Made by a program: the position numbers and the translations under genes. A model generated the notes under the pieces. The model worked only from the letters and a program-made list of their open reading frames with translations, was not told the DNA's origin and did not search any database. This document shows, piece after piece, positions 1 to 32,423 of a DNA stretch of 32,423 bases; positions within the stretch are counted from its first letter, which is position 1, and the number at the start of each line of letters is the position of its first letter. The stretch is from a virus (taxonomy: Duplodnaviria > Heunggongvirae > Uroviricota > Caudoviricetes). The stretch is from the IMG/VR virus record IMGVR_UViG_3300045988_079407. One strand, written 5' to 3'.

Positions 1-557
1 TTTTTCTGTAATGCGCCAGAAGCCTGATTTACCGTTTCCTGTAAACCGAGGTTTTGGATAAACAGCGGCTTATTGGGAATATCTGCTCCGTTCCGCTCTT
101 TTGCCAGACGGGCATTGGCATTATCCATCGCAATTTTCACCGCTTTTGCGGTGGCTGCCAGCGTTTCACTGGGGCTGTCAGTGGCACTGGTTAGCTGAAC
201 GAGTCCTTTTTTGTTCAGGCTGGCATCATAGATATCCAGATTTTCACGTGCTGTACGCTGTGCTGATGCCCCGGCAGTTTTAATTTCGCTGAGGTTATTT
301 TTTATCAGAAGCGCGTTCTTGTTCATGATGGCTTTAATGGACAGTGCAAGCTGGTTTAATTTTGTTTTATCCGGTTGAATACCGGCTTCTTCCAGCGTGT
401 TTAATAACTCCGCCTGCACAATATTAAACCAGTCCATGCCGGGCCATGTGATAACATTATTCCCGTCACCTTCTGAAAACCAGCGAACGATAGCACTACG
501 CTGGGCGGATACGGGCGGCATGACGGTTACGCCGCTGTCGTTATCAATATAAAACAT
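1..557 (-). CDS. S: Tail fibre protein, N-terminal part; partial, C-terminus beyond window start
   Basis: Minus-strand ATG at 555..557 shares one base with the stop of the upstream gene (TAATG). Translation begins MFYIDNDSGVTV and stays open to position 1. Position after the baseplate genes matches Mu S. Confidence 0.7.
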   Translation of the reverse strand, partial: MFYIDNDSGVTVMPPVSAQRSAIVRWFSEGDGNNVITWPGMDWFNIVQAELLNTLEEAGIQPDKTKLNQLALSIKAIMNKNALLIKNNLSEIKTAGASAQRTARENLDIYDASLNKKGLVQLTSATDSPSETLAATAKAVKIAMDNANARLAKERNGADIPNKPLFIQNLGLQETVNQASGALQK

Positions 558-1099
558 TAGTTATCTCCGTCATGGTAAACAAATTTATAAATCTGATGTG
601 CGGGTTTATATTTCTCCAGTAAACATTCCAGCGCACCCGATTCATAAACACGTAACGGCGTCAGAACATTATCCAGCACCGTTGCGTTGCGATAATTTTT
701 AATACCGTAAATATTGACCTGCGTAACCCACTGGCCTTCTGTGGAATCCGTCAGCCTGACGGTAAAACCGTACTGCGCAGCCAGCCATTCATAAAAGCGC
801 CGACTCAGATTGCCGGTCATACGCATTTTATTCGCGGCAGCCCGCTGGCGTTCGGACAGGGTGCCGTTTTCGCTTGTACAGTCCGGCAACCCCAGAAATG
901 ATTCCCACTCCCCCAGATACCAGCGGGATGTGGAAGGGAAACGCTCCCGCAGCATTTGCCGCGCATCATCCGCCGCAGTGGCAATCACGTCGCTGATGGC
1001 CTGCGCCAGCGCAGATAATTTGCTGTCGGGGCTTTTATTCCAGGCAAGCCCTGACGGCAGTAATTGCAGAAAGGCCGTCTGATAGGGTGTTACAGCCAT
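557..1099 (-). CDS. Mu gp48-like tail/baseplate protein (180 aa)
   Basis: ORF in the track; overlaps the upstream gene by 10 nt; synteny between the baseplate J-like gene and the tail-fibre gene. Confidence 0.65.
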   Translation of the reverse strand: MAVTPYQTAFLQLLPSGLAWNKSPDSKLSALAQAISDVIATAADDARQMLRERFPSTSRWYLGEWESFLGLPDCTSENGTLSERQRAAANKMRMTGNLSRRFYEWLAAQYGFTVRLTDSTEGQWVTQVNIYGIKNYRNATVLDNVLTPLRVYESGALECLLEKYKPAHQIYKFVYHDGDN

Positions 1100-2172
1100 T
1101 CAATTGTCCCCGGTGTTAACAGTTCCGTATTCTCCGAACGCTGGATCTCTGTCGGGAAACGCACTTCAAAATCATCCAGACCGGTAACACCTGCCACCGC
1201 ACGGATAATACGGGAGGGGGCAAGTGCGCCGCCCGGCGTCACCTCATTAAAAAACATGGTATTAATGGCGTGAGTAATAGCCTGTTTCAGTTCGGCTGTC
1301 TTCGGTGATATATAAATCCGTGGATTTACCGGCTTTGCCTTTGGCGCAAATACCGTGACATTTACACCATCAGGCTGTCCGACAATCAGACCAGTGATCG
1401 GGTCAGTATGACCGGCGATATAATCTGCCACACGTTCCACATCTGCCGGTTGTGGAAAAATATTGCTCCGGTTATCCATAACAAACGTCACCCCGACTGT
1501 GCCACCGCCTTTCCATGTCGGAAAACACCAGGCACGGGTAACGCCGCTGACTTCACGCGCCCAGCGAACATAATCAAACTGATTACCGCCGAACGGAGGA
1601 TACTGGACACGATATTCCAGCCGTGACAGCAGCTCCGCTGCACTCTCAATATCAGCCCCACCGGAAAACCCTTTTACAGTGATGGCATCGGAAACAACAC
1701 AGGCAACCGGGGTGATCAACGTTAAAAGGGTATTCTCACCGGTATTTCCTGCTTCACCGGCAGCCAGTGCGGTAACGGTAATTTCCGTCGTTCCTGCACG
1801 GTCAATCACAATGGCATCAGCCAGGCTGTAAACCACACCATCAGCACGCTGCCAGCGTGTACCGGCAGGAATGGTGGTCGCTGCCGATGTGGTAACAGTC
1901 AGCGGGCCGCTGGCGGCTGTCGCCTGTTTGCGGCGCACGCCCCAGAACCGGCAGTGCTCCAGCAACTCATCTTCATCTGCTGTCGACGGGATAATCTGCC
2001 GTCCAACCCATGAAATATGCTCGTGACAACCGGCAGCAAGGCCTGCCTGAGCATAAGCAATGGCACTCAGCGTTTTTTCACGGGCCTGAGGCCAGCTACC
2101 CGGCAGGCGCTGTTCAATATTCTGTTCTGTACGGGCAATCAGCGATGATAATGTCGGTGGTGAATAAGCCAT
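1090..2172 (-). CDS. Baseplate J-like protein (Mu gp47-like, 360 aa)
   Basis: Size and position in the baseplate block; start abuts the stop of the upstream 145-aa gene. Confidence 0.75.
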   Translation of the reverse strand: MAYSPPTLSSLIARTEQNIEQRLPGSWPQAREKTLSAIAYAQAGLAAGCHEHISWVGRQIIPSTADEDELLEHCRFWGVRRKQATAASGPLTVTTSAATTIPAGTRWQRADGVVYSLADAIVIDRAGTTEITVTALAAGEAGNTGENTLLTLITPVACVVSDAITVKGFSGGADIESAAELLSRLEYRVQYPPFGGNQFDYVRWAREVSGVTRAWCFPTWKGGGTVGVTFVMDNRSNIFPQPADVERVADYIAGHTDPITGLIVGQPDGVNVTVFAPKAKPVNPRIYISPKTAELKQAITHAINTMFFNEVTPGGALAPSRIIRAVAGVTGLDDFEVRFPTEIQRSENTELLTPGTIEWL

Positions 2173-2610
2173 TTAAACCCCGTTAAATGCTGCTTTAAAC
2201 TCATAAGGAATAACGGAACCATCCGGTAATGTCAGTGCAATGTAGAGGTATAACCAGCCCTGATGTAACTGTTCCGCTCTGACGTTAATCGCACTTACCC
2301 GGCCCGCTGTTTTCAGCCATTCCAGCGCCTCTTCGGCATACCCTCTGGCGCGTTCCAGCGTATCCGGTGTGGCTTTTTCACGTGATAACAGCCACAACCG
2401 CGAACCGATGGGGCGGTCGCGGTAACTGTCACCCCACCATCCACGGCGATCATCTGAACCATCCGGCAGCGTGTCAGAATCCAGCGCGCGCCGGTCGGTA
2501 AACAGGGAGATTGTCACATCGGTCGTCAGACTGTCGTCGGTCAGCATATCAATGCCATCCTGTGCAATATCGCCGCGTCCGTTCGTCCAGATAATGGCTA
2601 AATCGGTCAT
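2173..2610 (-). CDS. Mu gp46-like baseplate protein (145 aa)
   Basis: ORF in the track; overlaps the upstream gene by 4 nt; synteny. Confidence 0.65.
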   Translation of the reverse strand: MTDLAIIWTNGRGDIAQDGIDMLTDDSLTTDVTISLFTDRRALDSDTLPDGSDDRRGWWGDSYRDRPIGSRLWLLSREKATPDTLERARGYAEEALEWLKTAGRVSAINVRAEQLHQGWLYLYIALTLPDGSVIPYEFKAAFNGV

Positions 2611-3200
2611 TGCATCGGCCCCGTGGTTCCGCCGCTGTCGCCGCGGTGGATATGCTTATCCGTCGATTTGCCATTGATGATGGCATCCGGGGCAGTAATA
2701 TTGCTGTCGAACTGGCTTTTACCTTTAACGCCCAGACCTTTCTGGATCTCAACGTCGCCGGTAAACGTGGTTCTGGGTGTATCAACGGTCATGCTTTCAT
2801 CAGCGTAAATCTCAACCGTTTTACAGGTAATGATGCAGCGCCCGTCCTTTGTCAGCCTGATACGATGCCCCTCGTGGTGGTAAATGCCTGCATCACCCGG
2901 TTCAAGATTTGTCGGGCGGTAGCGGCGGTCTTCCACCACAACGGCAATCCCCTGATCACGTTGTGCACCCACACAGGCAATCAGCGCCTCTGCGCCCGGC
3001 AGAGGAACGCTGAAATGCCCGTAATTTTGCAGGCGCTCCACTTCATCAGATTCCTCATCATCCAGCAGACCGACCTGCAGGTTCTGAACCTTTCGCCCGT
3101 CGTTAATCACGTTAACAACGGCACGCGCAAGCATCAGACGCACACGACGCATCAGCGGTGTCAGCAGGCGGTTCATGGCGGAATCATTTACTCTTTCCAC
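2607..3200 (-). CDS. Baseplate assembly protein V-like spike (Mu gp45-like, 197 aa)
   Basis: Size and position; Gly-rich C-terminus (GDSGGTTGP) typical of P2 gpV-like spike proteins. Confidence 0.7.
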   Translation of the reverse strand: MERVNDSAMNRLLTPLMRRVRLMLARAVVNVINDGRKVQNLQVGLLDDEESDEVERLQNYGHFSVPLPGAEALIACVGAQRDQGIAVVVEDRRYRPTNLEPGDAGIYHHEGHRIRLTKDGRCIITCKTVEIYADESMTVDTPRTTFTGDVEIQKGLGVKGKSQFDSNITAPDAIINGKSTDKHIHRGDSGGTTGPMQ

Positions 3201-4327
3201 GGCGGCGTTTTCTCCGGGTGTCTGCGATAATAATCTTCAACCAGCGCATCAATACCGCCGTTACTGTCGCCGCCTTTCCTGTTTTTACGGTCGCTTTCAA
3301 CCGGCACCAGAAAGCCTTCGCGTGGTGCAAGGCTGACGCGGGTTTTCAGCCCGTCCTGGTCATTCAGTATCAGGGTGACTTTGCTGACCAGTAATTCCGT
3401 GGTTTTGATGGCATATTTCGAGGCATCAATAGTGACCAGCAGGTTCGGCATCCAGAGTTGCCCGTCCTTGCGTGTCCATCCGTCAATTTCTGCCTCAAAG
3501 GTGATGGATTTTGCCAGTCTGCGGCGTTGCTCACGCAGGGCGCGGGCCTGTGCATCCTTCGCCGTAATTTTGCTGTCGGCAATGATGATCATCGGTCTGT
3601 AACGGGTCACATCACTGTCAGTGGCGGTCCCTTTCCGGGAGACGATACTTTTCGCATCAATATCGTCACCCTCAGCACCGTTTGCGCGGGCATACCCCTT
3701 GACGGTGTATTCGCTGAACCGGTCGCGGAAGTCTTCCTCAAAATCCAGTGTCAGCAGATTTTCTCCGAGAACCAGCTCATCAGTTGCTGTGCTGGCAGCC
3801 CGGCTGAATACCAGCTCTCCTGCGGCATTGCTGGTCATCAGTACACCGCGTGCGCGGGAGGCACGCACCAGCGCCTCATAAACGGTTTCTGAATGGTCCA
3901 GCGTGAAGCCGGGAAAAGCTGCCGAACTTTCCTTATCGGAAAGCTCCCAGCGAACGGTAACGCCATAAGGGGCGCTCAGGTCACGCGCAATCTGCTCCAG
4001 TGTGCGGTTTTTCCACTGTCCGCCACTGTAAACGGCAGCACAGTCAATCAGGTCAGCCGTTTTGTCACGTCCGGCGACAGTGATTTTCATGCTGTCAGCG
4101 GTCATCTGGCGTCGCCGTGAATCGATATAACCGGTGCAGACAATCTGCCCCTCGATTTCGAGCGTGAACTTCTTCCCCGGTGCCAGCCCGGATAAATCCG
4201 TGCCCGGTGGCACGTTCACCCCCAGCTCAAAATATCCGGCTACGGATTCAATCGAGCGGGTGACAGAGACTGACGTCCAGCCGGTAAAAAGCCTGCCATC
4301 CGTTCGCAGCGTGACGGTATTACTCAT
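3188..4327 (-). CDS. P: Tail/baseplate hub protein (Mu P-like, 379 aa)
   Basis: 379 aa, directly downstream of and overlapping the N-like gene; matches Mu P in size and order. Confidence 0.75.
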
Positions 4328-5807
4328 TAATCACCTCAATACTGACGCCACCGGGAACAAACAACGGGTTGCTGATACCGTTCCTGCGGGCCAGCCGTTG
4401 CCAGTTCCGGCTGTTTCCTGTGTAACGGTACAGGGCCACCATTGCAGGCATCGTCTCCGGCAGGCGGTGCATTTCACTGCCCGCCAGTTGCAGCCCGCGT
4501 TTTTCCAGGTCGGCAACAACCAGCAGACGCAGTTGCGTAAGCTGAACGCTGTCTGTCGAAAAGCCCTGCTCAGATGCCGTCAGAATGACGGTATCCAGTG
4601 CAGCCCCCAGCATGGCGGCTGTTTTTCCGATATCGGACACACTTTCAAATACCGGGGGCGTGGCTGTACCACTGTCTGAAAAGGATACCTGTGAAAAGCC
4701 GCCGTCCGGGGTTATGGCAGTTAACTGTAACTGTCCCTGTGTGACGGTAGCAGATGTGCTGCTGGCCCCGCTGGCTGTGCCGGTTGTGGTGGACGGGGCA
4801 TCCAGTACAGGTGCACGGGCGGCATTATCCATCCGGCGACTGAAATCCAGTGCCGCAGTCAGTGCCTGGCTGGCAGCTTCTGCCCGGTATGTCTGCGCCG
4901 CTGCCAGCATGACGTAGTTCAGTGTGGCAATATTTTTTTCTGCAACCGGACTGTTGTACGAGGTTGTGATTGTCCCCTGTCTGCCTGCGGTGGCGGCATG
5001 GCGACGTTCGAATCGCTGCGCCAGACGGTTCCATGTGGAAAATGCTGTCCGGGTATCGCATAACGATGAAACGCCGGACAGCGCCCCCATCAGCGAGGAG
5101 GCCAGCATGGCAGGCTGGTTAATCAGGCTGGTCACAGAGCCTTTCATCGCAGAAAGCGATCCCATCAGACCGCTGACAGTCTGCGTAACCCCCAGATTGT
5201 CCACCGCATCACTGATATCATCGATGACACCGGTTACAGCTTCCATCACGGCGGTTGCCGCCGCAGTGCCATCTTTTACAGTCTGCCAGACAGAGGACAG
5301 CGTATCTCCCAGAGAACCGGTTACAGCAACGGCCTGTGCCGGTACGGCTGCACTGGTGTCTGTCTCTGCGTCCGGGGCTGTATCCTGCAACGACGGATAA
5401 ACGGTAACGGTGAACGCGTAATAATTCAGTTCATCCGCTTTAGTGCGGCATTCCCATGAATCCACCATGACGTCCACAGTGCCGAAATCAGGATGTACCA
5501 GCTCACCGCTACCCGGAGCATCAAGAGCATCCATCAGCGCACCCGCTTCATCTCTGGCTGTTTCTGCGTTGCTGTTCAGAATGCAGGCGCTGAATGTACG
5601 GGAGCGAAGCTTTTTCCCCAGGTCATTGACGCCGCCGGTATCACGTAACGGGTACTCGCGTTTAACCAGGCGACGTCCGCCAGCCTGTTTTTGCTCCTCG
5701 ATGACGAGAAACGGCACGTTACGGAACGTGCCTTTGCCGGTTGTTTTCCTGCCTCCACCGGTTTTATCCCGGACAGCATTAACGGCATTTAAAGCATCTT
5801 CAAACAT
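4320..5807 (-). CDS. N: DNA circularization protein N-like tail protein (495 aa)
   Basis: 495 aa, immediately downstream of the tape measure gene, as in Mu. Confidence 0.75.
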
Positions 5808-5811
5808 GGTT

Positions 5812-7884
5812 TTACCAGCCCGTAATGTAGTTATCGCCCGCGTAAATATTCAGCCCCATACCGTCCTCGGTGACGCGGGAACTGGTCAGACGTAACCCCT
5901 CGCCAAGTTCGACGCGCAGCGAGGCTTCCGCATTCACTTTTTGCTCCTGCGGCTCCTTATCCGGGGCCGTCCATTTCTGATACAGGTCGGTTACAAAACC
6001 GCCCAGATACTCCCCGGCGACACTGCCCAGCGTGGCACCGGCAACCGTACCCAGCGGTCCGGCAAGGCTGCCAACGGCACCGCCGAGCCATGCACCGGCT
6101 GTACTGCCAATTGCGCCTGCTTTTTCATGGGTTGACGCCTGCTCATCCATCAGGACGGGGGCAAGCTGTAGTGCCCCCATTACCGGGCCACCCAGACGTG
6201 ACAACGCACGACCGGCACCTTTCCCCATCCAGCCCAGCGCCCCGGCACCTTTCGTCACAACCCGACCGATCACACTGCCTGAAAGTTTGTTTCCGATACC
6301 GGAAAACCACCCGCCAACAGCACGCCCGGCATCAGCCAGCTTTCCGACCGTTCCCGTAACCAGTTGCCCGGCAGCACTGCCTGCAAGCCTGCTCAGAAGA
6401 CCGGATTTACCGGGTAAAGGTAATGGTGCAGGCCGTGCCGTTACCGGTACGCCGGGTGGGGGTAATGCCAGTACAGGGCGTGGTGCAGGTAATGCCAGCG
6501 GCTGTGGCCCGGACAGCAATAACGGCTGGCGGGGTAACAGCGGGGCCATTCTTCCGCCGCTCCGTACGCGACGACCGCCGCCACTCCTGTAGCCACCAAA
6601 TCCACGGGGCCAGTTGATGACAAACACACGCTGAATGCCGATACCCTGCAACAGCGTCTCAGACGTCATGGCATCCGGGACCGGCAGACCTGCCTGCCCA
6701 CGTTTGCGGTTTCGCATCCAGCGCCACATACGACGCCCGGTTTTAAACGGATAACTGGCAACCTGCCATGAGGGTTTTGCCACGGCCCAGCCTGCTCTCA
6801 GGGCTTTATTGGCAAGCCAGACAGACACCAGAACAGCAGCCAGTTTTTTCAGGCTGACAATATTCTGGTCAACCCATGCCAGCGCATCTTTACCCGGTTT
6901 CAGCCAGCGCCATAATTCCTGTGCCGCGATTTTTACCGTTCTGAACGTGGTCAGAAATTTCTGACCAATGTTTTCTGCCAGTGCATCAAGTTCCCCGGAT
7001 TTATCCGCCATGTCGTGCCAGTTAAGCACCCGGCGCATCTCGTTCTTGATTTCTTCAAAGGGGCCGCTGTTTGCCACCTTTATGCGAAATTCAAGCAGGT
7101 TAGCTTCCATCTGGGCGAACATCCCGTCCCAGGAGTTCATCGCACTGGCCTGTGCACCTTTTGACTGTTCTGACAGCGTTCTGAATACCGTCAGAATGGA
7201 TTTCAGGCCCAGCTTGCCTTTTTCACCTTGTTTGCGGATATCCTTAACGTCTTTACCCAGTGCATCCGCCAGCGTCTGGTAAACGTTAATACCGTAACCG
7301 GTCAGCAGGTTGGCATCCGCCGCTGTGATTTGCTGGCGGGCAAACATCTGTTTCAGTTGCAGTGAGGCACCCTGTGCAGTGGGTAAATCCCAGCCGTGCA
7401 TGGCCCCCTGATCCTGCAACATGGTGATGAACTGTTTCGTCTGTTCATCCGTCATGCCGAAGCCTTTTGACGAACGGATCTCATCCAGAACACCACTCAG
7501 CCCCCACGTGGTGTCCTTCGCGTTCTGCTTTGCCCAGGCCATCATGGCCTGCGCTCTGACCTTATCGCCGTGATACAGCGAGTTCATGGCGATAATCTGT
7601 TGCTCACGCTGGGCGGCTGCACCAATAAACAGTTTATTGGCGGTGTAACCCACGCCAGCGATACCCAGCGCCCCGGCTGACAGCATTCGGAATGTACGGG
7701 TTGACAGAGAACCCATTCTGTCAATGGCACCAGAAACGCGCACAACCTCCATACGCAGGGCACGAAGGGAACTTTGCCCGCTACGGGACAGGGCGTTTAT
7801 CTGGTTCGAATACTGGCGGGAACGCCGGGAAAGATTGCCATTAAGATCAATAATGACAGACGCCTTTAAGCGTTTCCCGGTCAT
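5812..7884 (-). CDS. Tail tape measure protein (about 690 aa from the ATG at 7884)
   Basis: Long ORF with a helical N-terminal half, a Pro-rich linker ([33 protein letters not shown]) and a Gly/Ala-rich hydrophobic C-terminus. The internal ATG at 7884 (MTGKRLK) has an AGGAAA Shine-Dalgarno about 9 nt upstream; the track ATG at 7977 has none, so the start is uncertain. Confidence 0.8.
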
Positions 7885-8028
7885 AGAGATTTCCTGATTT
7901 AACGGTGATATTGAGAGAGGGTTTTCGCCTGCTGGCAGTGCCGGAAAAAGCGGGACAGCGGGAGAGACAAGGCCCATTCCGGGCCACTTTTCAGAATAAC
8001 GCCAATCGCTGTCGCCGCTTTCTCAATA

Positions 8029-8463
8029 TCATTCCGGCACCGCAGCCACTCGCCCCCGTTCTTGCGTCAGCGATGCCGCCACAGCCATGTCGTGCATCTC
8101 TGTAGCCAGCGACAGACGCTGGAAGTCATCAACAGACAGCTTGCGCATCAGCGCCAGCGATAACGGGCCTTTGATGCAACCCACGCTGGCAATCTGTCGG
8201 CGCAGCATTTCCAGTCCCATCCGGGACGGGGAACTGACCAGCACCGGGCCTTCCTTGCTCATTACCAGCTTTTCAGCAGCCGCCTGGGCATCAATCAGAT
8301 CGCCTGCGGTCAGTTCACGCAGTGTCACGTCATACTGCATTTCAGTCTCGTCACCGGTGCCGAACGGCAGGCCGTCTTTCAGTTTCAGACCACCGGACTG
8401 AAGCTCAGCCACAATGCTGTCATGCAGTTCCTGTGCTTCAGGACTTAAATTCATTTCGTCCAT
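8029..8463 (-). CDS. Tail assembly chaperone-like protein (Mu gp41-like, 144 aa)
   Basis: Acidic 144-aa ORF between the tube and tape measure genes, the usual chaperone position. Confidence 0.6.
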   Translation of the reverse strand: MDEMNLSPEAQELHDSIVAELQSGGLKLKDGLPFGTGDETEMQYDVTLRELTAGDLIDAQAAAEKLVMSKEGPVLVSSPSRMGLEMLRRQIASVGCIKGPLSLALMRKLSVDDFQRLSLATEMHDMAVAASLTQERGRVAAVPE

Positions 8464-8472
8464 TGTTTCCCC

Positions 8473-8829
8473 TTATGCAATGCGTTTGCTTTGTTTTGCC
8501 ATCAGTACCAGCGAAATTTCGCCGCCGTCGTTTTTCGGTTCATCTGCCTGCCAGGCATTCGCCATCATCCAGGTTTCACCGGTGTCTGCCTGAAACTCTG
8601 CCGTGATGTTTTCCCAGCCGATGATTTCATCCAGACCGATATCACCACCGCCCGGAATTTTGCATTCCAGCTTTGCGGCACGTGGTTTACCTTTCCAGCC
8701 ATAAACCCGCGAGCCGGTCACTTCTTCACGGGTGATGCCGGAAGGCGTGAAGGAGGCCCCTTCCATCGTTTCAAGCTCCATGCCATTGACACGGATGAAC
8801 GCCACCCCCTGACGCTGATTTCCAGCCAT
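8473..8829 (-). CDS. M: Tail tube protein (118 aa)
   Basis: 118 aa directly downstream of the sheath gene; matches Mu M in size and order. Confidence 0.8.
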   Translation of the reverse strand: MAGNQRQGVAFIRVNGMELETMEGASFTPSGITREEVTGSRVYGWKGKPRAAKLECKIPGGGDIGLDEIIGWENITAEFQADTGETWMMANAWQADEPKNDGGEISLVLMAKQSKRIA

Positions 8830-8838
8830 AAATGCTCC

Positions 8839-10326
8839 TTACAGAATGAACTGAACTTGTGCCGCGAAAATGCGGAACTGGTTAATCAGATTCGGGCCGC
8901 ACAGCACATCAAGACGGTCTTTGTCGTCCTTGTTACGTGCTACATACAGCTCCTCTTTGAACGTGTCGAAATCCTCGACCAGTCCGGCGTTTTCCCATTC
9001 TTCAAACAGTGCCAGCAGCTCCGTTTTGATCACGGATGGCGTCACCACGGCCTGACCGGTGGCAAAGCGGGTGCCATCACTTGCCAGCTTATAGTTCGGG
9101 AATTTCTGCGTGATGCGGGTTCGCAGCGAATAACGCAGATAACTCAGCGTGGCGATAGTATTCACGTTCAGATAAGACGGATCACTGTCACCGTACTTGT
9201 TTGTGCGGTACATCGTGATCATGCGTTCAATCTGCATTTCACCACCATCATTCACGTTAAACGTGGAGATGCCGTCAAACAGCAGCGCATTACGTTCTGA
9301 CCAGGTGAAACGATCCCCCACCGCAGGCGGCATTCTTCCGGGCAACGTCAGCGTCTGGAGAGGACGCGCCGGGTCGATGGAAAGCGCCTGGCTGGCAACG
9401 GCACACAGTGTGGCGGCGTACAGGTATGACGGTTCCGGTGCACCGGCAATCCCCATACAGGAGATCAGATGGTCATTACGACTGACACCAAACGTGGAAA
9501 TATCCCCATACGTGCCGGACAGCACTGTCACGGCAAAGCCATCAGCCTGATTGACCGGTCCCCAGCGTTCCTGCAATTCAGTGCGTAACAGATTCAGGTT
9601 CGGTTCATCGGTATAGGGCATCACAATATATTTGTATTGCAGATCGCCCATTCCCGCGATACTTGCGCTGATATCCGGGTTGCCATTTTTCCCGGAGGCG
9701 GCTTTGAATGCCGTGATAATCCCGTAAGGGGTGGTTTCACCCGCGTAATAGTTCCAGCGCACATCCACGGCAGATAATGCACCCGTAAATTTTGCACTCA
9801 GAACCACATCTGCATGGGTGTCATCATCCCCGCTGTCTGCGCGAACTTCTGCCGTCACCGGTAAATCAGGCTGGCCTTTGATTCGGGCAACCAGCAGGTC
9901 AGCCAGCGCCGCTCCCGTTGCACCTGCTGCGACAGATACCGCCAGTCGCTGACCGGCAATGTAAGTCACAAGCGAGCCGTTTTCGCCTGCCGTTCCTGAC
10001 AGTGAAATTTCACCGACAGCAGCATTACCGGTGCCGTTCCCCTGCGGAATACACCACAGCTCCGCCACGCGGTTAGCGTTCAGGAATGCATCTGCCATCA
10101 GTGCCAGCATGGAACCCTGACCAAACGCCGCACTGGCCTGTGAGCCGGAACGGATACGGACAGGCACGTTTGGTGCCGCACTGGCTTTACTTCCGCTTTG
10201 CCCGAACATCAGCACGCGCTGACGGGGTGCCGGTGTTCCGCTGACGGCATTACTGTTATCAAATTCGATATACGTCAGAGGAACGCGAACATCTGACGGG
10301 ATCGCGTTAAATGAAATATCGCTCAT
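8839..10326 (-). CDS. L: Contractile tail sheath protein (495 aa)
   Basis: 495 aa, followed by the tube gene; matches Mu L in size and order. Confidence 0.9.
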
Positions 10327-10529
10327 TTCGATTTACTCCGTTTTTTCGGCGCAGTGTCGGTATCATCCGACGTGTTTTCGGTGCTCCCGACTTCAACCAC
10401 ATCACCGGCTGCAAGGCGACGTATCCAGAAACTGTTACGGGGCTTTTCTTCTCCTTCAGACGCCAGTAATTTCATCGTGAGCGGGTCACGGATGGCTTTT
10501 CCCGCTGCGGGTTTAATTTTCAGCATCAT
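10323..10529 (-). CDS. Small conserved Mu-like protein (gp38-like, 68 aa)
   Basis: Overlaps neighbours on both sides (ATGA-type coupling); synteny. Confidence 0.55.
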
Positions 10530-11061
10530 GATCCTTTTCCTGATTCACATTGATATGTGCGGCAAATTCCGGGGTTTCGTCCGGGAATTTCCAGGTCTGC
10601 CAGTGACGCTCGTAATCATCCAGCGAATCCATGTCCACCACGGACGGCAGCGGGGTAGTGCCACTGAACAGAACGCCGTAAAGCACCACACCTGCATTGA
10701 TACGGTTGTCGTCACAAAGATTTCTGACCTGCGTCAGTCTCATCCCGGTGGTCGGGCCAAACGTCTGACCGTTAACACCGGCAATCAGTCGCTCCACAAT
10801 CTGATAAATACCGGGCCGGTTTACCGGTTCCCCGTTCAGCAACTCCGCCACGACAAAAAATGCCCAGCGACTTTCAACTTCCCGACGCGTACGCCCCTCA
10901 CCACAGCCCATCCATGCCAGAAATACCGATGGCGGGGCCAGAAAGAGACGGTGCACATCCTCGTTAGTCCATGTGCCGGTAAGGGGTTCCACCTGCCGCA
11001 GGGTTGCCCCAAACAACTCACGAACGCGCGCCAGCAGTGCGGCTTCGGTTTCTTCCAGCAT
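10513..11061 (-). CDS. Mu gp37-like head-tail joining/tail completion protein (182 aa)
   Basis: ORF in the track; synteny between head and sheath genes. Confidence 0.6.
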   Translation of the reverse strand: MLEETEAALLARVRELFGATLRQVEPLTGTWTNEDVHRLFLAPPSVFLAWMGCGEGRTRREVESRWAFFVVAELLNGEPVNRPGIYQIVERLIAGVNGQTFGPTTGMRLTQVRNLCDDNRINAGVVLYGVLFSGTTPLPSVVDMDSLDDYERHWQTWKFPDETPEFAAHINVNQEKDHDAEN

Positions 11062-11486
11062 CAGATAAACCCCTTCTGTTTTCGTGAGAAGACCGGCGCG
11101 TCAGACTGCACCTGCACAAGGTTTTCACCATCCGGCGAGGCTGCCGTCCTGCTTTCCACGCCGGGATCTGTTTTGCCATCGCGCACCTGTTCCAGCCAGC
11201 GCACTGTGTCCCTGTAGGCAGCGGTGATCTGCTCGGTGGGTTGTGATTCATTCAGATAAAACCAGGCCACCACGCAACACTGCCGTTTCAGCAGTGAGGG
11301 GACGACGGTAAGCGGCAGAACAAAGCGCGCGGCGAGATAGCCATCAATAAAGGCCGAAGCATCTGCCAGTGCCTGTTCTGCCACGGCATCATCCGGCTGC
11401 CCGTCCGCTGTTTTAGGGCGGGTGAGAATATCCAGCCGCGTACGTGTATAGCGGGCGCACAGGTCATTTACCGTCGCGTAATTCAT
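11061..11486 (-). CDS. Mu gp36-like neck/connector protein (141 aa)
   Basis: ORF in the track; synteny. Confidence 0.6.
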   Translation of the reverse strand: MNYATVNDLCARYTRTRLDILTRPKTADGQPDDAVAEQALADASAFIDGYLAARFVLPLTVVPSLLKRQCCVVAWFYLNESQPTEQITAAYRDTVRWLEQVRDGKTDPGVESRTAASPDGENLVQVQSDAPVFSRKQKGFI

Positions 11487-11893
11487 GCATCCGCCTCAGC
11501 CAGCGCCGCTTTGATTTGCGCACTGCTCACCGGTTCCCCCAGCGCCGCACTGACGGCTTTCACTTTGGGTTCTCCCCCTGCGGTAAAGTGCTCCGGGTTT
11601 GCCTTATCCAGACCGGCAACGGTCGCACGGATACGGGTATTCAGATCGCCCACACCCAGAACGTCCAGCCCCCCAGCCTCAGCGAGCGTTTCTGCTGACG
11701 ATGCAGATACCACAGACAGCACGCTGTCGGCACGAATGATCGCCAGTTGTTCTTCGGTGACTTCCACGGTGTTTTCGCCACGTGTAAAGGCGATTCCGGC
11801 GCGGCGGTAGACCGGACGAAGGCATTTAATAATCGCCGTGCAAGTGATGCGAGAAGTGTCCAGCCGTTGTGAATTAAGCGAAGTGCCTGACAT
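11483..11893 (-). CDS. Mu gp35-like protein (136 aa)
   Basis: ATG at 11893 with an AGGAGG Shine-Dalgarno about 10 nt upstream; first gene after the hairpin that follows the major head gene. Confidence 0.6.
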   Translation of the reverse strand: MSGTSLNSQRLDTSRITCTAIIKCLRPVYRRAGIAFTRGENTVEVTEEQLAIIRADSVLSVVSASSAETLAEAGGLDVLGVGDLNTRIRATVAGLDKANPEHFTAGGEPKVKAVSAALGEPVSSAQIKAALAEADA

Positions 11894-11927
11894 AACACAT
11901 GCTCCTCCTTTTCCTTTAAATCAGATT

Positions 11928-11951
11928 AAAAGGCGGTCTGAACCGCCTTTT
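11928..11951 (-). terminator. Hairpin (10-bp stem, 4-nt loop) just after the major head gene; probable attenuator
   Basis: aaaaggcggt-ctga-accgcctttt, perfect stem; on the minus strand it is followed by TTTTAATCTGATTT. It sits between the T stop (11960) and the next start (11893). Confidence 0.55.
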
Positions 11952-11959
11952 AATGACAG

Positions 11960-12877
11960 TTACAGGTAGTCAGCGACAACCAGTTGCAGCTTGCCCTTCA
12001 TCTCGTTGGAGACGGTGGTATTGCCATCCGCGAACAGTTCACGGTTAAGCAGTTGCTCTGCGGCTTTTTCCAGCCCGACCGGTACAACGATATGCGTCGG
12101 CTTCAGGCCCAGTTTCTTACCGCCATCACCTTCAAAAGAGCGCATCAGTTGCCAGCCCTTCCAGAGGTTATCCAGCGTCAGATCGCCTTTTACCGCGACA
12201 GCCATCTGCCAGAAGCCGTAACCGGCAGCACGCCGGGCGCTGGCACCAAACAGGAACTCGTTATCCATAAAAACGTGGTCGTCATCGATACGGGTACGTG
12301 CGACCAGTTCCGGTTTGCGGCGCTCCTGGAAAATCAGCGGTTTGACTGCGCGGGAGCAGTCCAGCAGATAGAATGGCAGACCGCTGAAGCTGTCCTGCTC
12401 AACGATGTTGGAGGTATTAACCGCGCTGCCCGTGCCATCCACATTCGGATATACCGGATGCTCCTTGTCGAAGAAGTTCTGACCGTCATAGCAGGGCTGG
12501 GTAAAGCCATCTTTCAGAAGTTTAAAAATCAGCTCATCCGGCTGAACTGCCGCAGAACGGCCCATCTCCTGAAAAATCGGCGCATAAATACCCAGATTGT
12601 CATCCTCGAAGTCATCACGGGAAATACCCACGGTGCCTTCAAACGTTTTATTGGCGATGGAGTAGCCATGCGCTTCCATTTGCTGAATGGTTCGCTTACC
12701 CACCCATTCTTTCAGGGTCGGGAATTTACCCAGCCAGCCATAGGTATTACTGCGGGTGGAAGAGTTCACCACCATTGCAATTTTGTTGTACTGCGACGGG
12801 GCGTCTTCAAGACCGCCCTGAAAATCCTTACGCCAGGAGGTCATCAGGGCTTTAATGGATGCCGGGGTGACAATCAT
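11960..12877 (-). CDS. T: Major head (capsid) protein (305 aa)
   Basis: 305 aa immediately downstream of the protease/scaffold gene; matches Mu T in size and order. Confidence 0.9.
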   Translation of the reverse strand: MIVTPASIKALMTSWRKDFQGGLEDAPSQYNKIAMVVNSSTRSNTYGWLGKFPTLKEWVGKRTIQQMEAHGYSIANKTFEGTVGISRDDFEDDNLGIYAPIFQEMGRSAAVQPDELIFKLLKDGFTQPCYDGQNFFDKEHPVYPNVDGTGSAVNTSNIVEQDSFSGLPFYLLDCSRAVKPLIFQERRKPELVARTRIDDDHVFMDNEFLFGASARRAAGYGFWQMAVAVKGDLTLDNLWKGWQLMRSFEGDGGKKLGLKPTHIVVPVGLEKAAEQLLNRELFADGNTTVSNEMKGKLQLVVADYL

Positions 12878-13959
12878 TTTTCTTGTTCCTGTTTCATTTT
12901 CAGATACTCAGCCTCTGTAATGCCGAGCGCCTTCACTGCTGCCTGTTCATCAGCAGACAGCACCGCCACCGCCGTTTTTTCTTGCGACGGGATTTTCGCT
13001 GTGGTGGTCTGCATGGCAGATAACGCAGCGATAGGCTGTTTTTTCTCAAGCTGTGCCGACAGTGCCGCCACGCCAATCTGACCGCCAAGCTGTTCCAGAT
13101 AGGTACGTTCGCTTTTGAAAATGCGGCCTTCCTGTTCCGCCTTGTCCAGAACGGCGCTCAGGCTGGCTGTGGCGCTTTGTGCAGTCGCCTGTGCCAGTTC
13201 ATCACGCAGGGCGTTGTAGCTTTCCACCGGGACGTATTTCGTCAGGTCAACGGCGGCTTTCTGTGCCTTTTCCAGTTCGGCAGACAACGCCGCCACTTTC
13301 CCGGCATTAATTTCCAGCGTGTCCAGCGCGGTCAGTGCCGCTGTTGCCTGTTCATCGGTGATGTCTGCATTTTCGGGGACAGTCACCCCAAGACGCGCAA
13401 GCAGCTTGCGCAGCGTTTCATTCATGGGTTTGTTCTCCTGTTGAAGGATGTCGGGAAGGTCTGCCGCCAGTGCGGTCAGCTTTTTCATGCCGGTGGCACC
13501 GGGGTCATTGGTCAGCGCAGCAAGGCGGATTTGCAGCACTGCACCGGTGGCGGTGTCATACGGAAAAACCGCAGAGAGATAACCAAATTCGCCGTCATCG
13601 ATGCGCTGCTGGGCCGCCGCCGTCCAGCGTGGGTGGATAAATAACCCTTCACCTTCACGCCACTGCATTTCATCGGCGTTAAACCAGCCAGCCGCGACGA
13701 GTTGTTCCGGGGGTAATCCTTTGTCCTTACGTAGCTGGTTATGCTCGTAATCAATCAGCACGTCTTGGTTGAGCGCGCGAACGCCTTCAACCAGACGCCC
13801 GGCAATCTCACCGTCGATGAACCACCCCTGACCGCCTGTCACATCAAACGGACGACCATCACGGGCACTGAAATGACCGGCAGGCAATAGCTGGCACCAG
13901 CCGTCATCGTCAATGGACAGCGCACTCAGTGCGGCAATGCCAATCGCGTGTTTTTTCAT
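12874..13959 (-). CDS. I: Head maturation protease/scaffold protein (361 aa)
   Basis: 361 aa with an N-terminal protease-like region and an Ala/Glu/Gln-rich helical C-terminal half (scaffold, the Mu Z region); matches Mu I. Confidence 0.85.
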   Translation of the reverse strand: MKKHAIGIAALSALSIDDDGWCQLLPAGHFSARDGRPFDVTGGQGWFIDGEIAGRLVEGVRALNQDVLIDYEHNQLRKDKGLPPEQLVAAGWFNADEMQWREGEGLFIHPRWTAAAQQRIDDGEFGYLSAVFPYDTATGAVLQIRLAALTNDPGATGMKKLTALAADLPDILQQENKPMNETLRKLLARLGVTVPENADITDEQATAALTALDTLEINAGKVAALSAELEKAQKAAVDLTKYVPVESYNALRDELAQATAQSATASLSAVLDKAEQEGRIFKSERTYLEQLGGQIGVAALSAQLEKKQPIAALSAMQTTTAKIPSQEKTAVAVLSADEQAAVKALGITEAEYLKMKQEQEK

Positions 13960-14155
13960 GTCCTGCTGCTCATCATGGTTTGTGAGCAGTCAGTTTGCGG
14001 GAGGTGCGGGAAAATCTGGGGTTATGCTATTTGAGTAATGGAGAAAGAAAGTGGAAGGAAGATAAAACGGGATTCATACACCGTTAAATACCGGTTTAAA
14101 AATCCCGTGGCGCGTTTTAAAAAATCTGTGCGGCTGATTTCATGTCTGATTCAGT
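13960..14155 (-). promoter_or_regulatory. Central G-I intergenic region: expected site of the Mu strong gyrase site and the C-dependent late promoter for I
   Basis: 196-bp non-coding, AT-rich gap between G and I, about 18.2-18.4 kb from the left end, i.e. the genome centre, where the Mu strong gyrase site is described. Confidence 0.55.
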
Positions 14156-14626
14156 TTATTGCCTCAGAGCGGCGCTGACGCGTTTTCTGATGGCATCAAA
14201 AATTTCCTGTTCCCCGGTCTTATCCAGCCCCATATAAGGACGCGCAGGAACGCCTGCCGGGCGGGGTGCCATATCGGGTGTACCGCCCCACTGATGAATG
14301 GCAGCATAAATTTTTGGCGAACCAATCAGGGCATAATCCTGTCCATAATCGGTGGTAATGCTGCGTGCCAGATCGCCATGCAGGGTAAGGATACTGCCCG
14401 GAACAAAACCATGATCCTGACGCCATGCCTGCCACGAATCGCTCCACGCTTCCCAGCCTTTCCCTGTATCCGGGTCTGCCTGCCGTTCAAATGCCTGTTC
14501 CGTGGATGACAGCAGCGCCGCAGCCATCACACGGGGAATGGCGCGGTCACGTGTAACGGTTCCCAGTTCATCCAGTGCAAGCTGAATACGTCGCACATCC
14601 ACGGCAACGTTCATATCAAGACTCAC
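14156..14626 (-). CDS. G: Virion morphogenesis protein G-like (156 aa)
   Basis: 156 aa, overlaps the F gene end by 4 nt; synteny. Confidence 0.75.
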   Translation of the reverse strand: MSLDMNVAVDVRRIQLALDELGTVTRDRAIPRVMAAALLSSTEQAFERQADPDTGKGWEAWSDSWQAWRQDHGFVPGSILTLHGDLARSITTDYGQDYALIGSPKIYAAIHQWGGTPDMAPRPAGVPARPYMGLDKTGEQEIFDAIRKRVSAALRQ

Positions 14627-15942
14627 TTATTCACCTCCACATGCCCCTCCAGTACGTCAATCATCCTGTCAGCAATCGCGGTTTCAAGCGACTGTGCAGA
14701 TACGCGGCTGATACTGACCAGCACATCCGCACGGTCATTCTGCCTGCCGACTGTCTGTGATGTTCTGACCACAATCCGGGCCATGCCGTCACGGGTTGCC
14801 ACAACATACAGCAACTGGTGGTTCTCCCTGTCCCACAATACTGCCTGTGGTTTTGCCATCAGCGACGGCAGATGCTGTAAATCCTCCGGTTTCAGGGCGG
14901 CATCAGCAGTGGTCGCCAGACTTTTCCCGTTCATCACAAGCAGACGGGCTGGCATATTCCCGGTGCGCTGATGTACGGCTTCAGCTACCGATTCCGTCAT
15001 AAAACCCAGTGCCCGGATTTCATGACCGGTCTGACGTGATCCTGCTAGGCGTTTAAGCCAGAGGGAAAAAGCAAGCTGACGCTCCCGGCTGTTATTCAGC
15101 GTCTGAACAACCTGCTCACGCAACTGCGCGTCGCGAATTTCCACCAGTTTTCGAATCAGTGCCTGATCCGTACCAAATGCCGCCGAACCAGGGTTATATG
15201 ACCAGCCTACATCCGGCGTCATTTTTACCCGACCGTTGTCAAACGTGGTTGACGATGTGCGGAAAATCTCTCCGGTGCTTTCATCCGTACCGGCATCCAC
15301 TTCGCGGGTATTCATGAATGACGCACCATAACTGACCTGTAGCCCCAGTTCTTTCATGCGGGCCGCAGACAGCGCCCGGACGCGACAGCGGCAGTTCCAG
15401 CCATTGGGCGGGTAATGCGTCTGCCAGAAAATGTCGTCATACCGGAAAACCATATTGTGCAGCCGCGCATGTTCCGGGCGTGTTCTGCCATCCATAACGG
15501 CAACGTACTGCCAGTACGGGTACAAATCGGCGGTATTCATCATCTGCGCATAACGTCCTGCCCCATACGCCGTACGGGTATTGACGTTATAAATGGTTGC
15601 CAGACGACGCGGACTGCCCAGCTCGATTACCTTCGCGTTTCCGTCTGCATCCACGATGATTTGTTTTCCCCACCATCCGAGTTTTTGCAGCCGGGGGGCC
15701 AGTGTGCGGGTAAATTCCTCACGGGTGATGCCTTCACTGACAGCCCGCTCCACTTCCTCACGGATTGTGGTCAGGACATCCATCCGGGTGGCTTTGGCAA
15801 CGGTAAAGGCGCGGGCGTGCGCGTCTGCCAGTTGTTCGTACCAGTTCCAGGTGATGTTGTAGCCTTTGGCGCGGAAATACGCGACAGCCTCCTTTGGCGG
15901 GAGGCGTGCGGCATACGCCAGATCAATGGTCTGCTGCGGCAT
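14623..15942 (-). CDS. F: Head morphogenesis protein F-like (minor head protein; about 439 aa from the ATG at 15942)
   Basis: The track ORF begins with GTG at 15978; the first ATG is at 15942 (MPQQTIDLAY). Downstream of the portal gene, as in Mu. Confidence 0.8.
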   Translation of the reverse strand: MPQQTIDLAYAARLPPKEAVAYFRAKGYNITWNWYEQLADAHARAFTVAKATRMDVLTTIREEVERAVSEGITREEFTRTLAPRLQKLGWWGKQIIVDADGNAKVIELGSPRRLATIYNVNTRTAYGAGRYAQMMNTADLYPYWQYVAVMDGRTRPEHARLHNMVFRYDDIFWQTHYPPNGWNCRCRVRALSAARMKELGLQVSYGASFMNTREVDAGTDESTGEIFRTSSTTFDNGRVKMTPDVGWSYNPGSAAFGTDQALIRKLVEIRDAQLREQVVQTLNNSRERQLAFSLWLKRLAGSRQTGHEIRALGFMTESVAEAVHQRTGNMPARLLVMNGKSLATTADAALKPEDLQHLPSLMAKPQAVLWDRENHQLLYVVATRDGMARIVVRTSQTVGRQNDRADVLVSISRVSAQSLETAIADRMIDVLEGHVEVNK

Positions 15943-17461
15943 CCAGACGCCCCCATATATCGGCAACAAAAATGGCACGGGTCAGCATGTCGATAAGTTC
16001 TGCATCATCCATCTGCGGATATAATGAAGCAGCTTTGTTCATGGCGGCTTCCGGGCCATCTTTCAGCACAGAAAAAATGACGGGTTTCAGCAGGGGATCA
16101 ACCGAACGCTGCCAGTCTTCCGGTGAGACGCCCATCCGGTCGATATCATCCTCCTGCGGGATATCTTCAGCGGATAATGCGGCCTCTTTCTGCGGACCGT
16201 TATCCGGGACAACCGGTTGAGCAGTAAACACGGCTTCATCACCGACCGGCTGTGGAATATGAAGTTTTTCCTGTATCCAGGAGACCGGAATACGCATTCC
16301 CGCCGCCAGTTTCGGAATGGCGTCAGACAGTGCCGTAATATCACCCGCTTCACTGGTATCAAATACAATGCCCGGCAGGCGGTTAATATCAATGGTGCTG
16401 TCACTGTTCAGTGCCAGCAGGGGATAAATCAGGTCACGGTTAATACTGCGGGCAAGCTGGCCCACATCCGCGTTACGGATTTCCCGGCGAACCTCATCAT
16501 GCACTTCACCCAGCGACCGCGCACCTTTATCGCCAGCCTCTGTGGTCAGGGTGCCGCCCAGAATGGCTTTTGAAATCGCTTTTTCTGCCCAGCCAACCAT
16601 CGCCATAAAAGGGTCTGACTGACCATCTGCGGCGCTCTGAAAATCCAGCGTCATCCCCATCGGAATAATGCCACCGGCACGTCGCCCGATATCCATCACG
16701 GCCTGCATCAGCGTGGCTTTCTCGCGGTTCGTTGAGCCGGTCGGATATTTACCAACGCGCATGGGGAGTCCGTAAATTTCCAGAAACTCTGCAAAATCAC
16801 GCACGGAATAGTTTTTAAAAATAAAAGGCCAGATAAGCGTGCGCACAAGGCCATTGGTGCCGACATACCCGGTGCGGGATTTGGCCCGGTGCATAAACCA
16901 GCCGAACGGTTGCAGCTCCAGCCCGTGATAAGACGCATCACGCAGGCGTAATTCGTTCAGATTGTCGGGGTTCGCACAAAACAGCGCCGGATCGCGATGA
17001 TGCAGCGCCACCGGCACGCGCATTTTGCCCAGCCAGCCCCATTCAATCTCCTGCATGGAATAACCCTTGAGAATGGCATCACCGGCATCAAACAGGGCAT
17101 CTTCAAACCACGCCGCATCATGCAGATATTCATTCAGCATGTCGGCGTCTTTTTTCTCCTGTGCGCTGGCATCACGTGCCGGAGCGATGCGCCATTCCAG
17201 CGCCTGAATGGCAAGGCGGCGCTTGCTCAGTTCGGAAAAAAGGTGGGTGTCCTTTTCTTCCATATCAAAGGCCAGGTCAGCCTGTGCGGTCAGATCACCG
17301 CGTTCGGCATCACGCAGCATCTGCGCGGCCCGGTTCGGCGTCACACCACTGGAAGGATGCTCCTGCGTACGCTTCATGACCATTGCCAGCTCATCGCTGC
17401 GGGTCTGCATTTCATCGTCAAAATCAAACGGCTGCCCGGAAATATCCAGAATACGGCCCAT
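15923..17461 (-). CDS. H: Portal protein (512 aa)
   Basis: 512 aa directly downstream of the terminase large subunit; its start overlaps the terminase stop by 1 nt. Confidence 0.85.
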   Translation of the reverse strand: MGRILDISGQPFDFDDEMQTRSDELAMVMKRTQEHPSSGVTPNRAAQMLRDAERGDLTAQADLAFDMEEKDTHLFSELSKRRLAIQALEWRIAPARDASAQEKKDADMLNEYLHDAAWFEDALFDAGDAILKGYSMQEIEWGWLGKMRVPVALHHRDPALFCANPDNLNELRLRDASYHGLELQPFGWFMHRAKSRTGYVGTNGLVRTLIWPFIFKNYSVRDFAEFLEIYGLPMRVGKYPTGSTNREKATLMQAVMDIGRRAGGIIPMGMTLDFQSAADGQSDPFMAMVGWAEKAISKAILGGTLTTEAGDKGARSLGEVHDEVRREIRNADVGQLARSINRDLIYPLLALNSDSTIDINRLPGIVFDTSEAGDITALSDAIPKLAAGMRIPVSWIQEKLHIPQPVGDEAVFTAQPVVPDNGPQKEAALSAEDIPQEDDIDRMGVSPEDWQRSVDPLLKPVIFSVLKDGPEAAMNKAASLYPQMDDAELIDMLTRAIFVADIWGRLDAAADH

Positions 17462-19116
17462 TACCAGCCCCCTCGTTCAAACTGGTGATAATCATCAAAA
17501 TCATCGTTATCAACATCATCACCACGGTGGCGTGGTGGCAGCGCCTGTATGCTGTCCTCGTCGATAACAAAACCATTCATATAAGACGCCCTGACAGCCA
17601 TACAGAGCGCCACGGCAAAGTCGCCATGCCGTCGGCCTTTACCACCTTCATCTTTTGTGCGCCCCTTATCAATCTGCGGAATACCTTTGTCCACCTTGAT
17701 GTGGAGCAGGTCATCAAGAGTGGTCTGGTGCCGGGCAATCGTGATGTTCTGCGCTTCAAACTCGCCTTTCAGTTTTGGCATCCACTCCTGATACCAGGAT
17801 GCGGTCAGATTCACACAGTCGATCATCTCCGGGCCATAAATCAGACGGGCGGCTTCTGCCAGATAACCGCCGTTACCGGTGGCATCAAATGCAGCGCCGG
17901 TAAAACGGGGCAAACGGGACAGAATGAATAAAAGGATTTGTCGCTGCTGGTCATAGGTCACATTACGCAGCTCCACGCGGAAACATTCGCGTTTGCGTAA
18001 GTCAGGAGTGATGGCAAGCGGAACAAACACCGTCAGGTCGCCACGGCGTGCAAAGTCTTCGCCCAGTACGTGTTTATTGAGCGGCGACAGCGCATCGAGC
18101 AACGGGAGCAGCTCCTGTTCACACCAGTCCTGAACGATGCCGTGGCGCATTTGTGGTGTCAGCGATTCAAAATCGTCCGGGGCTTCAAAACGCAGAATCG
18201 GGATATCCCGCGCTGGCGTCATGGCGGCTTCAATCAGCACGCGTGACAGATAAGCGCCCCCGGATTTTTTAGGAATGCAGCCGTATTCCTCGTCGGCACT
18301 CTCTTTATTCGGCGCATTCCGGTACAGGCCATCACGCCAGGCTTTTTCCGCTTCCGGCGACCACGGCTGATTCGTGACGTAACAGATACGTCGGTACAAC
18401 CCGTCAGCGATGGCATCATCCAGCGTGATGCGGTGAACGCTGTAATCCTTGCGCCCCTCGCGCGCATCCTGAATGTACTGGTTAAACAGGTTATCGACGC
18501 CGTTATGTGTCGATATGATCCGCACGCGGGCACCCCACATGGTGAGAGCAAAGGCCGCTTTCAGGAGTTCGTCCAGGGCTTCATGAAATGCCGCCTCATC
18601 AATCACCACGTCCCCCTGCAAACCACGCAGGTTAGACGGACGGCTTGACAGCGCCTGCACCTTAAATCCGCTGTTAGGGAAACGGATCATATAAGTGAGG
18701 ATTTCTTCTTTTTTGTCGCTGTCCCAGAAGGTCTGCTCCCAGACATCAGCCTTTGCCAGCTGGTTAAAGGCGCGGGCAAACAGGGCACAGGCGGCGATAT
18801 ATTCCAGCGCCATTTCCTGACGGGAACCCACATAAAAGACGTTGCGACCGCCACGGCGGCGCGGCTTTGCTGCCGTCATGACATTGCGGCCCGCTTCGGC
18901 CCATGTCAGACCGGTACGACGGGATTTTTCAGCGATGCAAATCTGGCTTTCATCCTCAAACCAGCGGCGCTGATAACCCAGGAAAACCGGTTCATTGCGG
19001 GGCTGTGCTTCACCGATATCGGTCACGATATTCACGCCGAGCAGTTCGGCTTCCTCACGCAGGTTGATTTTGCGGGGCGCATGAAGGGCTTTAAGGTTGT
19101 TTTCTCTGGTGTTCAT
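17461..19116 (-). CDS. E: Terminase large subunit (551 aa)
   Basis: ATG at 19116 (MNTRENNLKAL) with a GAGGG Shine-Dalgarno in the 7-nt gap after the upstream stop. The 615-aa track ORF is an upstream extension that overlaps the preceding gene. Confidence 0.85.
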   Translation of the reverse strand: MNTRENNLKALHAPRKINLREEAELLGVNIVTDIGEAQPRNEPVFLGYQRRWFEDESQICIAEKSRRTGLTWAEAGRNVMTAAKPRRRGGRNVFYVGSRQEMALEYIAACALFARAFNQLAKADVWEQTFWDSDKKEEILTYMIRFPNSGFKVQALSSRPSNLRGLQGDVVIDEAAFHEALDELLKAAFALTMWGARVRIISTHNGVDNLFNQYIQDAREGRKDYSVHRITLDDAIADGLYRRICYVTNQPWSPEAEKAWRDGLYRNAPNKESADEEYGCIPKKSGGAYLSRVLIEAAMTPARDIPILRFEAPDDFESLTPQMRHGIVQDWCEQELLPLLDALSPLNKHVLGEDFARRGDLTVFVPLAITPDLRKRECFRVELRNVTYDQQRQILLFILSRLPRFTGAAFDATGNGGYLAEAARLIYGPEMIDCVNLTASWYQEWMPKLKGEFEAQNITIARHQTTLDDLLHIKVDKGIPQIDKGRTKDEGGKGRRHGDFAVALCMAVRASYMNGFVIDEDSIQALPPRHRGDDVDNDDFDDYHQFERGGW

Positions 19117-19123
19117 AACCCTC

Positions 19124-19714
19124 TCATGCCTTACCCAGCAGCACATCACGGATACGCTGCTCCAGCTCTTCGCTGATGCCATCCTGCCCGCGCAGTTCTT
19201 CACTGACGGCGTTTGCCGCTTCTTCTGCGAATGCCTGGCGGATTTCTTTCTCGCGCCGGTGGCTGGACATTGCCGTGGATTCCAGACGCTGTGCCGCCAG
19301 CATGGCATTTTTCAGCAGGTCAATATCCACGTCAGATTCCGGGTTTTCGATTTGCCGCATCATGGCCTTAAAAAGCTGGCTGCGGGCCATTTCCAGAATC
19401 AGCTTTGTGGTTTCTCCCATTGGCTTGTCGCCAAGTTCTGCGGTCAGTGCTGACGTCATTTCACGCATCTGTCGCAGGTTATGGCCTACCTGCTCGACGT
19501 TCGTCGCGTAACGGTTCAGACCGGAACGGGAGAGTTTCATCTCATCCGGCAGGCCAGCGTCTTCAATCAGTGCGTTAATTTCTTCCAGAATGCGGGCCTG
19601 TGGGATCGCTTTATCACGCAGCATTTCATGCAGCGTTTTACGTACGTTTTCCGGCAATAAATCCACTTTTGAAGCCCGGCCCCGTGTTTTCCTGTCCATC
19701 ACGCCTCCTGTCAT
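19124..19714 (-). CDS. Putative terminase small subunit/DNA-binding protein (Mu gp27-like, 196 aa)
   Basis: Immediately upstream of the large terminase gene; charged helical protein. Confidence 0.65.
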   Translation of the reverse strand: MTGGVMDRKTRGRASKVDLLPENVRKTLHEMLRDKAIPQARILEEINALIEDAGLPDEMKLSRSGLNRYATNVEQVGHNLRQMREMTSALTAELGDKPMGETTKLILEMARSQLFKAMMRQIENPESDVDIDLLKNAMLAAQRLESTAMSSHRREKEIRQAFAEEAANAVSEELRGQDGISEELEQRIRDVLLGKA

Positions 19715-20001
19715 GCACGGGGACGAGGACGCTTGACACCGGCAACGCGGGCACGACCTTCTGCCACATCCTGACCTCGGGAGGTCAGCGTTACGACATA
19801 AAAGCCGCGCAGGTTTTCCACGGTGACCAGTTGCTGCTCTGCCAGCCAGTCAATCTGGCCGCGAACCACATCGCGGGAAACGTTGTGTCCGTATGCATCC
19901 AGACAGTCCTGAAGGATGGATTCGTTTGCTTCGTTATTGCAGTCCATCAGGGAACGCAGGATGACCAGACGACGGTCTTCGGTCAGAATATCGTTAATCA
20001 T
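19711..20001 (-). CDS. Mu gp26-like protein (96 aa)
   Basis: ORF in the track, coupled by ATGA-type overlaps on both sides. Confidence 0.5.
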   Translation of the reverse strand: MINDILTEDRRLVILRSLMDCNNEANESILQDCLDAYGHNVSRDVVRGQIDWLAEQQLVTVENLRGFYVVTLTSRGQDVAEGRARVAGVKRPRPRA

Positions 20002-20315
20002 GAATTACTCCGGTTTACTGCGTTTTCAAGCAGCAGCTCCAGTTGATGGGAAAATGACTGCACCCGCTGGGACAGCACCCGGATATCGCCGGACAGCTCT
20101 GCAATTCGCAGGCGCATTTCGTGTACATCTTCTGTGCCAGGGATGCTGGCGTAGCGGGTTTCCATTTCGGTCATCCGGTTTTCAAGACGCTCCACACGCT
20201 CGGTGCTGGCAAAACTACGACGCATCGCCCAGACGGCCCCACCGGCCACAACAGGCAACAGGTAAGGCCATAACGCTAAAACTGAAATCAAATCCATTAT
20301 TCTGCTCCACGGCAC
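19998..20315 (-). CDS. Membrane protein with N-terminal transmembrane segment (105 aa, Mu gp25-like)
   Basis: N-terminus LISVLALWPYLLPVVAGGAVWAM is hydrophobic, followed by a coiled-coil-like region; sits after the lysis genes. Confidence 0.5.
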   Translation of the reverse strand: MPWSRIMDLISVLALWPYLLPVVAGGAVWAMRRSFASTERVERLENRMTEMETRYASIPGTEDVHEMRLRIAELSGDIRVLSQRVQSFSHQLELLLENAVNRSNS

Positions 20316-20491
20316 CAGTGGCAGTAGTTCGCCATCGGCTGCTGTCTCAGCACATCAGGCCGCAGCTCACGACCGCAACCGGCACACAATACAGGCGGGT
20401 CATACGCCGCCGGGCGGGGAATATCACGGGTATCCCCCTGCCAGAGTTCAGCGAGCAGCAGCGCCACCGCCCGGTTCTGGTCTTCGTTCAT
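20297..20491 (-). CDS. Small zinc-finger protein (64 aa)
   Basis: CAGCGRE ... CHWC, two CxxC pairs; overlaps the o-spanin 3' end. Confidence 0.4.
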   Translation of the reverse strand: MNEDQNRAVALLLAELWQGDTRDIPRPAAYDPPVLCAGCGRELRPDVLRQQPMANYCHWCRGAE

Positions 20492-20789
20492 AAATTTCTT
20501 TCCTTCGGATCTCCTGTTCCCGGACTGATGCCTTGTCGCGGTTGCACTGCCCGAGCGCCATCAACAGGTCAGCATTCCAGAGAAGGGATGCTCCCCACGT
20601 CAGGGGCTGTGGCATGGGCGGAACGGGCGTTGCTTCCGTCAGTTCTGTATCAGTTTCGGGCAGGATCACCACCGATGGCACGGGTGCGTTTTTCGAGTTC
20701 CCGCAACCTGTCAGCAGCAACGGCAGGCACAGGACGAGTGCTGCAATTGTCACCAGTAATGGCGGTTGTAATTTTTTCTTTTGCATCAT
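20448..20789 (-). CDS. Outer-membrane spanin lipoprotein (o-spanin, about 113 aa)
   Basis: Internal ATG at 20789 gives MMQKKKLQPPLLVTIAALVLCLPLLLTGCGN, a signal peptide with an LTGC lipobox; Pro-rich mature part. The gene starts inside the i-spanin gene in another frame and extends beyond its stop. Confidence 0.6.
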   Translation of the reverse strand: MMQKKKLQPPLLVTIAALVLCLPLLLTGCGNSKNAPVPSVVILPETDTELTEATPVPPMPQPLTWGASLLWNADLLMALGQCNRDKASVREQEIRRKEIYERRPEPGGGAAAR

Positions 20790-21036
20790 GATGTTCTGTC
20801 TCATCTGCCAGCCGTGCGGCACGATTTGCGGCACGGATAGCGGAAAATACCTGCATCGTCTGTTCCTGACCGTGTAACAACCATTCAGCAGTGTGGCGGG
20901 CCTGTTGCTCCGTCTGTAATTCACGGCGCAGCGTCTGGTTATCGTGGCGGGTGCTGTCCAGCCTGTGCCACAACACCCCGGACAGAACGGCGGTAAACAC
21001 GGCTGCCATCAGTAAACTTTTACTGGCGAAGGTCAT
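20650..21036 (-). CDS. Inner-membrane spanin (i-spanin, 128 aa)
   Basis: N-terminal transmembrane helix (LLMAAVFTAVLSGVLW) followed by a charged helical periplasmic domain; immediately after the endolysin gene. Confidence 0.6.
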   Translation of the reverse strand: MTFASKSLLMAAVFTAVLSGVLWHRLDSTRHDNQTLRRELQTEQQARHTAEWLLHGQEQTMQVFSAIRAANRAARLADETEHHDAKEKITTAITGDNCSTRPVPAVAADRLRELEKRTRAIGGDPARN

Positions 21037-21538
21037 CCGCCCCCCTGATATTCCAGATTGCCATTTCCACTTCGCGACGGTTCATCAGTCCTTTCCATTT
21101 ATGGCCTGCGGCAAACACCCAGCGGGCCATCTGGTCACGCGCTCCGGCGTAATCACCGGCATTGAGTTTTTTCAGCAGCGTTGATTTACTGAATGCGGTA
21201 ACACCGGTGTTGAAAATAAACGTTGCCAGCGCCGTTTTCTGATATGGCGTCAGCGGCACCCTGACAAGACGATCGATTGCCGCATAAACCGGTTTTAAAT
21301 CACTGTCGAGGAGAGCCATACACTCCGCATGGCTGTAACGGCGCATTTCGATATCCGGCCCGGTATGTCCCACACAGACCGTAAGCACACCGGCAATATC
21401 GCGGTAAGGCATATAAGCGATATTTTCCAGGTGGATCAGAGACTGACGGGTCATTTCCTGATAACCACCCACACCGCCACCGGCAATCGTTGCCGCCAGC
21501 AGTGCGGCTTTCAGTTTTTTTGGTATCCCCGCCATCAT
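21020..21538 (-). CDS. lys: SAR endolysin (lysozyme-like, 172 aa)
   Basis: N-terminal signal-anchor-release-like segment KLKAALLAATIAGGGVGGY followed by a lysozyme-like domain; first gene after C, as in Mu. Confidence 0.8.
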   Translation of the reverse strand: MMAGIPKKLKAALLAATIAGGGVGGYQEMTRQSLIHLENIAYMPYRDIAGVLTVCVGHTGPDIEMRRYSHAECMALLDSDLKPVYAAIDRLVRVPLTPYQKTALATFIFNTGVTAFSKSTLLKKLNAGDYAGARDQMARWVFAAGHKWKGLMNRREVEMAIWNIRGADDLRQ

Positions 21539-21609
21539 GCTTCCCTGAAAAAATGCTCTGATGGCAGTCTAAAAAATCAGATGGCAGGTGCGGGATTATG
21601 GTGACAGGA

Positions 21610-21634
21610 AATAACCGGCAGGATGCCGGTTATT
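21610..21634 (-). terminator. Hairpin (11-bp perfect stem, 3-nt loop) overlapping the C stop codon; candidate terminator of the middle transcript
   Basis: aataaccggca-gga-tgccggttatt; the C stop (21630..21632) lies inside the 3' arm. It lies upstream of the expected C-dependent lys promoter at 21539..21629. Confidence 0.5.
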
Positions 21635-22052
21635 TCTGGCTTTCAGGTGAGAACAGATCAGGCTGATGACGTCGTGTATGCAGCTTTCTCTGGCTGGCAA
21701 TAATCTGGTAGATCTGCGGCTGGGACAGGCGATACTGGCGACGCAGTTCTTCCATGTTACGACCATTGAACTGGCAGTAAAGCAAATCGTCGCGTAACGC
21801 GGTCAGGATCGTATCGCCGCAGGGGATGTAAAACTGCCGTCCACCCAGAAAACAGGACAGGGCAACGGCCTGTTTACGGGCAAGCTCACGGGGATTGCTG
21901 ACGTTCTGGCGTTTCAGTTCGTTTTCCAGAACATCAATCAGATCAACCACCGAACGGGGCCAGCGTGATTCCAGTTCCGGGGCCGGGATGTTATCAATAT
22001 GTCCGATTAACTGGCGAATTGCCGGATCGTGTTCAAATAAATCATGCTGCAT
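21630..22052 (-). CDS. C: Late transcription activator C (140 aa)
   Basis: 140 aa; Mor/C family with a C-terminal HTH-like region (RRQYRLSQPQIYQIIA); located just before lys. Confidence 0.85.
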   Translation of the reverse strand: MQHDLFEHDPAIRQLIGHIDNIPAPELESRWPRSVVDLIDVLENELKRQNVSNPRELARKQAVALSCFLGGRQFYIPCGDTILTALRDDLLYCQFNGRNMEELRRQYRLSQPQIYQIIASQRKLHTRRHQPDLFSPESQK

Positions 22053-22164
22053 ATTTTCCCCCGGTTAACAGACAGAAAGATACACCACTGCACTGATGGT
22101 TATCAGAACCACAGGGGCAATCACTTTTATCGCACTAATCAGCGTGGACGGCCCGAAACATTCA

Positions 22165-22395
22165 TCACTGAATTTTCTGTACATGGTATTTTTCTCTGTA
22201 GCGCCGGCAATGGTGGATAATTTCTGGCATATCAACGGACTGCCAGCCTTTCATGTAATAACTTCCGTGGGTGCCATCGTGCCCTGTGTAATCCATTGGC
22301 TTTGGTGGCGGGCCTCCGGCCTCCCGATGTAATACCTCCTGTCGTAAACGTTCACGCCTGCCGAACTGAAAGGACGCATCCCACCCTTTACCCAT
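22165..22395 (-). CDS. Hypothetical protein (76 aa from the ATG at 22395)
   Basis: The ATG overlaps the GH108 stop; weak call because its 3' end overlaps the 39-aa ORF at 22065..22184 by 20 nt. Confidence 0.3.
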   Translation of the reverse strand: MGKGWDASFQFGRRERLRQEVLHREAGGPPPKPMDYTGHDGTHGSYYMKGWQSVDMPEIIHHCRRYREKYHVQKIQ

Positions 22396-22948
22396 GCAGA
22401 ACCTCCCGACAGGCGCTGGCGAGCAGATCCAGACGGTTAAACCAGCCATTCAGATATTTCCCCTGCGAGGCACTGGATTTGATAATCCCTGCGTAATAGC
22501 GGGAACGACGCAGGAAGCACTGCAACAGCAGCCAGTCAGTATCGGCACGCAGAACGGCTGCGCGTGTGTTTTTACCGACGATGCCATCATCATCAACACC
22601 TGCTGCCGCCTGGAGGATCTGAATCGCGCGTTTAACACCGTGCTGAACGGCAGCATCAAAAACGAATAAGGAAACGCCATCAGGCCATTCGTTACACTTT
22701 GCCGCCAGCCAGTAATCACGCCAGTAGATCTGCGCCGCCTGCTCGCGGGTTAAATCCTTAATGCGGGTATCAGGTTTTCCGTCACCGTTAACATCGGTTT
22801 TGCCATCAATAACACCGTCGCGACGGTCAGAAATACCGTATTTCGTTTCGCCGCCACGGTCGGCAGGATCATTAACATAGCCACCTTCAACATCAGGGCG
22901 TATAACGAAATTCAGCGAATGAAGGAATGCAGGGGAAAACTCAGGCAT
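22388..22948 (-). CDS. Glycoside hydrolase family 108-like muramidase with C-terminal peptidoglycan-binding domain (186 aa)
   Basis: N-terminal signature VEGGYVNDPADRGGETKYGIS (EGGY ... D.GG.T.YGI), followed by a region resembling PG_binding_3; AGGAGGG Shine-Dalgarno upstream. Confidence 0.75.
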   Translation of the reverse strand: MPEFSPAFLHSLNFVIRPDVEGGYVNDPADRGGETKYGISDRRDGVIDGKTDVNGDGKPDTRIKDLTREQAAQIYWRDYWLAAKCNEWPDGVSLFVFDAAVQHGVKRAIQILQAAAGVDDDGIVGKNTRAAVLRADTDWLLLQCFLRRSRYYAGIIKSSASQGKYLNGWFNRLDLLASACREVLHG

Positions 22949-23000
22949 GTTGCCCTCCTGTCATGAACGTTTTATCGTCACAACAGAATATTGAGGGCGT

Positions 23001-23030
23001 AAAAAAAGCCGGATTAACCGGCTTTACTGT
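23001..23030 (-). terminator. Intrinsic terminator right after mor (early transcript terminator, t9.2-like)
   Basis: 8-bp stem aaagccgg / ccggcttt with loop attaa; on the minus strand it is followed by a run of seven U. It lies about 9.3 kb from the left end. Confidence 0.65.
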
Positions 23031-23420
23031 TTAAAACAAAGGGGGGGAATACTGACGATACTTTATACGCCGCATTCGTCGGATGGCTTTATAGACTGTG
23101 TTAAATGTCACACCATGACGGATTGCCAGTTCGTGAACATTGCGACCGTTGAAATCATTCCAGATACGCAAATCCCGAATCAGCGAATCCAGAACCTGAC
23201 CGCGTGGAATGTAGACCTGACCGCCGCCCAGATGCTTACAGATAGCCACAACAATCTCCAGTGAATGGGCCGGATCAACACCTAACCGGGACAATTCCCC
23301 GCGCAGTAAATCGTTCAGCTCCGCCAGCAGTGCCGGAAAGCGTGACGCATCCTCTGCGGGATTGTCAAGATGTGCCAGGATGGTGTCATCCTGCAAATCA
23401 CCAAATAAATCTTCCGTCAT
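23031..23420 (-). CDS. mor: Middle operon regulator Mor (129 aa)
   Basis: 129 aa, Mor/C family; last gene of the early operon, just upstream of the terminator. Confidence 0.85.
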   Translation of the reverse strand: MTEDLFGDLQDDTILAHLDNPAEDASRFPALLAELNDLLRGELSRLGVDPAHSLEIVVAICKHLGGGQVYIPRGQVLDSLIRDLRIWNDFNGRNVHELAIRHGVTFNTVYKAIRRMRRIKYRQYSPPLF

Positions 23421-23968
23421 TGTGCCATCCTCCGTGTCTTTCTGGCATGGGCATAAGCCGCCGTCATGGCATCATAGCCGCGCAGTTCACGACCGGACGG
23501 ACTGACCGGCAATGGAAGCCCGTGACGGGAAAAGGCTTCACGAATACAGCGGATGTGCCACTGCTTGAGTGTTTCGAGGACTGTCAGCAGCGTGTCGCCA
23601 TGACACCACGCCAGTGTGGAAACGCCCTGTCCGCCGTTGCGTTTCGCGGTCAGGCGCTGAACATATTTATCCAGCGCCACATCACCGCCATCGGTAATAA
23701 AACCGTCTTCTGCCATCTGCTGCCAGATTTTATACACCTTCTCGCGGGGTGTGACATGTTCCTTAAAGCGGCGACGGGGGTATTTATTCAGCTTCTTAAA
23801 GCCGCGTTCTTTCATGGCATCGAGCACCTGTTCCAGTTGCGTAACCGTAAGCTCGCGGCAACTGATTTTGCCCGTTTTCTGCATCAGAAAAGCGCGGTAA
23901 GTGTCGTCGTCGAGTTGTAGCTCCCGACGGGCGACATGGATTAATTTAATCAGGGATGTGCGACTCAT
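23417..23968 (-). CDS. gemA: GemA-like protein (Mu gp16-like, 183 aa)
   Basis: ATG at 23968 (MSRTSLIKLIHVARREL) with a GGAGG Shine-Dalgarno 7 nt upstream; overlaps the mor start by 4 nt. The 264-aa track ORF is an upstream extension. Confidence 0.75.
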   Translation of the reverse strand: MSRTSLIKLIHVARRELQLDDDTYRAFLMQKTGKISCRELTVTQLEQVLDAMKERGFKKLNKYPRRRFKEHVTPREKVYKIWQQMAEDGFITDGGDVALDKYVQRLTAKRNGGQGVSTLAWCHGDTLLTVLETLKQWHIRCIREAFSRHGLPLPVSPSGRELRGYDAMTAAYAHARKTRRMAQ

Positions 23969-24037
23969 GATCGTACCTCCGGAAAGAGGCGGTGCTGCAA
24001 CACCGCCATATTCAGTAATAACATAAAAGGAAATATT

Positions 24038-24397
24038 ATGGCTGAACAAGAACAACATACAGTGTCGGATGATGAACAAAACCCAGATTTCGAAACAAAC
24101 CAGAAAGACACCCCTGTTAATAACCAGGATAAATTCTTTGGTATAACCGGTTTTATGCTGGTCGGTAATCTGATGATTAAGCTGATTGAAAACGGTGTTA
24201 TCAACATGCACGATGCTTATGACATCATCAGAAATACACAGGCCAGCTATAAGAACCGAAAAACGTTCGAAGAACTGGATTTTGAGGCCGATGAGTATGT
24301 TGATCTGCTGCTCAATAAGCTCTGGGCTTCAAGGCAGGATATTGTTAATGCCGGGAACCTCTCATCAGAGCACACAGATACTGACGCTGTGGAATAA
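24038..24397 (+). CDS. Hypothetical acidic protein (119 aa), opposite strand to the early operon; candidate moron
   Basis: ATG at 24038 with AAAGGA 7-8 nt upstream; strongly acidic with one hydrophobic stretch (FFGITGFMLVGNLMIKLI); about 40% G+C by hand count over the first 60 nt. The only plus-strand ORF here that does not overlap a confident minus-strand gene over most of its length. Confidence 0.5.
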   Translation: MAEQEQHTVSDDEQNPDFETNQKDTPVNNQDKFFGITGFMLVGNLMIKLIENGVINMHDAYDIIRNTQASYKNRKTFEELDFEADEYVDLLLNKLWASRQDIVNAGNLSSEHTDTDAVE

Positions 24398-24635
24398 CCG
24401 CTGAATCATCAACGCCAAGCTCACGACAAACAATATTGTTGTGGGCTTTTTTGTTATGCAACAAAACTTCGTCGCGTATGAGATGAATTTCCCGTGTCAT
24501 AATTTCAAGGGCCTCTCTCGCAGAAAAGCCTTTACTGATTGCAGTCTCAATAACATCGCGCATACGCTCAAGCATCTTAGCTTTCACCAGTTCTTCATCC
24601 AGGTCTTTAGGCGTAAATTTAGTTTCATTATTCAT
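24345..24635 (-). CDS. Hypothetical early protein (96 aa from the ATG at 24635)
   Basis: ATG (MNNETKF) with an AAGGTG Shine-Dalgarno; the upstream stop sits 2 nt away; helical charged protein. Its 3' end overlaps the plus-strand ORF by 53 nt. Confidence 0.5.
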   Translation of the reverse strand: MNNETKFTPKDLDEELVKAKMLERMRDVIETAISKGFSAREALEIMTREIHLIRDEVLLHNKKAHNNIVCRELGVDDSAVIPQRQYLCALMRGSRH

Positions 24636-24636
24636 A

Positions 24637-24819
24637 TTATTCACCTTCACAATTCATGCACGCCGTGTCATCGCCCATATCGCAGTGGTTGCATTTCTGC
24701 CCGCCACAATGAGGGCACTCTTTCAGATATTCAGGGGATTCATTACCGCAGGTCGGGCATTCCTGTTTCACCGTGGTAAATTTCCCCAGCCACGAATACG
24801 ATGTTTCATTGTTTTCCAT
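24637..24819 (-). CDS. Small zinc-ribbon protein (60 aa)
   Basis: CPTC ... CPHC ... CNHC ... CMNC, eight Cys in 60 aa; start overlaps the upstream gene. Confidence 0.5.
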   Translation of the reverse strand: MENNETSYSWLGKFTTVKQECPTCGNESPEYLKECPHCGGQKCNHCDMGDDTACMNCEGE

Positions 24820-25336
24820 TGTTTACCTCCGCCTGTTTTTGCGCCCGGATAAATTCGTCAGAAAGGATTTCAGTCATGCGGCCTTGCGCGGGTGTCATCC
24901 CCGTCATGACGTAAATCACATCACCAACACGGAACCACTGGAGCGGCCCGAATATTGTTGCGCTGAAATCCAGTCCCAGTGCGGGTAAAAGAGCGTCTGT
25001 GCGGGCGTAAGTGACCGGAATATTCTCCTGCCATATTTTCGCCAGCTCTCTTGCCTGCTCCCTGAGATGAGCAGGTATTCGCGAAGTTCTGGGCCTGCAA
25101 CTGTTACCTGATGCGGGCCGTTGTACGGTCCACAGCTCCCGCGAGAAGGGGCGCTCATTCCCCGGAAAATTCACGCCATGAAAATGACGCCCACCAATAC
25201 CTGTGCTGAATACTGACCGGCAACCACAACCCAGAACCTTATCAAGATGGCGGGCTTCTTCGCGTAGTTTCAGACAGTTCGCCATAAACTGGTCCCACGC
25301 CAGCAGTGCTGCGGGATTTGACGTTTTAAAAAACAT
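24806..25336 (-). CDS. Hypothetical early protein (176 aa from the ATG at 25336)
   Basis: The internal ATG (MFFKTSNPAALL) coincides with the stop of the upstream gene; the track's 189-aa form overlaps that gene by 40 nt. Confidence 0.55.
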   Translation of the reverse strand: MFFKTSNPAALLAWDQFMANCLKLREEARHLDKVLGCGCRSVFSTGIGGRHFHGVNFPGNERPFSRELWTVQRPASGNSCRPRTSRIPAHLREQARELAKIWQENIPVTYARTDALLPALGLDFSATIFGPLQWFRVGDVIYVMTGMTPAQGRMTEILSDEFIRAQKQAEVNNGKQ

Positions 25337-25866
25337 CACGCCACCTCCTGCACCGCTGCGGGAGCCGGAGAACAATCAAGAATGAGATAACGCAGTACAT
25401 GGTCGGTGATATTCCAGGCGCTTGAACTGCAAATAAAACGCCCCAGCCGGATATCGATATAAGCCATCACAAAACGGGGCATTCCCTGTTCGCACATTCT
25501 GTTATCCACCTCAGCAACAATGTGGACTGACTCACAGGTCAGCACGCCCGTCGCAAACTCTTTTGCCAGCGCGGGGATGGTATTACCTTCCACCCAGGGT
25601 AATGAGCGACGCCAGTTACACCACACCGCATCATCAACAGCAGGCTGCTCAGTTGCGTTTCGTCTTACAGGCGGCGTCGGACGCGGGCGCGGAACGTCAT
25701 AAAATCCGTTGCATTCGGTGAGCACTCCGGCATCAACCGCATCACGCAGGAAATACACCATTGACGAGGGCAGCATATTCATTTTTTCAGCCAGAACCCC
25801 GCAGGTCAGGCGTCCGTAAGCCCGTAATAATGCGCTGACACCATTCAGAATTTTTGCATCAACCAT
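25336..25866 (-). CDS. Hypothetical early protein with a winged-helix-like N-terminus (176 aa)
   Basis: ORF in the track; first gene after the AT-rich gap that follows gam. Confidence 0.55.
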   Translation of the reverse strand: MVDAKILNGVSALLRAYGRLTCGVLAEKMNMLPSSMVYFLRDAVDAGVLTECNGFYDVPRPRPTPPVRRNATEQPAVDDAVWCNWRRSLPWVEGNTIPALAKEFATGVLTCESVHIVAEVDNRMCEQGMPRFVMAYIDIRLGRFICSSSAWNITDHVLRYLILDCSPAPAAVQEVA

Positions 25867-25964
25867 GTTTTATTCCTCAGTAATCTGTTTCAGGCGCGAG
25901 CAATCCCCTGACGCATCGCGCCATAATTAAAAGAATGTGAATTAATTAAATATTAATGGTGGTA

Positions 25965-26489
25965 TTAAATACCGGCTTCCTGTTCAAACGGAATAATGGA
26001 AAAATCTTCAATTCCCGATTTAACCGTAATTCCGGCAACACCTGCGACGGCTTTTGGTTCCAGTAAAATCGCCTCCTTGTTGATTTCCTGCTTCGTGCGA
26101 ATAAAGCGTTGCAGGCCAAGACGCTCCAGCGTTTCCATCACTGCATCCATACCACGAATACTTACTGATGGTGGACGGACCCGCCACGATACATCACCGG
26201 TGACAAGATTCGCCGTCTTCACTTTGCCGCCGCTCGTCAGTTCGTCGCGGTTCGCTTCACACCATCCCTGAACGCCTTTTGAAAGGGTTTCAATATCGGT
26301 TTTAATCGGTGCAATCCGGGCCGCAAATTTCTCCGTAATTTCCGCGATGGCATCATTCATTTCCGTTTCCAGACGTGATGCTTCGCGCTGTAAATCCCCG
26401 ATGCGTTTAATATCGGTAATCACCGCATCGCGGTTTTGTGGCACATAAGCCGCTGCGGCGCTTTTGATACGTTTTGCTGGTTTAGCCAT
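25965..26489 (-). CDS. gam: Host-nuclease inhibitor Gam (174 aa, DNA end-binding)
   Basis: 174 aa with a coiled-coil N-terminal half (GDLQREASRLETEMNDAIAEITEKF); size and position match Mu Gam. Confidence 0.85.
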   Translation of the reverse strand: MAKPAKRIKSAAAAYVPQNRDAVITDIKRIGDLQREASRLETEMNDAIAEITEKFAARIAPIKTDIETLSKGVQGWCEANRDELTSGGKVKTANLVTGDVSWRVRPPSVSIRGMDAVMETLERLGLQRFIRTKQEINKEAILLEPKAVAGVAGITVKSGIEDFSIIPFEQEAGI

Positions 26490-26508
26490 AAATTAAAGCT
26501 CCTGTTAA

Positions 26509-26808
26509 TTAATATCCGCTGTATACAATGCTGGATACAGCTCGATTGCTTAATTCCATCTTTCGGGCAATGACATGAATATCCAGTCCTTCTTTATAAA
26601 GTTCACGACATAAATATTTGTCGTGTTCACTGATTCGGTATACACACAATGATATTCCGTGCCTTCTGGCATGTGCCCGGAGGGCGGTTGTGGCGACTTT
26701 CAGTTTTTCCGCCATTTCTTCAACGGTCATTTTCCCGACGTTGGCTTCGATAAATTCCCGGTCTTCGCGTGACCAGCGCTTACGATTACACTTCATGTCA
26801 GCCACCAT
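26509..26808 (-). CDS. Small DNA-binding protein with two HTH-like motifs (99 aa)
   Basis: MTVEEMAEKLKVATTALRAHARRHG and LDIHVIARKMELSNRAVSSIVY resemble helix-turn-helix segments; start abuts the upstream stop. Confidence 0.5.
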   Translation of the reverse strand: MVADMKCNRKRWSREDREFIEANVGKMTVEEMAEKLKVATTALRAHARRHGISLCVYRISEHDKYLCRELYKEGLDIHVIARKMELSNRAVSSIVYSGY

Positions 26809-27228
26809 TCAGTACAGCAGAGGCTCGCGCAGTGATGCCGGAATATGCCGCAGCGATAACTGAACCGCTTTCAGGGCAAGCGAGGAATAACAGCAGCGCG
26901 CCCAGCCTTTTGCCATTAACCGGTAATCGCGCCAGATACGCTGCCACATTTCACGGGCTTCAGGGTCTGATGCGCAGATGTATTCCCGGTCCATGACGTA
27001 CTCCCATAAATCCACGTTGAACGCACCGCCAAATGCAATGGCGTGGGATATGCTTTCGCCGCAATAACGTGCACAGATGCTGTAATGGTCGAAAGCAATC
27101 AGGTAAGTCTTTTCACCACAATCATCAACTTTCCGGGCGCAAATAAACTCGCGTAATTCACCACCGTTGTTATTGCGTTCCTGAATTCGGATTAATGCCT
27201 GAATTTCATTTCGGATTTTGACGTTCAT
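26809..27228 (-). CDS. Hypothetical early protein (139 aa, Cys-rich)
   Basis: ORF in the track in the semi-essential region. Confidence 0.5.
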   Translation of the reverse strand: MNVKIRNEIQALIRIQERNNNGGELREFICARKVDDCGEKTYLIAFDHYSICARYCGESISHAIAFGGAFNVDLWEYVMDREYICASDPEAREMWQRIWRDYRLMAKGWARCCYSSLALKAVQLSLRHIPASLREPLLY

Positions 27229-27248
27229 TGTCAGCGTTCCTTTGCGAA

Positions 27249-27518
27249 TTAATGTTTAACCGCATTCACCGGATGTGGTACTAAATCACATTCAGCCTCC
27301 ATACCCACTTTCTTCATAGTGGTCAGCATCTCATCTTTGGCCTTTTTAATAATTTCAGGAGCCATAGTCAGGACGATATTTGCCAGTAAATCATGAGGTC
27401 CGGTATTTTCCGTTGGCGAGATATCTGCAAGACATGCTTTTGCATCCAGAACTTCTCTGCGCCCATTGCAACCTTCACTACTTTCCAGCCATGTAAACTC
27501 AAAGATAACTTTTGCCAT
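27249..27518 (-). CDS. Hypothetical early protein (89 aa)
   Basis: ORF in the track in the semi-essential region. Confidence 0.45.
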   Translation of the reverse strand: MAKVIFEFTWLESSEGCNGRREVLDAKACLADISPTENTGPHDLLANIVLTMAPEIIKKAKDEMLTTMKKVGMEAECDLVPHPVNAVKH

Positions 27519-27529
27519 TTTGCGTCTCC

Positions 27530-27760
27530 TTATTGATTCTGAATAACTGCGCTGGCTTTTACCTTCGCGCCTTTTACCTGCTTAAAGAAAACCGCGCTGC
27601 ACCACGGACAACATGCAAAGGAGTCCCATACTTCATTTTCTGGTGAGCATTGCGTCATAATTTGCTCTTTGCATTTGGGGCAATTAAATGCAGTCAAAGC
27701 CACATTGTTATTCTGTACCCGTTTAACCCATTCAATATATTTTTCAGCTTTAGTACACAT
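27530..27760 (-). CDS. Small zinc-finger protein (about 76 aa from the ATG at 27760)
   Basis: CPKC ... CCPWC; the internal ATG follows the kil-like stop by 2 nt. Confidence 0.45.
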   Translation of the reverse strand: MCTKAEKYIEWVKRVQNNNVALTAFNCPKCKEQIMTQCSPENEVWDSFACCPWCSAVFFKQVKGAKVKASAVIQNQ

Positions 27761-27762
27761 CG

Positions 27763-27990
27763 TTATCTCCAGATAATCTGGCAACCATTAAGACGGGCCG
27801 TCCATACAGAACGGGCCACCCCGGACTTATGCTCCATAATTCTGACCGCGTTTTTTACCAGTTCCACCGGTGGGTAAGTGATTTCAAGAATCGGACGCGC
27901 CACGCCGAGATATGATTCATTTACATGACTCCCGCGCGCCTGTAACCAGTTCTGCGCATCCGTTGCCATTTTTATATTTCGGGCCATCAT
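27763..27990 (-). CDS. Kil-like small protein (75 aa), first gene after B
   Basis: 75 aa in the position where Mu encodes kil; assigned by position only. Confidence 0.45.
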
Positions 27991-28005
27991 AATTTCTTCT
28001 CCTTC

Positions 28006-28944
28006 TTAATTACGCAGCAGCGTTGAAATATCAACGTCCAGGTCTAATTCACGGAAAGCCTGACGCAGATAATCTTCGTTAACACGCTCACCTTTACCGT
28101 GAGCCGTCATGGCGGCAAGGCGAAGTGAATGATTCAGAATGCGAAGCGCACCTGGTTTCTGCGCAATCTGCTGTAATAACTCCAGTTCTTTTTCGCCGTT
28201 AATCTGCCAGGCATCCGCAATAGCTTTTACATCGGCTTTTTTGGTTTTATTAATTGCAGTGCGCTTTGCAATACGGGAAAACAGACGGGCAAATTCAACC
28301 GTTCTGTTACCCCCCGTCATATTTGAATAAACCCGGTGATTTCCCATCAGCACAAGGCCAATACGGGTTGATTCCTGTAACAGGCGGAGTTCTTCCAGAA
28401 CTTCGGCACCAAGATGATCAGCTTCGTCGATGATAACCAGCCCTTGTGTACCTTCAAGGCGACGTCGCAGGGCGCGGGAGAGCGGCCCTTTACGGCGTGG
28501 TGCGTCATTCATTCCCAGCTCAAACGCCAGTTCAGTAAGACATTCCAGAACGCTGGCACAGGATGGCGTAATGGTGATCATCCAGACATTGTTATTGGTG
28601 CGGCGATATTCACGGGCAGCTTCGGTTTTGCCCACACCAGGATTGCCACATACAACAGCAATACTTTCAGTCAGGCTGGCAAAACGCATACTTGTCCAGA
28701 TTTGTTTTACCGTCTGCGTTTCCACAAAGCGGGGCGGTTCAGGTAGTTCTGCAACTGCATGATATTTTTCCAGCCAGCGTTGCAGAATTTGTGAAACACG
28801 CTCGTTATCCCCGTTGTACTTATCATTGATAAAACTACTGATAGTTCCGGTAGAAAGTCCGCTCTCAAGAGCAATTTGTTTAAAGGTGGTTTCTTCATTT
28901 TCTACAAGCGTGCGCAGTCCTGCGCGAATATCGGAAATATTCAT
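28006..28944 (-). CDS. B: Transposition ATPase MuB (AAA+ target-DNA activator, 312 aa)
   Basis: 312 aa with a Walker A motif (GNPGVGKTE) and Walker B motif (LVIIDEADHL) after an N-terminal HTH-like region; immediately downstream of the transposase. Confidence 0.95.
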   Translation of the reverse strand: MNISDIRAGLRTLVENEETTFKQIALESGLSTGTISSFINDKYNGDNERVSQILQRWLEKYHAVAELPEPPRFVETQTVKQIWTSMRFASLTESIAVVCGNPGVGKTEAAREYRRTNNNVWMITITPSCASVLECLTELAFELGMNDAPRRKGPLSRALRRRLEGTQGLVIIDEADHLGAEVLEELRLLQESTRIGLVLMGNHRVYSNMTGGNRTVEFARLFSRIAKRTAINKTKKADVKAIADAWQINGEKELELLQQIAQKPGALRILNHSLRLAAMTAHGKGERVNEDYLRQAFRELDLDVDISTLLRN

Positions 28945-28982
28945 CTGAATAACCTCGTAATTAAATTTTGTTTAAACGTTAA

Positions 28983-30980
28983 TTAAATGGCTTTTTTACG
29001 TCTGTTCTGTTCCAGAATATCCAGCGAATGATTCAGATATTCATCACGCTCAGTTTCGTATTCATCATCACGCTCCTGATTCTTCACTCGTTCCGTATTA
29101 CCGGAAGGCCGGAAAATGCCGACAATTCGTGATTCTGGTGCTTCAGGTTCGGCTATCTGCGGCAGCAGCTCTGCCACTTCCAGTGCATCCATTTGTTTCT
29201 GTGCCTTAATTGCTGCTTTCGTCGCAGATTTCAGTTGTTTCTGGCGGCGGCGATATTCACGGCCTGCCGCAGCATCATTAAACGCAACAGGTGCCAGACA
29301 TTCCGCTTCACAGATAAACCGACCGTCCAGGGTGTAGCAATAAACCGTGCTGTGTAACTGCTGTGGATCAAATCTGACCACAACTTTTTTCACTCCGGCA
29401 TTCATTAACGCCATGTTGTAATAAACGTTTTTCGCACCTTTAAGGGAGCCACCAACTTTAAGCGCGAACTCGCCTTTACGTGAAACGTTCACTGCCTCGG
29501 CAGGCAGTAACAGCATCCGTTTTTGCTCTTCGGTAGGCTTACGCACAATCGTTCTGGCGTATTCACGCTCAAAAACGTCATCAAACGAAAGTTTGCCTCC
29601 GCACATTTCTGTTTCACGGCCTGTTCTGGCATTGAACATCGCCACACCTTCGGCAAGGGTTTTCAGAAACAGCTCTGCATCAACAGCGCGGTCGCCATAG
29701 TTATCAGGTTTTGCCTGCGGATTAGGCCCCGTATATGCGCCAGCCAGTGCCGGATGCTTATCAACGTATTCCTCAAGCCCACCAACACCGAAAGCACGTT
29801 CAACAGGTTTTGCCTGGCCCCAGCCTTTACCGGCAACAACGCTTGTCCAGTGCATTTTCGCCCCCATCAGTAAAAACAGTCCTTTTGGATCGTCCTCTTT
29901 TACCTTAAAGCGGTAGCGATTGGGCGCGCCTCCCGTCAGCCATTTATTCGCAGCACCACGGGTGTTATCAATGGTGATGTGAAAATCCTCCGGGATACCG
30001 TAGCGAGTCACAACATCCATGAACGAGAGGCGAATTGAATCAATGTTCTCGCTCACATCGCAGCGCCAGCCCAGAATTTTTCGGGTTTTCACATCCTGCC
30101 AGAACCATGTTTTCGGACGGATCACATCACCGTTAAACCAGCGTACAAAGACGTTATGCAGATAACCGTCGCCGTTGATCCACTGCATGGCGTCCAGGTG
30201 TTCCACAGTTCGCTGCTGTGCCGGTATCAGATGCATCAGTGCATGTTCACCTTCACGACAGGCAACAACCATTGCCTCGTCCAGTTGCTGAATCCGGCGA
30301 AAGGCCGTGGCACGGGAGGGAATACTCCAGCCATGCTCGCGGGCTGCCAGTTCCAGACGCTCATAACATTTGCGGAAGGCGGGTTTTTCCGGTCGCAGAT
30401 AATCTGCAATCAGAAACTGCCAGGCATCCTCGTCAAATTCACTTTTGTGAACGTTGCGACGGGATGCACCACGTCCATCAACAAGCGCAGCCGCCCAGTC
30501 AGGCTTCGCAAACTTCTGTACCTGGTAATACTTGTCCCGCAAAGTGGATGCGCTGACCTGGTAATGCCCTGCAACGGTCGCAAAAGCCGTTTTTGTTGAA
30601 ATCCCCTGGTTCAGCATTTCGTCTGCAGCCTGAACCGCAGGCAACCATTTTTCAGCAAGTCTGCGCTGGGAATCGCTGGCGTTATCCCATTTGCTCCACA
30701 GCACCTCACGATCATAATCATGGGCTTCCAGCGTGGGGCGGGCGATTTCAAAATACCCCTGGCTTGTTTCTATTTGCTCAGATTTTAATAACAACTCAGC
30801 ACGTGCTGCCGCTGGCAGAACTGATATATGAAATTCCAAAGCCTTTGAACCCGTACGCTTGCGACGTAGTTCTGGATGATTGGCTGCAAGCTTTTCAAGA
30901 TTGCGGCGAATACTCACCTCATGTTTAGGAAAGCATGACATTCCTACGCATTCTTGCGCTGTTACCCAATGGGTTAACAT
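28983..30980 (-). CDS. A: DDE transposase MuA (665 aa from the ATG at 30980)
   Basis: ATG at 30980 ([11 protein letters not shown]) with a GGAG Shine-Dalgarno 8 nt upstream; the track's longer form starts at a TTG. The core closely matches Mu A as I recall it, but the N-terminal DNA-binding domain differs. Confidence 0.95.
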
Positions 30981-31201
30981 GATGTTTTCTCCATATACCG
31001 AGAAGGCCAAATCTGGGCTGGTTCCATATCCAAATATCTAGCAATGATTGCTTCGTATCGTGGTATATGGCAGCGAAATACGTTACGCATAGTGTCAGGC
31101 TTTAAGCCTGCCTCTCTGGATAATTGAGATAGTGTCTTCCCCTTCATACGAACAGCAGCCTTTATCTGCTCTGCGTGCCAGTCTTGGTTTTTTGCTGACA
31201 T
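30974..31201 (-). CDS. ner: Ner-like transcriptional regulator (75 aa)
   Basis: 75 aa, Ner/Nlp family (conserved IWPSRY); AAGGA Shine-Dalgarno; first gene of the early operon, divergent from the repressor. Confidence 0.85.
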
Positions 31202-31370
31202 TCTGCGATCCTTACTTTCTTAACGTTTTCGGTAACTGATACCGGCTACCGCTATCGGGAAAAACGATAGCGCAGAAAAATGCGCATTTCAAGAGCTATG
31301 CGCATTTTTATTTTAACCAATGCAAATCAAAGCATTCTGTAAAATTCTTTATATAACAGAGAGATTGAGC
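31202..31370. promoter_or_regulatory. Divergent early/repressor promoter-operator region (Pe/Pc with operators; expected site of the transposition enhancer)
   Basis: Inverted repeat cgctatcg-ggaaaa-cgatagcg (31250..31271) and two ATGCGCAT palindromes (31278..31289 as aaatgcgcattt; 31298..31305), 18 bp centre to centre; located between ner and c. Confidence 0.7.
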
Positions 31371-31979
31371 ATGACAGGTGAAAAAGAAAGCAAAAATGCA
31401 GAGCGCATTTTTATGCCATCTGAAATAATGCGTTTCAAGGAACGCCTTGAAGAGGCAATGAATGGAGAATCAAGCCGGGCGTTTGCAGCTAAGTGCGGAC
31501 TCTCTGATGGGGTTATCAGAAACTACCTGTCTGGCAAGACATACCCGTCTTTAGATCGATTAGCACAAATAGCCTACGCAACAGGGCGTCCAATAGAGTG
31601 GTTTATCCAAAGTCAGAGCATGCCAATGGTTGAGCATAAAAATACTCAAGAGAATAAAAATCCTCAACCTGACCGCAGCACATTGAAAACTAAACTGATC
31701 GCAATTGTCGAATTGTTAGAGGACAAGGAACTGCATTCTGCGATTGAGTTGTTCAGAAAGAAAGGATTTGAAGCTCTTATGCCTGAGATTTTTTCTTCCG
31801 ATGATTCCATCCAGGCTAATTTGCAAGGTATTTCGCAACAAACCTTACAAACAGCCAAAATGCTTGAATCATTACCAACAGATACTCGTAAAGAGATTTT
31901 GTCAAAGTATGGTATTTATGAACAGGAAGGTCTTGTAGCTCCTTCACAAGAACCACAAGATGTAAAAAAAGCCGTATAA
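31371..31979 (+). CDS. c: Mu-type repressor c (about 202 aa from the ATG at 31371)
   Basis: Transcribed away from the early operon. The C-terminus (KEILSKYGIYEQEGLVAPSQEPQDVKKAV) resembles the Mu repressor tail as I recall it; the N-terminal DNA-binding domain differs. Start could also be 31320 or the later MPSEIMRF. Confidence 0.8.
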   Translation: MTGEKESKNAERIFMPSEIMRFKERLEEAMNGESSRAFAAKCGLSDGVIRNYLSGKTYPSLDRLAQIAYATGRPIEWFIQSQSMPMVEHKNTQENKNPQPDRSTLKTKLIAIVELLEDKELHSAIELFRKKGFEALMPEIFSSDDSIQANLQGISQQTLQTAKMLESLPTDTRKEILSKYGIYEQEGLVAPSQEPQDVKKAV

Positions 31980-32145
31980 CAACCATGAACCAGCTAAAAC
32001 ATACTTCACCTCACATAATCACACATGTAACATACCTAAACGGCATGAGCTGATTTGTGATATGAGTCATTTGGTTACAGCCTGGTTGTTATCGGTTTTG
32101 AACGTTTTTTGAAGCTGTTATTGAAATGATTTGCAGTGTTTTTGT

Positions 32146-32423
<278 letters not shown>

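Follow-up and report, generated by a model that had tools for sequence, protein, structure and literature searches.

[quoted passage not shown] No gyrase site stronger than the Mu SGS is known, and studies of gyrase mechanics and structure use it as their standard substrate; the site is also the textbook example of a mobile element that recruits a host topoisomerase to join its distant ends. A first-pass annotation of the window (by which we mean the whole 32,423-nucleotide stretch of DNA analyzed here) had assigned both the gyrase site and the C-dependent promoter of I to this interval. Based on alignment with the mapped elements of Mu, we consider it very probable that the interval is the G-I region of a Mu-type prophage, packing an SGS, a probable terminator and the late promoter P_I into 196 bp. 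The element is already known: it is the Mu SGS, accompanied by a probable terminator behind G and by the late promoter P_I, in the allelic form of D108 and Mu_3F6.

We find a Mu-type prophage in the window, reverse-complemented with respect to the Mu reference and with about 98% identity to Mu, D108 and Mu_3F6. Its late genes (about 22 kb) align to Mu as a single block at 98.3% identity. A 1.3-kb query spanning the G-I interval matched 13 phage records at 98.8-99.5% identity, including Mu, D108, SfMu, Mu_3F6, PhiR68_1 and several Yersinia Mu-like phages; locus-wide, identity to Mu, D108, SfMu and Mu_3F6 is 98-99%. The true Mu left end, which starts TGTATTGATTC... (also given as TGTATTGATTCACTTG...), lies at window position 32317 and not at the window edge. 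The 106 bp beyond it (32318-32423) are host DNA of E. coli type, matched in 5,405 of 5,426 E. coli genomes. The exact prophage insertion is absent from the complete E. coli genomes, in which the host flank and the prophage match only separately. At the other extremity, positions 1-61 match Mu 34977-35037 in an orientation opposite to that of the remaining window, which places the invertible G segment in the flipped (G-) orientation with respect to Mu. Position 1 lies within this segment, and the right end of the prophage (gin, com, mom and attR) falls outside it. Blocks without a megablast match to Mu are found at 30774-31889, 27244-27507, 24008-24612 and 22188-22982; these mosaic blocks cover the immunity region (c, ner and the start of A), gp7, gp14/gp54 and gp18-19, and the immunity block is closest to prophages in E. 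coli SE11 and N1286.

The reading frames of G and I leave exactly positions 13960-14155 between them, a gap of 196 bp that has the same length in Mu. As the first-pass annotation had described, the gap is non-coding and AT-rich: no minus-strand open reading frame of at least 20 amino acids with a canonical start lies within it, and its GC content is 0.44 versus about 0.55-0.58 in the flanks. It had also been singled out as the only sizeable gap of the late region. When all Mu genes are placed on the window and the late-region gaps are sized accordingly, the G-I gap is indeed the largest, followed by C-lys (94 bp) and T-gp35 (66 bp); the gp41-gp42 gap measures 144 bp, but shrinks to 14 bp if the frameshift product is taken into account. 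The same annotation had put the gap 18.2-18.4 kb from the left end: the location holds, but the figure is about 0.1 kb too high, as the distance from the true left end is actually 18,163-18,358 bp for the gap and 18,179-18,182 bp for the cleavage position discussed below. In Mu, D108, Mu_3F6 and the prophage of E. coli FDAARGOS_1058, the site sits at 48-49% of a 36.2-37.2 kb element; since the right end is outside our window, the centrality of the present site is taken from these relatives only. Table 1 lists the features of the locus.

Table 1. Features placed in and around the G-I gap, with window positions, the corresponding Mu positions and the source of each assignment
Feature	Window position	Strand	Mu position	Source or remark
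Gene G (gp31)	14156-14626	-		98.9% DNA identity to Mu G
Gene I (gp32)	12874-13959	-		99.1% DNA identity to Mu I
Mu gyrase cut site			17879^17880	GenBank annotation (AF083977), in the homologous 196 bp
SGS left arm (-65 to -26)	14163..14202	-		Mu anatomy (PMC6463007); inside the 3' end of G
SGS gate (G) segment (-25 to +25)	14113..14162	-	17853-17902	PMC6463007 and alignment
SGS right arm (+26 to +85)	14053..14112	-		PMC6463007 and alignment; reported essential
Four-base gyrase cleavage stagger	14136..14139	GATT plus, AATC minus		By homology
Terminator-like hairpin, ACGGGATT...AATCCCGT then UUUAUCUU	14059..14108	-		RNA fold; predicted
Mu TransTermHP terminator			17908-17953	Predicted in the Mu record
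C-dependent late promoter P_I	13972..14038	-	17977-18043	Mu late promoter (PMID 2522923)
Ribosome-binding site of I	13969-13971	-	18044-18046	Bases identical to Mu
ATG start of I	13957-13959	-	18056	Bases identical to Mu
D108 '31.5' frame, 42 codons	14022-14150	-		Related-record annotation
Mu_3F6 46-aa antisense ORF	14038-14178	+		Related-record annotation

Absence of any similarity to the Mu site had been named beforehand as part of what would overturn the gyrase-site assignment. The similarity is almost complete: the gap aligns with Mu 17860-18055 free of insertions or deletions, with 191 of 196 bases identical, and the cut site annotated in Mu falls within the homologous bases. From the cut to +85, right arm included, the window is 100% identical to Mu. 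The core and right arm match over 59 of 59 nucleotides, a string that occurs once in the window with 0 occurrences expected by chance, and the bases of the left arm are also those of Mu. The right arm carries phased T-tracts (TTTTTTAAAA, ATTTTTAAA and TATTTAA). At its other side the SGS is wider than the gap and reaches about 47 bp past the upper gap coordinate, into G.

The first-pass annotation could not pinpoint the cleavage position from the letters at hand; by homology, it can be placed at window 14136-14139. Transfer from Mu predicts scissile bonds at 14135|14136 (plus strand) and 14140|14139 (minus strand). This stagger agrees with the cryoEM of gyrase on the Mu SGS, in which the scissile bonds lie at A/A and 5'-T/GATTT-3' (PMC11626157). 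In addition, the 133-bp Mu SGS fragment with which Topo-Seq was validated (PMC6379681) aligns at window 14071-14203 with four mismatches, and its central GATT falls on the same four bases.

Five substitutions separate the gap from that of Mu. Three are in the gate segment, to the left of the cut, at Mu 17862 (A>T), 17870 (G>A) and 17874 (A>G), which correspond to -16, -8 and -4 from the cleavage center; two lie further downstream (Mu 17961 T>C and 17977 G>T). The three changes left of the cut are precisely those of the allele in D108 and Mu_3F6 (ACTGAATCAGACATGAAATC), and the whole gap is identical to that of Mu_3F6 (LR595867) over 196 of 196 bases.

The clustering of three of these five substitutions within 16 nucleotides of the cleavage site raises another reading, in which the gap serves as transcriptional punctuation only, with a terminator for the lys-G transcript and P_I, the SGS having been weakened or inactivated by the three substitutions. 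Scores computed from sequence features are in keeping with such a reading, as they find the SGS unexceptional. In a Fourier analysis of A/T periodicity (9.5-12 bp), the right arm falls in the 82nd-93rd percentile of all stretches of equal length, and the left arm in the 63rd. When matches to the 133-nucleotide gyrase consensus are counted on both strands, by exact and by strong/weak matching, the SGS ranks 1,424th-9,396th of 64,582 positions (top 2-7%), in a crude count that is a poor proxy for the published weight matrix (Table DS10 of PMC6379681), on which the Mu SGS scored 14.3. A/T periodicity is moderately supportive at best and not diagnostic here, and sequence-only predictors do not single the site out; the SGS is identified through its homology to a site mapped by experiment. 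Against a loss of activity, the right arm and the stagger are unaltered with respect to Mu, and the left side is the part reported to tolerate change: the left arm can be deleted or replaced (PMC10052514; see also PMC6463007, PMC13284261), whereas the right arm is essential (PMC10052514, PMC6463007), its first 40 nucleotides being reported as essential. Furthermore, the same allele is present in many prophages and in D108 and Mu_3F6, whose records are complete phage genomes; that these two phages carry the identical allele makes an inactive SGS very unlikely. A functional SGS is the reading we retain, although its cleavage strength could differ from that of Mu, given the change at Mu 17874, 2 nucleotides from a scissile bond.

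This last position is of interest in its own right. At window 14140, corresponding to Mu 17874, the A>G change is located 2 nucleotides from the top-strand scissile bond, and both the A allele (Mu type, CATAAAATC) and the G allele (D108 type, CATGAAATC) are common in natural relatives. The G at Mu 17874 mirrors, about the center of the stagger, the change at Mu 17881 that is found in the 'Mu SGS' fragment derived from pMP1000 and is the single base separating this fragment from wild-type Mu; each of the two changes puts a G 2 nucleotides 5' of a scissile bond. pMP1000 is described as bearing a nuB up-mutation of the gyrase site. The exact positions of nuB1 and nuB103 come from one figure legend (PMC6463007), whose numbering is shifted by one base against the sequence, so that any link between the present allele and nuB is tentative.

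Downstream of the G stop codon, and overlapping the right arm of the SGS, the minus strand can fold into a terminator-like hairpin with a folding energy of -19.8 kcal/mol (z = -3.3). A simple promoter and terminator scanner found no terminator in the gap; it missed the hairpin because the loop is long. The hairpin and the U-run that follows it probably end the late transcript running from lys to G, as the fold and the prediction in the Mu record suggest. A stable hairpin might also betray a structured non-coding RNA encoded in the gap. We give this reading next to no chance: no Rfam family matches the region (13700-14400, E <= 1), and a hairpin succeeded by a U-run directly past a stop codon has the form of an intrinsic terminator.

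Annotators of related genomes saw yet something else in the same bases and called two small genes, '31.5' in D108 and a 46-amino acid antisense ORF in Mu_3F6, the latter starting with an ATG. The '31.5' frame, however, starts at ATC and is devoid of a canonical start in the window, and no ORF is kept in position, strand or frame between the Mu group and distant relatives; moreover, mapped cis-acting elements already account for the same bases. A protein-coding function for the gap is therefore exceedingly unlikely, and we rejected the small ORFs over the gyrase site as probably spurious calls on cis-acting DNA.

The other half of the gap is occupied by P_I. The first-pass annotation had reasoned that a C-dependent promoter for I must lie here, and the promoter annotated in Mu has its homolog at this place, identical at 66 of 67 positions with a sole mismatch at the 5'-most base. 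Its conserved box, CATAACCCC, is at 14018-14026 and is common to P_lys (window 21546-21612) and P_P (window 4662-4728). The simple scanner reported no sigma-70 consensus promoter in the gap, an expected outcome for an activator-dependent promoter such as P_I. The gene for the activator, C, is itself in the window (21630-22052, minus strand), with 98.3% identity to Mu C.

How is this arrangement kept in other elements? In a comparison of 16 close relatives from IMG/VR with one complete prophage of E. coli, variation is almost confined to the first 16 nucleotides after the G stop, and only two rare variants are observed from the cut through the right arm. This pattern matches the published distinction between a dispensable left arm and an essential right arm. 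In complete E. coli genomes, the gap is present in 41 of 5,426, each time at 97% identity or more. A search for distant versions, using the window gap as a query, returned the same 41 E. coli genomes only and none below 97% identity, and a megablast of the Citrobacter-type gap (L006) against the E. coli genomes gave no match. Neither search recovered the SGS of the Mu-like prophage in O157 Sakai, which reportedly replaces that of Mu functionally. A 36.2-kb Mu-like prophage of E. coli FDAARGOS_1058 (NZ_CP065970, 2669-38869) has the same G-I gap base for base; it sits within yidA, and gyrB of the host is about 1.2 kb away, a proximity that is presumably coincidental.

More distant Mu-like prophages, one of them in Citrobacter braakii (L006), show protein identities of 55-69% for G and 47-68% for I, relatives with 55% for G and 51% for I being among them. 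They retain a G-I gap of 173-197 bp, with T3-6RAA tracts about 31, 52, 64 and 75 nucleotides after the G stop; in the window such tracts are found at 32 and 54 nucleotides, and a less marked tract at 66. They also retain a C-box-like CGCAAACCC at about 133 nucleotides after the G stop, the box of the window being at 130. A hairpin and T-run are present in most of these prophages, L005 and L026 having no convincing one. DNA identity between these prophages and the window has a local peak over the right arm, at 0.57-0.62 versus 0.32-0.45 on either side. No recognizable similarity to the Mu sequence is seen in their gyrase cleavage core. The T-tract/GAA repeats at fixed offsets and the CGCAAACCC box occupy the stretch about 30-135 nucleotides after the G stop in L006, L024-L029 and L005. 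From the comparison of these sequences, the layout of the gap appears to be under selection across the Mu-like group, which fits the published statement that this kind of site occurs in Mu-like prophages (PMC3820752).

In one IMG/VR relative (L023; UViG_2531839192_000008, 2972-3172), the I protein is 97.8% and the G protein 84.6% identical, but identity drops to only about 50% in the gyrase-site half of the gap, where TTTTTGAA occurs as three tracts in phase. The pattern resembles an exchanged SGS allele whose recombination boundary lies close to P_I.

The alleles at Mu 17874 and the layout of distant gaps suggest two modest proposals: that natural Mu-type phages come with two SGS strengths, the D108 type being the stronger, and that functional central gyrase sites exist well beyond the Mu/D108 group. 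We hold these proposals as speculative, rather unlikely as they stand. If true, the layout seen in distant prophages (at about 55% G identity, and including that of Citrobacter braakii) would extend central gyrase sites well beyond Mu and D108.

We may sketch how the interval would act. Binding and cleavage by gyrase and the role in end synapsis are drawn from experiments on Mu; identity and layout are those of the present allele. Host DNA gyrase would bind about 150 bp (approximately window 14053-14202) and cut within the stagger, leaving four-base ends. [quoted passage not shown] Gyrase would then supercoil processively from the central SGS, so that the prophage is extruded as a plectonemic loop with the SGS at its apex; the arms of the loop would align and the left and right ends meet. 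End synapsis would in turn let MuA assemble the transpososome. Deletion of the SGS in Mu delays replication after induction by about 100 minutes (more than 1 h), and a central location is optimal (PMC10052514); the prophage 'Mu domain' also requires the SGS (PMC3820752). On the promoter side, the C protein would activate P_I, leading to transcription of I/Z, T and the downstream head genes.

The prophage thus seems to retain an intact replication-assisting site along with a late-gene control region, and nothing in the interval is new in kind. What is gained is a precise cut coordinate, predicted by homology, the recognition that ORF calls in the gap are probably spurious, and a two-allele polymorphism beside the scissile bond.

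Among known systems, the Mu SGS is the closest: it shares with the window the G-I interval, the 196-bp gap, the distance of about 18 kb from the left end, the cleavage tetranucleotide and the right arm, and it differs by the five substitutions, three of them in the left half of the gate segment. D108 (GQ357916) has the SGS allele of the window and two base differences in the promoter half of the gap; the records of D108 and Mu_3F6 have small hypothetical ORFs within the gap but no SGS annotation. As to the promoter, the other C-activated late promoters of Mu (P_lys, P_P and P_mom) share a CATAA(C/T)CCC box upstream of a poor -35 region, and P_I alone among the Mu late promoters shares its intergenic region with a gyrase site. 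Plasmid sites (pSC101, pBR322) and chromosomal REP/BIME-2 sites are likewise preferred gyrase sites with about 130 bp wrapped (PMC6379681), but their sequences are unrelated to the present one, and plasmid and chromosomal gyrase sites are reported to be unable to replace the Mu SGS in Mu replication (PMC10052514). Finally, a candidate SGS has been proposed in the Pseudomonas transposable phage Ab30, a phage of about 37 kb, where it is central, intergenic and placed at the putative apex of a supercoiled loop (PMC5977238); this candidate was deduced only from a 37-bp insertion-free segment, and it resembles the site described here in its position.

Follow-up and report, generated by a model that had tools for sequence, protein, structure and literature searches.

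A predicted GH108 muramidase in the middle operon of a relative of phage Mu as a probable retained ancestral endolysin

The middle operon of a close relative of phage Mu contains a gene for a GH108 N-acetylmuramidase of 186 aa, which is probably (with a rough probability of 0.6) a retained ancestral cytoplasmic endolysin, transcribed from the middle promoter Pm and acting as a second lysis enzyme beside the late SAR endolysin. The gene is located in a viral sequence of 32,423 nucleotides, referred to below as the window, which belongs to Muvirus and is 99.1% identical over the region to Yersinia phages vB_YpM_5 and vB_YpM_6. Rather than a new system, the locus is an informative variant of one already known. 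No paper connecting GH108 to the Mu middle operon was found in a literature search, and the vB_YpM paper (PMC10434027) contains no mention of the GH108 enzyme.

All genes of the locus are carried by the minus strand. The gene mor (23031–23420), encoding the activator of the middle promoter, was recognized by Pfam Mor (E 5.9e-30), and its product shares 92% amino acid identity with Mu Mor; it is followed by a Pm-like middle promoter region (22963–23030), assigned by homology to Mu Pm, with the dyad AAAGCCGGTTAATCCGGCTTT at 23005–23025, and by a Shine–Dalgarno sequence AGGAGG (22954–22959), read from the sequence 5 nt 5' of the ATG of the GH108 gene (22388–22948). Downstream are located the gp18-like gene (22165–22395), encoding a soluble three-helix protein of 76 aa (phrog_2121, E 1.6e-37; 83% identity to Mu gp18); the gp20 homologue (22065–22184), encoding a single-pass membrane peptide of 39 aa (phrog_19823, E 2.1e-28; 37 of 39 residues identical to Mu gp20); and C (21630–22052), the final gene of the middle operon, encoding the late-gene activator (Pfam Mor, E 8.2e-33; 98% identity to Mu C). 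Further downstream, genes for the late GH24 SAR endolysin, a homologue of Mu gp22 (21020–21538; Pfam Phage_lysozyme, E 1e-37; syntenic with Mu_22 'SAR endolysin'), and for the DUF2730 releasin, a homologue of Mu gp25 (19997–20297; Pfam DUF2730, E 2.5e-13; 100% identity to the compared part of Mu gp25), were found. As judged by sequence comparison, the ORFs of 186, 76 and 39 aa are not chance ORFs, since each of the three proteins has conserved homologues. No structured RNAs at E ≤ 0.1 were detected in an Rfam scan of positions 21000–24500, and a terminator scan revealed none convincing between GH108 and C.

Domain search of the 186-aa protein showed Glyco_hydro_108 (PF05838) at residues 20–104 (E 9.3e-25; 87.4 bits against a cut-off of 21.2) and PG_binding_3 (PF09374) at residues 107–173 (E 6.8e-14; 52.3 bits against a cut-off of 24.6). 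Both matches exceed the curated Pfam cut-offs and bear out a sequence-only reading of this DNA, which had described a GH108 enzyme with a peptidoglycan-binding-like C-terminus as one of two encoded muralytic enzymes, the other being the GH24 protein, also identified by Pfam. The protein matches PHROG 315 'endolysin' (1.4e-51) and, among PDB sequences, NMB1012 (1.4e-20), SagA (7DNP) and TtsA. The predicted triad Glu21/Asp30/Thr35, aligned to the SagA triad Glu17/Asp26/Thr31 (PMC8334348), is invariant together with 50-odd further positions among 34 homologues. The AF2 model (pLDDT 82.5, pTM 0.84), of low confidence in the flap region, was matched by Foldseek to SagA 7DNP (TM 0.71/0.75) and to 2IKB (E 5.8e-6). 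Sequence and model identify the protein as a GH108 N-acetylmuramidase of the active type, with predicted activity and with PG_binding_3 as its C-terminal domain. The TtsA-type equivalog NF040573 of NCBIfam (holin-associated N-acetylmuramidase) scored 71.2 bits, which does not reach the cut-off of 240; by this score the window enzyme is a relative of the equivalog, not a member.

The GH108 protein contains no signal peptide, SAR or membrane segment (maximum 19-residue hydropathy 0.93, no segment ≥1.6), and its N-terminus MPEFSPAFLHSLNFVIRPDVEGG has no weakly hydrophobic signal-anchor-release stretch, so that it is not a SAR endolysin. Because an export signal is absent, the enzyme is predicted to be made in the cytoplasm. 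The two-domain all-helical fold is common to the window enzyme and to NMB1012 of Neisseria (2IKB), SagA of Brucella (7DNP) and TtsA/Sen1395 of Salmonella (6V40, 6V3Z), as are the Glu–Asp–Thr triad, located in a flexible flap, and the helix bundle that binds peptidoglycan at the C-terminus; similar to the window enzyme, none of NMB1012, SagA, TtsA and Sen1395 has a signal peptide. Structure-based alignments with these proteins gave 21–32% sequence identity, and the window enzyme differs from them in an extra acidic loop (residues 41–60). The roles of SagA and TtsA are in secretion systems of living cells rather than in phage lysis, and enzymes of the TtsA type can have a specificity for LD-crosslinked wall.

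The Pm region of the window is nearly identical to the annotated Pm of Mu (AF083977, positions 9163–9233) until about the transcript start, and the Pm dyad is also present 5' of GH108 in E. coli PSS-15 and Klebsiella Kp4866-3; the region is probably a working promoter. GH108 would be the first gene behind the Mor-dependent Pm, followed by the homologues of gp18 and gp20 and by C, and, preceded by a consensus AGGAGG ribosome-binding site, would be translationally coupled to the gp18 homologue, the start of which overlaps the GH108 stop by 8 nt (ATGGGTAA). With the order Pm–GH108–gp18–gp20–C, any Pm transcript reaching the essential gene C also carries GH108. Judged by position alone, between Pm and C and upstream of the late promoter region, GH108 does not belong to the genes expressed from the late promoter. 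Near-identity to the mapped Pm region of Mu suggests that GH108 belongs to the Mor-dependent middle operon and that the gene for the SAR lysozyme follows C, which would place the two enzymes under the separate temporal control proposed earlier from the sequence.

The middle operon of phage Mu (Pm–gp18–gp19–gp20–C; AF083977) shares with the window the flanks mor, Pm dyad and C (92–98% amino acid identity), and in both phages genes for SAR lysozyme, spanins and DUF2730 releasin are located downstream. Unlike in Mu, Pm and gene 18 are separated in the window by a GH108 gene of 561 nt, and the four-pass membrane gene 19 is missing. The GH108-type transposable phages, namely a prophage of E. coli PSS-15, Klebsiella Kp4866-3, Shewanella vB_SspM_MuM16-2 and Vibrio 1.028.O, have the order Mor–dyad–GH108–gp18-like with DUF2730 further downstream, as in the window, and their GH108 proteins are 72–74% (enterobacterial) and 43% (Vibrio, Shewanella) identical to that of the window. 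Unlike the window, they contain neither C nor the GH24 lysozyme, and their gp18-like gene is followed by genes for a GTA-holin-like protein of about 200 aa and TraR, both absent from the window; in the enterobacterial phages a multi-pass membrane protein, also absent from the window, precedes the holin-like protein. The latter matches PF11351 GTA_holin_3TM at E ≤ 0.05 in nine of ten members, below the Pfam gathering score. Homologues of the holin-like protein, the multi-TM protein and gp19 were searched for in the window, and none were found. Mu gp19 was considered as a homologue of the sister-group multi-pass protein; the position is common, but homology is unsupported (BLASTP E 0.037 and 0.41).

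The survey of related loci covered 80 IMG/VR viral contigs with a gp18-like gene, a redundant sample ranked by similarity to the query, in 66 of which GH108 is located directly upstream of this gene. The architecture Mor–GH108–gp18–multiTM–holin-like (about 200 aa)–TraR–DUF2730, without C and without GH24 lysozyme, was found in 57 loci, the architecture GH108–gp18–(gp19)–gp20–C–Lys in 10, and Mu- or SfMu-type loci without GH108 in 13. These variants are also found in genomes of E. coli, where GH108 is carried by 8 of about 41 complete genomes bearing Mu-type prophages. Within the Mu lineage, GH108 is retained by the window, by vB_YpM_5/6 and by prophages of the E. coli strains SE11, elppa5 and FDAARGOS_1059, while Mu, D108 and SfMu are devoid of GH108 and keep gp18.

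The order Mor–Pm dyad–GH108–gp18 is common in a large sister group (E. coli, Klebsiella, Vibrio, Shewanella), where GH108 is the sole endolysin, and GH108 of the window would thus not be a foreign addition. Identities to Klebsiella Kp4866-3 are 52% for GemA, 63% for Mor, 72% for GH108 and 69% for gp18, and those to the Shewanella phage are 37, 32, 43 and 40%, respectively, which is consistent with vertical inheritance of GH108 and gp18, diverging in step with core genes. In Mu and its near relatives, (gp19)–gp20–C–Plys–SAR lysozyme–spanins would have taken the place of the membrane genes found in the sister cassette, and Mu, D108 and SfMu would then have lost GH108, keeping gp18. The arguments for loss rather than gain of GH108 in Mu are two, parsimony and parallel divergence, and they make loss the probable course. 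The Mu leader was searched for a scar left by deletion of GH108; the local alignment score was equalled by 349 of 1000 shuffles, and this candidate was rejected. Recombination among GH108 alleles is indicated by a stretch of 290 nt with 83% identity to a type-A E. coli prophage, so that GH108 could also have been gained by recombination. Between the window and SE11, GH108 differs by 24 synonymous and 2 nonsynonymous changes (dN/dS about 0.02), indicating strong purifying selection, which implies a function of consequence for GH108. The gp18-like gene is also under strong purifying selection in comparison with Mu (dN 0.08, dS saturated; dN/dS 0.02–0.1).

As a retained endolysin, GH108 would accumulate in the cytoplasm from the middle phase, a timing suggested by gene position, and would act as an auxiliary enzyme once the late pathway of SAR lysozyme, releasin and spanins opens the envelope; alternatively, it may take a route shared with DUF2730 or gp18 proteins. 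Phage Mu was shown by experiment to be holin-less (PMC9239132). In systems of the holin/endolysin type, including the RcGTA endolysin with its 3-TM holin (PF11351), a soluble muramidase needs a membrane lesion, as is predicted for GH108 of the window; in contrast to these two-component systems, no holin candidate is left in the window phage, and GH108 belongs to the middle rather than the late genes.

An alternative to the auxiliary role is a self-sufficient pair of GH108 and the gp18-like protein, in which gp18 would be a cytoplasmic partner dedicated to the muramidase, as its inhibitor, chaperone or adaptor for export, perhaps with the DUF2730 releasin also taking part, so that no classical holin is needed; we consider this rather unlikely. 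The adjacency of the two genes in 66 of the 80 loci, spanning Enterobacterales, Vibrio and Shewanella, the overlap of their stop and start codons in the window and the strong selection on both are consistent with such a pair, as are the co-occurrence of DUF2730 with cytoplasmic endolysins in Mu-like phages (PMC9239132) and the fact that the related signal-less TtsA works with a holin not yet found (PMC13284979). However, adjacency could be plain vertical synteny, and gp18 is kept without GH108 in Mu, D108 and SfMu, so its function cannot be exclusively linked to GH108. A bolder form of the same idea, in which the Mu middle operon is the stump of an older GH108 lysis cassette, gp18 controls or escorts GH108 as a functional pair and the wall is reached by a non-holin route, for example via the DUF2730 releasin, is speculative and likewise has a low probability.

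That GH108 is a decaying or neutral leftover of an older lysis cassette, without function because the SAR lysozyme pathway suffices, is improbable. Mu, D108 and SfMu thrive without GH108, the window no longer contains its presumptive partners of the holin type, and the small share of GH108 carriers among the E. coli genomes with Mu-type prophages fits such a leftover as well; however, the ORF is intact in every copy examined, the consensus ribosome-binding site is kept, the triad and 50-odd other positions do not vary, and the 24 synonymous against 2 nonsynonymous changes separate two lineages that both already possess the SAR lysozyme.

The 39-aa peptide (MYRKFSDECFGPSTLISAIKVIAPVVLITISAVVYLSVC) has one hydrophobic segment, with the best 19-residue Kyte–Doolittle window at residues 21–39 (mean 2.48). 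By sequence homology, it is the counterpart of Mu gp20, and the 76-aa protein is that of Mu gp18. Annotations of the peptide already exist in phage Mu (gp20; AF083977) and in SfMu (SfMu_20), and it was 'unlisted' solely in the ORF list used for the sequence-only reading. Like other members of phrog_19823, it is 39–41 aa long, has one transmembrane helix and is encoded directly upstream of C, a position kept in 23 of 23 loci; its protein cluster P0147, searched with a 41-aa extension of the ORF, is represented in at least 1000 contigs. The gp18-like protein (AF2 model, pLDDT 84.8) belongs to phrog_2121, is encoded after Pm or GH108, and its family carries the precomputed PF26867 on all database homologues. 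The 284-position profile of phrog_2121 hinted at a fusion of gp18 to a holin-like protein, but an exhaustive search with the profile matched only 17 cluster representatives, mostly of 71–109 aa, and the sole protein of 205 aa (P0136) consists of gp18 residues 1–31 frame-shifted into a multi-TM ORF, probably an indel artefact. The genes of the 76-aa and 39-aa proteins overlap by exactly 20 nt because gene 19 is absent, and the identical overlap is annotated in SfMu. The sequence-only reading, according to which just one of these two ORFs was likely to be correct and the 39-aa peptide could be a holin-like partner of GH108, is not supported on either point. Both ORFs are conserved, gp18 being under purifying selection and gp20 being kept in the SE11-type lineage at just 61% DNA identity.

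A role of this peptide as a holin-like or antiholin-like partner letting GH108 cross the inner membrane is very improbable. It has a single transmembrane helix and is encoded in the same operon, two genes downstream of the signal-less muramidase, and an earlier bioinformatic proposal, cited in PMC9239132, makes Mu gp19 and gp20 a holin/antiholin pair. However, the homologue of gp20 is found in all 23 loci with C, GH108 present or not (13 of them without GH108), and in none of the 57 loci with GH108 as the sole endolysin, which shows that it travels with C, not with GH108. The nearly identical Mu gp20, expressed alone, with gp19 or with all Mu candidates, gave no DNP-triggered, holin-type lethality (PMC9239132), and earlier genetics, as recounted in the same paper, found both gp19 and gp20 dispensable for lysis. 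Constraint on gp20 is weak (pN/pS 0.34/0.57 against the SE11-type copy, which is the only usable comparison, the Mu group being nearly identical in DNA with 1 synonymous and 2 nonsynonymous changes), and a Pro within the helix is unique to the window copy. The 39-aa peptide, as the counterpart of Mu gp20, is probably a non-essential small membrane protein that was inherited along with C, and is most unlikely to be the holin of GH108.

Some phages carry virion-associated wall hydrolases, and the position of GH108 suggests expression earlier than, and apart from, the lysis genes, yet a use outside host lysis (packaging for DNA entry through the wall, action on neighbouring cells or superinfection exclusion) is the least probable reading, against which stand the free-standing 186-aa enzyme with no fusion to a tail or head protein, the location of the gene outside structural modules, the endolysin slot of the lysis cassette occupied by all close relatives, some of them annotated as endolysin or 'Mu phage endolysin Lys', and the nearest NCBIfam model, that of a 'holin-associated N-acetylmuramidase'.

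The practical value of the finding is modest, and the enzyme family and the small genes (Mu 18 and 20) were already known. Phage Mu is the reference case for holin-independent lysis, and some of its true relatives keep a cytoplasmic muramidase under strong selection despite possessing SAR lysozyme and releasin. The role of a signal-less endolysin in a holin-less phage and its access to the wall can be tested in the culturable phages vB_YpM_5/6 and in inducible E. coli prophages; if GH108 and gp18 do act as a pair by a non-holin route, this would be a second kind of endolysin release within one phage. The window also suggests an origin for gene 18 and for the position of the operon, namely, the front end of a GH108 lysis cassette still used by most related transposable phages.

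The window belongs to a Mu-type transposable phage, whose genes lie on the minus strand, from the c repressor, A, B, gam, gemA and mor to the tail genes. On this strand, mor (23031-23420) is followed by a region similar to Pm, the Mor-dependent middle promoter, with the dyad AAAGCCGGTTAATCCGGCTTT (23005-23025), an AGGAGG ribosome-binding site, the 186-aa ORF of GH108 (22388-22948), a 76-aa ORF (22165-22395), the ATG of which overlaps the preceding stop (ATGGGTAA), a 39-aa ORF (22065-22184), overlapping the 76-aa ORF by 20 nt, the late-gene activator C (21630-22052) and the GH24 lysozyme (21020-21538). The coordinates and sequences given in the sequence-only reading were correct on re-reading of the window. 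Searched as a 1.85-kb query, positions 21600-23450 align end to end with Yersinia phages vB_YpM_5 and vB_YpM_6 at 99.1% identity; in Mu, D108 and SfMu the flanks alone match, with a coverage of 57-68%. The Pm dyad is perfect and is followed by a T-run, and a terminator is predicted there in the Mu record. An acidic 119-aa ORF, for which Pfam and NCBIfam scans gave no match, is located on the plus strand (24038-24397), antisense to the early operon and directly upstream of gemA; in relatives this slot is occupied by other reverse-strand genes (a 267-nt gene in SfMu and vB_YpM_5, a DUF2513 gene in E. coli SE11) and looks like a variable cargo position.

The sequence of the 186-aa protein identifies it as an endolysin-type GH108 muramidase. 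The GH108 domain and peptidoglycan-binding C-terminus proposed earlier were both found above the Pfam cut-offs, namely, Glyco_hydro_108 with 87.4 bits (cut-off 21.2) and PG_binding_3 with 52.3 bits (cut-off 24.6), and the two muralytic genes proposed are likewise present, the GH24 lysozyme being separate. The protein matches PHROG 315 'endolysin' (1.4e-51) and, by sequence, the solved structures of NMB1012 (1.4e-20), Brucella SagA (2.1e-17), Sen1395 and TtsA. A Glu-Asp-Thr triad was described for SagA (Glu17/Asp26/Thr31; PMC8334348) and likewise for TtsA (PMC6996933); Glu21, Asp30 and Thr35 of GH108 align with it and are invariant in 34 homologues. The AlphaFold model (pLDDT 82.5, pTM 0.84) superposes on SagA (TM 0.71/0.75), NMB1012, Sen1395 and TtsA, but the score against the TtsA-type NCBIfam equivalog is 71 bits vs a cut-off of 240, which places the protein outside this equivalog. 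No hydrophobic segment was found in GH108 (maximum 19-residue hydropathy 0.93); accordingly, it is neither a secreted nor a SAR protein. Residues 41-60 (22769-22828, minus strand) form an acidic insert in the catalytic flap, DRRDGVIDGKTDVNGDGKPD, with a DxNxDG calcium-loop-like pattern, which is near-invariant across 34 enterobacterial homologues, missing from the Vibrio and Shewanella enzymes, NMB1012 and SagA, and modelled by AF2 with low confidence (pLDDT 54-60).

The small ORFs were identified by alignment with Mu, SfMu and vB_YpM_5 and by public annotations. The 76-aa ORF is a homologue of Mu gene 18 (phrog_2121, E 1.6e-37; 83% identity to Mu gp18), and the 39-aa ORF is gene 20 (phrog_19823, E 2.1e-28; 37/39 residues identical). 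The earlier view that only one of the two models is likely to be correct did not hold, both being conserved Mu genes. In Mu, genes 18 and 20 are separated by the four-pass gene 19, which is missing from the window, vB_YpM_5, SfMu and some E. coli prophages; without it, the gene 18 stop is lost and five extra codons (VQKIQ) run into gene 20. The 20-nt overlap thus results from a presence/absence polymorphism of gene 19 and is no sign of a wrong ORF call.

Substitution patterns clearly mark gp18 as a coding gene: in the comparison of the window with Mu, dN is 0.08 with synonymous sites at saturation, and dN/dS is 0.02-0.1 for other pairs. The evidence that gp20 is a real gene is weaker but positive. 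Its DNA is near-invariant inside the Mu group, these pairs giving no information on coding; the SE11-type prophage carries in the same place a 41-aa version (61% DNA identity, pN 0.34, pS 0.57), which retains the N-terminal motif MYR(K/R)FSxEC-G--TL and the hydrophobic tail, the ORF is intact in 22/23 viral loci, and at least 1000 contigs carry gene calls for the protein. Codon 24 of the window copy (22113-22115, minus strand) encodes proline inside the transmembrane helix (IAPVV), a unique change, potentially disturbing the helix; leucine occupies this position in Mu, SfMu, vB_YpM_5 and the other close copies among the examined viral loci. The small gp18 has three predicted helices (pLDDT 84.8), no structural relatives were found for its model, and its family is tiny (17 representatives among 1.84 billion proteins). 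A scan of gp18 with a Pfam copy without PF26867 gave no family; gp18-like proteins P0001-P0012 all carry this family as a precomputed annotation, so Mu gp18 apparently has a curated family.

Beyond vB_YpM_5 and vB_YpM_6, the nearest relatives of GH108 all belong to other transposable phages, where they lie at the corresponding map position (72% identity in Klebsiella phage Kp4866-3, 43% in Vibrio and Shewanella Mu-like phages), and hundreds of enterobacterial prophage proteins, some named 'Mu phage endolysin Lys', are 64-74% identical. Genes were typed by tblastn in 80 viral contigs encoding a gp18 relative. The sister architecture, Mor-GH108-gp18-multiTM-(~200-aa protein)-TraR-DUF2730 without C and GH24 lysozyme, was assigned to 57 loci, including three truncated by contig ends and one with GH108 undetected. 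Mor-GH108-gp18-gp20-C-Lys, as in the window, is represented by seven loci, the same order with gp19 by three, and the Mu and SfMu types without GH108 by eight and five. By these counts, GH108 directly precedes gp18 in 66/80 loci. Complete E. coli genomes show the same spectrum: among 5426, window-type GH108, with or without gene 19, occurs in eight (e.g., SE11, PEC422, elppa5 and FDAARGOS_1059), the sister type (PSS-15) in four and the gp20 segment in 41. In Kp4866-3 (L006, 4649-5188), an open frame overlaps the gp18-like gene in its 3' half and runs on into the multi-pass membrane gene; P0136, a database protein of 205 aa, joins gp18 residues 1-31 to this frame and reflects either an artefactual indel in a GC-rich run of proline codons or the product of a frameshift.

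The 39-aa peptide, earlier considered a possible holin-like partner of GH108, is not its partner. gp20 co-occurs with C, being present in 23/23 C-containing loci (10 with and 13 without GH108) and in 0/57 loci with GH108 as sole endolysin. Mu gp19 and gp20 were proposed bioinformatically as a holin/antiholin pair, but DNP triggered no lethality when either, both or the full set of Mu candidates was expressed, and Mu was concluded to be holin-less, its SAR endolysin being released with the DUF2730 'releasin' gp25 (PMC9239132). The window shares this releasin with Mu; unlike the sister group, it contains no homologues of the holin-like and multi-pass membrane proteins, and none of gp19. The ~200-aa sister-group protein matches Pfam GTA_holin_3TM below threshold in 9/10 members (best E 5e-4).

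The Pm dyad precedes GH108 in the sister group too, even in distant phages with diverged flanks (L009 and L006). Identities of GH108 and gp18 (72 and 69 in Klebsiella, 43 and 40 in Shewanella) vary in parallel with those of GemA and Mor, the core neighbours (52 and 63, 37 and 32), as vertical inheritance of the block predicts. Mor-Pm-GH108-gp18 as the ancestral arrangement is the most economical reading. In the Mu lineage, the cassette membrane genes would have been replaced by [gp19]-gp20-C-Plys-SAR lysozyme-spanins, with later loss of GH108 in Mu, D108 and SfMu. Gain of GH108 by recombination is possible: the test for a deletion scar at the Mu junction was negative, and a 290-nt stretch with 83% identity to a sister-type allele indicates recombination. 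The identities of GH108 and the small ORFs and the evolutionary placement are assigned with high confidence.

GH108 appears to be still in use, as far as sequence can tell. Window and SE11 lineage differ by 24 synonymous and 2 nonsynonymous changes (dN/dS 0.02), window and elppa5 by 14 and 0, the late lysozyme being already present in both lineages; every copy retains an intact ORF, triad and consensus ribosome-binding site. GH108 would be the first middle gene transcribed from Pm and, since no convincing terminator separates it from C further downstream, any C-making transcript would also carry it. The protein would be efficiently translated, build up in the cytoplasm and be unable to reach the wall alone. 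Most likely, GH108 serves as an auxiliary endolysin after the envelope has been breached by the late pathway of SAR lysozyme, releasin and spanins. A route to the wall via DUF2730 and/or gp18 is less likely. gp18 is the constant neighbour of GH108, and an exclusive partnership is unsupported, since gp18 persists in phages without GH108. TtsA, a related signal-less enzyme, works with a holin not yet identified (PMC13284979). Confidence in the proposed mode of action of GH108 is moderate to low.

The GH108 family, gp18, gp20 and the pairing of diverse endolysins with DUF2730 in Mu-like phages are already known (PMC9239132). The literature search returned no paper noting the GH108-gp18 pairing, the presence in true Mu relatives of a second endolysin, signal-less and encoded in the middle operon, or the implied origin of the Mu middle operon from a lysis cassette.

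Follow-up and report, generated by a model that had tools for sequence, protein, structure and literature searches.

Locus and phage identity

The window examined here, by which we mean the whole 32,423-nucleotide stretch of IMG/VR record IMGVR_UViG_3300045988_079407, is identified by its sequence as a Muvirus prophage, a Mu-like phage of E. coli. The Mu left-end sequence (TGTATTGATTCACTTG…) is present on the minus strand (Table 1), and the ~106 bp beyond it (32318..32423) are expected to be host flank. Over 74-80% of its length, the left 12.4 kb of the phage matches Mu, D108 and related phages at 96-98% identity. The Yersinia phages vB_YpM_5 and vB_YpM_6 share 99.4% identity with region 22300-23500. 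The same region is ~91.7% identical to Mu, D108 and SfMu, but the similarity to these three spans only gemA, mor and the beginning of the gap downstream of mor.

The whole neighbourhood, comprising the early operon, a GH108 muramidase gene, the late activator gene C and the lysozyme gene, is encoded on the minus strand. The cognate activator Mor is encoded in the early operon that precedes the gap, and the operon downstream of the gap ends in C. The window's Mor is 92% identical to Mu Mor across all 129 aa, and its residues 104-118 (the FNTVYKAIRRMRR region) are identical to those of Mu Mor. Between mor and GH108 lie 82 nt, which read on the minus strand, together with the stop codon on one side and the start codon on the other, TAA ACAGT AAAGCCGG TTAAT CCGGCTTT TTTT ACGCCCTCAA TATTCT GTTGTGACGATAAAACGTTCATGACAGGAGGGCAAC ATG. 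Among 5,426 complete E. coli genomes, 8 carry a prophage with the GH108-type junction.

Table 1. Features of the early/middle junction and its surroundings, in window coordinates; Pm positions are counted from the middle transcript start
Feature	Coordinates	Strand	Pm position	Remarks
Mu left-end sequence	32317	minus
gemA	23968..23417	minus		Pfam GemA 3.7e-31; directly 5' of mor
mor	23420..23031	minus		Pfam Mor 5.9e-30; last early-operon gene, middle-promoter activator
mor stop codon TAA	23033..23031	minus	-56..-54
UP subsite TTAAAC	23034..23029	minus	-57..-52	includes the mor stop codon
Mor dyad AGTAA-AGCCGG-TTAAT (AGTAAAGCCGGTTAAT)	23028..23013	minus	-51..-36	centre -43.5; 16/16 identical to Mu
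Predicted terminator hairpin AAAGCCGG-TTAAT-CCGGCTTT	23025..23005	minus	-48..-28	centre -38
Left arm AAAGCCGG	23025..23018	minus
Loop TTAAT	23017..23013	minus		5 nt
Right arm CCGGCTTT	23012..23005	minus
Seven-T run	23007..23001	minus	-30..-24	terminator U tract and Pm spacer
-10 hexamer TATTCT	22990..22985	minus	-13..-8	TATCCT in Mu
Predicted middle transcript start	~22977 (22975..22978)	minus		Mu +1 equivalent is 22977 (C); A at 22978 and 22975
GH108 Shine-Dalgarno GGAGG	22958..22954	minus
GH108 muramidase gene	22948..22388	minus		first middle-operon gene; Pfam Glyco_hydro_108 9.3e-25 and PG_binding_3; phrog_315 endolysin
Gene 18 homologue	22395..22165	minus		phrog_2121
Gene 20 homologue	22184..22065	minus
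Late activator gene C	22052..21630	minus		Pfam Mor 8.2e-33; end of middle operon
Lysozyme gene (lys)	21538..21020	minus		SAR endolysin

A predicted terminator hairpin directly behind mor

In its standard layout, a terminator consists of a GC-rich stem and a T run placed immediately behind an operon's last gene. At this locus a stem begins 5 nt past the stop codon of mor, on the strand that carries the entire early operon, and the hairpin has the features of an intrinsic terminator, that is, a G/C-rich stem, a short loop, an adjoining U tract and a position after the last gene of the unit. The stem alone is worth -11.7 kcal/mol. Folded in a 61-nt context, the hairpin has a centroid energy of -12.2 kcal/mol and a minimum free energy of -12.6 kcal/mol (z = -3.0), a stability equalled by one of 200 shuffles; in a 133-nt context it is retained and a competing structure is absent.

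An earlier sequence-only reading of this locus had described a strong intrinsic terminator with an 8-bp stem and a seven-U tail after the mor stop, about 9.3 kb from the left end and about 50 bp from the GH108 start. The hairpin and its tail are indeed found at 23025..23001, and the end of the T run lies 9,316 bp from the Mu left end and 52 nt from the GH108 start codon (ATG at 22948), with the qualification that three U are common to the 8-bp stem and the seven-U tail. The structure can thus be drawn either as an 8-bp stem with a four-U tail or as a 5-bp GCCGG/CCGGC core with a seven-U tail.

A custom scan for hairpins of -8 kcal/mol or below that end at a run of at least six T returned this hairpin as its sole match on the phage coding strand in the whole 32.4 kb. 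The built-in terminator scan did not list the mor hairpin, probably because three of the seven T were counted into the longest stem. An Rfam match to sroD (23086..23000; E = 0.12) reached 24 bits, where the gathering score is 50, and was treated as the chance similarity of a terminator-ended RNA.

The predicted middle promoter and its Mor site

The middle promoter of Mu (Pm) provides the reference for the rest of the gap. The Mu +1 was set at nt 9224, the only value that fits the published -57 = G and -54 = A (PMC4390567), and Pm positions were mapped onto the window by gap-free alignment to Mu. In Mu, the Mor dimer site is a 16-bp element at -51 to -36 in which two 5-bp inverted repeats flank a G/C-rich hexamer, and Mor alone gives a footprint from -56 to -33/-36 (PMC4287176, PMC4390567). 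Mor together with RNA polymerase extends the footprint to -61..+14, and a fragment from -62 to +10 has full Pm activity (PMC4287176). The Mu promoter has a -10 element and neither a -35 nor an extended -10 element, it requires the C-terminal domains of the polymerase alpha and sigma subunits, and middle transcription is wholly dependent on Mor (PMC4287176).

Two substitutions, at -20 and -10, are the only differences between the window and Mu Pm from -56 to -3. The exact Mor dyad occurs once in the entire window, and its distance from the -10 hexamer is the same as in Mu. Dyad-like matches with three mismatches at 1324, 6090 and 18980 were taken as chance, the one at 6090 lying within tape-measure coding sequence. 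As in Mu, there is no sign of a self-sufficient promoter: TATTCT is preceded by CAA, without a TGn extension, and the -35 position holds CCGGCT. A sigma-70 consensus scan of the interval found no complete promoter, which is expected since the promoter is activator-dependent.

[quoted passage not shown] The subsite in the window keeps both -55 A and -54 A, which are needed for alpha binding. The window and its closest relatives (also contigs L034-L037) have T at -57, where Mu has G; in Mu, a G-to-T change at this position doubled Pm activity (PMC4390567). At the other end of the promoter, the start of the middle transcript was placed from the -10 spacing and the Mu +1 at nt 9224. It may be shifted by a few bases, as the sequence near +1 differs from Mu from about -5 on.

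Predicted terminator and promoter on the same DNA

When both sets of features are laid on one coordinate scale, the hairpin overlaps the 16-bp Mor site by 13 bp, through its left arm and loop. The right arm of the hairpin occupies the place of the would-be -35 hexamer, and the U tract serves as the promoter spacer. The two symmetry centres, at -43.5 for the Mor dyad and at -38 for the hairpin, are offset by 5.5 bp, and the right arm and the T run fall outside the dyad. The hairpin is therefore not merely the Mor palindrome seen in another way. The sequence-only reading had expected the Mor-dependent middle promoter in the same short interval, with the Mor site on terminator DNA. Both expectations are supported, the former by the retention of Mu Pm from -56 to -3 with its two substitutions and the latter by the 13 bp of the predicted site that lie within the hairpin. 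The packing is even tighter than had been proposed, with the promoter starting within the last mor codons.

Taken together, we regard it as very probable that 23034..22975 (minus strand) is the orthologue of the Mu early/middle operon junction, at which a hairpin ends the early transcripts and Mor binds the same DNA to start the middle ones. Of the elements of this account, identity, geometry, uniqueness and conservation were computed here, and Mor binding, footprints and polymerase contacts come from the Mu literature; for this phage, we infer termination efficiency and the exact start site.

Early in infection, transcripts from the early promoter near the left end would read through mor, and the RNA would form the hairpin of AAAGCCGG and CCGGCUUU followed by the U tract, with release at ~23001..22997. 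Termination at this point would keep the middle genes silent, including that of the late activator C. The same bases would, as DNA, be the Mor-dependent Pm. Once Mor has accumulated, its dimer would bind AGTAA-N6-TTAAT and cover the left arm and the loop of the hairpin, and it would substitute for the -35 element and recruit the sigma-70 polymerase. Transcription would then proceed from ~22977, 3' of TATTCT, through GH108, gene 18, gene 20 and C.

The GH108 cassette

The window is a mosaic whose splice point falls inside the promoter region. It retains Mu nt 8701-9218, up to about -6 of Pm, after which a 586-bp cassette (22982..22397, minus strand) replaces the short leader of Mu (nt 9219..9246). 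The cassette carries its own leader, Shine-Dalgarno sequence and GH108 gene, and it is joined at about -5 to -1, 5' of +1. Mu homology resumes at gene 18, whose ORF overlaps that of GH108 by 8 nt. Mu gene 19 (Mu 9463-9827), which encodes a 4-TM protein, is absent owing to a deletion at 22181..22187, and the block from gene 20 through lys (22187..21000) is 98.6% identical to Mu. With its GH108 muramidase, the phage carries a second cell-wall hydrolase besides the SAR endolysin.

This arrangement places GH108 as the first middle gene, driven directly by the predicted Pm, since there is no second Mor site and neither room nor signal for another promoter. Expression of GH108 is accordingly predicted to belong to the middle phase.

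Conservation among relatives

Relatives of the junction were collected from IMG/VR, where 23 contigs with a Mor 90-99% identical to that of the window all carry an identical core. Three remoter lineages have a Mor with 82%, 80% and 68% identity. A scan of genome contigs for Mor relatives found none. In an alignment of five lineages, whose Mor proteins share 68-100% identity with that of the window, 30 of the 33 positions from -56 to -24 are invariant. By comparison, invariance in the last 147 nt of mor in the same five lineages extends to 79 of 147 positions, and among the 49 third codon positions to 9 (Fisher p = 5e-5). The hairpin itself is invariant at 19 of 21 positions and the T run at all seven.

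The three variable sites are -50, which lies outside the stem, -48, where A changes to G and a G-U pair is kept, and -39 in the loop. All of them are within the Mor half-sites, and each leaves the hairpin intact. The A-U to G-U change, at the outermost pair, is the only stem change among the relatives; there are no compensatory double changes because the stem is otherwise nearly invariant. The comparison shows -56 to -24 to be under strong constraint, that is, purifying selection. The invariance of the right arm and the T run could come from promoter function alone, and conservation does not separate the two roles, because the block lies inside the RNA polymerase footprint.

In two of the IMG/VR contigs (L008 and L015, ~1880-1990), the 3' end of mor is of the Mu type and the -20/-10 alleles and the cassette are of the GH108 type, a combination that indicates recombination within the ~35-bp invariant Pm core. 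In another contig (IMGVR_UViG_2531839192_000008, ~1888-1975; L023), part of the Pm hairpin block (…CCGGGAATCCGGCTTTTTTTACGCCCTCAATGCCGGTTAATCCGGCTTTTTTT…) is duplicated in tandem, which could be either a genuine promoter/terminator duplication or an artefact of assembly.

Comparison with known systems

The 3' end of the early transcript of Mu was reportedly mapped experimentally near 9.2 kb ('t9.2') by the Howe laboratory in about 1990. A literature search for 't9.2' found no papers. In the GenBank record of Mu (AF083977), a terminator at 9179-9200 is annotated within the middle-promoter feature 9163-9233; the terminator is a TransTermHP prediction, and the promoter is annotated as 'activated by Mor, PMID 8602357'. 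The D108 record has the same rho-independent terminator annotated. The Pm papers PMC4287176 and PMC4390567 mention terminators as vector parts only and do not discuss the one at this junction.

The junction in the window resembles that of Mu in its place after gemA and mor, 9.2-9.3 kb from the left end, and in an identical dyad, hairpin and T run. It differs at -57 (T in the window, G in Mu), at -20 (C instead of T) and in the -10 hexamer (TATTCT instead of TATCCT), and from about -5 on in the leader and the first gene, which is GH108 in the window but gene 18 in Mu. A related layout exists at the second junction of the same cascade, Mu Plys, where a hairpin at the stop codon of the activator gene is likewise followed by a promoter that depends on the Mor/C family. 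There, however, the terminator (10383-10406) and Plys (10403-10469) merely abut, with a 4-bp overlap, and the activator is C rather than Mor. In the window, at ~21632..21539 (minus strand), the C stop codon lies inside the left arm of AATAACCGGCA-tcc-TGCCGGTTATT, just 5' of the Plys region.

In functional terms, Pm resembles class II promoters such as those activated by CRP: the activator dimer, with its centre near -42/-43, stands in for the -35 element and makes contact with the C-terminal domains of alpha and sigma (PMC4287176). [quoted passage not shown]

Mu-like phages that are more distant and have only one Mor/C gene are organized differently. The Vibrio phages martha 12B12 and 1.028.O, Shewanella phage MuM16-2, Pseudoalteromonas phage HS6 and Klebsiella phage Kp4866-3 also have gemA followed by a mor-like gene, whose protein is 30-63% identical to Mor (63% in Kp4866-3). 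In these five, however, the next ORF begins 0 to ~10 nt from the mor-like stop codon or overlaps it, which leaves no room for a promoter, and a hairpin with a T run was not found after the mor-like gene. On this comparison of sequences, only the Mu/D108/SfMu group has the overlap. In a further contig (IMGVR_UViG_2627853925_000002, ~1860-1940; L027), a long hairpin, AAAAAGCACAA…TTGTGCTTTT, stands behind a distant Mor-family gene (35% identity), and the T run of this hairpin directly adjoins the ATG of the next ORF; the hairpin is terminator-like, has no promoter room after it and differs in layout.

Alternative readings of the junction

Three other readings of the same interval were weighed against this account. 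The inverted repeat could be a promoter element and nothing else, made up of the Mor site and the spacer/-35 DNA, in which case it would be a poor terminator or none and the silence of the middle genes would come from something else. The whole hairpin does lie within the -61..+14 footprint of Mu Mor and polymerase, so that its conservation can be explained without a role for the RNA, and the stem offers no covariation; moreover, an 8-bp stem leaves a tail of only four U, and the built-in scan gave no terminator. Such a reading nevertheless leaves the geometry unaccounted for, as the hairpin is centred at -38 and not on the dyad at -43.5, and CCGGCTTT has no counterpart in the Mor half-sites. 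It also has to set aside the standard terminator layout after the last gene of the operon, the TransTermHP call in Mu and the fact that this is the sole such site on its strand in 32 kb. In addition, the complete dependence of Mu middle transcription on Mor implies little read-through from the early promoter. We consider the reading as a promoter element alone distinctly improbable. Still less credible, to the point that we give it almost no weight, is the idea that the GH108 cassette brought a promoter of its own and that the genes downstream are no longer under the control of Pm in this lineage. The divergence from Mu from about -5 on, followed by 586 bp of foreign DNA, would suit it, but Pm is intact from -62 to -3 on the 5' side of GH108, the predicted +1 lies only ~29 nt from the ATG, Shine-Dalgarno sequence included, neither 22949..23030 nor the junction of GH108 with gene 18 yielded a sigma-70-like promoter, and the window lacks a second Mor site.

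A third reading is compatible with the main account of a junction that both terminates early transcripts and starts middle ones, and would make the overlap a regulatory device rather than a matter of compaction only. Mor bound at -56..-33 would cover the stop codon of its own gene and the left arm, and might thereby act as a roadblock to early polymerases or in autoregulation; alternatively, a polymerase released at -24 might be recaptured by Pm, or a ribosome halting at the mor TAA, 5 nt 5' of the stem, might tune hairpin formation. The geometry allows all three, with the footprint over the stop codon (-56..-54) and the left arm, and with release inside the promoter; a stop codon beside or inside a hairpin also recurs at the end of C before Plys. 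Against this, the Mu fragment from -62 to +10 is fully active without upstream transcription, which implies that Pm is independent of incoming polymerases, and the arrangement is missing from the distant Mu-like phages that have only one Mor/C gene, which ties it to the three-stage cascade and not to the Mor family as a whole. A regulatory role of this kind is, in our view, unlikely. The same doubt applies to its most explicit form, a timing switch in which early polymerases would clear the Mor site and be released at about -24, and bound Mor would in turn cover the stop codon and the left arm. If such a switch did exist, early traffic and Mor occupancy would oppose each other and sharpen the early-to-middle transition, and Mor autoregulation, a roadblock, or the hand-over of polymerase to Pm could result.

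Significance for annotation

Pm is among the best-dissected activator-dependent promoters of phages, and its overlap with a terminator would be unsurprising to a Mu specialist. The arrangement of a terminator inside Pm is already known, as both features are nested on the Mu reference record. The value of the present analysis is mainly one of annotation: for this prophage, it marks where the early transcription unit ends and the middle one begins, locates the Mor site and the -10 hexamer and gives a likely start, and it puts the GH108 muramidase, an extra cell-wall hydrolase, under what would be direct Mor control. What is added to the known picture is the offset between dyad and hairpin, the invariance of the block, and the splice point of GH108 together with the loss of gene 19.

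A further feature of the window lies on the plus strand, where an ORF of 119 aa (24038..24397) is situated within the early region, between a minus-strand ORF (24650..24345) and gemA. It has a full-length match to phrog_38610 (function unknown) and no Pfam match, and on its 3' side stands a terminator (24417..24448) with an 11-13 bp stem and a six-T run, the only strong one on the plus strand of the window. At the region of window positions 24038..24452, Mu has only ~105 bp, which contain the Mu 'semi-early promoter'. From its sequence and placement, the ORF looks like an antisense moron and could be expressed from the prophage.

Follow-up and report, generated by a model that had tools for sequence, protein, structure and literature searches.

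The window analysed here, that is the whole stretch of 32,423 nucleotides, spans the left arm of a Mu-like phage in which ner, A, gam, genes 11-14, gemA and mor are encoded on the minus strand and the repressor on the plus strand. Apart from the repressor, the only opposite-strand gene recognised in the window is an ORF of 119 aa, which fills the 376 bp separating the start of gemA (23968) from the stop of gene 14 (24345). One would wonder whether this ORF is a gene at all and, if so, what a phage could gain from a protein encoded against its own early operon. A sequence-only reading of the locus had proposed that it is a real gene with its own AAAGGA ribosome-binding site, a candidate moron and possibly an acidic DNA-mimic anti-restriction factor. 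The coordinates confirm the orientation amid the ner-mor genes and the ribosome-binding site (Table 1), and the gap of about 370 bp that had been expected if the ORF were non-coding is close to the value measured. In the alignment, a purine-rich site equivalent to AAAGGA is found at the same distance from the ATG in all lineages. The DNA is also AT-richer than its neighbours, as had been remarked: the GC content is 0.39-0.43 over the ORF, and 0.39-0.45 for the cassette, versus 0.52-0.57 in the flanks (gemA/mor and genes 11-12), the neighbouring gene 14 being likewise AT-rich, and the GC skew switches to positive at the ORF.

Table 1. Features around the plus-strand ORF, with positions in the window.
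Feature	Position	Strand	Remarks
119-aa ORF	24038..24397	+	ATG start; D108-type member of the Mu gp15-like family (PHROG 38610)
Ribosome-binding site AAAGGA	24026..24031	+	6 nt 5' of the ORF ATG
gemA (PF06252)	23417..23968	-	start divergent from that of the ORF; ATGs 69 nt apart
Perfect palindrome GGCGGTG-CTGCAA-CACCGCC	23988..24007		separates the start codons of gemA and the ORF
Gene 14 (96 aa, PHROG 6075)	24345..24635	-	convergent; 53-nt overlap with the ORF at the 3' ends of both (24345-24397)
Putative intrinsic terminator of the ORF	24417..24454	+	13-bp stem with two G-U pairs, then TTTTTTG
Mosaic cassette	24008..24611		D108-type and Mu sequences unalignable or strongly diverged; low GC

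The length of the ORF alone is no evidence for a gene, since long spurious antisense ORFs are numerous in the window, for example one of 219 aa on the plus strand, antisense to gemA. The case for a real gene thus has to be made by comparison with relatives. With the ORF product alone as a query, a word-indexed protein search returned only a cluster of 98%-identical sequences and a peptide-pattern scan of genome contigs returned nothing; an exhaustive HMMER search was required to reach the relatives. One of its matches, the 606-aa sushi-repeat protein P0003, was rejected as spurious. HMMER and profile searches revealed relatives with 36-64% identity in Mu-like prophages of Klebsiella, Citrobacter and E. 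coli, all of which share the layout gemA (minus), ORF (plus), gene 14 (minus). In each of them the ATG lies 63-73 nt from that of gemA on the opposite strand and the 3' end overlaps gene 14, a layout also observed in L013-L025 and in 25 IMG/VR loci. The ORF product matches phrog_38610 over its full length (E 8e-83) as well as phrog_32893 (E 5e-7), and we define the Mu gp15-like family as PHROGs 38610, 32893 and 8747. Hypothetical proteins identical or 98-100% identical to the ORF product are found under RefSeq WP_021526008.1, VUD37876.1 and PHROG 38610, names that carry no assigned function; PGAP had already called such a protein in E. coli JCKP02, as had automatic annotation in Mu_3F6.

The +0 frame is the sole frame free of stops in all seven distinct members. 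Its dN/dS is 0.07-0.37, with third-position changes in excess, while the other frames give values of about 1-3.8 with the exception of the wobble-aligned antisense frame, which is interrupted by stops in five members out of seven. Homology survives at the protein level where the DNA is unalignable. Purifying selection of this kind, in lineages already saturated at their synonymous sites, argues that the protein itself matters. The sequence-only reading had left room for an ORF with no conservation signal in Mu relatives, or for a conserved minus-strand gene in the same interval; conservation is clear, and every minus-strand frame is interrupted somewhere in the family. Altogether, these comparisons indicate that the ORF is very probably a real small protein gene under purifying selection and a member of the gp15 family or cassette.

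In Mu itself, the same slot is occupied by gp15 (Mup15, NP_050619; PHROG 8747), a protein of 88 aa encoded on the same strand, with its ATG in the same alignment column. The suggestion that the ORF could be an insertion relative to Mu and D108 does not stand, since Mu has gp15 at this very place; D108 possesses an identical ORF, in a gap left unannotated in its reference records (NC_013594, GQ357916). The Mu gene also resembles the ORF in having the gemA ATG about 69 nt away, in overlapping gene 14 convergently, in being flanked by the same hairpin and in the strand of its terminator. On the other hand, Mu gp15 has no counterpart of the acidic N-terminal extension of 28 residues and is close to neutral. 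The pairwise identity between the two proteins is about 25%, and BLASTP gives an E-value of 0.63, which is not significant. The connection is provided by intermediates and profiles. The ORF product, P0010, L052, L091 and Mu gp15 have phrog_32893 as a common match (weak for Mu gp15, E 6e-4), and L052-type proteins form a bridge, matching the gp15 profile at 3e-28 and the D108-type profile at 1e-6. Comparison of the D108-type and gp15 profiles with hhalign yields a P-value of 2.8e-4 over the core helix with a probability of 41%, and MAFFT aligns both helices of the ORF product and Mu gp15, which share the core motif (F/Y)D(I/V)AG(F/Y)..(A/G)..(M/L)(I/V).L(V/I).K(G/A)(V/I)I. From this transitive and profile evidence, we conclude that the ORF is very probably the D108-type allele of a family including Mu gp15, the two proteins being likely remote homologues. 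Literature searches returned no study of Mu gp15 or of the ORF, and no transcriptome or proteome data for the gene.

The 2022 update of the Mu record AF083977 shows an early-strand gene, Mu_54, in place of gp15. Mu_54 matches no PHROG significantly (E 0.027), and in the gp15 lineage dN/dS is lowest in the gp15 frame (0.29-0.37), against 0.47-0.6 in the Mu_54 frame, its wobble-aligned mirror; the comparative evidence does not favour Mu_54. This bears on the possibility that the interval is non-coding, or belongs to Mu_54, and that the plus-strand ORF is a chance antisense frame. The abundance of chance antisense ORFs in the window, the empty gap in the D108 record, the early-strand annotation in AF083977 and the failure to find a plus-strand promoter would all suit this explanation. 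It is already disfavoured and hardly credible in view of the frame comparisons above, of a protein homology that outlasts DNA alignability and of a terminator specific to the plus strand.

How the gene travels was examined in 80 IMG/VR gemA loci, a sample including many near-identical contigs. Of these loci, 25 contain the whole set of gp15-like gene, gene 14 and hairpin (a count that takes in L061, whose hairpin has a one-base variant), and 50 contain none of the three. Gene 14 accompanies the gp15-like gene in 25 cases out of 25, and the divergence of one follows that of the other (Spearman rho 0.76) with no correlation with GemA. The flanks of the mosaic cassette are near-identical between D108-type and Mu sequences, with the hairpin at one end and the first nine or so codons of gene 14 at the other. 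Other phages display other cargo (PHROG 585) in the same slot, or nothing. These patterns indicate that the gp15-like gene, gene 14 and the hairpin are inherited as one cassette that recombines independently of gemA. The cassette is absent from most of the gemA-bearing phages sampled. We also considered whether gene 14 and the gp15-like gene could be inverted paralogues and rejected this idea, the hhalign probability being 0.3%.

The terminator predicted downstream of the ORF is embedded in the reading frame of gene 14 (codons ..AHNNIVCRELG..). Its fold has a z-score of -3.8 on the plus strand; on the minus strand it is mismatched and has no U-run. It follows the ORF stop in all eight lineages examined, on the plus strand only, and its stem displays four pairs with compensatory change as well as U-G wobbles. 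No sigma-70 consensus site was observed on the plus strand within 3.5 kb upstream of the ORF, and promoter PWM scores on this strand were below the shuffled mean in all eight lineages; a weak or activator-dependent promoter may still exist. The hexamers TTTAAT and CATGAT within gemA codons, and the hairpin loop taken as a -35 element, were rejected as candidates, being neither conserved nor well spaced. Since no promoter rises above the shuffled background, it is from the terminator and the ribosome-binding site only that we infer independent transcription, and on these grounds the ORF probably constitutes an antisense transcription unit of its own. The proposal of a candidate moron is upheld as regards the ribosome-binding site, the strand-specific terminator, the low GC content, the mosaic cassette and the patchy presence; as regards the promoter, none was recognised. 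A search against Rfam gave only a sub-threshold sroD match, near the mor terminator.

Facing against the early promoter Pe, the ORF lies outside the Pe early transcript. Its main function could then be exerted in cis, a collision or an antisense RNA tuning Pe read-through into gemA-mor or the expression of gene 14. The locus would thereby decide when the early-to-middle switch takes place, or keep mor insulated in lysogens, and the protein would be secondary. The fixed position immediately upstream of gemA-mor, the convergent 3' overlap with gene 14 and the hairpin tied to the cassette are consistent with such a role, as is the low-level transcription from Pe and Pe* reported in lysogens (PMC3820752). 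We nevertheless consider it doubtful: purifying selection acts on the amino acids while synonymous sites are saturated, 50 of the 80 gemA loci do without the cassette and no promoter was identified.

The palindrome between the two start codons invites another explanation. It ends 19 nt 5' of the gemA ATG, just ahead of the Shine-Dalgarno sequence of that gene, and this GC-rich hairpin is confined to loci carrying the gp15-like cassette or its deletion derivatives. In AF083977, a 'semi-early' promoter for gemA is annotated across it, citing PMID 9454718. One could assume that the ORF product is a DNA-binding regulator acting on GGCGGTG-N6-CACCGCC to control gemA and itself, as a divergent regulator-target pair. 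The head-to-head arrangement with gemA, a palindrome exactly between the start codons and seen only with the cassette, and the promoter annotated across it are what such a pair would look like. This is highly improbable, given that no helix-turn-helix or other DNA-binding domain was detected in these acidic to neutral proteins, and that L032, L045 and L063, deletion derivatives which have lost the gp15-like gene, keep the hairpin. Furthermore, some lineages have the loop inverted, and in L023/L085 compensatory changes of an RNA-like kind keep the stem. The stems are perfect on both strands, and the few wobble or mismatch variants point opposite ways. The palindrome was also tried as a repeated operator and rejected, being present in a single copy in the window. 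Most simply, the hairpin would serve the early transcript: coming after some 376 nt of antisense RNA that is not translated, it would act on gemA translation as an insulator or stabiliser at the 5' side.

We then consider the protein. The sequence-only reading had counted roughly 24 Asp/Glu against 9 Lys/Arg; the count is exactly 24 versus 9, for a net charge of -15 and a pI of 4.3. On this basis, a DNA-mimic anti-restriction role had been raised, which would make it an anti-restriction or anti-defence protein of the Ocr/ArdA type, produced early in infection. The idea draws on the charge of the D108-type allele, on the small, accessory and AT-rich nature of a gene located in the semi-essential early region, and on the proximity of gene 13, which encodes a zinc ribbon with very weak Lar-like matches. 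The structural models do not lend themselves to it. AlphaFold2 (AF2) predicts a disordered acidic N-terminal tail (1-28), a helical core (29-109) and a disordered C-terminal tail, and the models of the family are all-helical with disordered tails, at pLDDT values of 56 and 67, which are low to moderate. Residues 1-28 have a net charge of -7, residues 101-119 of -5, and the conserved core of about -3. Thus 12 of the 15 excess negative charges reside in tails predicted as disordered (pLDDT below 50) that are absent or different in relatives. The net charge of the other members ranges from 0 to -7 and that of Mu gp15 is -1, so that acidity is not a family trait. The ORF product has no credible match in Pfam, NCBIfam, PADLOC or PDB sequences, and PADLOC-DB gave no match at E <= 1 for nine family members, gp15 and gene 14. 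Against the PDB, the best Foldseek E-values were 2.8-3.0, a weak test of the fold because the models are of low confidence. The comparison of sequences and folds with known anti-restriction or defence-related proteins thus revealed no similarity. Being antisense to Pe, the ORF is moreover outside the early transcript where an anti-restriction factor would be expected, and we regard the DNA-mimic proposal as very unlikely. Two matches, to CARD (E 0.16) and to CAMP-factor (E 0.049), were discarded as chance. A SHOCT-like match (PF22746, E 0.009, 16 bits for a cutoff of 27) was seen for the L052-type member only, over LVRKGLITAEEGKTILK; the ORF product itself has no SHOCT or SHOCT-like Pfam match.

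The single hydrophobic stretch that had been noticed is present, although borderline: the 19 residues of peak hydrophobicity, FFGITGFMLVGNLMIKLIE, reach 1.5 on the Kyte-Doolittle scale. This helix is the best-conserved part of the family, with values of 1.05-1.59, mostly 1.3-1.6. It could suggest a membrane-associated protein, produced from the prophage for superinfection exclusion or abortive infection, with gp14 as the escape factor. The P22 sieB/esc pair is an analogue for such an exclusion protein and its escape factor. Location on the repressor strand, strict pairing with an early-strand gene, the PHROG 585 cargo in the same slot of other phages and the opposite-strand exclusion genes known in the Pseudomonas Mu-like phage Fc02 (PMC9936078) would be in line with such a role. 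The hydrophobic run, on the other hand, extends over only about 12-15 residues, is interrupted by Asn and Lys and falls below the usual transmembrane threshold, and there is neither a signal peptide nor a PADLOC match. An activity of this kind at the membrane is thus unlikely.

The best overall explanation, to which we give a probability of roughly 0.55, is that the ORF is a moron-like accessory unit on the repressor strand. Being apparently transcribed against the Pe operon, it would be expressed mainly while Pe is silent, in lysogeny or before Pe fires, and head-on early transcription would shut it down and simultaneously switch on gene 14. Its product would have a helical core of about 80 residues, in which the best-conserved and most hydrophobic helix is followed by a 'KGVIxxxDA' turn. 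Since these elements resemble an oligomerisation or protein-binding element, action through protein-protein contacts, and not on DNA, might be expected, and gp14 may be the lytic-phase counterpart. A lysogeny-phase accessory function by protein binding is what we tentatively propose, as the least likely part of this explanation, with the odds somewhat against it. More speculatively, and with odds clearly against it, convergent transcription could drive a two-state module made up of the gp15-like gene, its partner gene 14 and the hairpin. The antisense gene would be on and gene 14 off in the lysogen; when Pe fires, head-on transcription would silence the antisense gene and gp14 would be made. 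The lysogeny-phase activity could consist in excluding incoming phages or killing them abortively, or else in restraining gemA-mor, and gp14 would be the phage's own lytic-phase antidote. The D108, Mu and Klebsiella-type alleles would then be specificity variants exchanged as a unit.

For annotation, the analysis recovers a gene that is absent from the reference D108 genome and whose Mu counterpart has been replaced by Mu_54 in AF083977. It also defines, beside the gemA-mor regulatory genes, a compact exchangeable module that should be cleanly deletable or swappable in the best-studied transposable phage. If a lysogeny-phase function with a lytic-phase partner were true, it would be a new accessory system in Mu biology; otherwise the ORF stays one more conserved hypothetical.

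Several parallels can be drawn with known systems. The ORF product is small like T7 Ocr and ArdA, and very acidic in its D108-type allele. It differs from them in showing no similarity of sequence or fold, in having its acidity in disordered, non-conserved tails and in being encoded outside the early transcript. In Fc02, the repressor strand bears small genes that overlap a gene of the early operon encoded opposite; they were shown to be expressed in the lysogen and to exclude superinfecting phages (PMC9936078). These exclusion genes adjoin the repressor, not gemA, and we saw no sequence relationship, so that Fc02 serves as an analogy only.

The closest likeness is to the morons, reportedly defined for lambdoid phages by Juhala, Hendrix and co-workers. 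The ORF departs from them in two respects: it has no recognisable promoter, and it is one half of a co-inherited convergent pair, accompanied by a hairpin at a single fixed site, and not a solitary insertion. Like a moron, it is a self-contained extra gene of atypical composition, apparently with its own terminator and patchily distributed among relatives, and its orientation would permit expression from the prophage.

The DNA is that of a Mu-like phage in reversed orientation, whose closest relative is D108. Positions 23000-25400 are 96.6% identical to D108 and 97.2% identical to Mu_3F6, both over the full length, and Mu is alignable over just 75% of this interval. The gene map below combines ORF lists with record annotations and Pfam matches. 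The 119-aa plus-strand ORF singled out by the sequence-only reading was found as described: an ATG start with AAAGGA 6 nt upstream, exactly 24 Asp/Glu against 9 Lys/Arg (pI 4.3), one hydrophobic stretch, and AT-rich DNA (GC 0.39-0.43 against 0.52-0.57 in the flanking genes) with a reversed GC skew. The gap of about 370 bp that it occupies corresponds to the 376 bp separating gemA from gene 14. Its length alone is no proof of a gene, since long chance antisense ORFs are frequent in the window (for example, 219 aa opposite gemA). The gemA frame is itself open upstream to a GTG, antisense through a hairpin and the first half of the ORF; this extension is unconserved, the frame being open for just 195 aa in Mu, and is taken to be due to chance.

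Coordinates of the features discussed (window positions unless a locus is named)
Feature	Position	Strand	Remark
sroD-like Rfam match	23000-23086	-	24 bits, gathering score 50, E 0.074
mor	23031-23420	-	
gemA	23417-23968	-	
gemA-frame extension	23417-24211	-	264 aa
hairpin	23988-24007		GGCGGTG-CTGCAA-CACCGCC
antisense ORF	24038-24397	+	119 aa
gene 14	24345-24635	-	
terminator	24417-24454	+	13-bp hairpin, two G-U pairs, then TTTTTTG
gene 13	24637-24819	-	60 aa, four CxxC motifs (zinc ribbon), PHROG 5584
gam	25965-26489	-	
transposase A	28983-31010	-	
ner	30974-31201	-	
repressor-like HTH protein	31320-31979	+	HTH_3 (Cro/C1 type), E 4e-7
Mu gp15, locus L002 (Mu record AF083977)	2540-2806	+ in locus	
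Mu_54, locus L002	2575-2742	- in locus	
mor-gemA ORF, L017	3950-4378	+ in locus	
mor-gemA ORF, L018	3981-4385	+ in locus	
mor-gemA ORF, L019 and L020	2964-3386	+ in locus	

Three features of the map call for comment. The very weak matches of gene 13 to Lar-type restriction-alleviation models (PF14354, E 0.31; phrog_6422, E 0.53) probably reflect a shared zinc-ribbon pattern. A Mu-type repressor is expected to carry a Mu-transposase-like DNA-binding domain; the repressor-like ORF at the immunity end gave no match to such a domain, and its listed start may lie upstream of the true one. The sub-threshold sroD match, which overlaps the mor terminator and middle-promoter region, is probably due to chance.

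The antisense ORF is a real, selected gene for a small helical protein, belonging to a narrow family of enterobacterial Mu-like phages. An exhaustive HMMER search returned short relatives (60-91 aa, 38-53% identity), and a profile search returned 16 clusters from Klebsiella, Citrobacter, Salmonella and E. coli, among whose members is an E. coli protein of 119 aa with 64% identity. All the genomic contexts read were Mu-like prophages with an identical layout, in which gemA lies on one strand and the small gene on the other, about 68 nt off, its 3' end convergent with a gene 14 homologue over an overlap of 40-75 nt. In a codon analysis of seven distinct members, dN/dS was 0.07-0.37 wherever dS was unsaturated, and third-position changes were in large excess. 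Outside the gene 14 overlap, the +0 frame had the lowest dN/dS and was the only one free of stops in all seven; the only other frame with a low dN/dS was the wobble-aligned mirror frame, interrupted by stops in five members. Thus, the interval holds no conserved minus-strand gene, and a plus-strand protein is under purifying selection, in agreement with the opposite-strand coding gene initially proposed.

The acidity of the ORF product had suggested a DNA-mimic anti-restriction factor. By direct count from the sequence, its net charge is -7 in the N-terminal tail, -5 in the C-terminal tail and about -3 in the core; elsewhere in the family it ranges from 0 to -7 (-1 for Mu gp15), and tail charge changes freely even between two 119-aa alleles. 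The acidity is therefore genuine but is not a family property, and a DNA-mimic role is not supported. AF2 models built with the family alignment were of low to moderate confidence (pLDDT 56 for the 119-aa protein, 67 for an 84-aa Klebsiella member, 74-86 in the first two helices of the latter). Both are all-helical, residues 1-28 and 102-119 of the longer protein being disordered, and Foldseek searches of the PDB with these low-to-moderate-confidence models found no fold match (best E 2.8-3.0). Three helices are conserved: one that is hydrophobic (F-D-I-A-G-F-L-L-A-G-N-I-M-x-K-L-V-E-K-G-V-I), a second that starts with D-A-x-D-I-I, and one at the C terminus (D-x-Y-I-D-x-L-F-x-K-L-W). The hydrophobic run is neither long nor apolar enough to be called a membrane span with confidence. 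In one relative, the K-G-L-I-T-A-E-E-G turn gives a SHOCT-like match below threshold, a hint of oligomerization. A role as DNA-binding regulator is unlikely.

D108 (NC_013594, GQ357916) encodes an identical protein in an unannotated interval, and the protein appears as hypothetical in Mu_3F6 (VUD37876) and in the PGAP annotation of E. coli JCKP02 (WP_021526008). It corresponds to PHROG 38610 (E 8e-83). This D108-type allele is rare. Of 50,697 phage records, three have it, namely Mu_3F6 and two of D108; it is also present in one genome among 5,426 complete ones of E. coli and in two contigs from IMG/VR. Our literature search found no publication on the ORF or on Mu gp15. The ORF is a new, rare and reference-unannotated member of a family already catalogued and uncharacterized. 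In Mu, the DNA of the interval is unalignable, yet the same alignment column holds the ATG of an 88-aa ORF on the same strand, annotated Mup15/gp15 in RefSeq NC_000929. The ORF therefore replaces Mu gp15 as an alternative allele and is not an insertion relative to Mu, a point that the sequence-only reading had proposed to check.

Direct evidence linking the two proteins is weak: BLASTP gave nothing significant, hhalign of the two family alignments gave P = 2.8e-4 with a probability of 41%, pairing FDIAGFLLAGNIMIKLVEKGVIDMRDA with YDVAGYAIASALVRLLVKKAIITAEEG, and MAFFT aligned both the N-terminal and C-terminal helices. The transitive evidence is better. Over equivalent residues, phrog_32893 matched the ORF (5e-7), the protein P0010 (9e-11), an L091-type (8e-23) and an L052-type (1e-7) protein and Mu gp15 (6e-4), and the L052-type proteins bridge the gp15 (3e-28) and D108-type (1e-6) profiles. 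Because of these matches, and of the same position, strand, partner gene, hairpin and terminator, homology with gp15 is likely, though not proven. RefSeq and GenBank conflict here, since the updated GenBank AF083977, an update acknowledged in PMC9239132, has instead Mu_54, a 55-aa ORF on the early strand. Against the 66%-identical L052/L056 sequences, the gp15 frame had the lowest dN/dS (0.29-0.37, versus 0.47-0.6 for Mu_54, its mirror frame), Mu_54 had no significant PHROG match, and a terminator, listed in AF083977 as a TransTermHP hit inside Mu_14, follows gp15 on the gp15 strand. The evidence thus favours gp15 as the Mu gene.

The gp15-like gene is always paired with gene 14 and with a GC-rich hairpin upstream of gemA. 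Among 80 IMG/VR loci fetched via GemA and scanned with the two gene profiles and the hairpin pattern, 24 had all three parts, as did L061 with a one-base variant hairpin, and 50 had none; gene 14 and hairpin only were found in L045 (gp15 deletion), and the hairpin only in four loci, L032 and L063 (apparent deletions) and L098 and L104 (degenerate form). This cassette is exchanged as a whole, independently of gemA. In pairwise comparisons of eight lineages, the identity of the gp15-like protein correlates with that of gp14 (Spearman 0.76; pairs are non-independent and the p-value nominal), and GemA identity correlates with neither (-0.09 and 0.17). Between the window and Mu, GemA is 98% identical, gp14 38% and the gp15-like protein 25%. 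Since the D108/Mu divergence spans 24008, just past the hairpin, to about codon 9 of gene 14 (~24611), the exchange unit is the antisense gene plus most of gene 14, about 600 bp of low-GC DNA. That the two genes are paralogues was considered and rejected; no Pfam, PADLOC or PDB relative was found for either.

Natural deletions show that the cassette is dispensable in at least three contigs: L045 has lost gp15 and kept gp14, L063 has lost both, as has L032, where the first five gp15 codons are fused to sequence antisense to gene 13. In 11 loci (L027-L029, L043, L044, L046, L047, L049, L050, L055, L069), the same slot holds, in the same orientation, an unrelated 134-138-aa protein (PHROG 585, E 3e-31; weak DUF2513 match, E 0.017), its ATG 30 nt from that of gemA on the opposite strand, without gene 14 or hairpin. 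The slot thus looks like a hotspot for opposite-strand cargo. Some Mu-like prophages also have, in the mor-gemA interval, a second ORF on the opposite strand (134-142 aa), with no Pfam or PADLOC match except a sub-threshold EACC1 hit (E 0.013) for the L018 protein.

The hairpin (7-8 bp stem), present once in the window, was also found in L013-L025 and 29 IMG/VR loci. It lies directly 5' of the gemA Shine-Dalgarno sequence, its end 17-21 nt upstream of the ATG, and the early strand continues with a pyrimidine-rich tract and GGAGG. Its stem is kept through double compensatory changes in a Citrobacter-type lineage (GGCGGCT...AGCCGCC), and its loop is variable, inverted in some lineages. In AF083977, the annotation places a 'semi-early promoter' over this site. 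The hairpin is restricted to cassette loci or their deletion derivatives. Because L032, L045 and L063 retain it, and it occurs exactly where a long untranslated antisense stretch precedes gemA, the most economical inference would be a function in the early transcript, that of a weak attenuator or of an insulator/stabilizer helping de novo initiation at the Shine-Dalgarno sequence of gemA.

In addition to its own ribosome-binding site, the ORF has a strand-specific terminator, 20 nt past its stop, whose plus-strand RNA fold has z = -3.8; the minus strand gives an interrupted stem without U-run. In each of the eight lineages examined, of which Mu is one, an equivalent hairpin with T-rich tail lies 20-90 nt past the stop, on the plus strand only. 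Its stem is made of gene 14 codons (..AHNNIV / CRELG..), and pairing is kept by compensatory changes at four pairs and U-G wobbles. Among the indirect evidence for a plus-strand transcription unit, this predicted terminator carries the most weight. Consensus and PWM scans (the latter in eight lineages) found no sigma-70-like promoter above shuffled background.

Together with the cassette structure and the evidence favouring gp15 over Mu_54, the terminator is among the most useful new facts. We infer that the ORF is a moron-like accessory unit on the repressor strand, which retains the moron part of the initial proposal. The gp15-like gene would be expressed when the early promoter Pe is quiet; head-on early transcription would silence it and simultaneously express gene 14, and its product would act by protein-protein contacts. 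A cis-acting transcriptional role of the antisense gene may coexist with this, but cannot be the whole story because selection acts on the protein. The nearest analogy is with Pseudomonas phage Fc02, whose opposite-strand exclusion genes are expressed in the lysogen (PMC9936078), although these are located elsewhere in the genome.

Follow-up and report, generated by a model that had tools for sequence, protein, structure and literature searches.

The semi-essential early region of a Mu/D108-type prophage: a long-known gene block with a conserved gp11–gp12 junction

The semi-essential region of Mu

The semi-essential (SE) region of phage Mu (NC_000929, Mup05–Mup14, ~4.3–8.0 kb) belongs to the early transcript made from Pe and is described as having "largely uncharacterized functions" (PMC3820752). 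Its genes are carried on the Pe transcript, are dispensable for growth, and are toxic to the host; their functions are called "largely unknown/uncharacterized" (PMC3820752, PMC3325207). Two genetically defined activities, arm (amplified replication of Mu) and cim (control of immunity), are mapped to the SE region and are assigned to no specific ORF in PMC4553209 and PMC3325207. A later functional assignment for SE genes was sought in the literature and not found. The SE regions of D108 (NC_013594, kil to 14) and Mu_3F6 (LR595867) serve as the other close references.

Identity of the block

The window described here is a stretch of 32,423 nucleotides from a virus of the Caudoviricetes (IMG/VR record IMGVR_UViG_3300045988_079407). 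Its minus-strand block at 24345–27990 can be assigned with high confidence to the SE early region of a transposable prophage of the Mu/D108 type (Muvirus), and no observation speaks against this assignment. It is bounded by B upstream and gemA (gp16) downstream, and all ten of its genes lie on the minus strand, as do A and B (Table 1). Position and strand are the same as in Mu, and the gene order is that of the Mu, D108, and Mu_3F6 references. On the DNA level, the block is 97.3% identical to Mu_3F6 (100% of the query), 94.1% to D108 (100%), and 97.1% to Mu (85%), with D108 and Mu_3F6 matching it from end to end; the remainder of the window shares 98% identity with Muvirus genomes. Position, collinearity, and DNA identity hence bear out the proposal of an earlier note, made from the letters alone, that a Mu-like SE early region lies between B and gemA.

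The minus-strand genes are kil, gp6, gp7, gp8, gp9, gam, gp11, gp12, gp13, and gp14, making ten as opposed to the eleven counted in that note; the extra coding sequence lies on the plus strand at 24038–24397. An eleventh gene, encoding 102 aa, is present between gp13 and gp14 in vB_YpM_5, SfMu, and the prophage of Escherichia coli FDAARGOS_1059 and is absent here. Each of the ten proteins is 98 to 100% identical to one encoded by Mu, D108, Mu_3F6, vB_YpM_5, SfMu, or a prophage of E. coli, so that the gene-by-gene comparison leaves none that is unique to this phage. The matches do not turn the block into a set of characterized proteins, since the Mu proteins themselves carry no assigned functions; the view that the genes besides gam and kil are uncharacterized agrees with the Mu literature (PMC3820752, PMC3325207).

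Table 1 Features of the SE block and its boundaries, in the direction of minus-strand transcription
Feature	Position	Strand	Length	Description
B	28006..28944	-		transposition ATPase; upstream boundary
kil (gp5)	27763..27990	-	75 aa	host-killing/septation-inhibition protein
gp6 (E5)	27530..27760	-	76 aa	zinc-ribbon-like, C27xxC30 ... C50C51xxC54
gp7 (E6)	27249..27518	-	89 aa	allelic slot
gp8 (E7)	26809..27228	-	139 aa	7 Cys
gp9 (E8)	26509..26808	-	99 aa	tandem HTH-like
gam (gp10)	25965..26489	-	174 aa	double-strand DNA end-binding host-nuclease inhibitor
gam/gp11 spacer	25867..25964	-	98 nt	non-coding; AT-rich stretch, then GC hairpin
gp11	25336..25866	-	176 aa	N-terminal region + Gp11_C domain
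gp12 (E13)	24806..25336	-	176 aa	alpha/beta protein
gp13 (E14)	24637..24819	-	60 aa	four CxxC motifs
gp14 (E15)	24345..24635	-	96 aa	D108-type allele
intrinsic-terminator-like hairpin	24417..24448	+		13-bp stem, then TTTTTTGTT; within gp14 coding sequence
convergent gene	24038..24397	+	119 aa	acidic (pI 4.3); D108-type counterpart of Mu gp15
gemA (gp16)	23417..23968	-		downstream boundary

Gene packing

With the reference starts, the spacings at the ten junctions between B and gp14 are 15, 2, 11, 20, 0, 19, 98, -1, -14, and 1 nt. The genes form the tight array of small genes that had been noticed before, and the accompanying claim that most of them are joined by overlapping stop and start codons is overstated: only gp11/gp12 (TGATG, 1 nt) and gp12/gp13 (14 nt) overlap, and three other junctions are spaced at 0 to 2 nt. 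Additional overlaps arise only if the longest TTG- or GTG-initiated ORFs are taken instead of the reference starts. Each gene has a Shine–Dalgarno sequence or a coupled start, and dN/dS ranges from 0.02 to 0.42 across all ten, the mark of purifying selection. The only large intergenic gap within the block is the spacer between gam and gp11. Its fold is not separable from shuffled sequences (z = -1.8), and it contains neither an Rfam match nor a promoter- or terminator-like site in the scan. The scan likewise called no internal sigma-70-like promoter on the minus strand of the block.

Kil and Gam

The coding sequence of Kil is 100% identical to those of Mu, D108, and Mu_3F6, and the protein matches PHROG 2743, "Kil protein for bacterial septation inhibition" (E = 2.8e-43). 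A gene previously called kil-like by its position is therewith confirmed as kil on further grounds. Gam, which the earlier note had also recognized, matches the Pfam family Phage_Mu_Gam (E = 4.1e-42; 144 bits, cut-off 28.3) and is 99.4% identical to the Gam proteins of Mu and D108. Among the genes of the block, only these two have roles of the host-nuclease, restriction, or replication type.

The gp11–gp12 pair

gp11 is 99% identical to its Mu counterpart and 90% to that of D108, and contains the Pfam domain Gp11_C (PF25754; E = 1.2e-40; 138.1 bits, cut-off 27). gp12 is 98% identical to Mu gp12; its structural model is confident (pLDDT 92), and no resemblance to it was found among solved structures. 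In all 68 loci with enough flanking sequence, gp11 lies directly upstream of gp12, and the stop codon of the former overlaps the start codon of the latter by 1 nt (TGATG) in 64 of 64 loci. This arrangement points to a translationally coupled and strictly conserved gene pair, the products of which probably act together, as judged from the coupling of their genes.

The HTH-like protein gp9

gp9 is 100% identical to D108 and Mu_3F6 and 99% to Mu, and matches PHROG 323, "transcriptional regulator, D5-like" (E = 7e-29). Two HTH-like motifs had been read from its sequence. Weak matches to HTH families do occur at two sites (residues ~22–50 and ~69–93), all of them below the curated Pfam and NCBIfam cut-offs, such as NCBIfam HTH_Cbp1 with E = 0.0026; the best match of the family profile in the PDB is 2lvs_A (E = 0.009). 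An alignment of one half against the other is not significant, with 560 of 2000 shuffles scoring as high. The tandem character hence rests on the profile matches and on the alignment of gp9 to repeats 2 and 3 of homologues with three repeats and 177 to 183 aa, which sit after gp12 in distant relatives. Taken together, gp9 is probably a tandem HTH DNA-binding protein. Its single match in PADLOC-DB is at chance level (E = 0.0099).

The cysteine-rich proteins gp6 and gp13

Both cysteine-rich proteins described in the earlier note are found. The one of about 76 aa is gp6, whose CPKC and CCPWC motifs are kept in the Mu allele as well. gp6 matches PHROG 3786 and occurs as two alleles: the one present here is 100% identical in vB_YpM_5, SfMu, and the FDAARGOS_1059 prophage and 78% identical to Mu and 76% to both D108 and Mu_3F6. 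The differences concentrate at residues 14–50 (pS = 0.57, pN/pS = 0.46), which indicates a recombined segment, not positive selection.

The one of 60 aa is gp13, with the motifs CPTC, CPHC, CNHC, and CMNC. Its eight cysteines are invariant or nearly so among homologues, which also share a CDMGDD..CMNCE core. gp13 is 100% identical to D108, vB_YpM_5, and SfMu and 97% to Mu; against divergent copies, dN/dS is ~0.03 with dS saturated, and the protein is found in only 14 clusters among 5.8 billion proteins. A relationship with the DnaJ family (DnaJ_CXXCXGXG, PF00684) was rejected, as the match stays below the cut-off (19.2 versus 32.7 bits, E = 0.0015) and both the spacing and the glycines differ. 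The cysteine pairs of gp6 and gp13 are kept in all homologues, and the Pfam zinc-ribbon matches are all sub-threshold. By their cysteine patterns, the two are putative small zinc-binding modules, gp13 probably being a mini-domain with two zinc ions.

gp7, gp8, gp14, and the convergent gene

The sequences of gp7, gp8, and gp14 appear to give no readable function. gp7 (PHROG 2230; dN/dS 0.09–0.42) is 98 to 99% identical to Mu_3F6 (99%), vB_YpM_5, and FDAARGOS_1059 and 42% to D108 gp7, and has no tblastn match in Mu. gp8 is 99% identical to D108, Mu_3F6, and vB_YpM_5 and 95% to Mu. Its clusters number only 24 in a set of 5.8 billion proteins, it has no match in Pfam, NCBIfam, PADLOC, or the PDB, and its AlphaFold2 model shows no usable fold (pLDDT 47). 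gp14 (PHROG 6075) is 99 to 100% identical to D108 and Mu_3F6 and 37 to 42% to Mu-type gp14 (42% to that of Mu itself), and adjoins gp13 in distant loci too.

Where Mu carries its 88-aa gp15, this phage has the 119-aa plus-strand gene, which shares 53 nt with the 3' end of gp14 and is preceded by a good Shine–Dalgarno sequence (AAAGGA). D108, in which it is unannotated, and Mu_3F6, in which it is annotated as hypothetical, contain it at 100% identity; across the surrounding 23900–24460, 561 nt in all, a single nucleotide separates this phage from D108. The protein matches PHROG 38610 and aligns with Mu gp15 in hhalign (probability 69%, E = 4.6e-5). Seven representatives are found among 1.84 billion proteins: a conserved core is common to the six short ones, and the seventh, a cysteine-rich repeat protein of 606 aa, was judged unrelated by eye. 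The terminator-like hairpin begins 20 nt past the stop codon of the gene. None of 200 shuffles folded as well (z = -3.3), and on the minus strand no T-run follows it. gp13 and gp14 tend to co-occur with the antisense gene. Among 5426 complete E. coli genomes, 51 match this stretch somewhere, mostly by short flank matches, and one contains the D108-type gp14/gp15 cassette.

Conserved backbone and variable slots

The closest relatives differ from this block in only a few genes. Compared with Mu, Kil (100%), Gam, gp9, gp11, gp12, gp13, and gp8 are 95 to 100% identical, and the differences lie in gp6, gp7, gp14, and the gp15 position. Compared with D108 and Mu_3F6, gp8, gp9, gp13, gp14, and the plus-strand ORF are 99 to 100% identical; gp6 differs from both, and gp7 and gp11 differ from D108.

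In distant enterobacterial Mu-like prophages (IMG/VR loci L024–L076 and Citrobacter braakii L008), B is only ~48% identical. Presence and absence were herein determined by iterated HMM searches over a set of small ORFs, in which drift is possible for short proteins. The backbone of these prophages reads B, kil, gp7, gam, gp11, gp12, and gemA, with the 1-nt gp11/gp12 overlap kept. Of the 29 complete distant loci, the Kil family is found in 28, the gp7 family also in 28, directly ahead of gam, and the gp6 family in none. gp8 is mostly absent, other small genes occupy the slots, and some loci contain the cassette of gp13, gp14, and antisense gp15. The HTH protein is the three-repeat form after gp12, whereas gp9 here precedes gam. 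The comparison thus indicates a conserved backbone (kil, gp7, gam, gp11–gp12, a gp9-type HTH protein, and gemA) with interleaved swap slots, in which alleles or cassettes of gp6, gp7, gp8, and gp13–gp14 with an antisense gp15-type gene are exchanged.

Functional interpretation

The block would be the portion of the long early transcript downstream of A and B, transcription from Pe being taken from the Mu literature. Kil would kill the host and block its division, and Gam would bind double-strand DNA ends and block host exonucleases, both being near-identical to their Mu counterparts. gp9 would bind DNA through its tandem HTH motifs, gp6 and gp13 would act as small zinc-binding modules, and gp11 and gp12 would be co-produced by means of their 1-nt overlap, with a probable joint action of the two proteins. 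As a set, following the Mu literature, the SE proteins would be dispensable for plaques, toxic to the host, and would prepare the cell for replicative transposition. None of the eight unassigned proteins yields a match to a characterized family, a defence model, a solved structure, or an RNA family in Pfam, NCBIfam, PHROG, PADLOC-DB, the PDB, or Rfam.

A tentative reading of the core proteins gp7, gp9, and gp11–gp12 is that they provide SE functions of the arm or cim type, acting as helpers of replication and transposition on DNA or the transpososome and not on host defences. The mapping of arm and cim to the SE region without specific ORFs (PMC4553209, PMC3325207) leaves room for such an assignment, and the HTH-type features of gp9 as well as the coupling of gp11 and gp12, next to gam in every relative sampled, are consistent with it.

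It is doubtful that most of the small unassigned genes encode proteins dedicated to inhibiting host immunity, directed against restriction, RecBCD-linked systems, or abortive infection. The proposal of the earlier note that each small gene is a candidate modulator of host nucleases, restriction, or replication is not contradicted by the data. Gam, a bona fide host-nuclease inhibitor, lies in the same operon, and several slots resemble cargo: gp6 has two alleles that are ~77% identical, the alleles of gp7 and gp14 are 37 to 42% identical or undetectable, a 102-aa gene and a DUF5420 gene are optional in relatives, the D108-type gp14/gp15 cassette is rare in E. coli (1/5426), and distant relatives carry gp6, gp8, gp13, and gp14 sporadically or not at all. 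However, purifying selection acts on all genes, and even the variable patch of gp6 shows no excess of amino-acid changes. No anti-defence homology is detected by Pfam, NCBIfam, PHROGs, or the PDB, nor does PADLOC-DB yield a match to a block protein beyond the chance-level gp9 hit, which, as these are general libraries, weighs little; no paper found assigns such a role. Since relatives with a B of only ~48% identity retain kil, gp7, a gp9-like gene, gam, gp11, and gp12, this core looks more like conserved phage housekeeping or host takeover than like fast-turnover counter-defence cargo.

Less likely still, the block would comprise two unrecognized units: gp11–gp12 with a core early function such as arm or cim, and a cassette of gp13, gp14, and the convergent antisense gene with its own terminator, in which the antisense gene may be switched on in the repressed prophage and regulate, or be regulated by, the early transcript. 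That some small ORFs would be products of annotation and not genes is highly improbable and effectively refuted by the conservation data: they are short (60–96 aa), lack named families, and stand beside many alternative ORFs of like size on both strands, but each has a Shine–Dalgarno sequence or coupled start, comparison with divergent copies gives each a dN/dS far below 1, and each has homologues conserved across numerous independent prophages and a PHROG family of its own.

Conclusion

The SE block of this prophage is an ordinary copy of a region that is long known and mostly uncharacterized. Two modest additions are made to the knowledge of this region, namely the apparent coupling of gp11 and gp12 and the tendency of gp13, gp14, and the antisense gene to occur together.

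Identity and gene inventory of the region

The small minus-strand genes densely packed between B and gemA (24345–27990) match Mu-group phages only when compared with 50,697 phage records by megablast. Mu_3F6 (97.3% DNA identity) and D108 (94.1%) cover the entire query, and Mu covers 85% of it at 97.1%. The annotated records of Mu, D108, and Mu_3F6 have the gene order B, kil, 6, 7, 8, 9, gam, 11, 12, 13, 14, gemA, mor in common. DNA identity and gene order shared with the Mu group mark the block, at the level of sequence, as the semi-essential (SE) early region of a Mu/D108-type prophage; the remainder of the window is ~98% identical to Muvirus genomes. The earlier note had thus named the region correctly, and its description as mostly uncharacterised agrees with the literature on Mu, where the SE region belongs to the long early transcript from Pe and its functions are given as "largely unknown/uncharacterized" (PMC3820752).

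With reference start codons, ten minus-strand genes are found instead of the eleven previously counted. All ten are real genes, since comparison with divergent copies shows purifying selection on each (dN/dS 0.02–0.42), with an especially strong constraint on gp13 (dN/dS ~0.03). Going from B to gp14, the junction lengths are 15, 2, 11, 20, 0, 19, 98, −1, −14, and 1 nt. Having overlaps at two junctions and distances of 0–2 nt at three others, the genes had been described too strongly as mostly coupled by overlapping stop and start codons; overlaps prevail solely when the longest TTG/GTG ORFs are used. The spacer between gam and gp11 is the sole sizeable noncoding gap of the block. Within it, an AT-rich stretch precedes a GC-rich hairpin; the fold of the spacer is not significant (z = −1.8), and an Rfam search gave no match.

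Features of the region, with protein identities and occurrence in distant loci. Gene coordinates were set with reference start codons. Identities (%) were determined per gene by tblastn (dash, no match at E ≤ 0.01). Family counts stem from an iterated profile search of locus ORFs in 29 complete loci with B <70% identical, and such profiles can drift on short proteins.
Feature	Coordinates	Strand	Mu	D108	Mu_3F6	vB_YpM_5 / SfMu / FDAARGOS_1059 prophage	Distant loci
B	28006–28944						
kil	27763–27990	-	100	100	100		28/29
gp6	27530–27760	-	78	76	76	100 / 100 / 100	0/29
gp7	27249–27518	-	–	42	99	98 / – / 98	28/29
gp8	26809–27228	-	95	99	99		8/29
gp9 (distant loci: gp9-type HTH protein)	26509–26808	-	99	100	100		23/29
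gam	25965–26489	-	99.4	99.4	98.9		21/29
Spacer gam–gp11, 98 nt	25867–25964						
gp11	25336–25866	-	99	90	98		29/29
gp11–gp12 overlap, TGATG	25334–25338						
gp12	24806–25336	-	98	98	99		29/29
gp13	24637–24819	-	97	100	98		9/29
gp14	24345–24635	-	42	99	100		6/29
Hairpin with T-run	24417–24448	+					
Antisense gp15-type gene, 119 aa	24038–24397	+					6/29
Inverted repeat GGCGGTG-CTGCAA-CACCGCC	23989–24008						
gemA	23417–23968						

A mosaic of known alleles

Genes unique to this phage had been hoped for. In the gene-by-gene comparison, each matches at 98–100% in some sequenced Mu-group genome; hence, none is unique, and the region is a mosaic of known alleles. The differences in gp6 are concentrated in residues 14–50 (pS 0.57). 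Positive selection on this variable patch is ruled out by a pN/pS of 0.46 at such a high pS, which is the signature of a recombined segment. Optional extra genes of the relatives are marks of insertion slots. A gene of 102 aa lies between gp13 and gp14 in vB_YpM_5 (locus L004, 1202–1510), SfMu, and the prophage of E. coli FDAARGOS_1059 (locus L007, 1928–2236), and a DUF5420 gene follows gam in SfMu (locus L005, 2743–3297); both are absent from the window. Outside the block, the megablast matches to D108 and Mu_3F6 end at about 30774, within gene A (unmatched ~30775–32317), so that the N-terminal part of A, together with ner and c beyond it, differs from these two phages. The transposase N terminus and the immunity region seem to belong to a different type; this may be the type of vB_YpM_5 and E. 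coli FDAARGOS_1059, in which the A gene is longer.

Conserved backbone and exchangeable slots

Relatives of gp12 are encoded by 69 viral contigs and one Citrobacter locus; the scan of species-representative genomes gave a single locus, in Citrobacter braakii. In every locus with enough flank, gp11 is located directly upstream of gp12. The gp11 stop and the gp12 start share one base in 64 of 64 loci, and this overlap is retained even at 51–69% protein identity, which suggests an obligatory cotranslation of the gp11–gp12 protein pair. The usual order in distant loci is B, kil, gp7, gam, gp11, gp12, HTH protein, (gp13, gp14, antisense gene), gemA. Together with the family counts, this order depicts the SE region as a conserved backbone with exchangeable slots in between. 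The picture of accessory genes drawn in the earlier note therefore gains partial support for gp6, gp8, and gp13–gp14. For kil, gp7, gp9, and gp11–gp12, the pattern argues for long-standing phage functions as opposed to fast-turnover counter-defence cargo.

The gp9-type protein of distant loci is a three-repeat form of 177–183 aa that follows gp12. Such a Myb/HTH-like protein is seen directly after gp12 in the related loci L033, L053, and L024 (about 6520–7070). Of its three repeats, Mu gp9 corresponds to the second and third; in the Mu/D108 lineage, the gp9 gene has become shorter and has moved.

Cysteine-rich and HTH-like proteins

The cysteine motifs reported for gp13 (CPTC, CPHC, CNHC, and CMNC) and gp6 (CPKC and CCPWC) are present and kept in homologues. 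By these motifs, gp13 resembles a module for two zinc ions. A DnaJ zinc finger fails the threshold (19.2 versus 32.7 bits). A gp12–gp13 fusion, hinted at by PHROG 6418 (231 positions, with gp13 matching 175–231), was dropped because the large-database search with gp13 gave proteins of 42–70 aa only.

For gp9, the two proposed HTH-like motifs are reflected by a number of weak matches to HTH families, which fall at two distinct sites, although an alignment of one half against the other is not significant. The protein has a strong PHROG match, "transcriptional regulator, D5-like". The best PDB match of its family profile is 2lvs_A (E = 0.009, subthreshold), which we take to be the archaeal protein Cbp2, related to Cbp1, and a weak, subthreshold NCBIfam match leads to Cbp1 itself, a CRISPR-repeat–binding HTH protein. 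The PDB and NCBIfam matches would fit a tandem homeodomain-like DNA binder.

Known and searched-for functions

Gam clearly belongs to Pfam Phage_Mu_Gam, and Kil does not differ from its Mu counterpart. The sole family match of gp11 is Pfam Gp11_C, a family named after gp11 itself, and Pfam, NCBIfam, PHROGs, and PADLOC hold no named function for gp6, gp7, gp8, gp12, gp13, or gp14. Searches of PADLOC, NCBIfam, and Rfam yielded nothing above threshold; the same applies to PDB sequence and profile searches, in which no detectably related solved structure was found. The families are small, comprising 14 clusters for gp13, 24 for gp8, and 55 for gp12 among 5.8 billion proteins. The gp12 model is confident, yet resembles no solved structure; the AlphaFold2 model of gp8 (13 homologues) reached a pLDDT of 47 and was left out of the fold search. 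No later functional assignment for gp6–9 or gp11–14 was found in the literature, which was covered incompletely, so that this is absence of evidence only. For the region as a whole, cells infected by replication-defective Mu regain full viability and lysogen recovery once SE is deleted; hence, the SE region encodes lethal functions (PMC3325207).

The plus-strand gene and neighboring signals

Antisense to the early operon lies an acidic ORF with a good Shine–Dalgarno sequence, which shares 53 nt with the 3′ end of gp14. Beginning 20 nt past its stop, a 13-bp hairpin that leads into a T-run (z = −3.3) is strongly terminator-like on the plus strand; the opposite strand has no T-run. D108 differs by one base in 561 across 23900–24460. 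The ORF is annotated in Mu_3F6 and unannotated in the D108 RefSeq record. Seven representatives occur among 1.84 billion proteins; six short ones have a conserved core in common, and the other, a cysteine-rich repeat protein of 606 aa, was judged unrelated by eye. Direct BLASTP against Mu gp15, which lies antisense at the corresponding place, gave no match. A profile comparison by hhalign gave a moderate signal (probability 69%, E = 4.6e-5), which suggests that the ORF and Mu gp15 are distant alleles. Only a single genome among 5426 complete ones of E. coli carries the D108-type gp14/gp15 cassette, which is thus rare. gemA and the plus-strand ORF start divergently, with 69 nt between their start codons, and the inverted repeat is situated in this interval. 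Read on the early-transcript strand, the repeat immediately precedes the ribosome-binding site of gemA, where it could act as an attenuator or as a hairpin with a regulatory role.

Significance for the SE region

The earlier observation was largely right in substance, apart from the gene count and the overlaps. The feature is already known, and the window brings no new gene to the SE-function problem, since each ORF exists at 98–100% identity in sequenced Mu-group genomes. Any experiment on it would be equally feasible in Mu or D108. The practical value of the check is negative: the feature should not rank as a discovery. The SE genes themselves have a clear effect on the host—deletion of the region abolishes killing by nonreplicating Mu—and their functions have been open since the Mu genome was sequenced. 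Better-defined targets are the gp11–gp12 pair, the gp13–gp14–antisense cassette, and the allelic slots gp6, gp7, and gp14. That the pair and the cassette represent unrecognized functional units is rather unlikely and would, if true, be of moderate interest.

What the first reader, a model, noticed from the sequence alone, without database searches (positions are those of the whole stretch)
30974..31979. Immunity region looks D108-like rather than Mu-like
The core of the transposase and the B protein match Mu as I remember them, but the repressor N-terminal domain, the Ner sequence and the first 70 or so residues of the transposase (the operator/enhancer-binding domain) differ from what I recall for Mu. 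That modular pattern, a divergent left-end regulatory cassette on a Mu-like backbone, is the known Mu versus D108 difference and implies heteroimmunity to Mu. This rests on recollection, not on an alignment.
Basis: inference. Interest (0 to 1): 0.45.

Follow-up and report, generated by a model that had tools for sequence, protein, structure and literature searches.

The report
Non-Mu, non-D108 immunity cassette on Mu
A Mu prophage carries a 1.1-kb left-end control cassette that matches neither Mu nor D108, and its repressor has a lambda/434-style (XRE) DNA-binding domain unrelated to the transposase's N-terminal domain, so it is a further, undescribed Mu immunity type.

Summary
On a backbone about 97-98% identical to Mu (B 99.7%, transposase core 99.5%), a sharply bounded 1,086-bp segment (window 30774-31859) has no DNA similarity to Mu. 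The segment covers transposase residues 1-69, ner, the control region and repressor codons 1-163.

The interpretation "D108-like" is wrong:
- The segment has no DNA similarity to D108 either.
- Ner is 42% identical to both Mu Ner and D108 Ner.
- The transposase N-terminus is 34-37% identical to Mu, D108 and PhiR68_1.
- The adjacent attL end is 95% Mu and only 80% D108.

The repressor N-terminus is an XRE/Cro-C1 HTH (Pfam HTH_3, confident five-helix model). It is joined to a Mu-c-like central domain and a Mu-type tail ending VKKAV. In Mu, D108 and PhiR68_1 the repressor and transposase N-termini are homologous (E 1e-18 to 4e-27). Here they show no similarity.

Footprinting across seven related prophages predicts three operators with the half-site GCGCATTTTT, one of them in the early-promoter spacer. 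The half-site changes together with the recognition helix between lineages.

Heteroimmunity to Mu and to D108 is predicted but untested. The cassette is rare (2 of 5,426 complete E. coli genomes). I rate it a new variant of a known kind, of moderate interest.

The parts
30774..31859 (.). Replaced early-control (immunity) cassette with no DNA similarity to Mu or D108
   Evidence: This is the gap between the two Mu-homologous blastn blocks. No phage record covers it. The full cassette occurs in only 2 of 5,426 complete E. coli genomes.
31371..31979 (+). Repressor gene c (202 aa, start MTGEKE; a longer ORF starts at the ATG at 31320)
   Evidence: ORF. The 202-aa form is 99% identical to cluster P0001 (342 members), and the SE11 copy is annotated by RefSeq as a 202-aa protein (609-bp CDS incl. 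stop). It matches Mu c at 42% over 146 aa, in the central and C-terminal part only.
31416..31610 (+). XRE/Cro-C1-type helix-turn-helix DNA-binding domain of the repressor (residues about 16-80)
   Evidence: Pfam HTH_3, E 3e-7, 30.8 bits against a cut-off of 23. The AlphaFold model has pLDDT 85-90 with five helices and no strands. Foldseek top hits are C.AhdI, P22 c2, 434, lambda cI and SinR at rmsd 1.3-1.7 A. There is no hit to the Mu repressor DNA-binding domain.
31674..31793 (+). Central helical domain of the repressor (residues about 102-141), homologous to the central domain of Mu c; presumed oligomerisation domain
   Evidence: Pfam HTH_Tnp_Mu_1 profile positions 76-133 match residues 103-170 below threshold. 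blastp to Mu c. Conserved in all XRE-type relatives. The function is inferred from knowledge of Mu c.
31860..31979 (+). Mu-type C-terminal tail of the repressor (residues 164-202, ending VKKAV) plus stop codon
   Evidence: The DNA is 95% identical to Mu 339-458. The last 45 residues are 80% identical to PhiR68_1, 69% to Mu and 47% to D108. The sister-lineage repressors lack this tail.
31270..31285 (.). Predicted operator O-1, GCGCAGAAAAATGCGC, filling the 17-nt spacer of the early promoter
   Evidence: The arms co-vary between lineages: GCGAATAAAAATTCGC in L016 and GCGCACATAAGTACGC in L017.
31300..31315 (.). Predicted operator O-2 (GCGCATTTTTATTTTA), 30 bp from O-1 in inverted orientation
   Evidence: The 30-bp spacing is conserved in six of seven loci.
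31403..31418 (.). Predicted operator O-3 (GCGCATTTTTATGCCA), inside repressor codons 11-16 and 103 bp from O-2
   Evidence: The 103-bp spacing is conserved in five of seven loci. The Arg codon inside the site changes synonymously (CGC to CGA or AGA), in step with the other two sites.
31264..31292 (-). Early (Pe-like) promoter for ner-A-B: -35 TTGAAA, 17-nt spacer, -10 TATCGT
   Evidence: It is the only promoter-like site in 31100-31500. Both hexamers are conserved or improved in relatives, for example TTTACA and TATATT in L013. This is a consensus match only.
31230..31272 (.). Two overlapping inverted repeats, candidate Ner operator(s): CGGTAACTG-ATAC-CGGCTACCG (31230-31251, 7 of 9) and CGCTATCG-N7-CGATAGCG (31250-31272, perfect)
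   Evidence: The first aligns with perfect 9-N4-9 repeats in L015 and L017 and with a co-varying 8-N6-8 repeat in L016. The second has shuffle P = 0.007 but is specific to the window. Assignment to Ner is inferred from the position, just downstream of the Pe start.
31325..31337 (+). IHF-like sequence AATCAAAGCATTC between O-2 and O-3
   Evidence: Read from the sequence. It matches WATCAANNNNTTR except at the last base. This is speculative.
30974..31201 (-). ner homologue (75 aa)
   Evidence: Pfam HTH_35, E 2e-25. PDB hits to Mu Ner 1NEQ (E 4.5e-13) and EnrR 7F9H (E 7e-16). It is 42% identical to Mu Ner and D108 Ner, and 92% to L007 Ner.
30774..30980 (-). Cassette-specific N-terminal (I-alpha, enhancer-binding) domain of the transposase, residues 1-69
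   Evidence: Pfam HTH_Tnp_Mu_1, E 4e-31. PDB hit to MuA I-alpha 1TNS, E 4e-7. It is 34-37% identical to Mu, D108 and PhiR68_1, and 80% to L007.
28983..30773 (-). Transposase A, remainder (backbone)
   Evidence: 99.5% identical to MuA and 99.8% to D108 A over about 582 aa.
28006..28944 (-). Transposition protein B (backbone)
   Evidence: 99.7% identical to Mu B.
31980..32317 (-). Mu-type left end (attL); the phage terminus is at 32317, with host DNA beyond it
   Evidence: 95% identical to Mu 1-338 and 80% to D108. The flank 32318-32423 is core E. coli DNA.

Best explanation
The window holds the left 32 kb of a Mu prophage in reverse orientation. Its early-control module has been exchanged for one that belongs to neither Mu nor D108.

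The exchanged 1.09-kb block carries four specificity elements together.

1. A chimeric repressor. It has an XRE/Cro-C1 helix-turn-helix domain in place of the Mu-type winged helix, followed by a Mu-c-like central domain and the Mu-type C-terminal tail (VKKAV).

2. Three repressor operators built on the half-site GCGCATTTTT. O-1 is a 16-bp near-palindrome that fills the spacer of the rightward early promoter. O-2 lies 30 bp to its left (phage orientation) and O-3 a further 103 bp, inside the 5' end of the repressor gene.

3. A divergent Ner, with a candidate inverted-repeat operator just downstream of the early transcription start.

4. A divergent enhancer-binding (I-alpha) domain on an otherwise Mu-identical transposase.

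Most likely mechanism: repressor dimers or oligomers occupy O-1 to O-3, block RNA polymerase at the early promoter, and so silence ner-A-B and maintain lysogeny. Ner would down-regulate early and repressor transcription during lytic growth. The I-alpha domain would recognise a cognate enhancer inside the same block.

Because the DNA-binding domain and the operators are unrelated to those of Mu, D108 and PhiR68_1, a lysogen should be immune only to phages with this cassette and sensitive to the others.

Shown: the mosaic boundaries, the domain identities, the lack of repressor/transposase homology, and the site arrangement with its co-variation.
Inferred: which protein binds which site, repression, heteroimmunity, and ClpXP control through the tail.
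For: Mosaic and non-identity with Mu and D108:
-.
- No deposited phage has a Ner above 50% identity or a transposase N-terminus above 47%.

Repressor fold:
- Pfam HTH_3 above the curated cut-off.
- No PDB sequence hit to the Mu repressor domain.
- Confident five-helix model that superposes on C.AhdI, P22 c2, 434 and lambda cI.

Loss of the repressor/transposase relationship:
- Mu E 1.3e-18, D108 7e-21 and PhiR68_1 4e-27 serve as positive controls.
- No alignment for the window or L017; only chance-level alignments (E 0.18 and 3.0) for L007 and L016.

Operators:
- The exact 10-mer GCGCATTTTT occurs three times in the whole 32.4-kb window, all within 31276-31412. About 0.06 copies would be expected by chance (my arithmetic for a random 10-mer on both strands of 32.4 kb, not a tool output).
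- The mean in shuffles of the 250-bp region is 0.17, and none of 2,000 shuffles reaches three.
- The 30-bp and 103-bp spacing is kept in five of seven related loci.
- Half-site position 4 is C, A or T at all three sites of a genome, in step with the recognition helix LSDGVIRNY, LSDTVIRNY or LSEAVIRNY.
- O-1 sits exactly in the spacer of the only predicted promoter.
- The half-site is absent from the Mu, D108 and PhiR68_1 control regions.

The element is alive:
- All four genes are intact.
- Copies 98.9-99.3% identical lie at different chromosomal sites in SE11 and N1286, and this window's host junction is found in no complete E. coli genome.
- Relatives sit at different host flanks.
Against: - No binding, transcription or immunity data exist. 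Assigning the GCGCATTTTT sites to the repressor rests on co-variation among only three specificity groups, which are also phylogenetic groups, so linkage cannot be separated from recognition.
- The transposase recognition helix groups the same way, so those sites could equally be enhancer elements.
- O-2 and O-3 each have only one good half-site.
- The repressor's own promoter was not found by the scan.
- The candidate Ner repeat is imperfect in the window itself (7 of 9).
- Foldseek E-values are weak (2.6e-3 or higher) because the domain is small.
- The right end of the prophage lies outside the window, so completeness is not established.
Confidence: 0.8

Rival explanations
1. The cassette is the D108 immunity region. 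The prophage would then be homoimmune with D108 and SfMu.
For: The same kind of mosaic and the same junction in gene A as between Mu and D108. Parts of the early region elsewhere in the window (27244-27498, 24008-24609) are D108-like rather than Mu-like.
Against: There is no DNA match to D108 in 30774-31859. Ner is 42%, the transposase N-terminus 37%, and only the repressor C-terminus matches, at 36%. The repressor DNA-binding fold is different. The attL end is closer to Mu. SfMu shows what a D108-type cassette looks like: 89.7% repressor and 98.6% Ner.
Confidence: 0.02
2. The three GCGCATTTTT sites are not repressor operators. They would instead be the transpositional enhancer bound by the transposase I-alpha domain, or Ner sites, and the XRE repressor would bind elsewhere, for example at the inverted repeats at 31230-31272.
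For: In Mu the enhancer coincides with operators O1-O2 (established knowledge; PMC3820752 describes the operator/enhancer). The transposase recognition-helix region ([24 protein letters not shown]) groups the loci exactly as the half-site variants do. Inverted repeats with co-varying arms also exist near ner.
Against: The palindromic 16-mer with arms of 5-6 bp and an A/T centre is typical of XRE dimers. O-1 lies in the promoter spacer, where a repressor is expected. A three-site layout reaching into the 5' end of c mirrors the Mu repressor operators, as far as I recall them. The repeats near ner lie where the Mu record annotates the Ner-binding region, between the two promoters.
Confidence: 0.15
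3. The cassette is a decaying or non-functional remnant in a defective prophage, so it confers no working immunity.
For: In S. flexneri SFBU1023 and E. coli ECMA0423 the same cassette has ner interrupted by an IS3-family element. The right end of this prophage is outside the window.
Against: In the window c, ner, A and B are all full-length. Near-identical copies sit at different chromosomal sites, and this window's host junction is found in no complete E. coli genome. The repressor cluster has 342 member sequences. The operator pattern is conserved across lineages about 72% diverged.
Confidence: 0.07

Closest known systems
Bacteriophage Mu early regulatory region (c, O1-O3, Pe/Pcm, ner, MuA I-alpha)
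   Same: Gene order and orientation are the same, and the c-ner intergenic length is about 170 bp in both. Ner has the same fold and the transposase has an I-alpha winged helix. The repressor's central and C-terminal part is homologous (42% over 146 aa), with a VKKAV tail. Both have a three-site operator layout that reaches into the start of c. The surrounding backbone is 95-99% identical.
   Different: There is no DNA similarity across 1,086 bp. The repressor DNA-binding domain is an XRE HTH rather than the Mu winged helix, and it is not homologous to the transposase N-terminus. The operator sequences are different. Ner is 42% and I-alpha 34% identical.
Bacteriophage D108 / SfMu immunity region
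   Same: The same modular replacement principle applies, with the same right-hand junction near transposase residue 67-69.
   Different: The cassette is no closer to D108 than to Mu for any element. D108 keeps the repressor/transposase N-terminal homology (E 7e-21) and this cassette does not. The left junction also differs: here the last 40 codons of c and the attL end are Mu-like.
Escherichia phage PhiR68_1 (PV340575) type repressor (171 aa; P0016/P0018)
   Same: It is another non-Mu, non-D108 cassette on the same backbone. Its repressor tail is 80% identical to the window's.
   Different: Its repressor N-terminus is a Mu-type winged helix, 67% identical to its own transposase N-terminus (E 4e-27). 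There is no similarity to the window's N-terminus.
XRE-type repressors of more distant Mu-like prophages (L007/L010 Citrobacter-type, L013, L015-L017) and of Pseudomonas D3112/B3-like transposable phages
   Same: The enterobacterial relatives share the XRE HTH plus central domain (46-73% identity), the Ner (84-92%), the I-alpha type (80% in L007), the operator half-site and its spacing. Repressors of Pseudomonas transposable phages match residues 36-113 at about 40%. HTH-type repressors in Mu-like phages are reported in PMC8541194.
   Different: Those phages have backbones only 56-83% identical in A and B, and their repressors lack the Mu-type tail. The window combines this cassette type with a true Mu backbone. 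Many distant Mu-like repressors carry an S24 peptidase domain (PMC8541194), which is absent here.

Membership tests
D108 immunity type | Repressor closely related to D108 c (SfMu, a member, is 89.7% identical) | tested here: not met
   Only residues 121-219 of the long ORF align, at 36%. D108 is absent from the tblastn hits of the repressor.
D108 immunity type | Ner and transposase N-terminus of D108 specificity (SfMu: Ner 98.6%) | tested here: not met
   Ner is 42.2% and transposase residues 1-75 are 36.8% identical.
D108 immunity type | DNA homology to D108 positions about 360-1475 | tested here: not met
   No blastn alignment. The left end is 80% D108 against 95% Mu.
Mu immunity type | Repressor, Ner and transposase N-terminus nearly identical to Mu | tested here: not met
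   Ner is 42.4% and transposase residues 1-75 are 33.8% identical. The repressor N-terminus has no similarity to Mu's. There is no DNA match to Mu 459-1528.
Mu-family early control module (as in Mu, D108, PhiR68_1) | Leftward c and rightward ner-A-B, separated by an operator region of about 170 bp next to attL | tested here: met
   ORFs and coordinates, and the annotation of the SE11 copy.
Mu-family early control module (as in Mu, D108, PhiR68_1) | Repressor N-terminal DNA-binding domain homologous to the N-terminal domain of its own transposase (Harshey 1985 and Mizuuchi 1986, cited in PMC3820752) | tested here: not met
   blastp with word size 2 gives Mu 1.3e-18, D108 7e-21 and PhiR68_1 4e-27. 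The window gives no alignment.
Mu-family early control module (as in Mu, D108, PhiR68_1) | Repressor central and C-terminal region homologous to Mu c | tested here: met
   42% over 146 aa, E 2e-29. The tail DNA is 95% Mu.
Mu-family early control module (as in Mu, D108, PhiR68_1) | Transposase I-alpha domain binds an enhancer that overlaps the repressor operators | not testable with these tools
   The I-alpha fold is present. Its DNA sites are unknown.
XRE / Cro-C1 family HTH repressors | HTH_3-type five-helix DNA-binding domain | tested here: met
   Pfam HTH_3 at 30.8 bits against a cut-off of 23. The model has pLDDT 85-90. Foldseek matches to C.AhdI, P22 c2, 434 and lambda cI have target TM-scores of 0.78-0.84 for C.AhdI, P22 c2 and 434 and 0.58-0.59 for lambda cI.
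XRE / Cro-C1 family HTH repressors | Palindromic operators bound by a dimer | tested here: inconclusive
   O-1 is a 16-bp near-palindrome with co-varying arms. No binding data exist.
Lambda cI / LexA-type SOS-cleavable repressors | C-terminal S24 peptidase domain | tested here: not met
   No Peptidase_S24 hit at E 0.1 or better. The C-terminal part is Mu-c-like instead.
Ner family | HTH_35 domain protein encoded first in the early operon | tested here: met
   Pfam HTH_35, E 1.9e-25. Mu Ner 1NEQ, E 4.5e-13.

The most novel reading that the evidence does not exclude
In this cassette type the textbook coupling of Mu immunity and transposition has been rebuilt with two unrelated folds. In Mu, the repressor and the transposase use homologous domains to compete for the same operator/enhancer sites. 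Here there are two possibilities. Either an XRE repressor and a winged-helix I-alpha domain have converged on the same or overlapping GCGCATTTTT-type sites, or the enhancer has been physically separated from the operators. Either outcome would show that the repressor/transposase homology is dispensable for Mu-type lysogeny control. It would also give a natural system, on an otherwise isogenic Mu backbone, for separating enhancer function from repression.
Probability: 0.4. Interest if true: 0.55.

Novelty: new variant of a known kind. Interest (0 to 1): 0.42.

Why it matters
Mu and D108 have served for 40 years as the pair that defines Mu immunity. In both, the repressor and the transposase share an N-terminal DNA-binding domain, which underpins the operator-equals-enhancer model.

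This prophage, together with PhiR68_1-type elements, shows that the Mu backbone circulates in E. coli and Shigella with at least four interchangeable control cassettes. In one of them the repressor has a completely different DNA-binding fold.

That has three consequences:
- It predicts a new heteroimmunity group.
- It offers a near-isogenic natural experiment on whether repressor/transposase homology is needed.
- It warns that annotation pipelines label these repressors only as generic helix-turn-helix proteins.

It is not a new kind of system. XRE-type repressors are already known in distant Mu-like phages.

Tried and rejected
1. My first operator guess was the 12-bp palindrome AAATGCGCATTT. 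With up to 2 mismatches it was no more frequent in the window than in shuffles (3 found, 3.14 expected). Footprinting replaced it with the 16-mer and the 10-bp half-site, which are highly enriched.

2. I first took the L007/L010 lineage to be the donor of the cassette. DNA identity is about 72-80% over both cassette and backbone, so it is a sister lineage that natively carries this cassette type. The direct donor is unknown.

3. The promoter scan found no promoter for the repressor gene on the + strand. By eye, TATATAAC at 31350-31357 could be a -10, but I do not claim it.

4. I tried to read Mizuuchi, Weisberg and Mizuuchi 1986 (PMC339817), but it is not held. I reproduced its key observation directly.

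5. A sequence search of the PDB with the repressor gave only weak XRE hits (E 0.3 or higher). The fold assignment therefore rests on Pfam and the predicted structure.

6. I could not assign the inverted repeats near ner to Ner rather than another protein from co-variation, because there are too few independent lineages.

7. Literature searches found no description of this cassette. The SE11 genome paper only lists the prophage as Mu-like. The library lacks most subscription-journal papers, so absence there is weak evidence of novelty.
Full report
WHAT IS THERE

The right-hand end of the window is the left end of a Mu-type prophage in reverse orientation. The phage terminus is at 32317, and the 106 bases beyond it are core E. 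coli DNA, found in 5,405 of 5,426 complete genomes. No complete genome has this particular junction.

Reading leftwards on the + strand, the elements are:
- the repressor gene c, 31371-31979 (+), 202 aa;
- a 169-bp control region;
- ner, 30974-31201 (-);
- transposase A, 28983-30980 (-);
- B, 28006-28944 (-).

RefSeq annotates the nearly identical SE11 copy in the same way, as two helix-turn-helix proteins, a transposase and an AAA ATPase.

CHECKING THE OBSERVATION

Local blastn of the window against the complete Mu and D108 genomes gives sharp boundaries:
- Window 27499-30773 is 97.2% identical to Mu 1529-4803.
- Window 31860-32317 is 95.0% identical to Mu 1-458.
- The 1,086 bp in between (30774-31859) align with neither genome.

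At protein level, B is 99.7% identical to Mu B, and the transposase beyond residue 80 is 99.5% (Mu) and 99.8% (D108). The first 75 transposase residues are only 34% and 37% identical. Ner is 42% to both. The repressor aligns with Mu c only in its central and C-terminal part.

The true block is 30774-31859 rather than 30974-31979.

IS IT D108-LIKE? NO

- The cassette has no DNA similarity to D108.
- D108 does not appear among the tblastn hits of the repressor.
- Ner and the transposase N-terminus are as far from D108 as from Mu. Mu and D108 are in fact closer to each other (Ner 53%, transposase N-terminus 45%) than either is to this cassette.
- SfMu shows what membership of the D108 type looks like: repressor 89.7% and Ner 98.6% identical to D108 (also PMC4406740).
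- The adjacent attL end and the last 40 codons of c are 95% Mu and only 80% D108.
- No record in the phage collection carries this cassette. The best Ner match is 50% and the best transposase N-terminus match is 46%.

WHAT THE CASSETTE ENCODES

Ner is a clear Ner-family protein (Pfam HTH_35, E 2e-25; Mu Ner structure 1NEQ, E 4.5e-13).

The transposase N-terminus is still a Mu-type I-alpha winged helix (HTH_Tnp_Mu_1, E 4e-31; MuA 1TNS, E 4e-7).

The repressor is different:
- Its N-terminus matches Pfam HTH_3 above the curated threshold.
- It finds no Mu-repressor structure in the PDB.
- In an AlphaFold model built on 13 homologues it forms a confident five-helix domain (residues 16-80, pLDDT 85-90) with no beta wing.
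- That domain superposes on C.AhdI, P22 c2, 434 repressor, lambda cI and SinR at 1.3-1.7 A.
- Behind it comes a helical central domain homologous to that of Mu c, then a tail whose DNA is 95% Mu and which ends in VKKAV.

The protein is therefore a chimera: an XRE-type DNA-binding head on a Mu-c body.

THE FEATURE THAT SETS IT APART

Mu and D108 are known for the homology between the N-terminal domains of repressor and transposase (Harshey et al. 1985 and Mizuuchi et al. 1986, as cited in PMC3820752). I reproduced this as a positive control:
- Mu, E 1.3e-18;
- D108, E 7e-21;
- PhiR68_1, a third winged-helix cassette found in a 2025 phage record, E 4e-27.

With the same settings, the window gives no alignment at all, L017 likewise, and L007 and L016 give only chance-level alignments (E 0.18 and 3.0).

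The four cassettes sit on transposase cores that are 99.3-99.8% identical. The Mu backbone therefore circulates with at least four control modules, and this one is the most divergent.

RELATIVES

The 202-aa repressor is 99% identical to a cluster of 342 sequences from E. coli and Shigella. The full cassette is nevertheless present in only 2 of 5,426 complete E. coli genomes (SE11 and N1286). Those two copies lie at different insertion sites, and 88 genomes have a Mu-like left end of some type. Among GTDB species representatives it appears in one S. flexneri genome and one E. coli genome.

A graded series of XRE-type repressors (46-73% identical) exists in other Enterobacterales, for example Citrobacter portucalensis. 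In every case the gene sits in the same c-ner-A-B-kil left end, with different host flanks.

The L007/L010 lineage shares the cassette type: Ner 92%, transposase N-terminus 80%, repressor residues 1-145 72%. Its backbone is equally diverged (transposase 74%, B 83%, DNA about 72% throughout), and its repressor lacks the Mu-type tail. It is therefore a sister lineage in which this cassette type is native, not the direct donor.

The window's element is best read as a recombinant. It combines an XRE-type cassette with a Mu backbone, with junctions inside c (between codons 141 and 164) and inside A (codon 69).

PREDICTED CONTROL SITES

Aligning the control regions of seven loci shows a conserved block that contains the only sigma-70-like promoter found by the scan. 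It points towards ner: -35 TTGAAA at 31292-31287 and -10 TATCGT at 31269-31264.

The 17-nt spacer of that promoter is filled by a 16-bp near-palindrome, GCGCAGAAAAATGCGC (31270-31285). Two further copies of its half-site GCGCATTTTT lie 30 bp away (31300) and 103 bp beyond that (31403, inside codons 11-16 of c).

The evidence that these sites are meaningful:
- These are the only three exact copies of the 10-mer in the whole 32.4-kb window.
- None of 2,000 dinucleotide shuffles of the region reaches three.
- The 30-bp and 103-bp spacing recurs in five of seven loci.
- Position 4 of the half-site is C in four loci, A in two and T in one. The change is concerted at all three sites of a genome, and it includes a synonymous Arg codon change at the site inside c.
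- The change parallels the residue in the predicted recognition helix (LSDG-, LSDT- and LSEA-VIRNY).

I read these sites as the repressor operators O-1 to O-3, with O-1 occluding the early promoter. An IHF-like sequence (31325-31337) lies between O-2 and O-3, which recalls the Mu arrangement, but this is speculative.

Closer to ner there are inverted repeats with co-varying arms. They are perfect 9-N4-9 in L015 and L017, 8-N6-8 in L016, and imperfect in the window at 31230-31251. The window also has its own perfect 8-N7-8 repeat at 31250-31272. These lie just downstream of the predicted early transcription start, which is where the Mu record places the Ner-binding region, so I assign them tentatively to Ner.

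The predicted half-sites are absent from the Mu, D108 and PhiR68_1 control regions. This is the basis for predicting heteroimmunity to all three.

WHAT REMAINS OPEN

No experiment supports any of the binding assignments. The three specificity groups are also phylogenetic groups, and the transposase recognition helix groups the loci the same way. The co-variation therefore cannot distinguish recognition by the repressor from recognition by the transposase.

This is also the interesting question. The I-alpha domain has been kept and has diverged together with the cassette, so it presumably still needs a cognate enhancer inside the block. Whether that enhancer overlaps the operators of an unrelated repressor fold is unknown.

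The role of the Mu-type tail in ClpXP-dependent induction is inferred from what I recall of Mu c and MuA C-terminal signals, and was not tested.

COMPARISON AND NOVELTY

The module works like the Mu and D108 early control region and has the same architecture. It fails the one feature that unites Mu, D108 and PhiR68_1, namely repressor/transposase N-terminal homology.

HTH-type repressors in more distant Mu-like phages are documented, often with an S24 peptidase domain that is absent here (PMC8541194). Pseudomonas transposable-phage repressors match the HTH region at about 40%.

I found no description of this cassette on a true Mu backbone in the searchable literature. The SE11 genome paper lists the prophage only as 'Mu-like' (PMC2608844). 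That library is incomplete, so this is weak evidence.

VERDICT

The 'D108-like' label is rejected, and the heteroimmunity prediction is kept and extended to D108. This is a new variant of a known kind, of moderate interest to Mu specialists.

Noticed in passing
window 22388-22948 (-), within 22397-22982: A 186-aa ORF with Glyco_hydro_108 (E 9e-25) and PG_binding_3 (E 7e-14) domains lies in a segment of about 586 bp that is absent from both Mu and D108. It sits between the mor and gene 18 homologues, next to where Mu has its middle promoter. It is an extra muramidase-like gene in addition to the normal endolysin.
   Followed up: partly
window 27244-27498 and 24008-24609: These two early-region patches have no Mu DNA match but are covered by the continuous 96% alignment to D108. 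Window 22181-22396 is only 77% identical to both. The backbone is therefore itself a Mu/D108 mosaic outside the immunity cassette.
   Followed up: no
L018 1476-2741 and L019 (equivalent to window about 31111-31113, inside ner): In S. flexneri SFBU1023 and E. coli ECMA0423 the same cassette (98% identical) has ner interrupted by an IS3-family insertion of about 1.26 kb (OrfA 100 aa, OrfB 272 aa with rve domains). This probably locks or deregulates those prophages.
   Followed up: partly
L029 (PhiR68_1, PV340575.1) 346-1500; proteins P0016, P0018: This is another non-Mu, non-D108 immunity cassette on the Mu backbone. Its 171-aa winged-helix repressor is 67% identical at its N-terminus to its own transposase, and its Ner is 65% identical to D108 Ner. 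It is common among the 88 E. coli genomes with Mu-like left ends, where it is annotated as 'DNA-binding protein'.
   Followed up: partly
window 30974-30980: The ner stop codon (TAA, 30974-30976) and the transposase start (ATG, 30978-30980) overlap in the sequence ATGTTAA, so the ner and A reading frames overlap by 7 bases. In Mu and D108 the two genes are separated by 1 and 7 bases. RefSeq annotates the same overlap in SE11.
   Followed up: no
window 1-61: The left edge of the window matches both copies of the G-segment inverted repeat of Mu and D108. The window therefore ends inside the invertible tail-fibre region and lacks the right end of the prophage.
   Followed up: no
L015 3142-3603: One XRE-type relative has an extra 153-aa ORF of unknown function on the opposite strand, inserted between ner and the transposase gene.
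   Followed up: no

What the first reader, a model, noticed from the sequence alone, without database searches (positions are those of the whole stretch)
31202..31370. Operator candidates: an 8-bp-arm inverted repeat and two ATGCGCAT palindromes between ner and c
The divergent promoter region contains cgctatcg-ggaaaa-cgatagcg (31250..31271), then aaatgcgcattt (31278..31289) and atgcgcat (31298..31305), centred 18 bp apart. These are plausible binding sites for the repressor and/or Ner. In Mu the same region also acts as the transposition enhancer bound by the transposase N-terminal domain, which here is divergent, so protein and sites may have co-evolved.
Basis: partly seen in the sequence, partly recalled or inferred. 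Interest (0 to 1): 0.5.

Follow-up and report, generated by a model that had tools for sequence, protein, structure and literature searches.

The report
Operator set of a new Mu immunity type
The two ATGCGCAT motifs are real but belong to a larger, conserved set of repressor-binding sites in a rare Mu-like prophage whose repressor uses a different DNA-binding fold from phage Mu's, so it is an ordinary kind of switch in an uncharacterised variant.

Summary
The motifs exist. One detail is wrong: the 8-bp inverted repeat has a 7-nt spacer and spans 31250-31272.

The window's right end is the left end of a Mu/D108-type prophage. A 1.1-kb immunity module (30774-31889) has been replaced. The repressor now has an XRE/HTH_3 N-terminal domain, while the transposase keeps the Mu winged-helix domain.

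The conserved unit is not the ATGCGCAT palindrome. It is a 10-mer, AAAAATGCGC, with three exact copies in the 32.4-kb window, all within 137 bp:
- two inverted copies flank the -35 of the predicted early promoter (31276-85 and 31300-09);
- a compact pair lies inside the repressor gene (31392-31412), outside the stated range.

In 13 related loci the unit sequence changes in step at all these positions. It also changes with two residues of the repressor's recognition helix. The spacing between the site clusters stays at 116-117 or 105-106 bp.

The 8-bp repeat is lineage-specific and not significant. That zone instead holds degenerate CCG-N4-CGG repeats at the position of the D108 Ner operator.

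No binding was tested. Whether the region is also the transposition enhancer cannot be decided.

Verdict: a new variant of a known kind, of moderate interest.

The parts
30774..31889 (.). Replaced immunity module: A codons 1-69, ner, the intergenic region and c codons 1-173. It has no DNA similarity to Mu or D108.
   Evidence: blastn against Mu and D108. Flanks are 97.9% (Mu) and 99.4% (D108) identical up to 30773, and 97% (Mu) from 31890. No phage hit in megablast. Found in 2 of 5426 complete E. coli genomes.
31371..31979 (+). c repressor, 202 aa. The N-terminal domain is XRE/HTH_3 (residues about 16-80). The C-terminal part is Mu-c-like.
   Evidence: Pfam HTH_3 E=3.1e-7, above the cut-off. 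AF2 model with five helices at pLDDT 84-91. Foldseek matches to C.AhdI, P22 c2 and 434 repressor at rmsd 1.3-1.7 A. Alignment with Mu-type c in the C-terminal half.
30974..31201 (-). ner, 75 aa.
   Evidence: Pfam HTH_35 E=1.9e-25. At most 50% identical to any phage Ner in the collection.
30774..30980 (-). The 5' part of the transposase gene A, encoding the N-terminal winged-helix domain (the enhancer-binding domain I-alpha in Mu).
   Evidence: Pfam HTH_Tnp_Mu_1 E=2.1e-30. No BLASTP similarity to the window's repressor N-terminus.
31276..31285 (+). Repressor unit 'IG-left', AAAAATGCGC. It lies in the spacer of the predicted early promoter Pe.
   Evidence: Exact copy. Present at offset 73-81 from the ner ATG in all 13 relatives, with a class-specific core.
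31300..31309 (-). Repressor unit 'IG-right', GCGCATTTTT. It is inverted, starts 24 nt after IG-left and lies just upstream of the Pe -35.
   Evidence: The left and right arms change together between loci.
31392..31412 (.). Compact operator pair inside c codons 8-14: AAAAATGCAG-a-GCGCATTTTT (8/10 and 10/10 matches).
   Evidence: (I9). A perfect 21-bp palindrome in L003. It matches the locus's own intergenic unit class best in 10 of 13 loci. Its distance to IG-left is 116-117 or 105-106 bp.
31424..31433 (+). Weaker extra unit AATAATGCGT (8/10), in c codons 18-21.
   Evidence: Class-matched counterparts in L007 (ATTAGTACGC, 9/10) and in L024, L025 and L027. Seen by eye only.
31270..31285 (.). 16-bp palindrome GCGCA-GAAAAA-TGCGC around the IG-left A-tract. 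This is an alternative geometry for dimer binding.
   Evidence: Sequence. Equivalent palindromes in L006 (GCGAAT-AAAA-ATTCGC) and partly in L007, L012 and L025. Absent in L023.
31264..31292 (-). Predicted early promoter Pe: -35 TTGAAA (31292..31287), 17-nt spacer, -10 TATCGT (31269..31264). The inferred start is about 31257.
   Evidence: It is the only promoter-like site in 31100-31500. The same scan recovers Mu's Pe-like site TTTACA-17-TATCTT. It also finds one ner-strand site at the equivalent place in L004 and L012.
31223..31258 (.). Three 13-bp-spaced units of the CCG-N4-CGG type: 31223-32 ACGTTTTCGG, 31236-45 CTGATACCGG, 31249-58 CCGCTATCGG. They include a degenerate palindrome, CGGTAACTG-ATAC-CGGCTACCG (31230-31251). 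This is the putative Ner operator.
   Evidence: Alignment A3. Relatives have 9-bp-arm palindromes with compensatory changes. The position matches the D108 11-bp inverted repeat in the ner leader. By itself the window copy is weak.
31250..31272 (.). The left arm is the third CCG unit. The right arm is the Pe -10 plus 2 nt.
   Evidence: Not significant. Not conserved beyond 98% relatives.
31325..31337 (+). IHF-consensus-like AATCAAAGCATTC (1 mismatch), between the two operator clusters. A weak hint only.
   Evidence: 35% of shuffles contain such a site, and 8 of 13 relatives lack one. Mu has a perfect match at 947.

Best explanation
The region is the lysogeny/lysis switch of a third immunity type within the Mu/D108 phage group.

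Proposed mechanism:
- The XRE-type repressor recognises a 10-bp unit: an A5 tract plus the core TGCGC.
- Two inverted units bracket the -35 hexamer of the early promoter Pe. One of them fills the promoter spacer, so bound repressor should exclude RNA polymerase from Pe and shut off ner, A and B.
- A compact pair of units about 110 bp away, inside the first codons of the repressor gene, is a second operator. It most likely cooperates with the promoter-proximal units by DNA looping. It may also limit the repressor's own expression.
- The ATGCGCAT palindromes arise because this lineage's core TGCGC(A) happens to be self-complementary.
- The ner-proximal CCG-N4-CGG repeats, not the 8-bp inverted repeat as such, are the likely Ner operator.

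Shown here: motif positions, their covariation, their spacing, and the protein folds.
Inferred: binding itself, promoter activity, looping, and the assignment to Ner.
For: 1. Clustering. Three exact copies of AAAAATGCGC occur in 32.4 kb, all at 31276-31412. A 12-nt perfect inverted repeat appears in 0.04% of shuffles.

2. Conserved layout. The same layout is found in 13 loci from 5 unit classes (TGCGC, TTCGC, TACGC, TCCGC, CACGA). IG-left lies 73-81 nt from the ner ATG. IG-right starts 23-24 nt later, except in L003 (13 nt). The in-gene (ORF) pair is spaced 11 nt.

3. Covariation between sites. Left, right and in-ORF units change together. The locus's own class is the unique best match in its ORF in 10 of 13 loci and ties in 3. 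The encoded peptide changes accordingly, so protein coding does not explain the match:
   - KNAERIF in the window
   - ENSERIF in L006
   - KNMPRVF in L012
   - KNPEGII in L027

4. Covariation with the repressor. Recognition-helix residue 47 tracks unit base 7: G-G, T-T, A-A (two classes), K-C. Residue 51 tracks base 6: N or D with T, A or T with C. L023 shares only 52% of the HTH domain but has G47 and the same unit.

5. Not Ner. Window and L004/L009 have the same Ner helix-turn-helix sequence but different units. L023 has a different Ner and the same unit.

6. Spacing. The IG-left to ORF-left distance is 116-117 bp in 10 loci and 105-106 bp in 3. This holds although intergenic length ranges from 139 to 183 nt and the ORF offset from +17 to +53.

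7. Promoter. A single ner-strand promoter-like site holds the unit in its spacer in the window, L004 and L012. The same scan finds Mu's Pe-like site.

8. Fold. The repressor N-domain is an XRE five-helix fold.
Against: - No binding, transcription or looping data exist for this element or any relative.
- The loci are related, and the five classes are few, so the covariation counts are not independent events.
- The dimer geometry is unresolved. The promoter-proximal units are 24 bp apart and the in-gene units 11 bp apart. A 16-bp palindrome centred on the A-tract (31270-85) offers a third reading.
- L007 lacks a clear in-gene pair at the usual distance. L003 has a different intergenic spacing.
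- No convincing promoter for c was found.
- The IHF-like site is not significant.
- The mapping of residues 47 and 51 onto base-contacting positions of 434 repressor rests on my own alignment and memory, not on a tool result.
Confidence: 0.7

Rival explanations
1. One reading: each ATGCGCAT or AAATGCGCATTT palindrome is a self-contained operator bound by one repressor (or Ner) dimer, and the 8-bp-arm inverted repeat is a third operator.
For: Both 8-mers are perfect palindromes 18 bp apart. The 8-bp inverted repeat overlaps the predicted -10 and start of Pe.
Against: - In relatives the corresponding 8-mers are not palindromic (ATTCGCAT, GTACGCAT, AACACGAA), while the 10-mer units and their inverted arrangement persist.
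- L021, whose repressor is 100% identical, has GTGCGCAT with the unit intact.
- Two overlapping half-sites only 6 bp apart centre to centre are an unlikely dimer target.
- The 8-bp inverted repeat is absent outside 98% relatives and is expected by chance in 6.8% of shuffles.
Confidence: 0.1
2. The A-tract units are, alone or in addition, the transposition enhancer sites bound by the transposase N-terminal winged-helix domain. As in Mu, repressor and transposase would then compete for the same DNA, but here through unrelated folds.
For: - The transposase N-domain is swapped together with this region, at the same junction as between Mu and D108.
- Across relatives the N-domain groups with the repressor unit class, not with the physically interposed ner. 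L004 is 67% identical to L006/L008 and 50-55% to the window group, whereas its Ner is 85-88% identical to the window group.
- All unit classes keep an invariant A5 tract. A/T-tract repeats (GAAAAG in Mu, GATTT in D108) are also visible in the Mu and D108 operator regions.
- The two clusters about 110 bp apart resemble Mu's bipartite operator/enhancer.
Against: - The repressor and transposase N-termini share no similarity here, against 41% identity in Mu. Shared recognition would therefore need convergence.
- The tree incongruence is equally explained by a simple ner cassette exchange.
- The A-tract can be explained by conserved repressor residues or by DNA shape.
- There is no direct evidence of any kind.
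Confidence: 0.3
3. The ner-proximal palindrome and CCG-N4-CGG repeats (31223-31258) are not a Ner operator. They are either a 5' stem-loop of the early mRNA or the transposase's enhancer sites.
For: - RNAalifold gives a 9-bp hairpin with compensatory changes at 4 pairs and three G-U cells on the ner-sense strand.
- The element lies just downstream of the predicted Pe start.
Against: - The window's own leader folds no better than shuffles (z = -0.76).
- The position matches D108's perfect 11-bp inverted repeat 25-54 nt from the ner ATG. From memory, that repeat is the footprinted Ner site.
- The strand asymmetry is only 3 wobble cells against 1.
- Correlation with protein divergence cannot discriminate: Ner 0.76, I-alpha 0.71, repressor 0.69.
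Confidence: 0.3
4. The in-gene site (31392-31412) is conserved only because it encodes a conserved N-terminal peptide (KNxERIF).
For: The peptide motif N-x-E-R-I-F is nearly invariant among the closer relatives.
Against: - The peptide changes (A to S, M or P; R to G or H; I to V) exactly where the DNA must change to match each locus's intergenic unit.
- The site's offset from the start codon varies from +17 to +53, while its distance to the intergenic units is fixed.
- Residues 1-11 are modelled as disordered.
Confidence: 0.12

Closest known systems
Phage Mu operator region (O1-O3 between c and ner, with Pe, Pcm and an IHF site; doubles as the transposition enhancer)
   Same: - Same gene order: B, A, ner, then divergent c.
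- The ner-to-c spacing is identical at 169 nt if Mu c starts at its TTG.
- Repressor repeats lie over the Pe -35 region, with a second cluster about 100 bp away overlapping the first codons of c (GAAAAG repeats in Mu).
- The C-terminal half of the repressor is Mu-like, and the last about 30 codons of c are 97% identical to Mu in DNA.
   Different: - The repressor's DNA-binding domain is XRE/HTH_3, not the Mu winged helix.
- It has no similarity to the transposase N-domain.
- The unit sequence is different.
- An IHF site is not demonstrable.
- Pcm was not located.
Phage D108 immunity region (heteroimmune relative of Mu)
   Same: - Same kind of module swap with the same right-hand junction in A, at the sequence [13 protein letters not shown].
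- An inverted repeat lies in the ner leader at the same distance from the ner ATG.
- The rest of A is 99.4% identical to D108.
   Different: - The D108 repressor's N-terminus still resembles its transposase's. Basis: the title of Mizuuchi et al. 1986, as listed in the references of PMC3820752.
- Ner is only about 42% identical.
- The operator sequences are unrelated.
XRE-family phage repressors with operators (434 repressor, P22 c2, lambda cI), and the 'CI-like' c repressors of Pseudomonas transposable phages (D3112/H70 group)
   Same: - Five-helix HTH_3 fold.
- 40-46% identity of the HTH region to Pseudomonas transposable-phage repressors.
- Inverted-repeat operators with about one helical turn between half-sites in the compact pair.
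- Several operators that probably act cooperatively.
   Different: - The C-terminal part is Mu-c-like, not a LexA/S24-type domain.
- The promoter-proximal half-sites are 24 bp apart.
- One operator lies inside the repressor's own coding sequence.
- The operators are embedded in a Mu-type ner/A/B control region.
Yersinia phages vB_YpM_5 and vB_YpM_6 (cultured Mu-like phages)
   Same: - Distant homologue of the repressor (32% identity over 84% of the query) and of Ner (48%).
- By eye, the same architecture, with GAAAAAGAAAG-type repeats in the intergenic region and in the first codons of the repressor gene.
   Different: - Different unit sequence.
- The published description does not analyse operators (PMC10434027).

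Membership tests
Mu-type operator/enhancer region | Lies between divergent c and ner at the left end of a Mu-like genome, upstream of A and B. | tested here: met
   ORFs and Pfam. Mu left end at 31890-32317.
Mu-type operator/enhancer region | Repeated repressor recognition units overlap the early promoter, with a second cluster about 100 bp away. | tested here: met
   Units at 31276-31309 around the predicted Pe -35, and at 31392-31412. This is sequence-level evidence only.
Mu-type operator/enhancer region | The repressor's DNA-binding domain is homologous to the transposase N-terminal (I-alpha) domain, so both bind the same sites. | tested here: not met
   No BLASTP alignment in the window, against 41% identity and E=1e-18 in Mu. 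Pfam gives HTH_3 for the repressor and HTH_Tnp_Mu_1 for the transposase.
Mu-type operator/enhancer region | An IHF site lies between the operator clusters. | tested here: inconclusive
   One 1-mismatch consensus match at 31325. 35% of shuffles have one, and it is absent in 8 of 13 relatives.
Mu-type operator/enhancer region | The region stimulates transposition as an enhancer. | not testable with these tools
   Needs in vitro transposition or transposase N-domain binding assays.
XRE/HTH_3 repressor-operator system | The repressor has the HTH_3 five-helix DNA-binding fold. | tested here: met
   Pfam 30.8 bits against a cut-off of 23. AF2 N-domain pLDDT 84-91. Foldseek TM about 0.8 to C.AhdI, P22 c2 and 434 repressor.
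XRE/HTH_3 repressor-operator system | Operator half-sites are in inverted orientation, about one helical turn apart. | tested here: inconclusive
   Met by the in-gene pair (11 bp) and by the 16-bp palindrome at 31270-85. The two strongest intergenic units are 24 bp apart.
XRE/HTH_3 repressor-operator system | Recognition-helix residues determine operator specificity. | tested here: met
   Residues 47 and 51 covary with unit bases 7 and 6 across 5 classes. This is a correlation, not a binding test.
Ner operator (Mu/D108 type) | Repeats or inverted repeats lie in the leader between the Pe start and the ner start codon. | tested here: met
   Units at 31223-31258. D108's inverted repeat lies 25-54 nt from its ner ATG, and the window's palindrome 29-50 nt from its own.
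Ner operator (Mu/D108 type) | Bound by Ner, repressing Pe and the c promoter. | not testable with these tools
   Divergence correlations cannot separate Ner from the other proteins.

The most novel reading that the evidence does not exclude
In this Mu lineage the repressor (XRE fold) and the transposase N-terminal domain (winged helix) are unrelated, yet they still target the same composite A-tract units. The operator/enhancer duality that lets the Mu repressor block transposition directly would then be maintained by convergent recognition. Alternatively, the enhancer has moved to the ner-proximal repeats, and repressor control of transposition is purely transcriptional.
Probability: 0.25. Interest if true: 0.7.

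Novelty: new variant of a known kind. Interest (0 to 1): 0.42.

Why it matters
Mu and D108 are the textbook case in which repressor and transposase share a homologous DNA-binding domain and the same operator/enhancer DNA. Here a natural third immunity type sits in an otherwise 97-99% Mu/D108 backbone and breaks that homology. The backbone is essentially isogenic, which offers a clean system to ask two questions. Must the enhancer coincide with the operators? Does repressor need to occlude the enhancer for stable lysogeny?

The covariation also gives a simple, testable recognition rule: residue 47 pairs with unit base 7, and residue 51 with base 6. That rule could be used to design orthogonal repressor/operator pairs.

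As an operator prediction in a phage switch it is otherwise ordinary.

Tried and rejected
1. Correlating leader-DNA divergence with Ner, transposase N-domain and repressor divergence. The aim was to assign the CCG-N4-CGG repeats to one protein. The coefficients were 0.76, 0.71 and 0.69, which is uninformative. The L004 triple comparison shows only a slight trend towards Ner.

2. IHF site. One near-consensus match was found, but it is neither significant nor conserved.

3. RNA explanations. There is no Rfam match near threshold: the best is STnc40 at 22 bits against a gathering score of 45. The window's ner leader folds no better than shuffles.

4. A consensus promoter for c. None appears on the + strand. 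A relaxed scan finds a recurrent extended -10-like site over the ner ribosome-binding site. Its conservation is explained by ner coding and the ner Shine-Dalgarno sequence.

5. Metagenome and genome scans for more relatives. They added few usable loci.

6. PDB sequence search. Only weak XRE hits.

7. The closest transposase N-domain among phages. The aim was to borrow a known enhancer consensus. The best match is 48% identical, in a phage with the same repressor type, so nothing could be transferred.

8. Classical Mu and D108 operator papers (PMC339817, PMC336651, PMC4486318) are not held. Statements about footprinted Mu and D108 sites therefore rest on memory plus the sequences.

9. CCG-N4-CGG as a window-level signal. 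It is generally enriched in the window (28 against 12 expected), so a single exact copy is not evidence.

Full report
WHAT IS IN THE WINDOW

The right end of the window is the left end of a Mu-like prophage, lying inverted. The genes are B (28006-28944, -), A (28983-30980, -), ner (30974-31201, -) and the repressor gene c (31371-31979, +).

blastn against Mu and D108 shows near-identity on both sides of a replaced segment. A is 97.9% identical to Mu and 99.4% to D108 up to 30773. The 3' end of c plus the left end is 97% identical to Mu from 31890 to 32317. Positions 30774-31889 have no DNA similarity to either phage.

The replaced segment holds A codons 1-69, ner, the 169-nt intergenic region and c codons 1-173. 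The junction in A falls at the same peptide ([13 protein letters not shown]) where Mu and D108 converge. This immunity type is rare: 2 of 5426 complete E. coli genomes carry it (SE11 and N1286), and no record in the phage collection does.

CHECKING THE OBSERVATION

The two ATGCGCAT motifs are at 31280-87 and 31298-305, 18 bp apart as stated. The inverted repeat is CGCTATCG-N7-CGATAGCG at 31250-31272.

- Two ATGCGCAT in 32 kb is not unusual on its own (1.38 expected).
- They are part of a perfect 12-nt inverted repeat, AAAAATGCGCAT / ATGCGCATTTTT. Such a repeat is seen in 0.04% of dinucleotide shuffles of the intergenic region.
- The 8-bp-arm repeat is not significant. 6.8% of shuffles have one, and there are 16 such repeat centres in the window.

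WHAT THE CONSERVED UNIT REALLY IS

I collected 13 non-redundant loci encoding homologues of this repressor, 30-99% identical. All have B, A and ner, then a 139-183-nt intergenic region, then c. Laying out the intergenic regions with the first 90 nt of c shows that the ATGCGCAT palindrome is not conserved. Relatives have ATTCGCAT, GTACGCAT and similar. L021, whose repressor is 100% identical, has GTGCGCAT.

What is conserved is a 10-mer: an A5 tract plus a 5-base core. Its arrangement is fixed:
- one unit 73-81 nt from the ner ATG (window 31276-85);
- an inverted copy starting 23-24 nt later (31300-09);
- a compact inverted pair spaced 11 nt inside the first codons of c (31392-31412).

The core differs between lineages: TGCGC, TTCGC, TACGC, TCCGC and CACGA. 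Within a locus it changes at all positions together. Each locus's own class is the unique best match in its own c 5' region in 10 of 13 loci and ties in 3.

In the window the exact 10-mer occurs three times in 32.4 kb, all within 137 bp. The window's ATGCGCAT palindromes arise because the core TGCGC followed by A is self-complementary.

WHO BINDS IT

The repressor's N-terminal domain is XRE/HTH_3 by three lines of evidence:
- Pfam E=3.1e-7, above the cut-off.
- An AF2 five-helix domain with pLDDT 84-91.
- Foldseek rmsd of 1.3-1.7 A to C.AhdI, the P22 c2-operator complexes and 434 repressor.

Residue 47, the second residue of the predicted recognition helix D46-S54, tracks unit base 7 one-to-one: G with G, T with T, A with A (in two separate classes) and K with C. 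Residue 51 tracks base 6: N or D with T, and A or T with C. L023 shares only 52% of the HTH domain with the window but has G47 and the identical unit.

Ner does not track the unit. The window and L004/L009 have the same Ner helix-turn-helix sequence but different units. L023 has a 41%-identical Ner and the same unit. I therefore assign the units to the repressor.

That residues 47 and 51 correspond to base-contacting Q29 and Q33 of 434 repressor is my own alignment from memory. It is not a tool result.

HOW IT PROBABLY WORKS

The only promoter-like element in 31100-31500 lies on the ner strand: TTGAAA (31292..31287), a 17-nt spacer, then TATCGT (31269..31264). The same scan finds TTTACA-17-TATCTT in Mu where Pe is expected. 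It also finds one ner-strand site at the equivalent place in L004 and L012.

The left unit fills the promoter spacer, about -19 to -28. The right unit lies at about -43 to -52. Bound repressor should therefore exclude RNA polymerase from Pe. This step is inferred.

The in-gene pair is a perfect 21-bp palindrome in L003 (AAAAATGCGC-a-GCGCATTTTT). It lies 116-117 bp from the left intergenic unit in ten loci and 105-106 bp in three. This holds although the intergenic length varies from 139 to 183 nt and the offset from the c start codon varies from +17 to +53. A fixed distance that differs between groups by one helical turn is what cooperative binding by DNA looping would select for. This too is inferred.

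In the Mu sequence, GAAAAG repeats likewise cover the first codons of c. The ner-to-c distance is also 169 nt if Mu c starts at its TTG.

The peptide encoded over the in-gene site changes exactly where the DNA must change: KNAERIF, ENSERIF, KNMPRVF and KNPEGII. Residues 1-11 are modelled as disordered. DNA constraint therefore explains the site better than protein constraint.

Unresolved points:
- Dimer geometry. The spacings of 24 bp and 11 bp both occur, and a 16-bp palindrome GCGCA-N6-TGCGC at 31270-85 is a third reading.
- The position of the c promoter.
- L007, which lacks a clear in-gene pair.

THE 8-bp INVERTED REPEAT AND THE ner-PROXIMAL ZONE

The repeat's right arm is the predicted Pe -10 plus two bases. 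Its left arm is the third of three 13-bp-spaced units of the CCG-N4-CGG type (31223-32, 31236-45, 31249-58). The repeat is absent in every relative below 98% identity.

Relatives instead show clean CCG-N4-CGG triplets, and often a 9-bp-arm palindrome:
- L003: CGGTAGCCG-CCAT-CGGCTACCG
- L007: CGGATACCG-CTAA-CGGTATCCG

Four of its pairs carry compensatory changes. The window's copy is degenerate, CGGTAACTG-ATAC-CGGCTACCG at 31230-51.

This element lies 29-50 nt from the ner ATG. D108 has a perfect 11-bp inverted repeat, CCGTGAGCTAC-N8-GTAGCTCACGG, 25-54 nt from its ner ATG. From memory, that repeat is the footprinted Ner operator. I therefore favour a Ner operator here.

An early-mRNA hairpin or transposase binding are not excluded. 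The window leader folds no better than shuffles. Correlations with protein divergence do not discriminate. CCG-N4-CGG is generally enriched in the window, so a single exact copy carries little weight.

THE ENHANCER QUESTION

In Mu, the N-termini of c and A are 41% identical (E=1e-18). In the window the two N-termini give no alignment at all, and Pfam assigns HTH_3 to one and HTH_Tnp_Mu_1 to the other.

The transposase N-domain is nevertheless swapped together with the operators. Across relatives it groups with the repressor unit class rather than with the interposed ner. That fits functional coupling between transposase and operators. It fits equally well a simple exchange of a ner cassette.

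Where the enhancer lies cannot be decided from sequence.

COMPARISON AND NOVELTY

XRE-type repressors are known in Pseudomonas transposable phages. Their HTH regions are 40-46% identical to this one, and the records annotate them as CI-like repressors. The cultured Yersinia phages vB_YpM_5 and vB_YpM_6 have a distant version of this architecture. The paper describing them does not analyse operators (PMC10434027).

I found no paper in the held library describing this immunity region.

The finding is therefore a new variant of a known kind. It is a Mu-type switch whose operators are now defined at sequence level, with a repressor DNA-binding domain of a different fold. Interest is moderate. It lies mainly in the broken homology between repressor and transposase, within a backbone that is almost isogenic with Mu and D108.

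Noticed in passing
window 31371-31979: The repressor is a chimera. An XRE/HTH_3 N-terminal domain is joined to a Mu-c-like central and C-terminal part. The last about 30 codons are 97% identical to Mu in DNA (from 31890). Closer relatives such as L001 and L004 have a shorter, different C-terminal tail of 172-180 aa.
   Followed up: partly
window 28850-30773 and 31890-32317: The backbone is mosaic. A beyond codon 70 is 99.4% identical to D108 and 97.9% to Mu. The c 3' end plus left end is 97% identical to Mu but only 80.6% to D108.
   Followed up: partly
L004/L009 against L006/L008 and window/L001/L003: The Ner tree and the transposase N-domain tree disagree. Ner of L004 is 85-88% identical to the window group and 66-69% to L006/L008. 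Its transposase N-domain is 67% identical to L006/L008 and 50-55% to the window group. ner, with its leader, seems to be exchangeable as a cassette, while the transposase N-domain stays with the repressor/operator class.
   Followed up: partly
window 31184-31212 (+ strand): A c-sense promoter-like site, TTGGTT-17-GATCCT preceded by TG, overlaps ner codons 3-5 and the ner ribosome-binding site. It recurs in L004, L006 (TTGGAA), L007, L012 and L024. Its conservation is explained by ner coding and the ner Shine-Dalgarno sequence. If it were real, the c and early promoters would face each other about 38 bp apart across the CCG repeats. From memory, this is the arrangement in Mu.
   Followed up: partly
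window 30974-31010: The ner stop codon (30974-76) overlaps the A start (ATG at 30980) by 7 nt. The mechanical ORF list extends A to a TTG at 31010 (675 aa). Comparison with Mu, D108 and the relatives supports the ATG at 30980 (665 aa).
   Followed up: partly
window 31424-31445: AATAATGCGTTTCAAGG, in c codons 18-23, resembles the promoter-proximal AAAAATGCGCATTTCAAG (unit plus -35 hexamer). GCGTTTCAAGGAACGC is a 5-bp-arm inverted repeat that the scan flagged as terminator-like on the - strand. It is probably a by-product of the unit plus the conserved RFK(E/D)RL coding.
   Followed up: no
L003 2142-2603: One relative has an extra 153-aa ORF with no Pfam hit, on the opposite strand between ner and A. 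The two genes are separated by about 530 nt there, whereas they overlap in the window.
   Followed up: no
L037 (Yersinia phage vB_YpM_5) 1331-1560: This cultured Mu-like phage has GAAAAAGAAAG-type repeats in the intergenic region and as a compact inverted pair in the first codons of its repressor gene. This suggests that an operator inside the repressor ORF is general in this wider group.
   Followed up: partly
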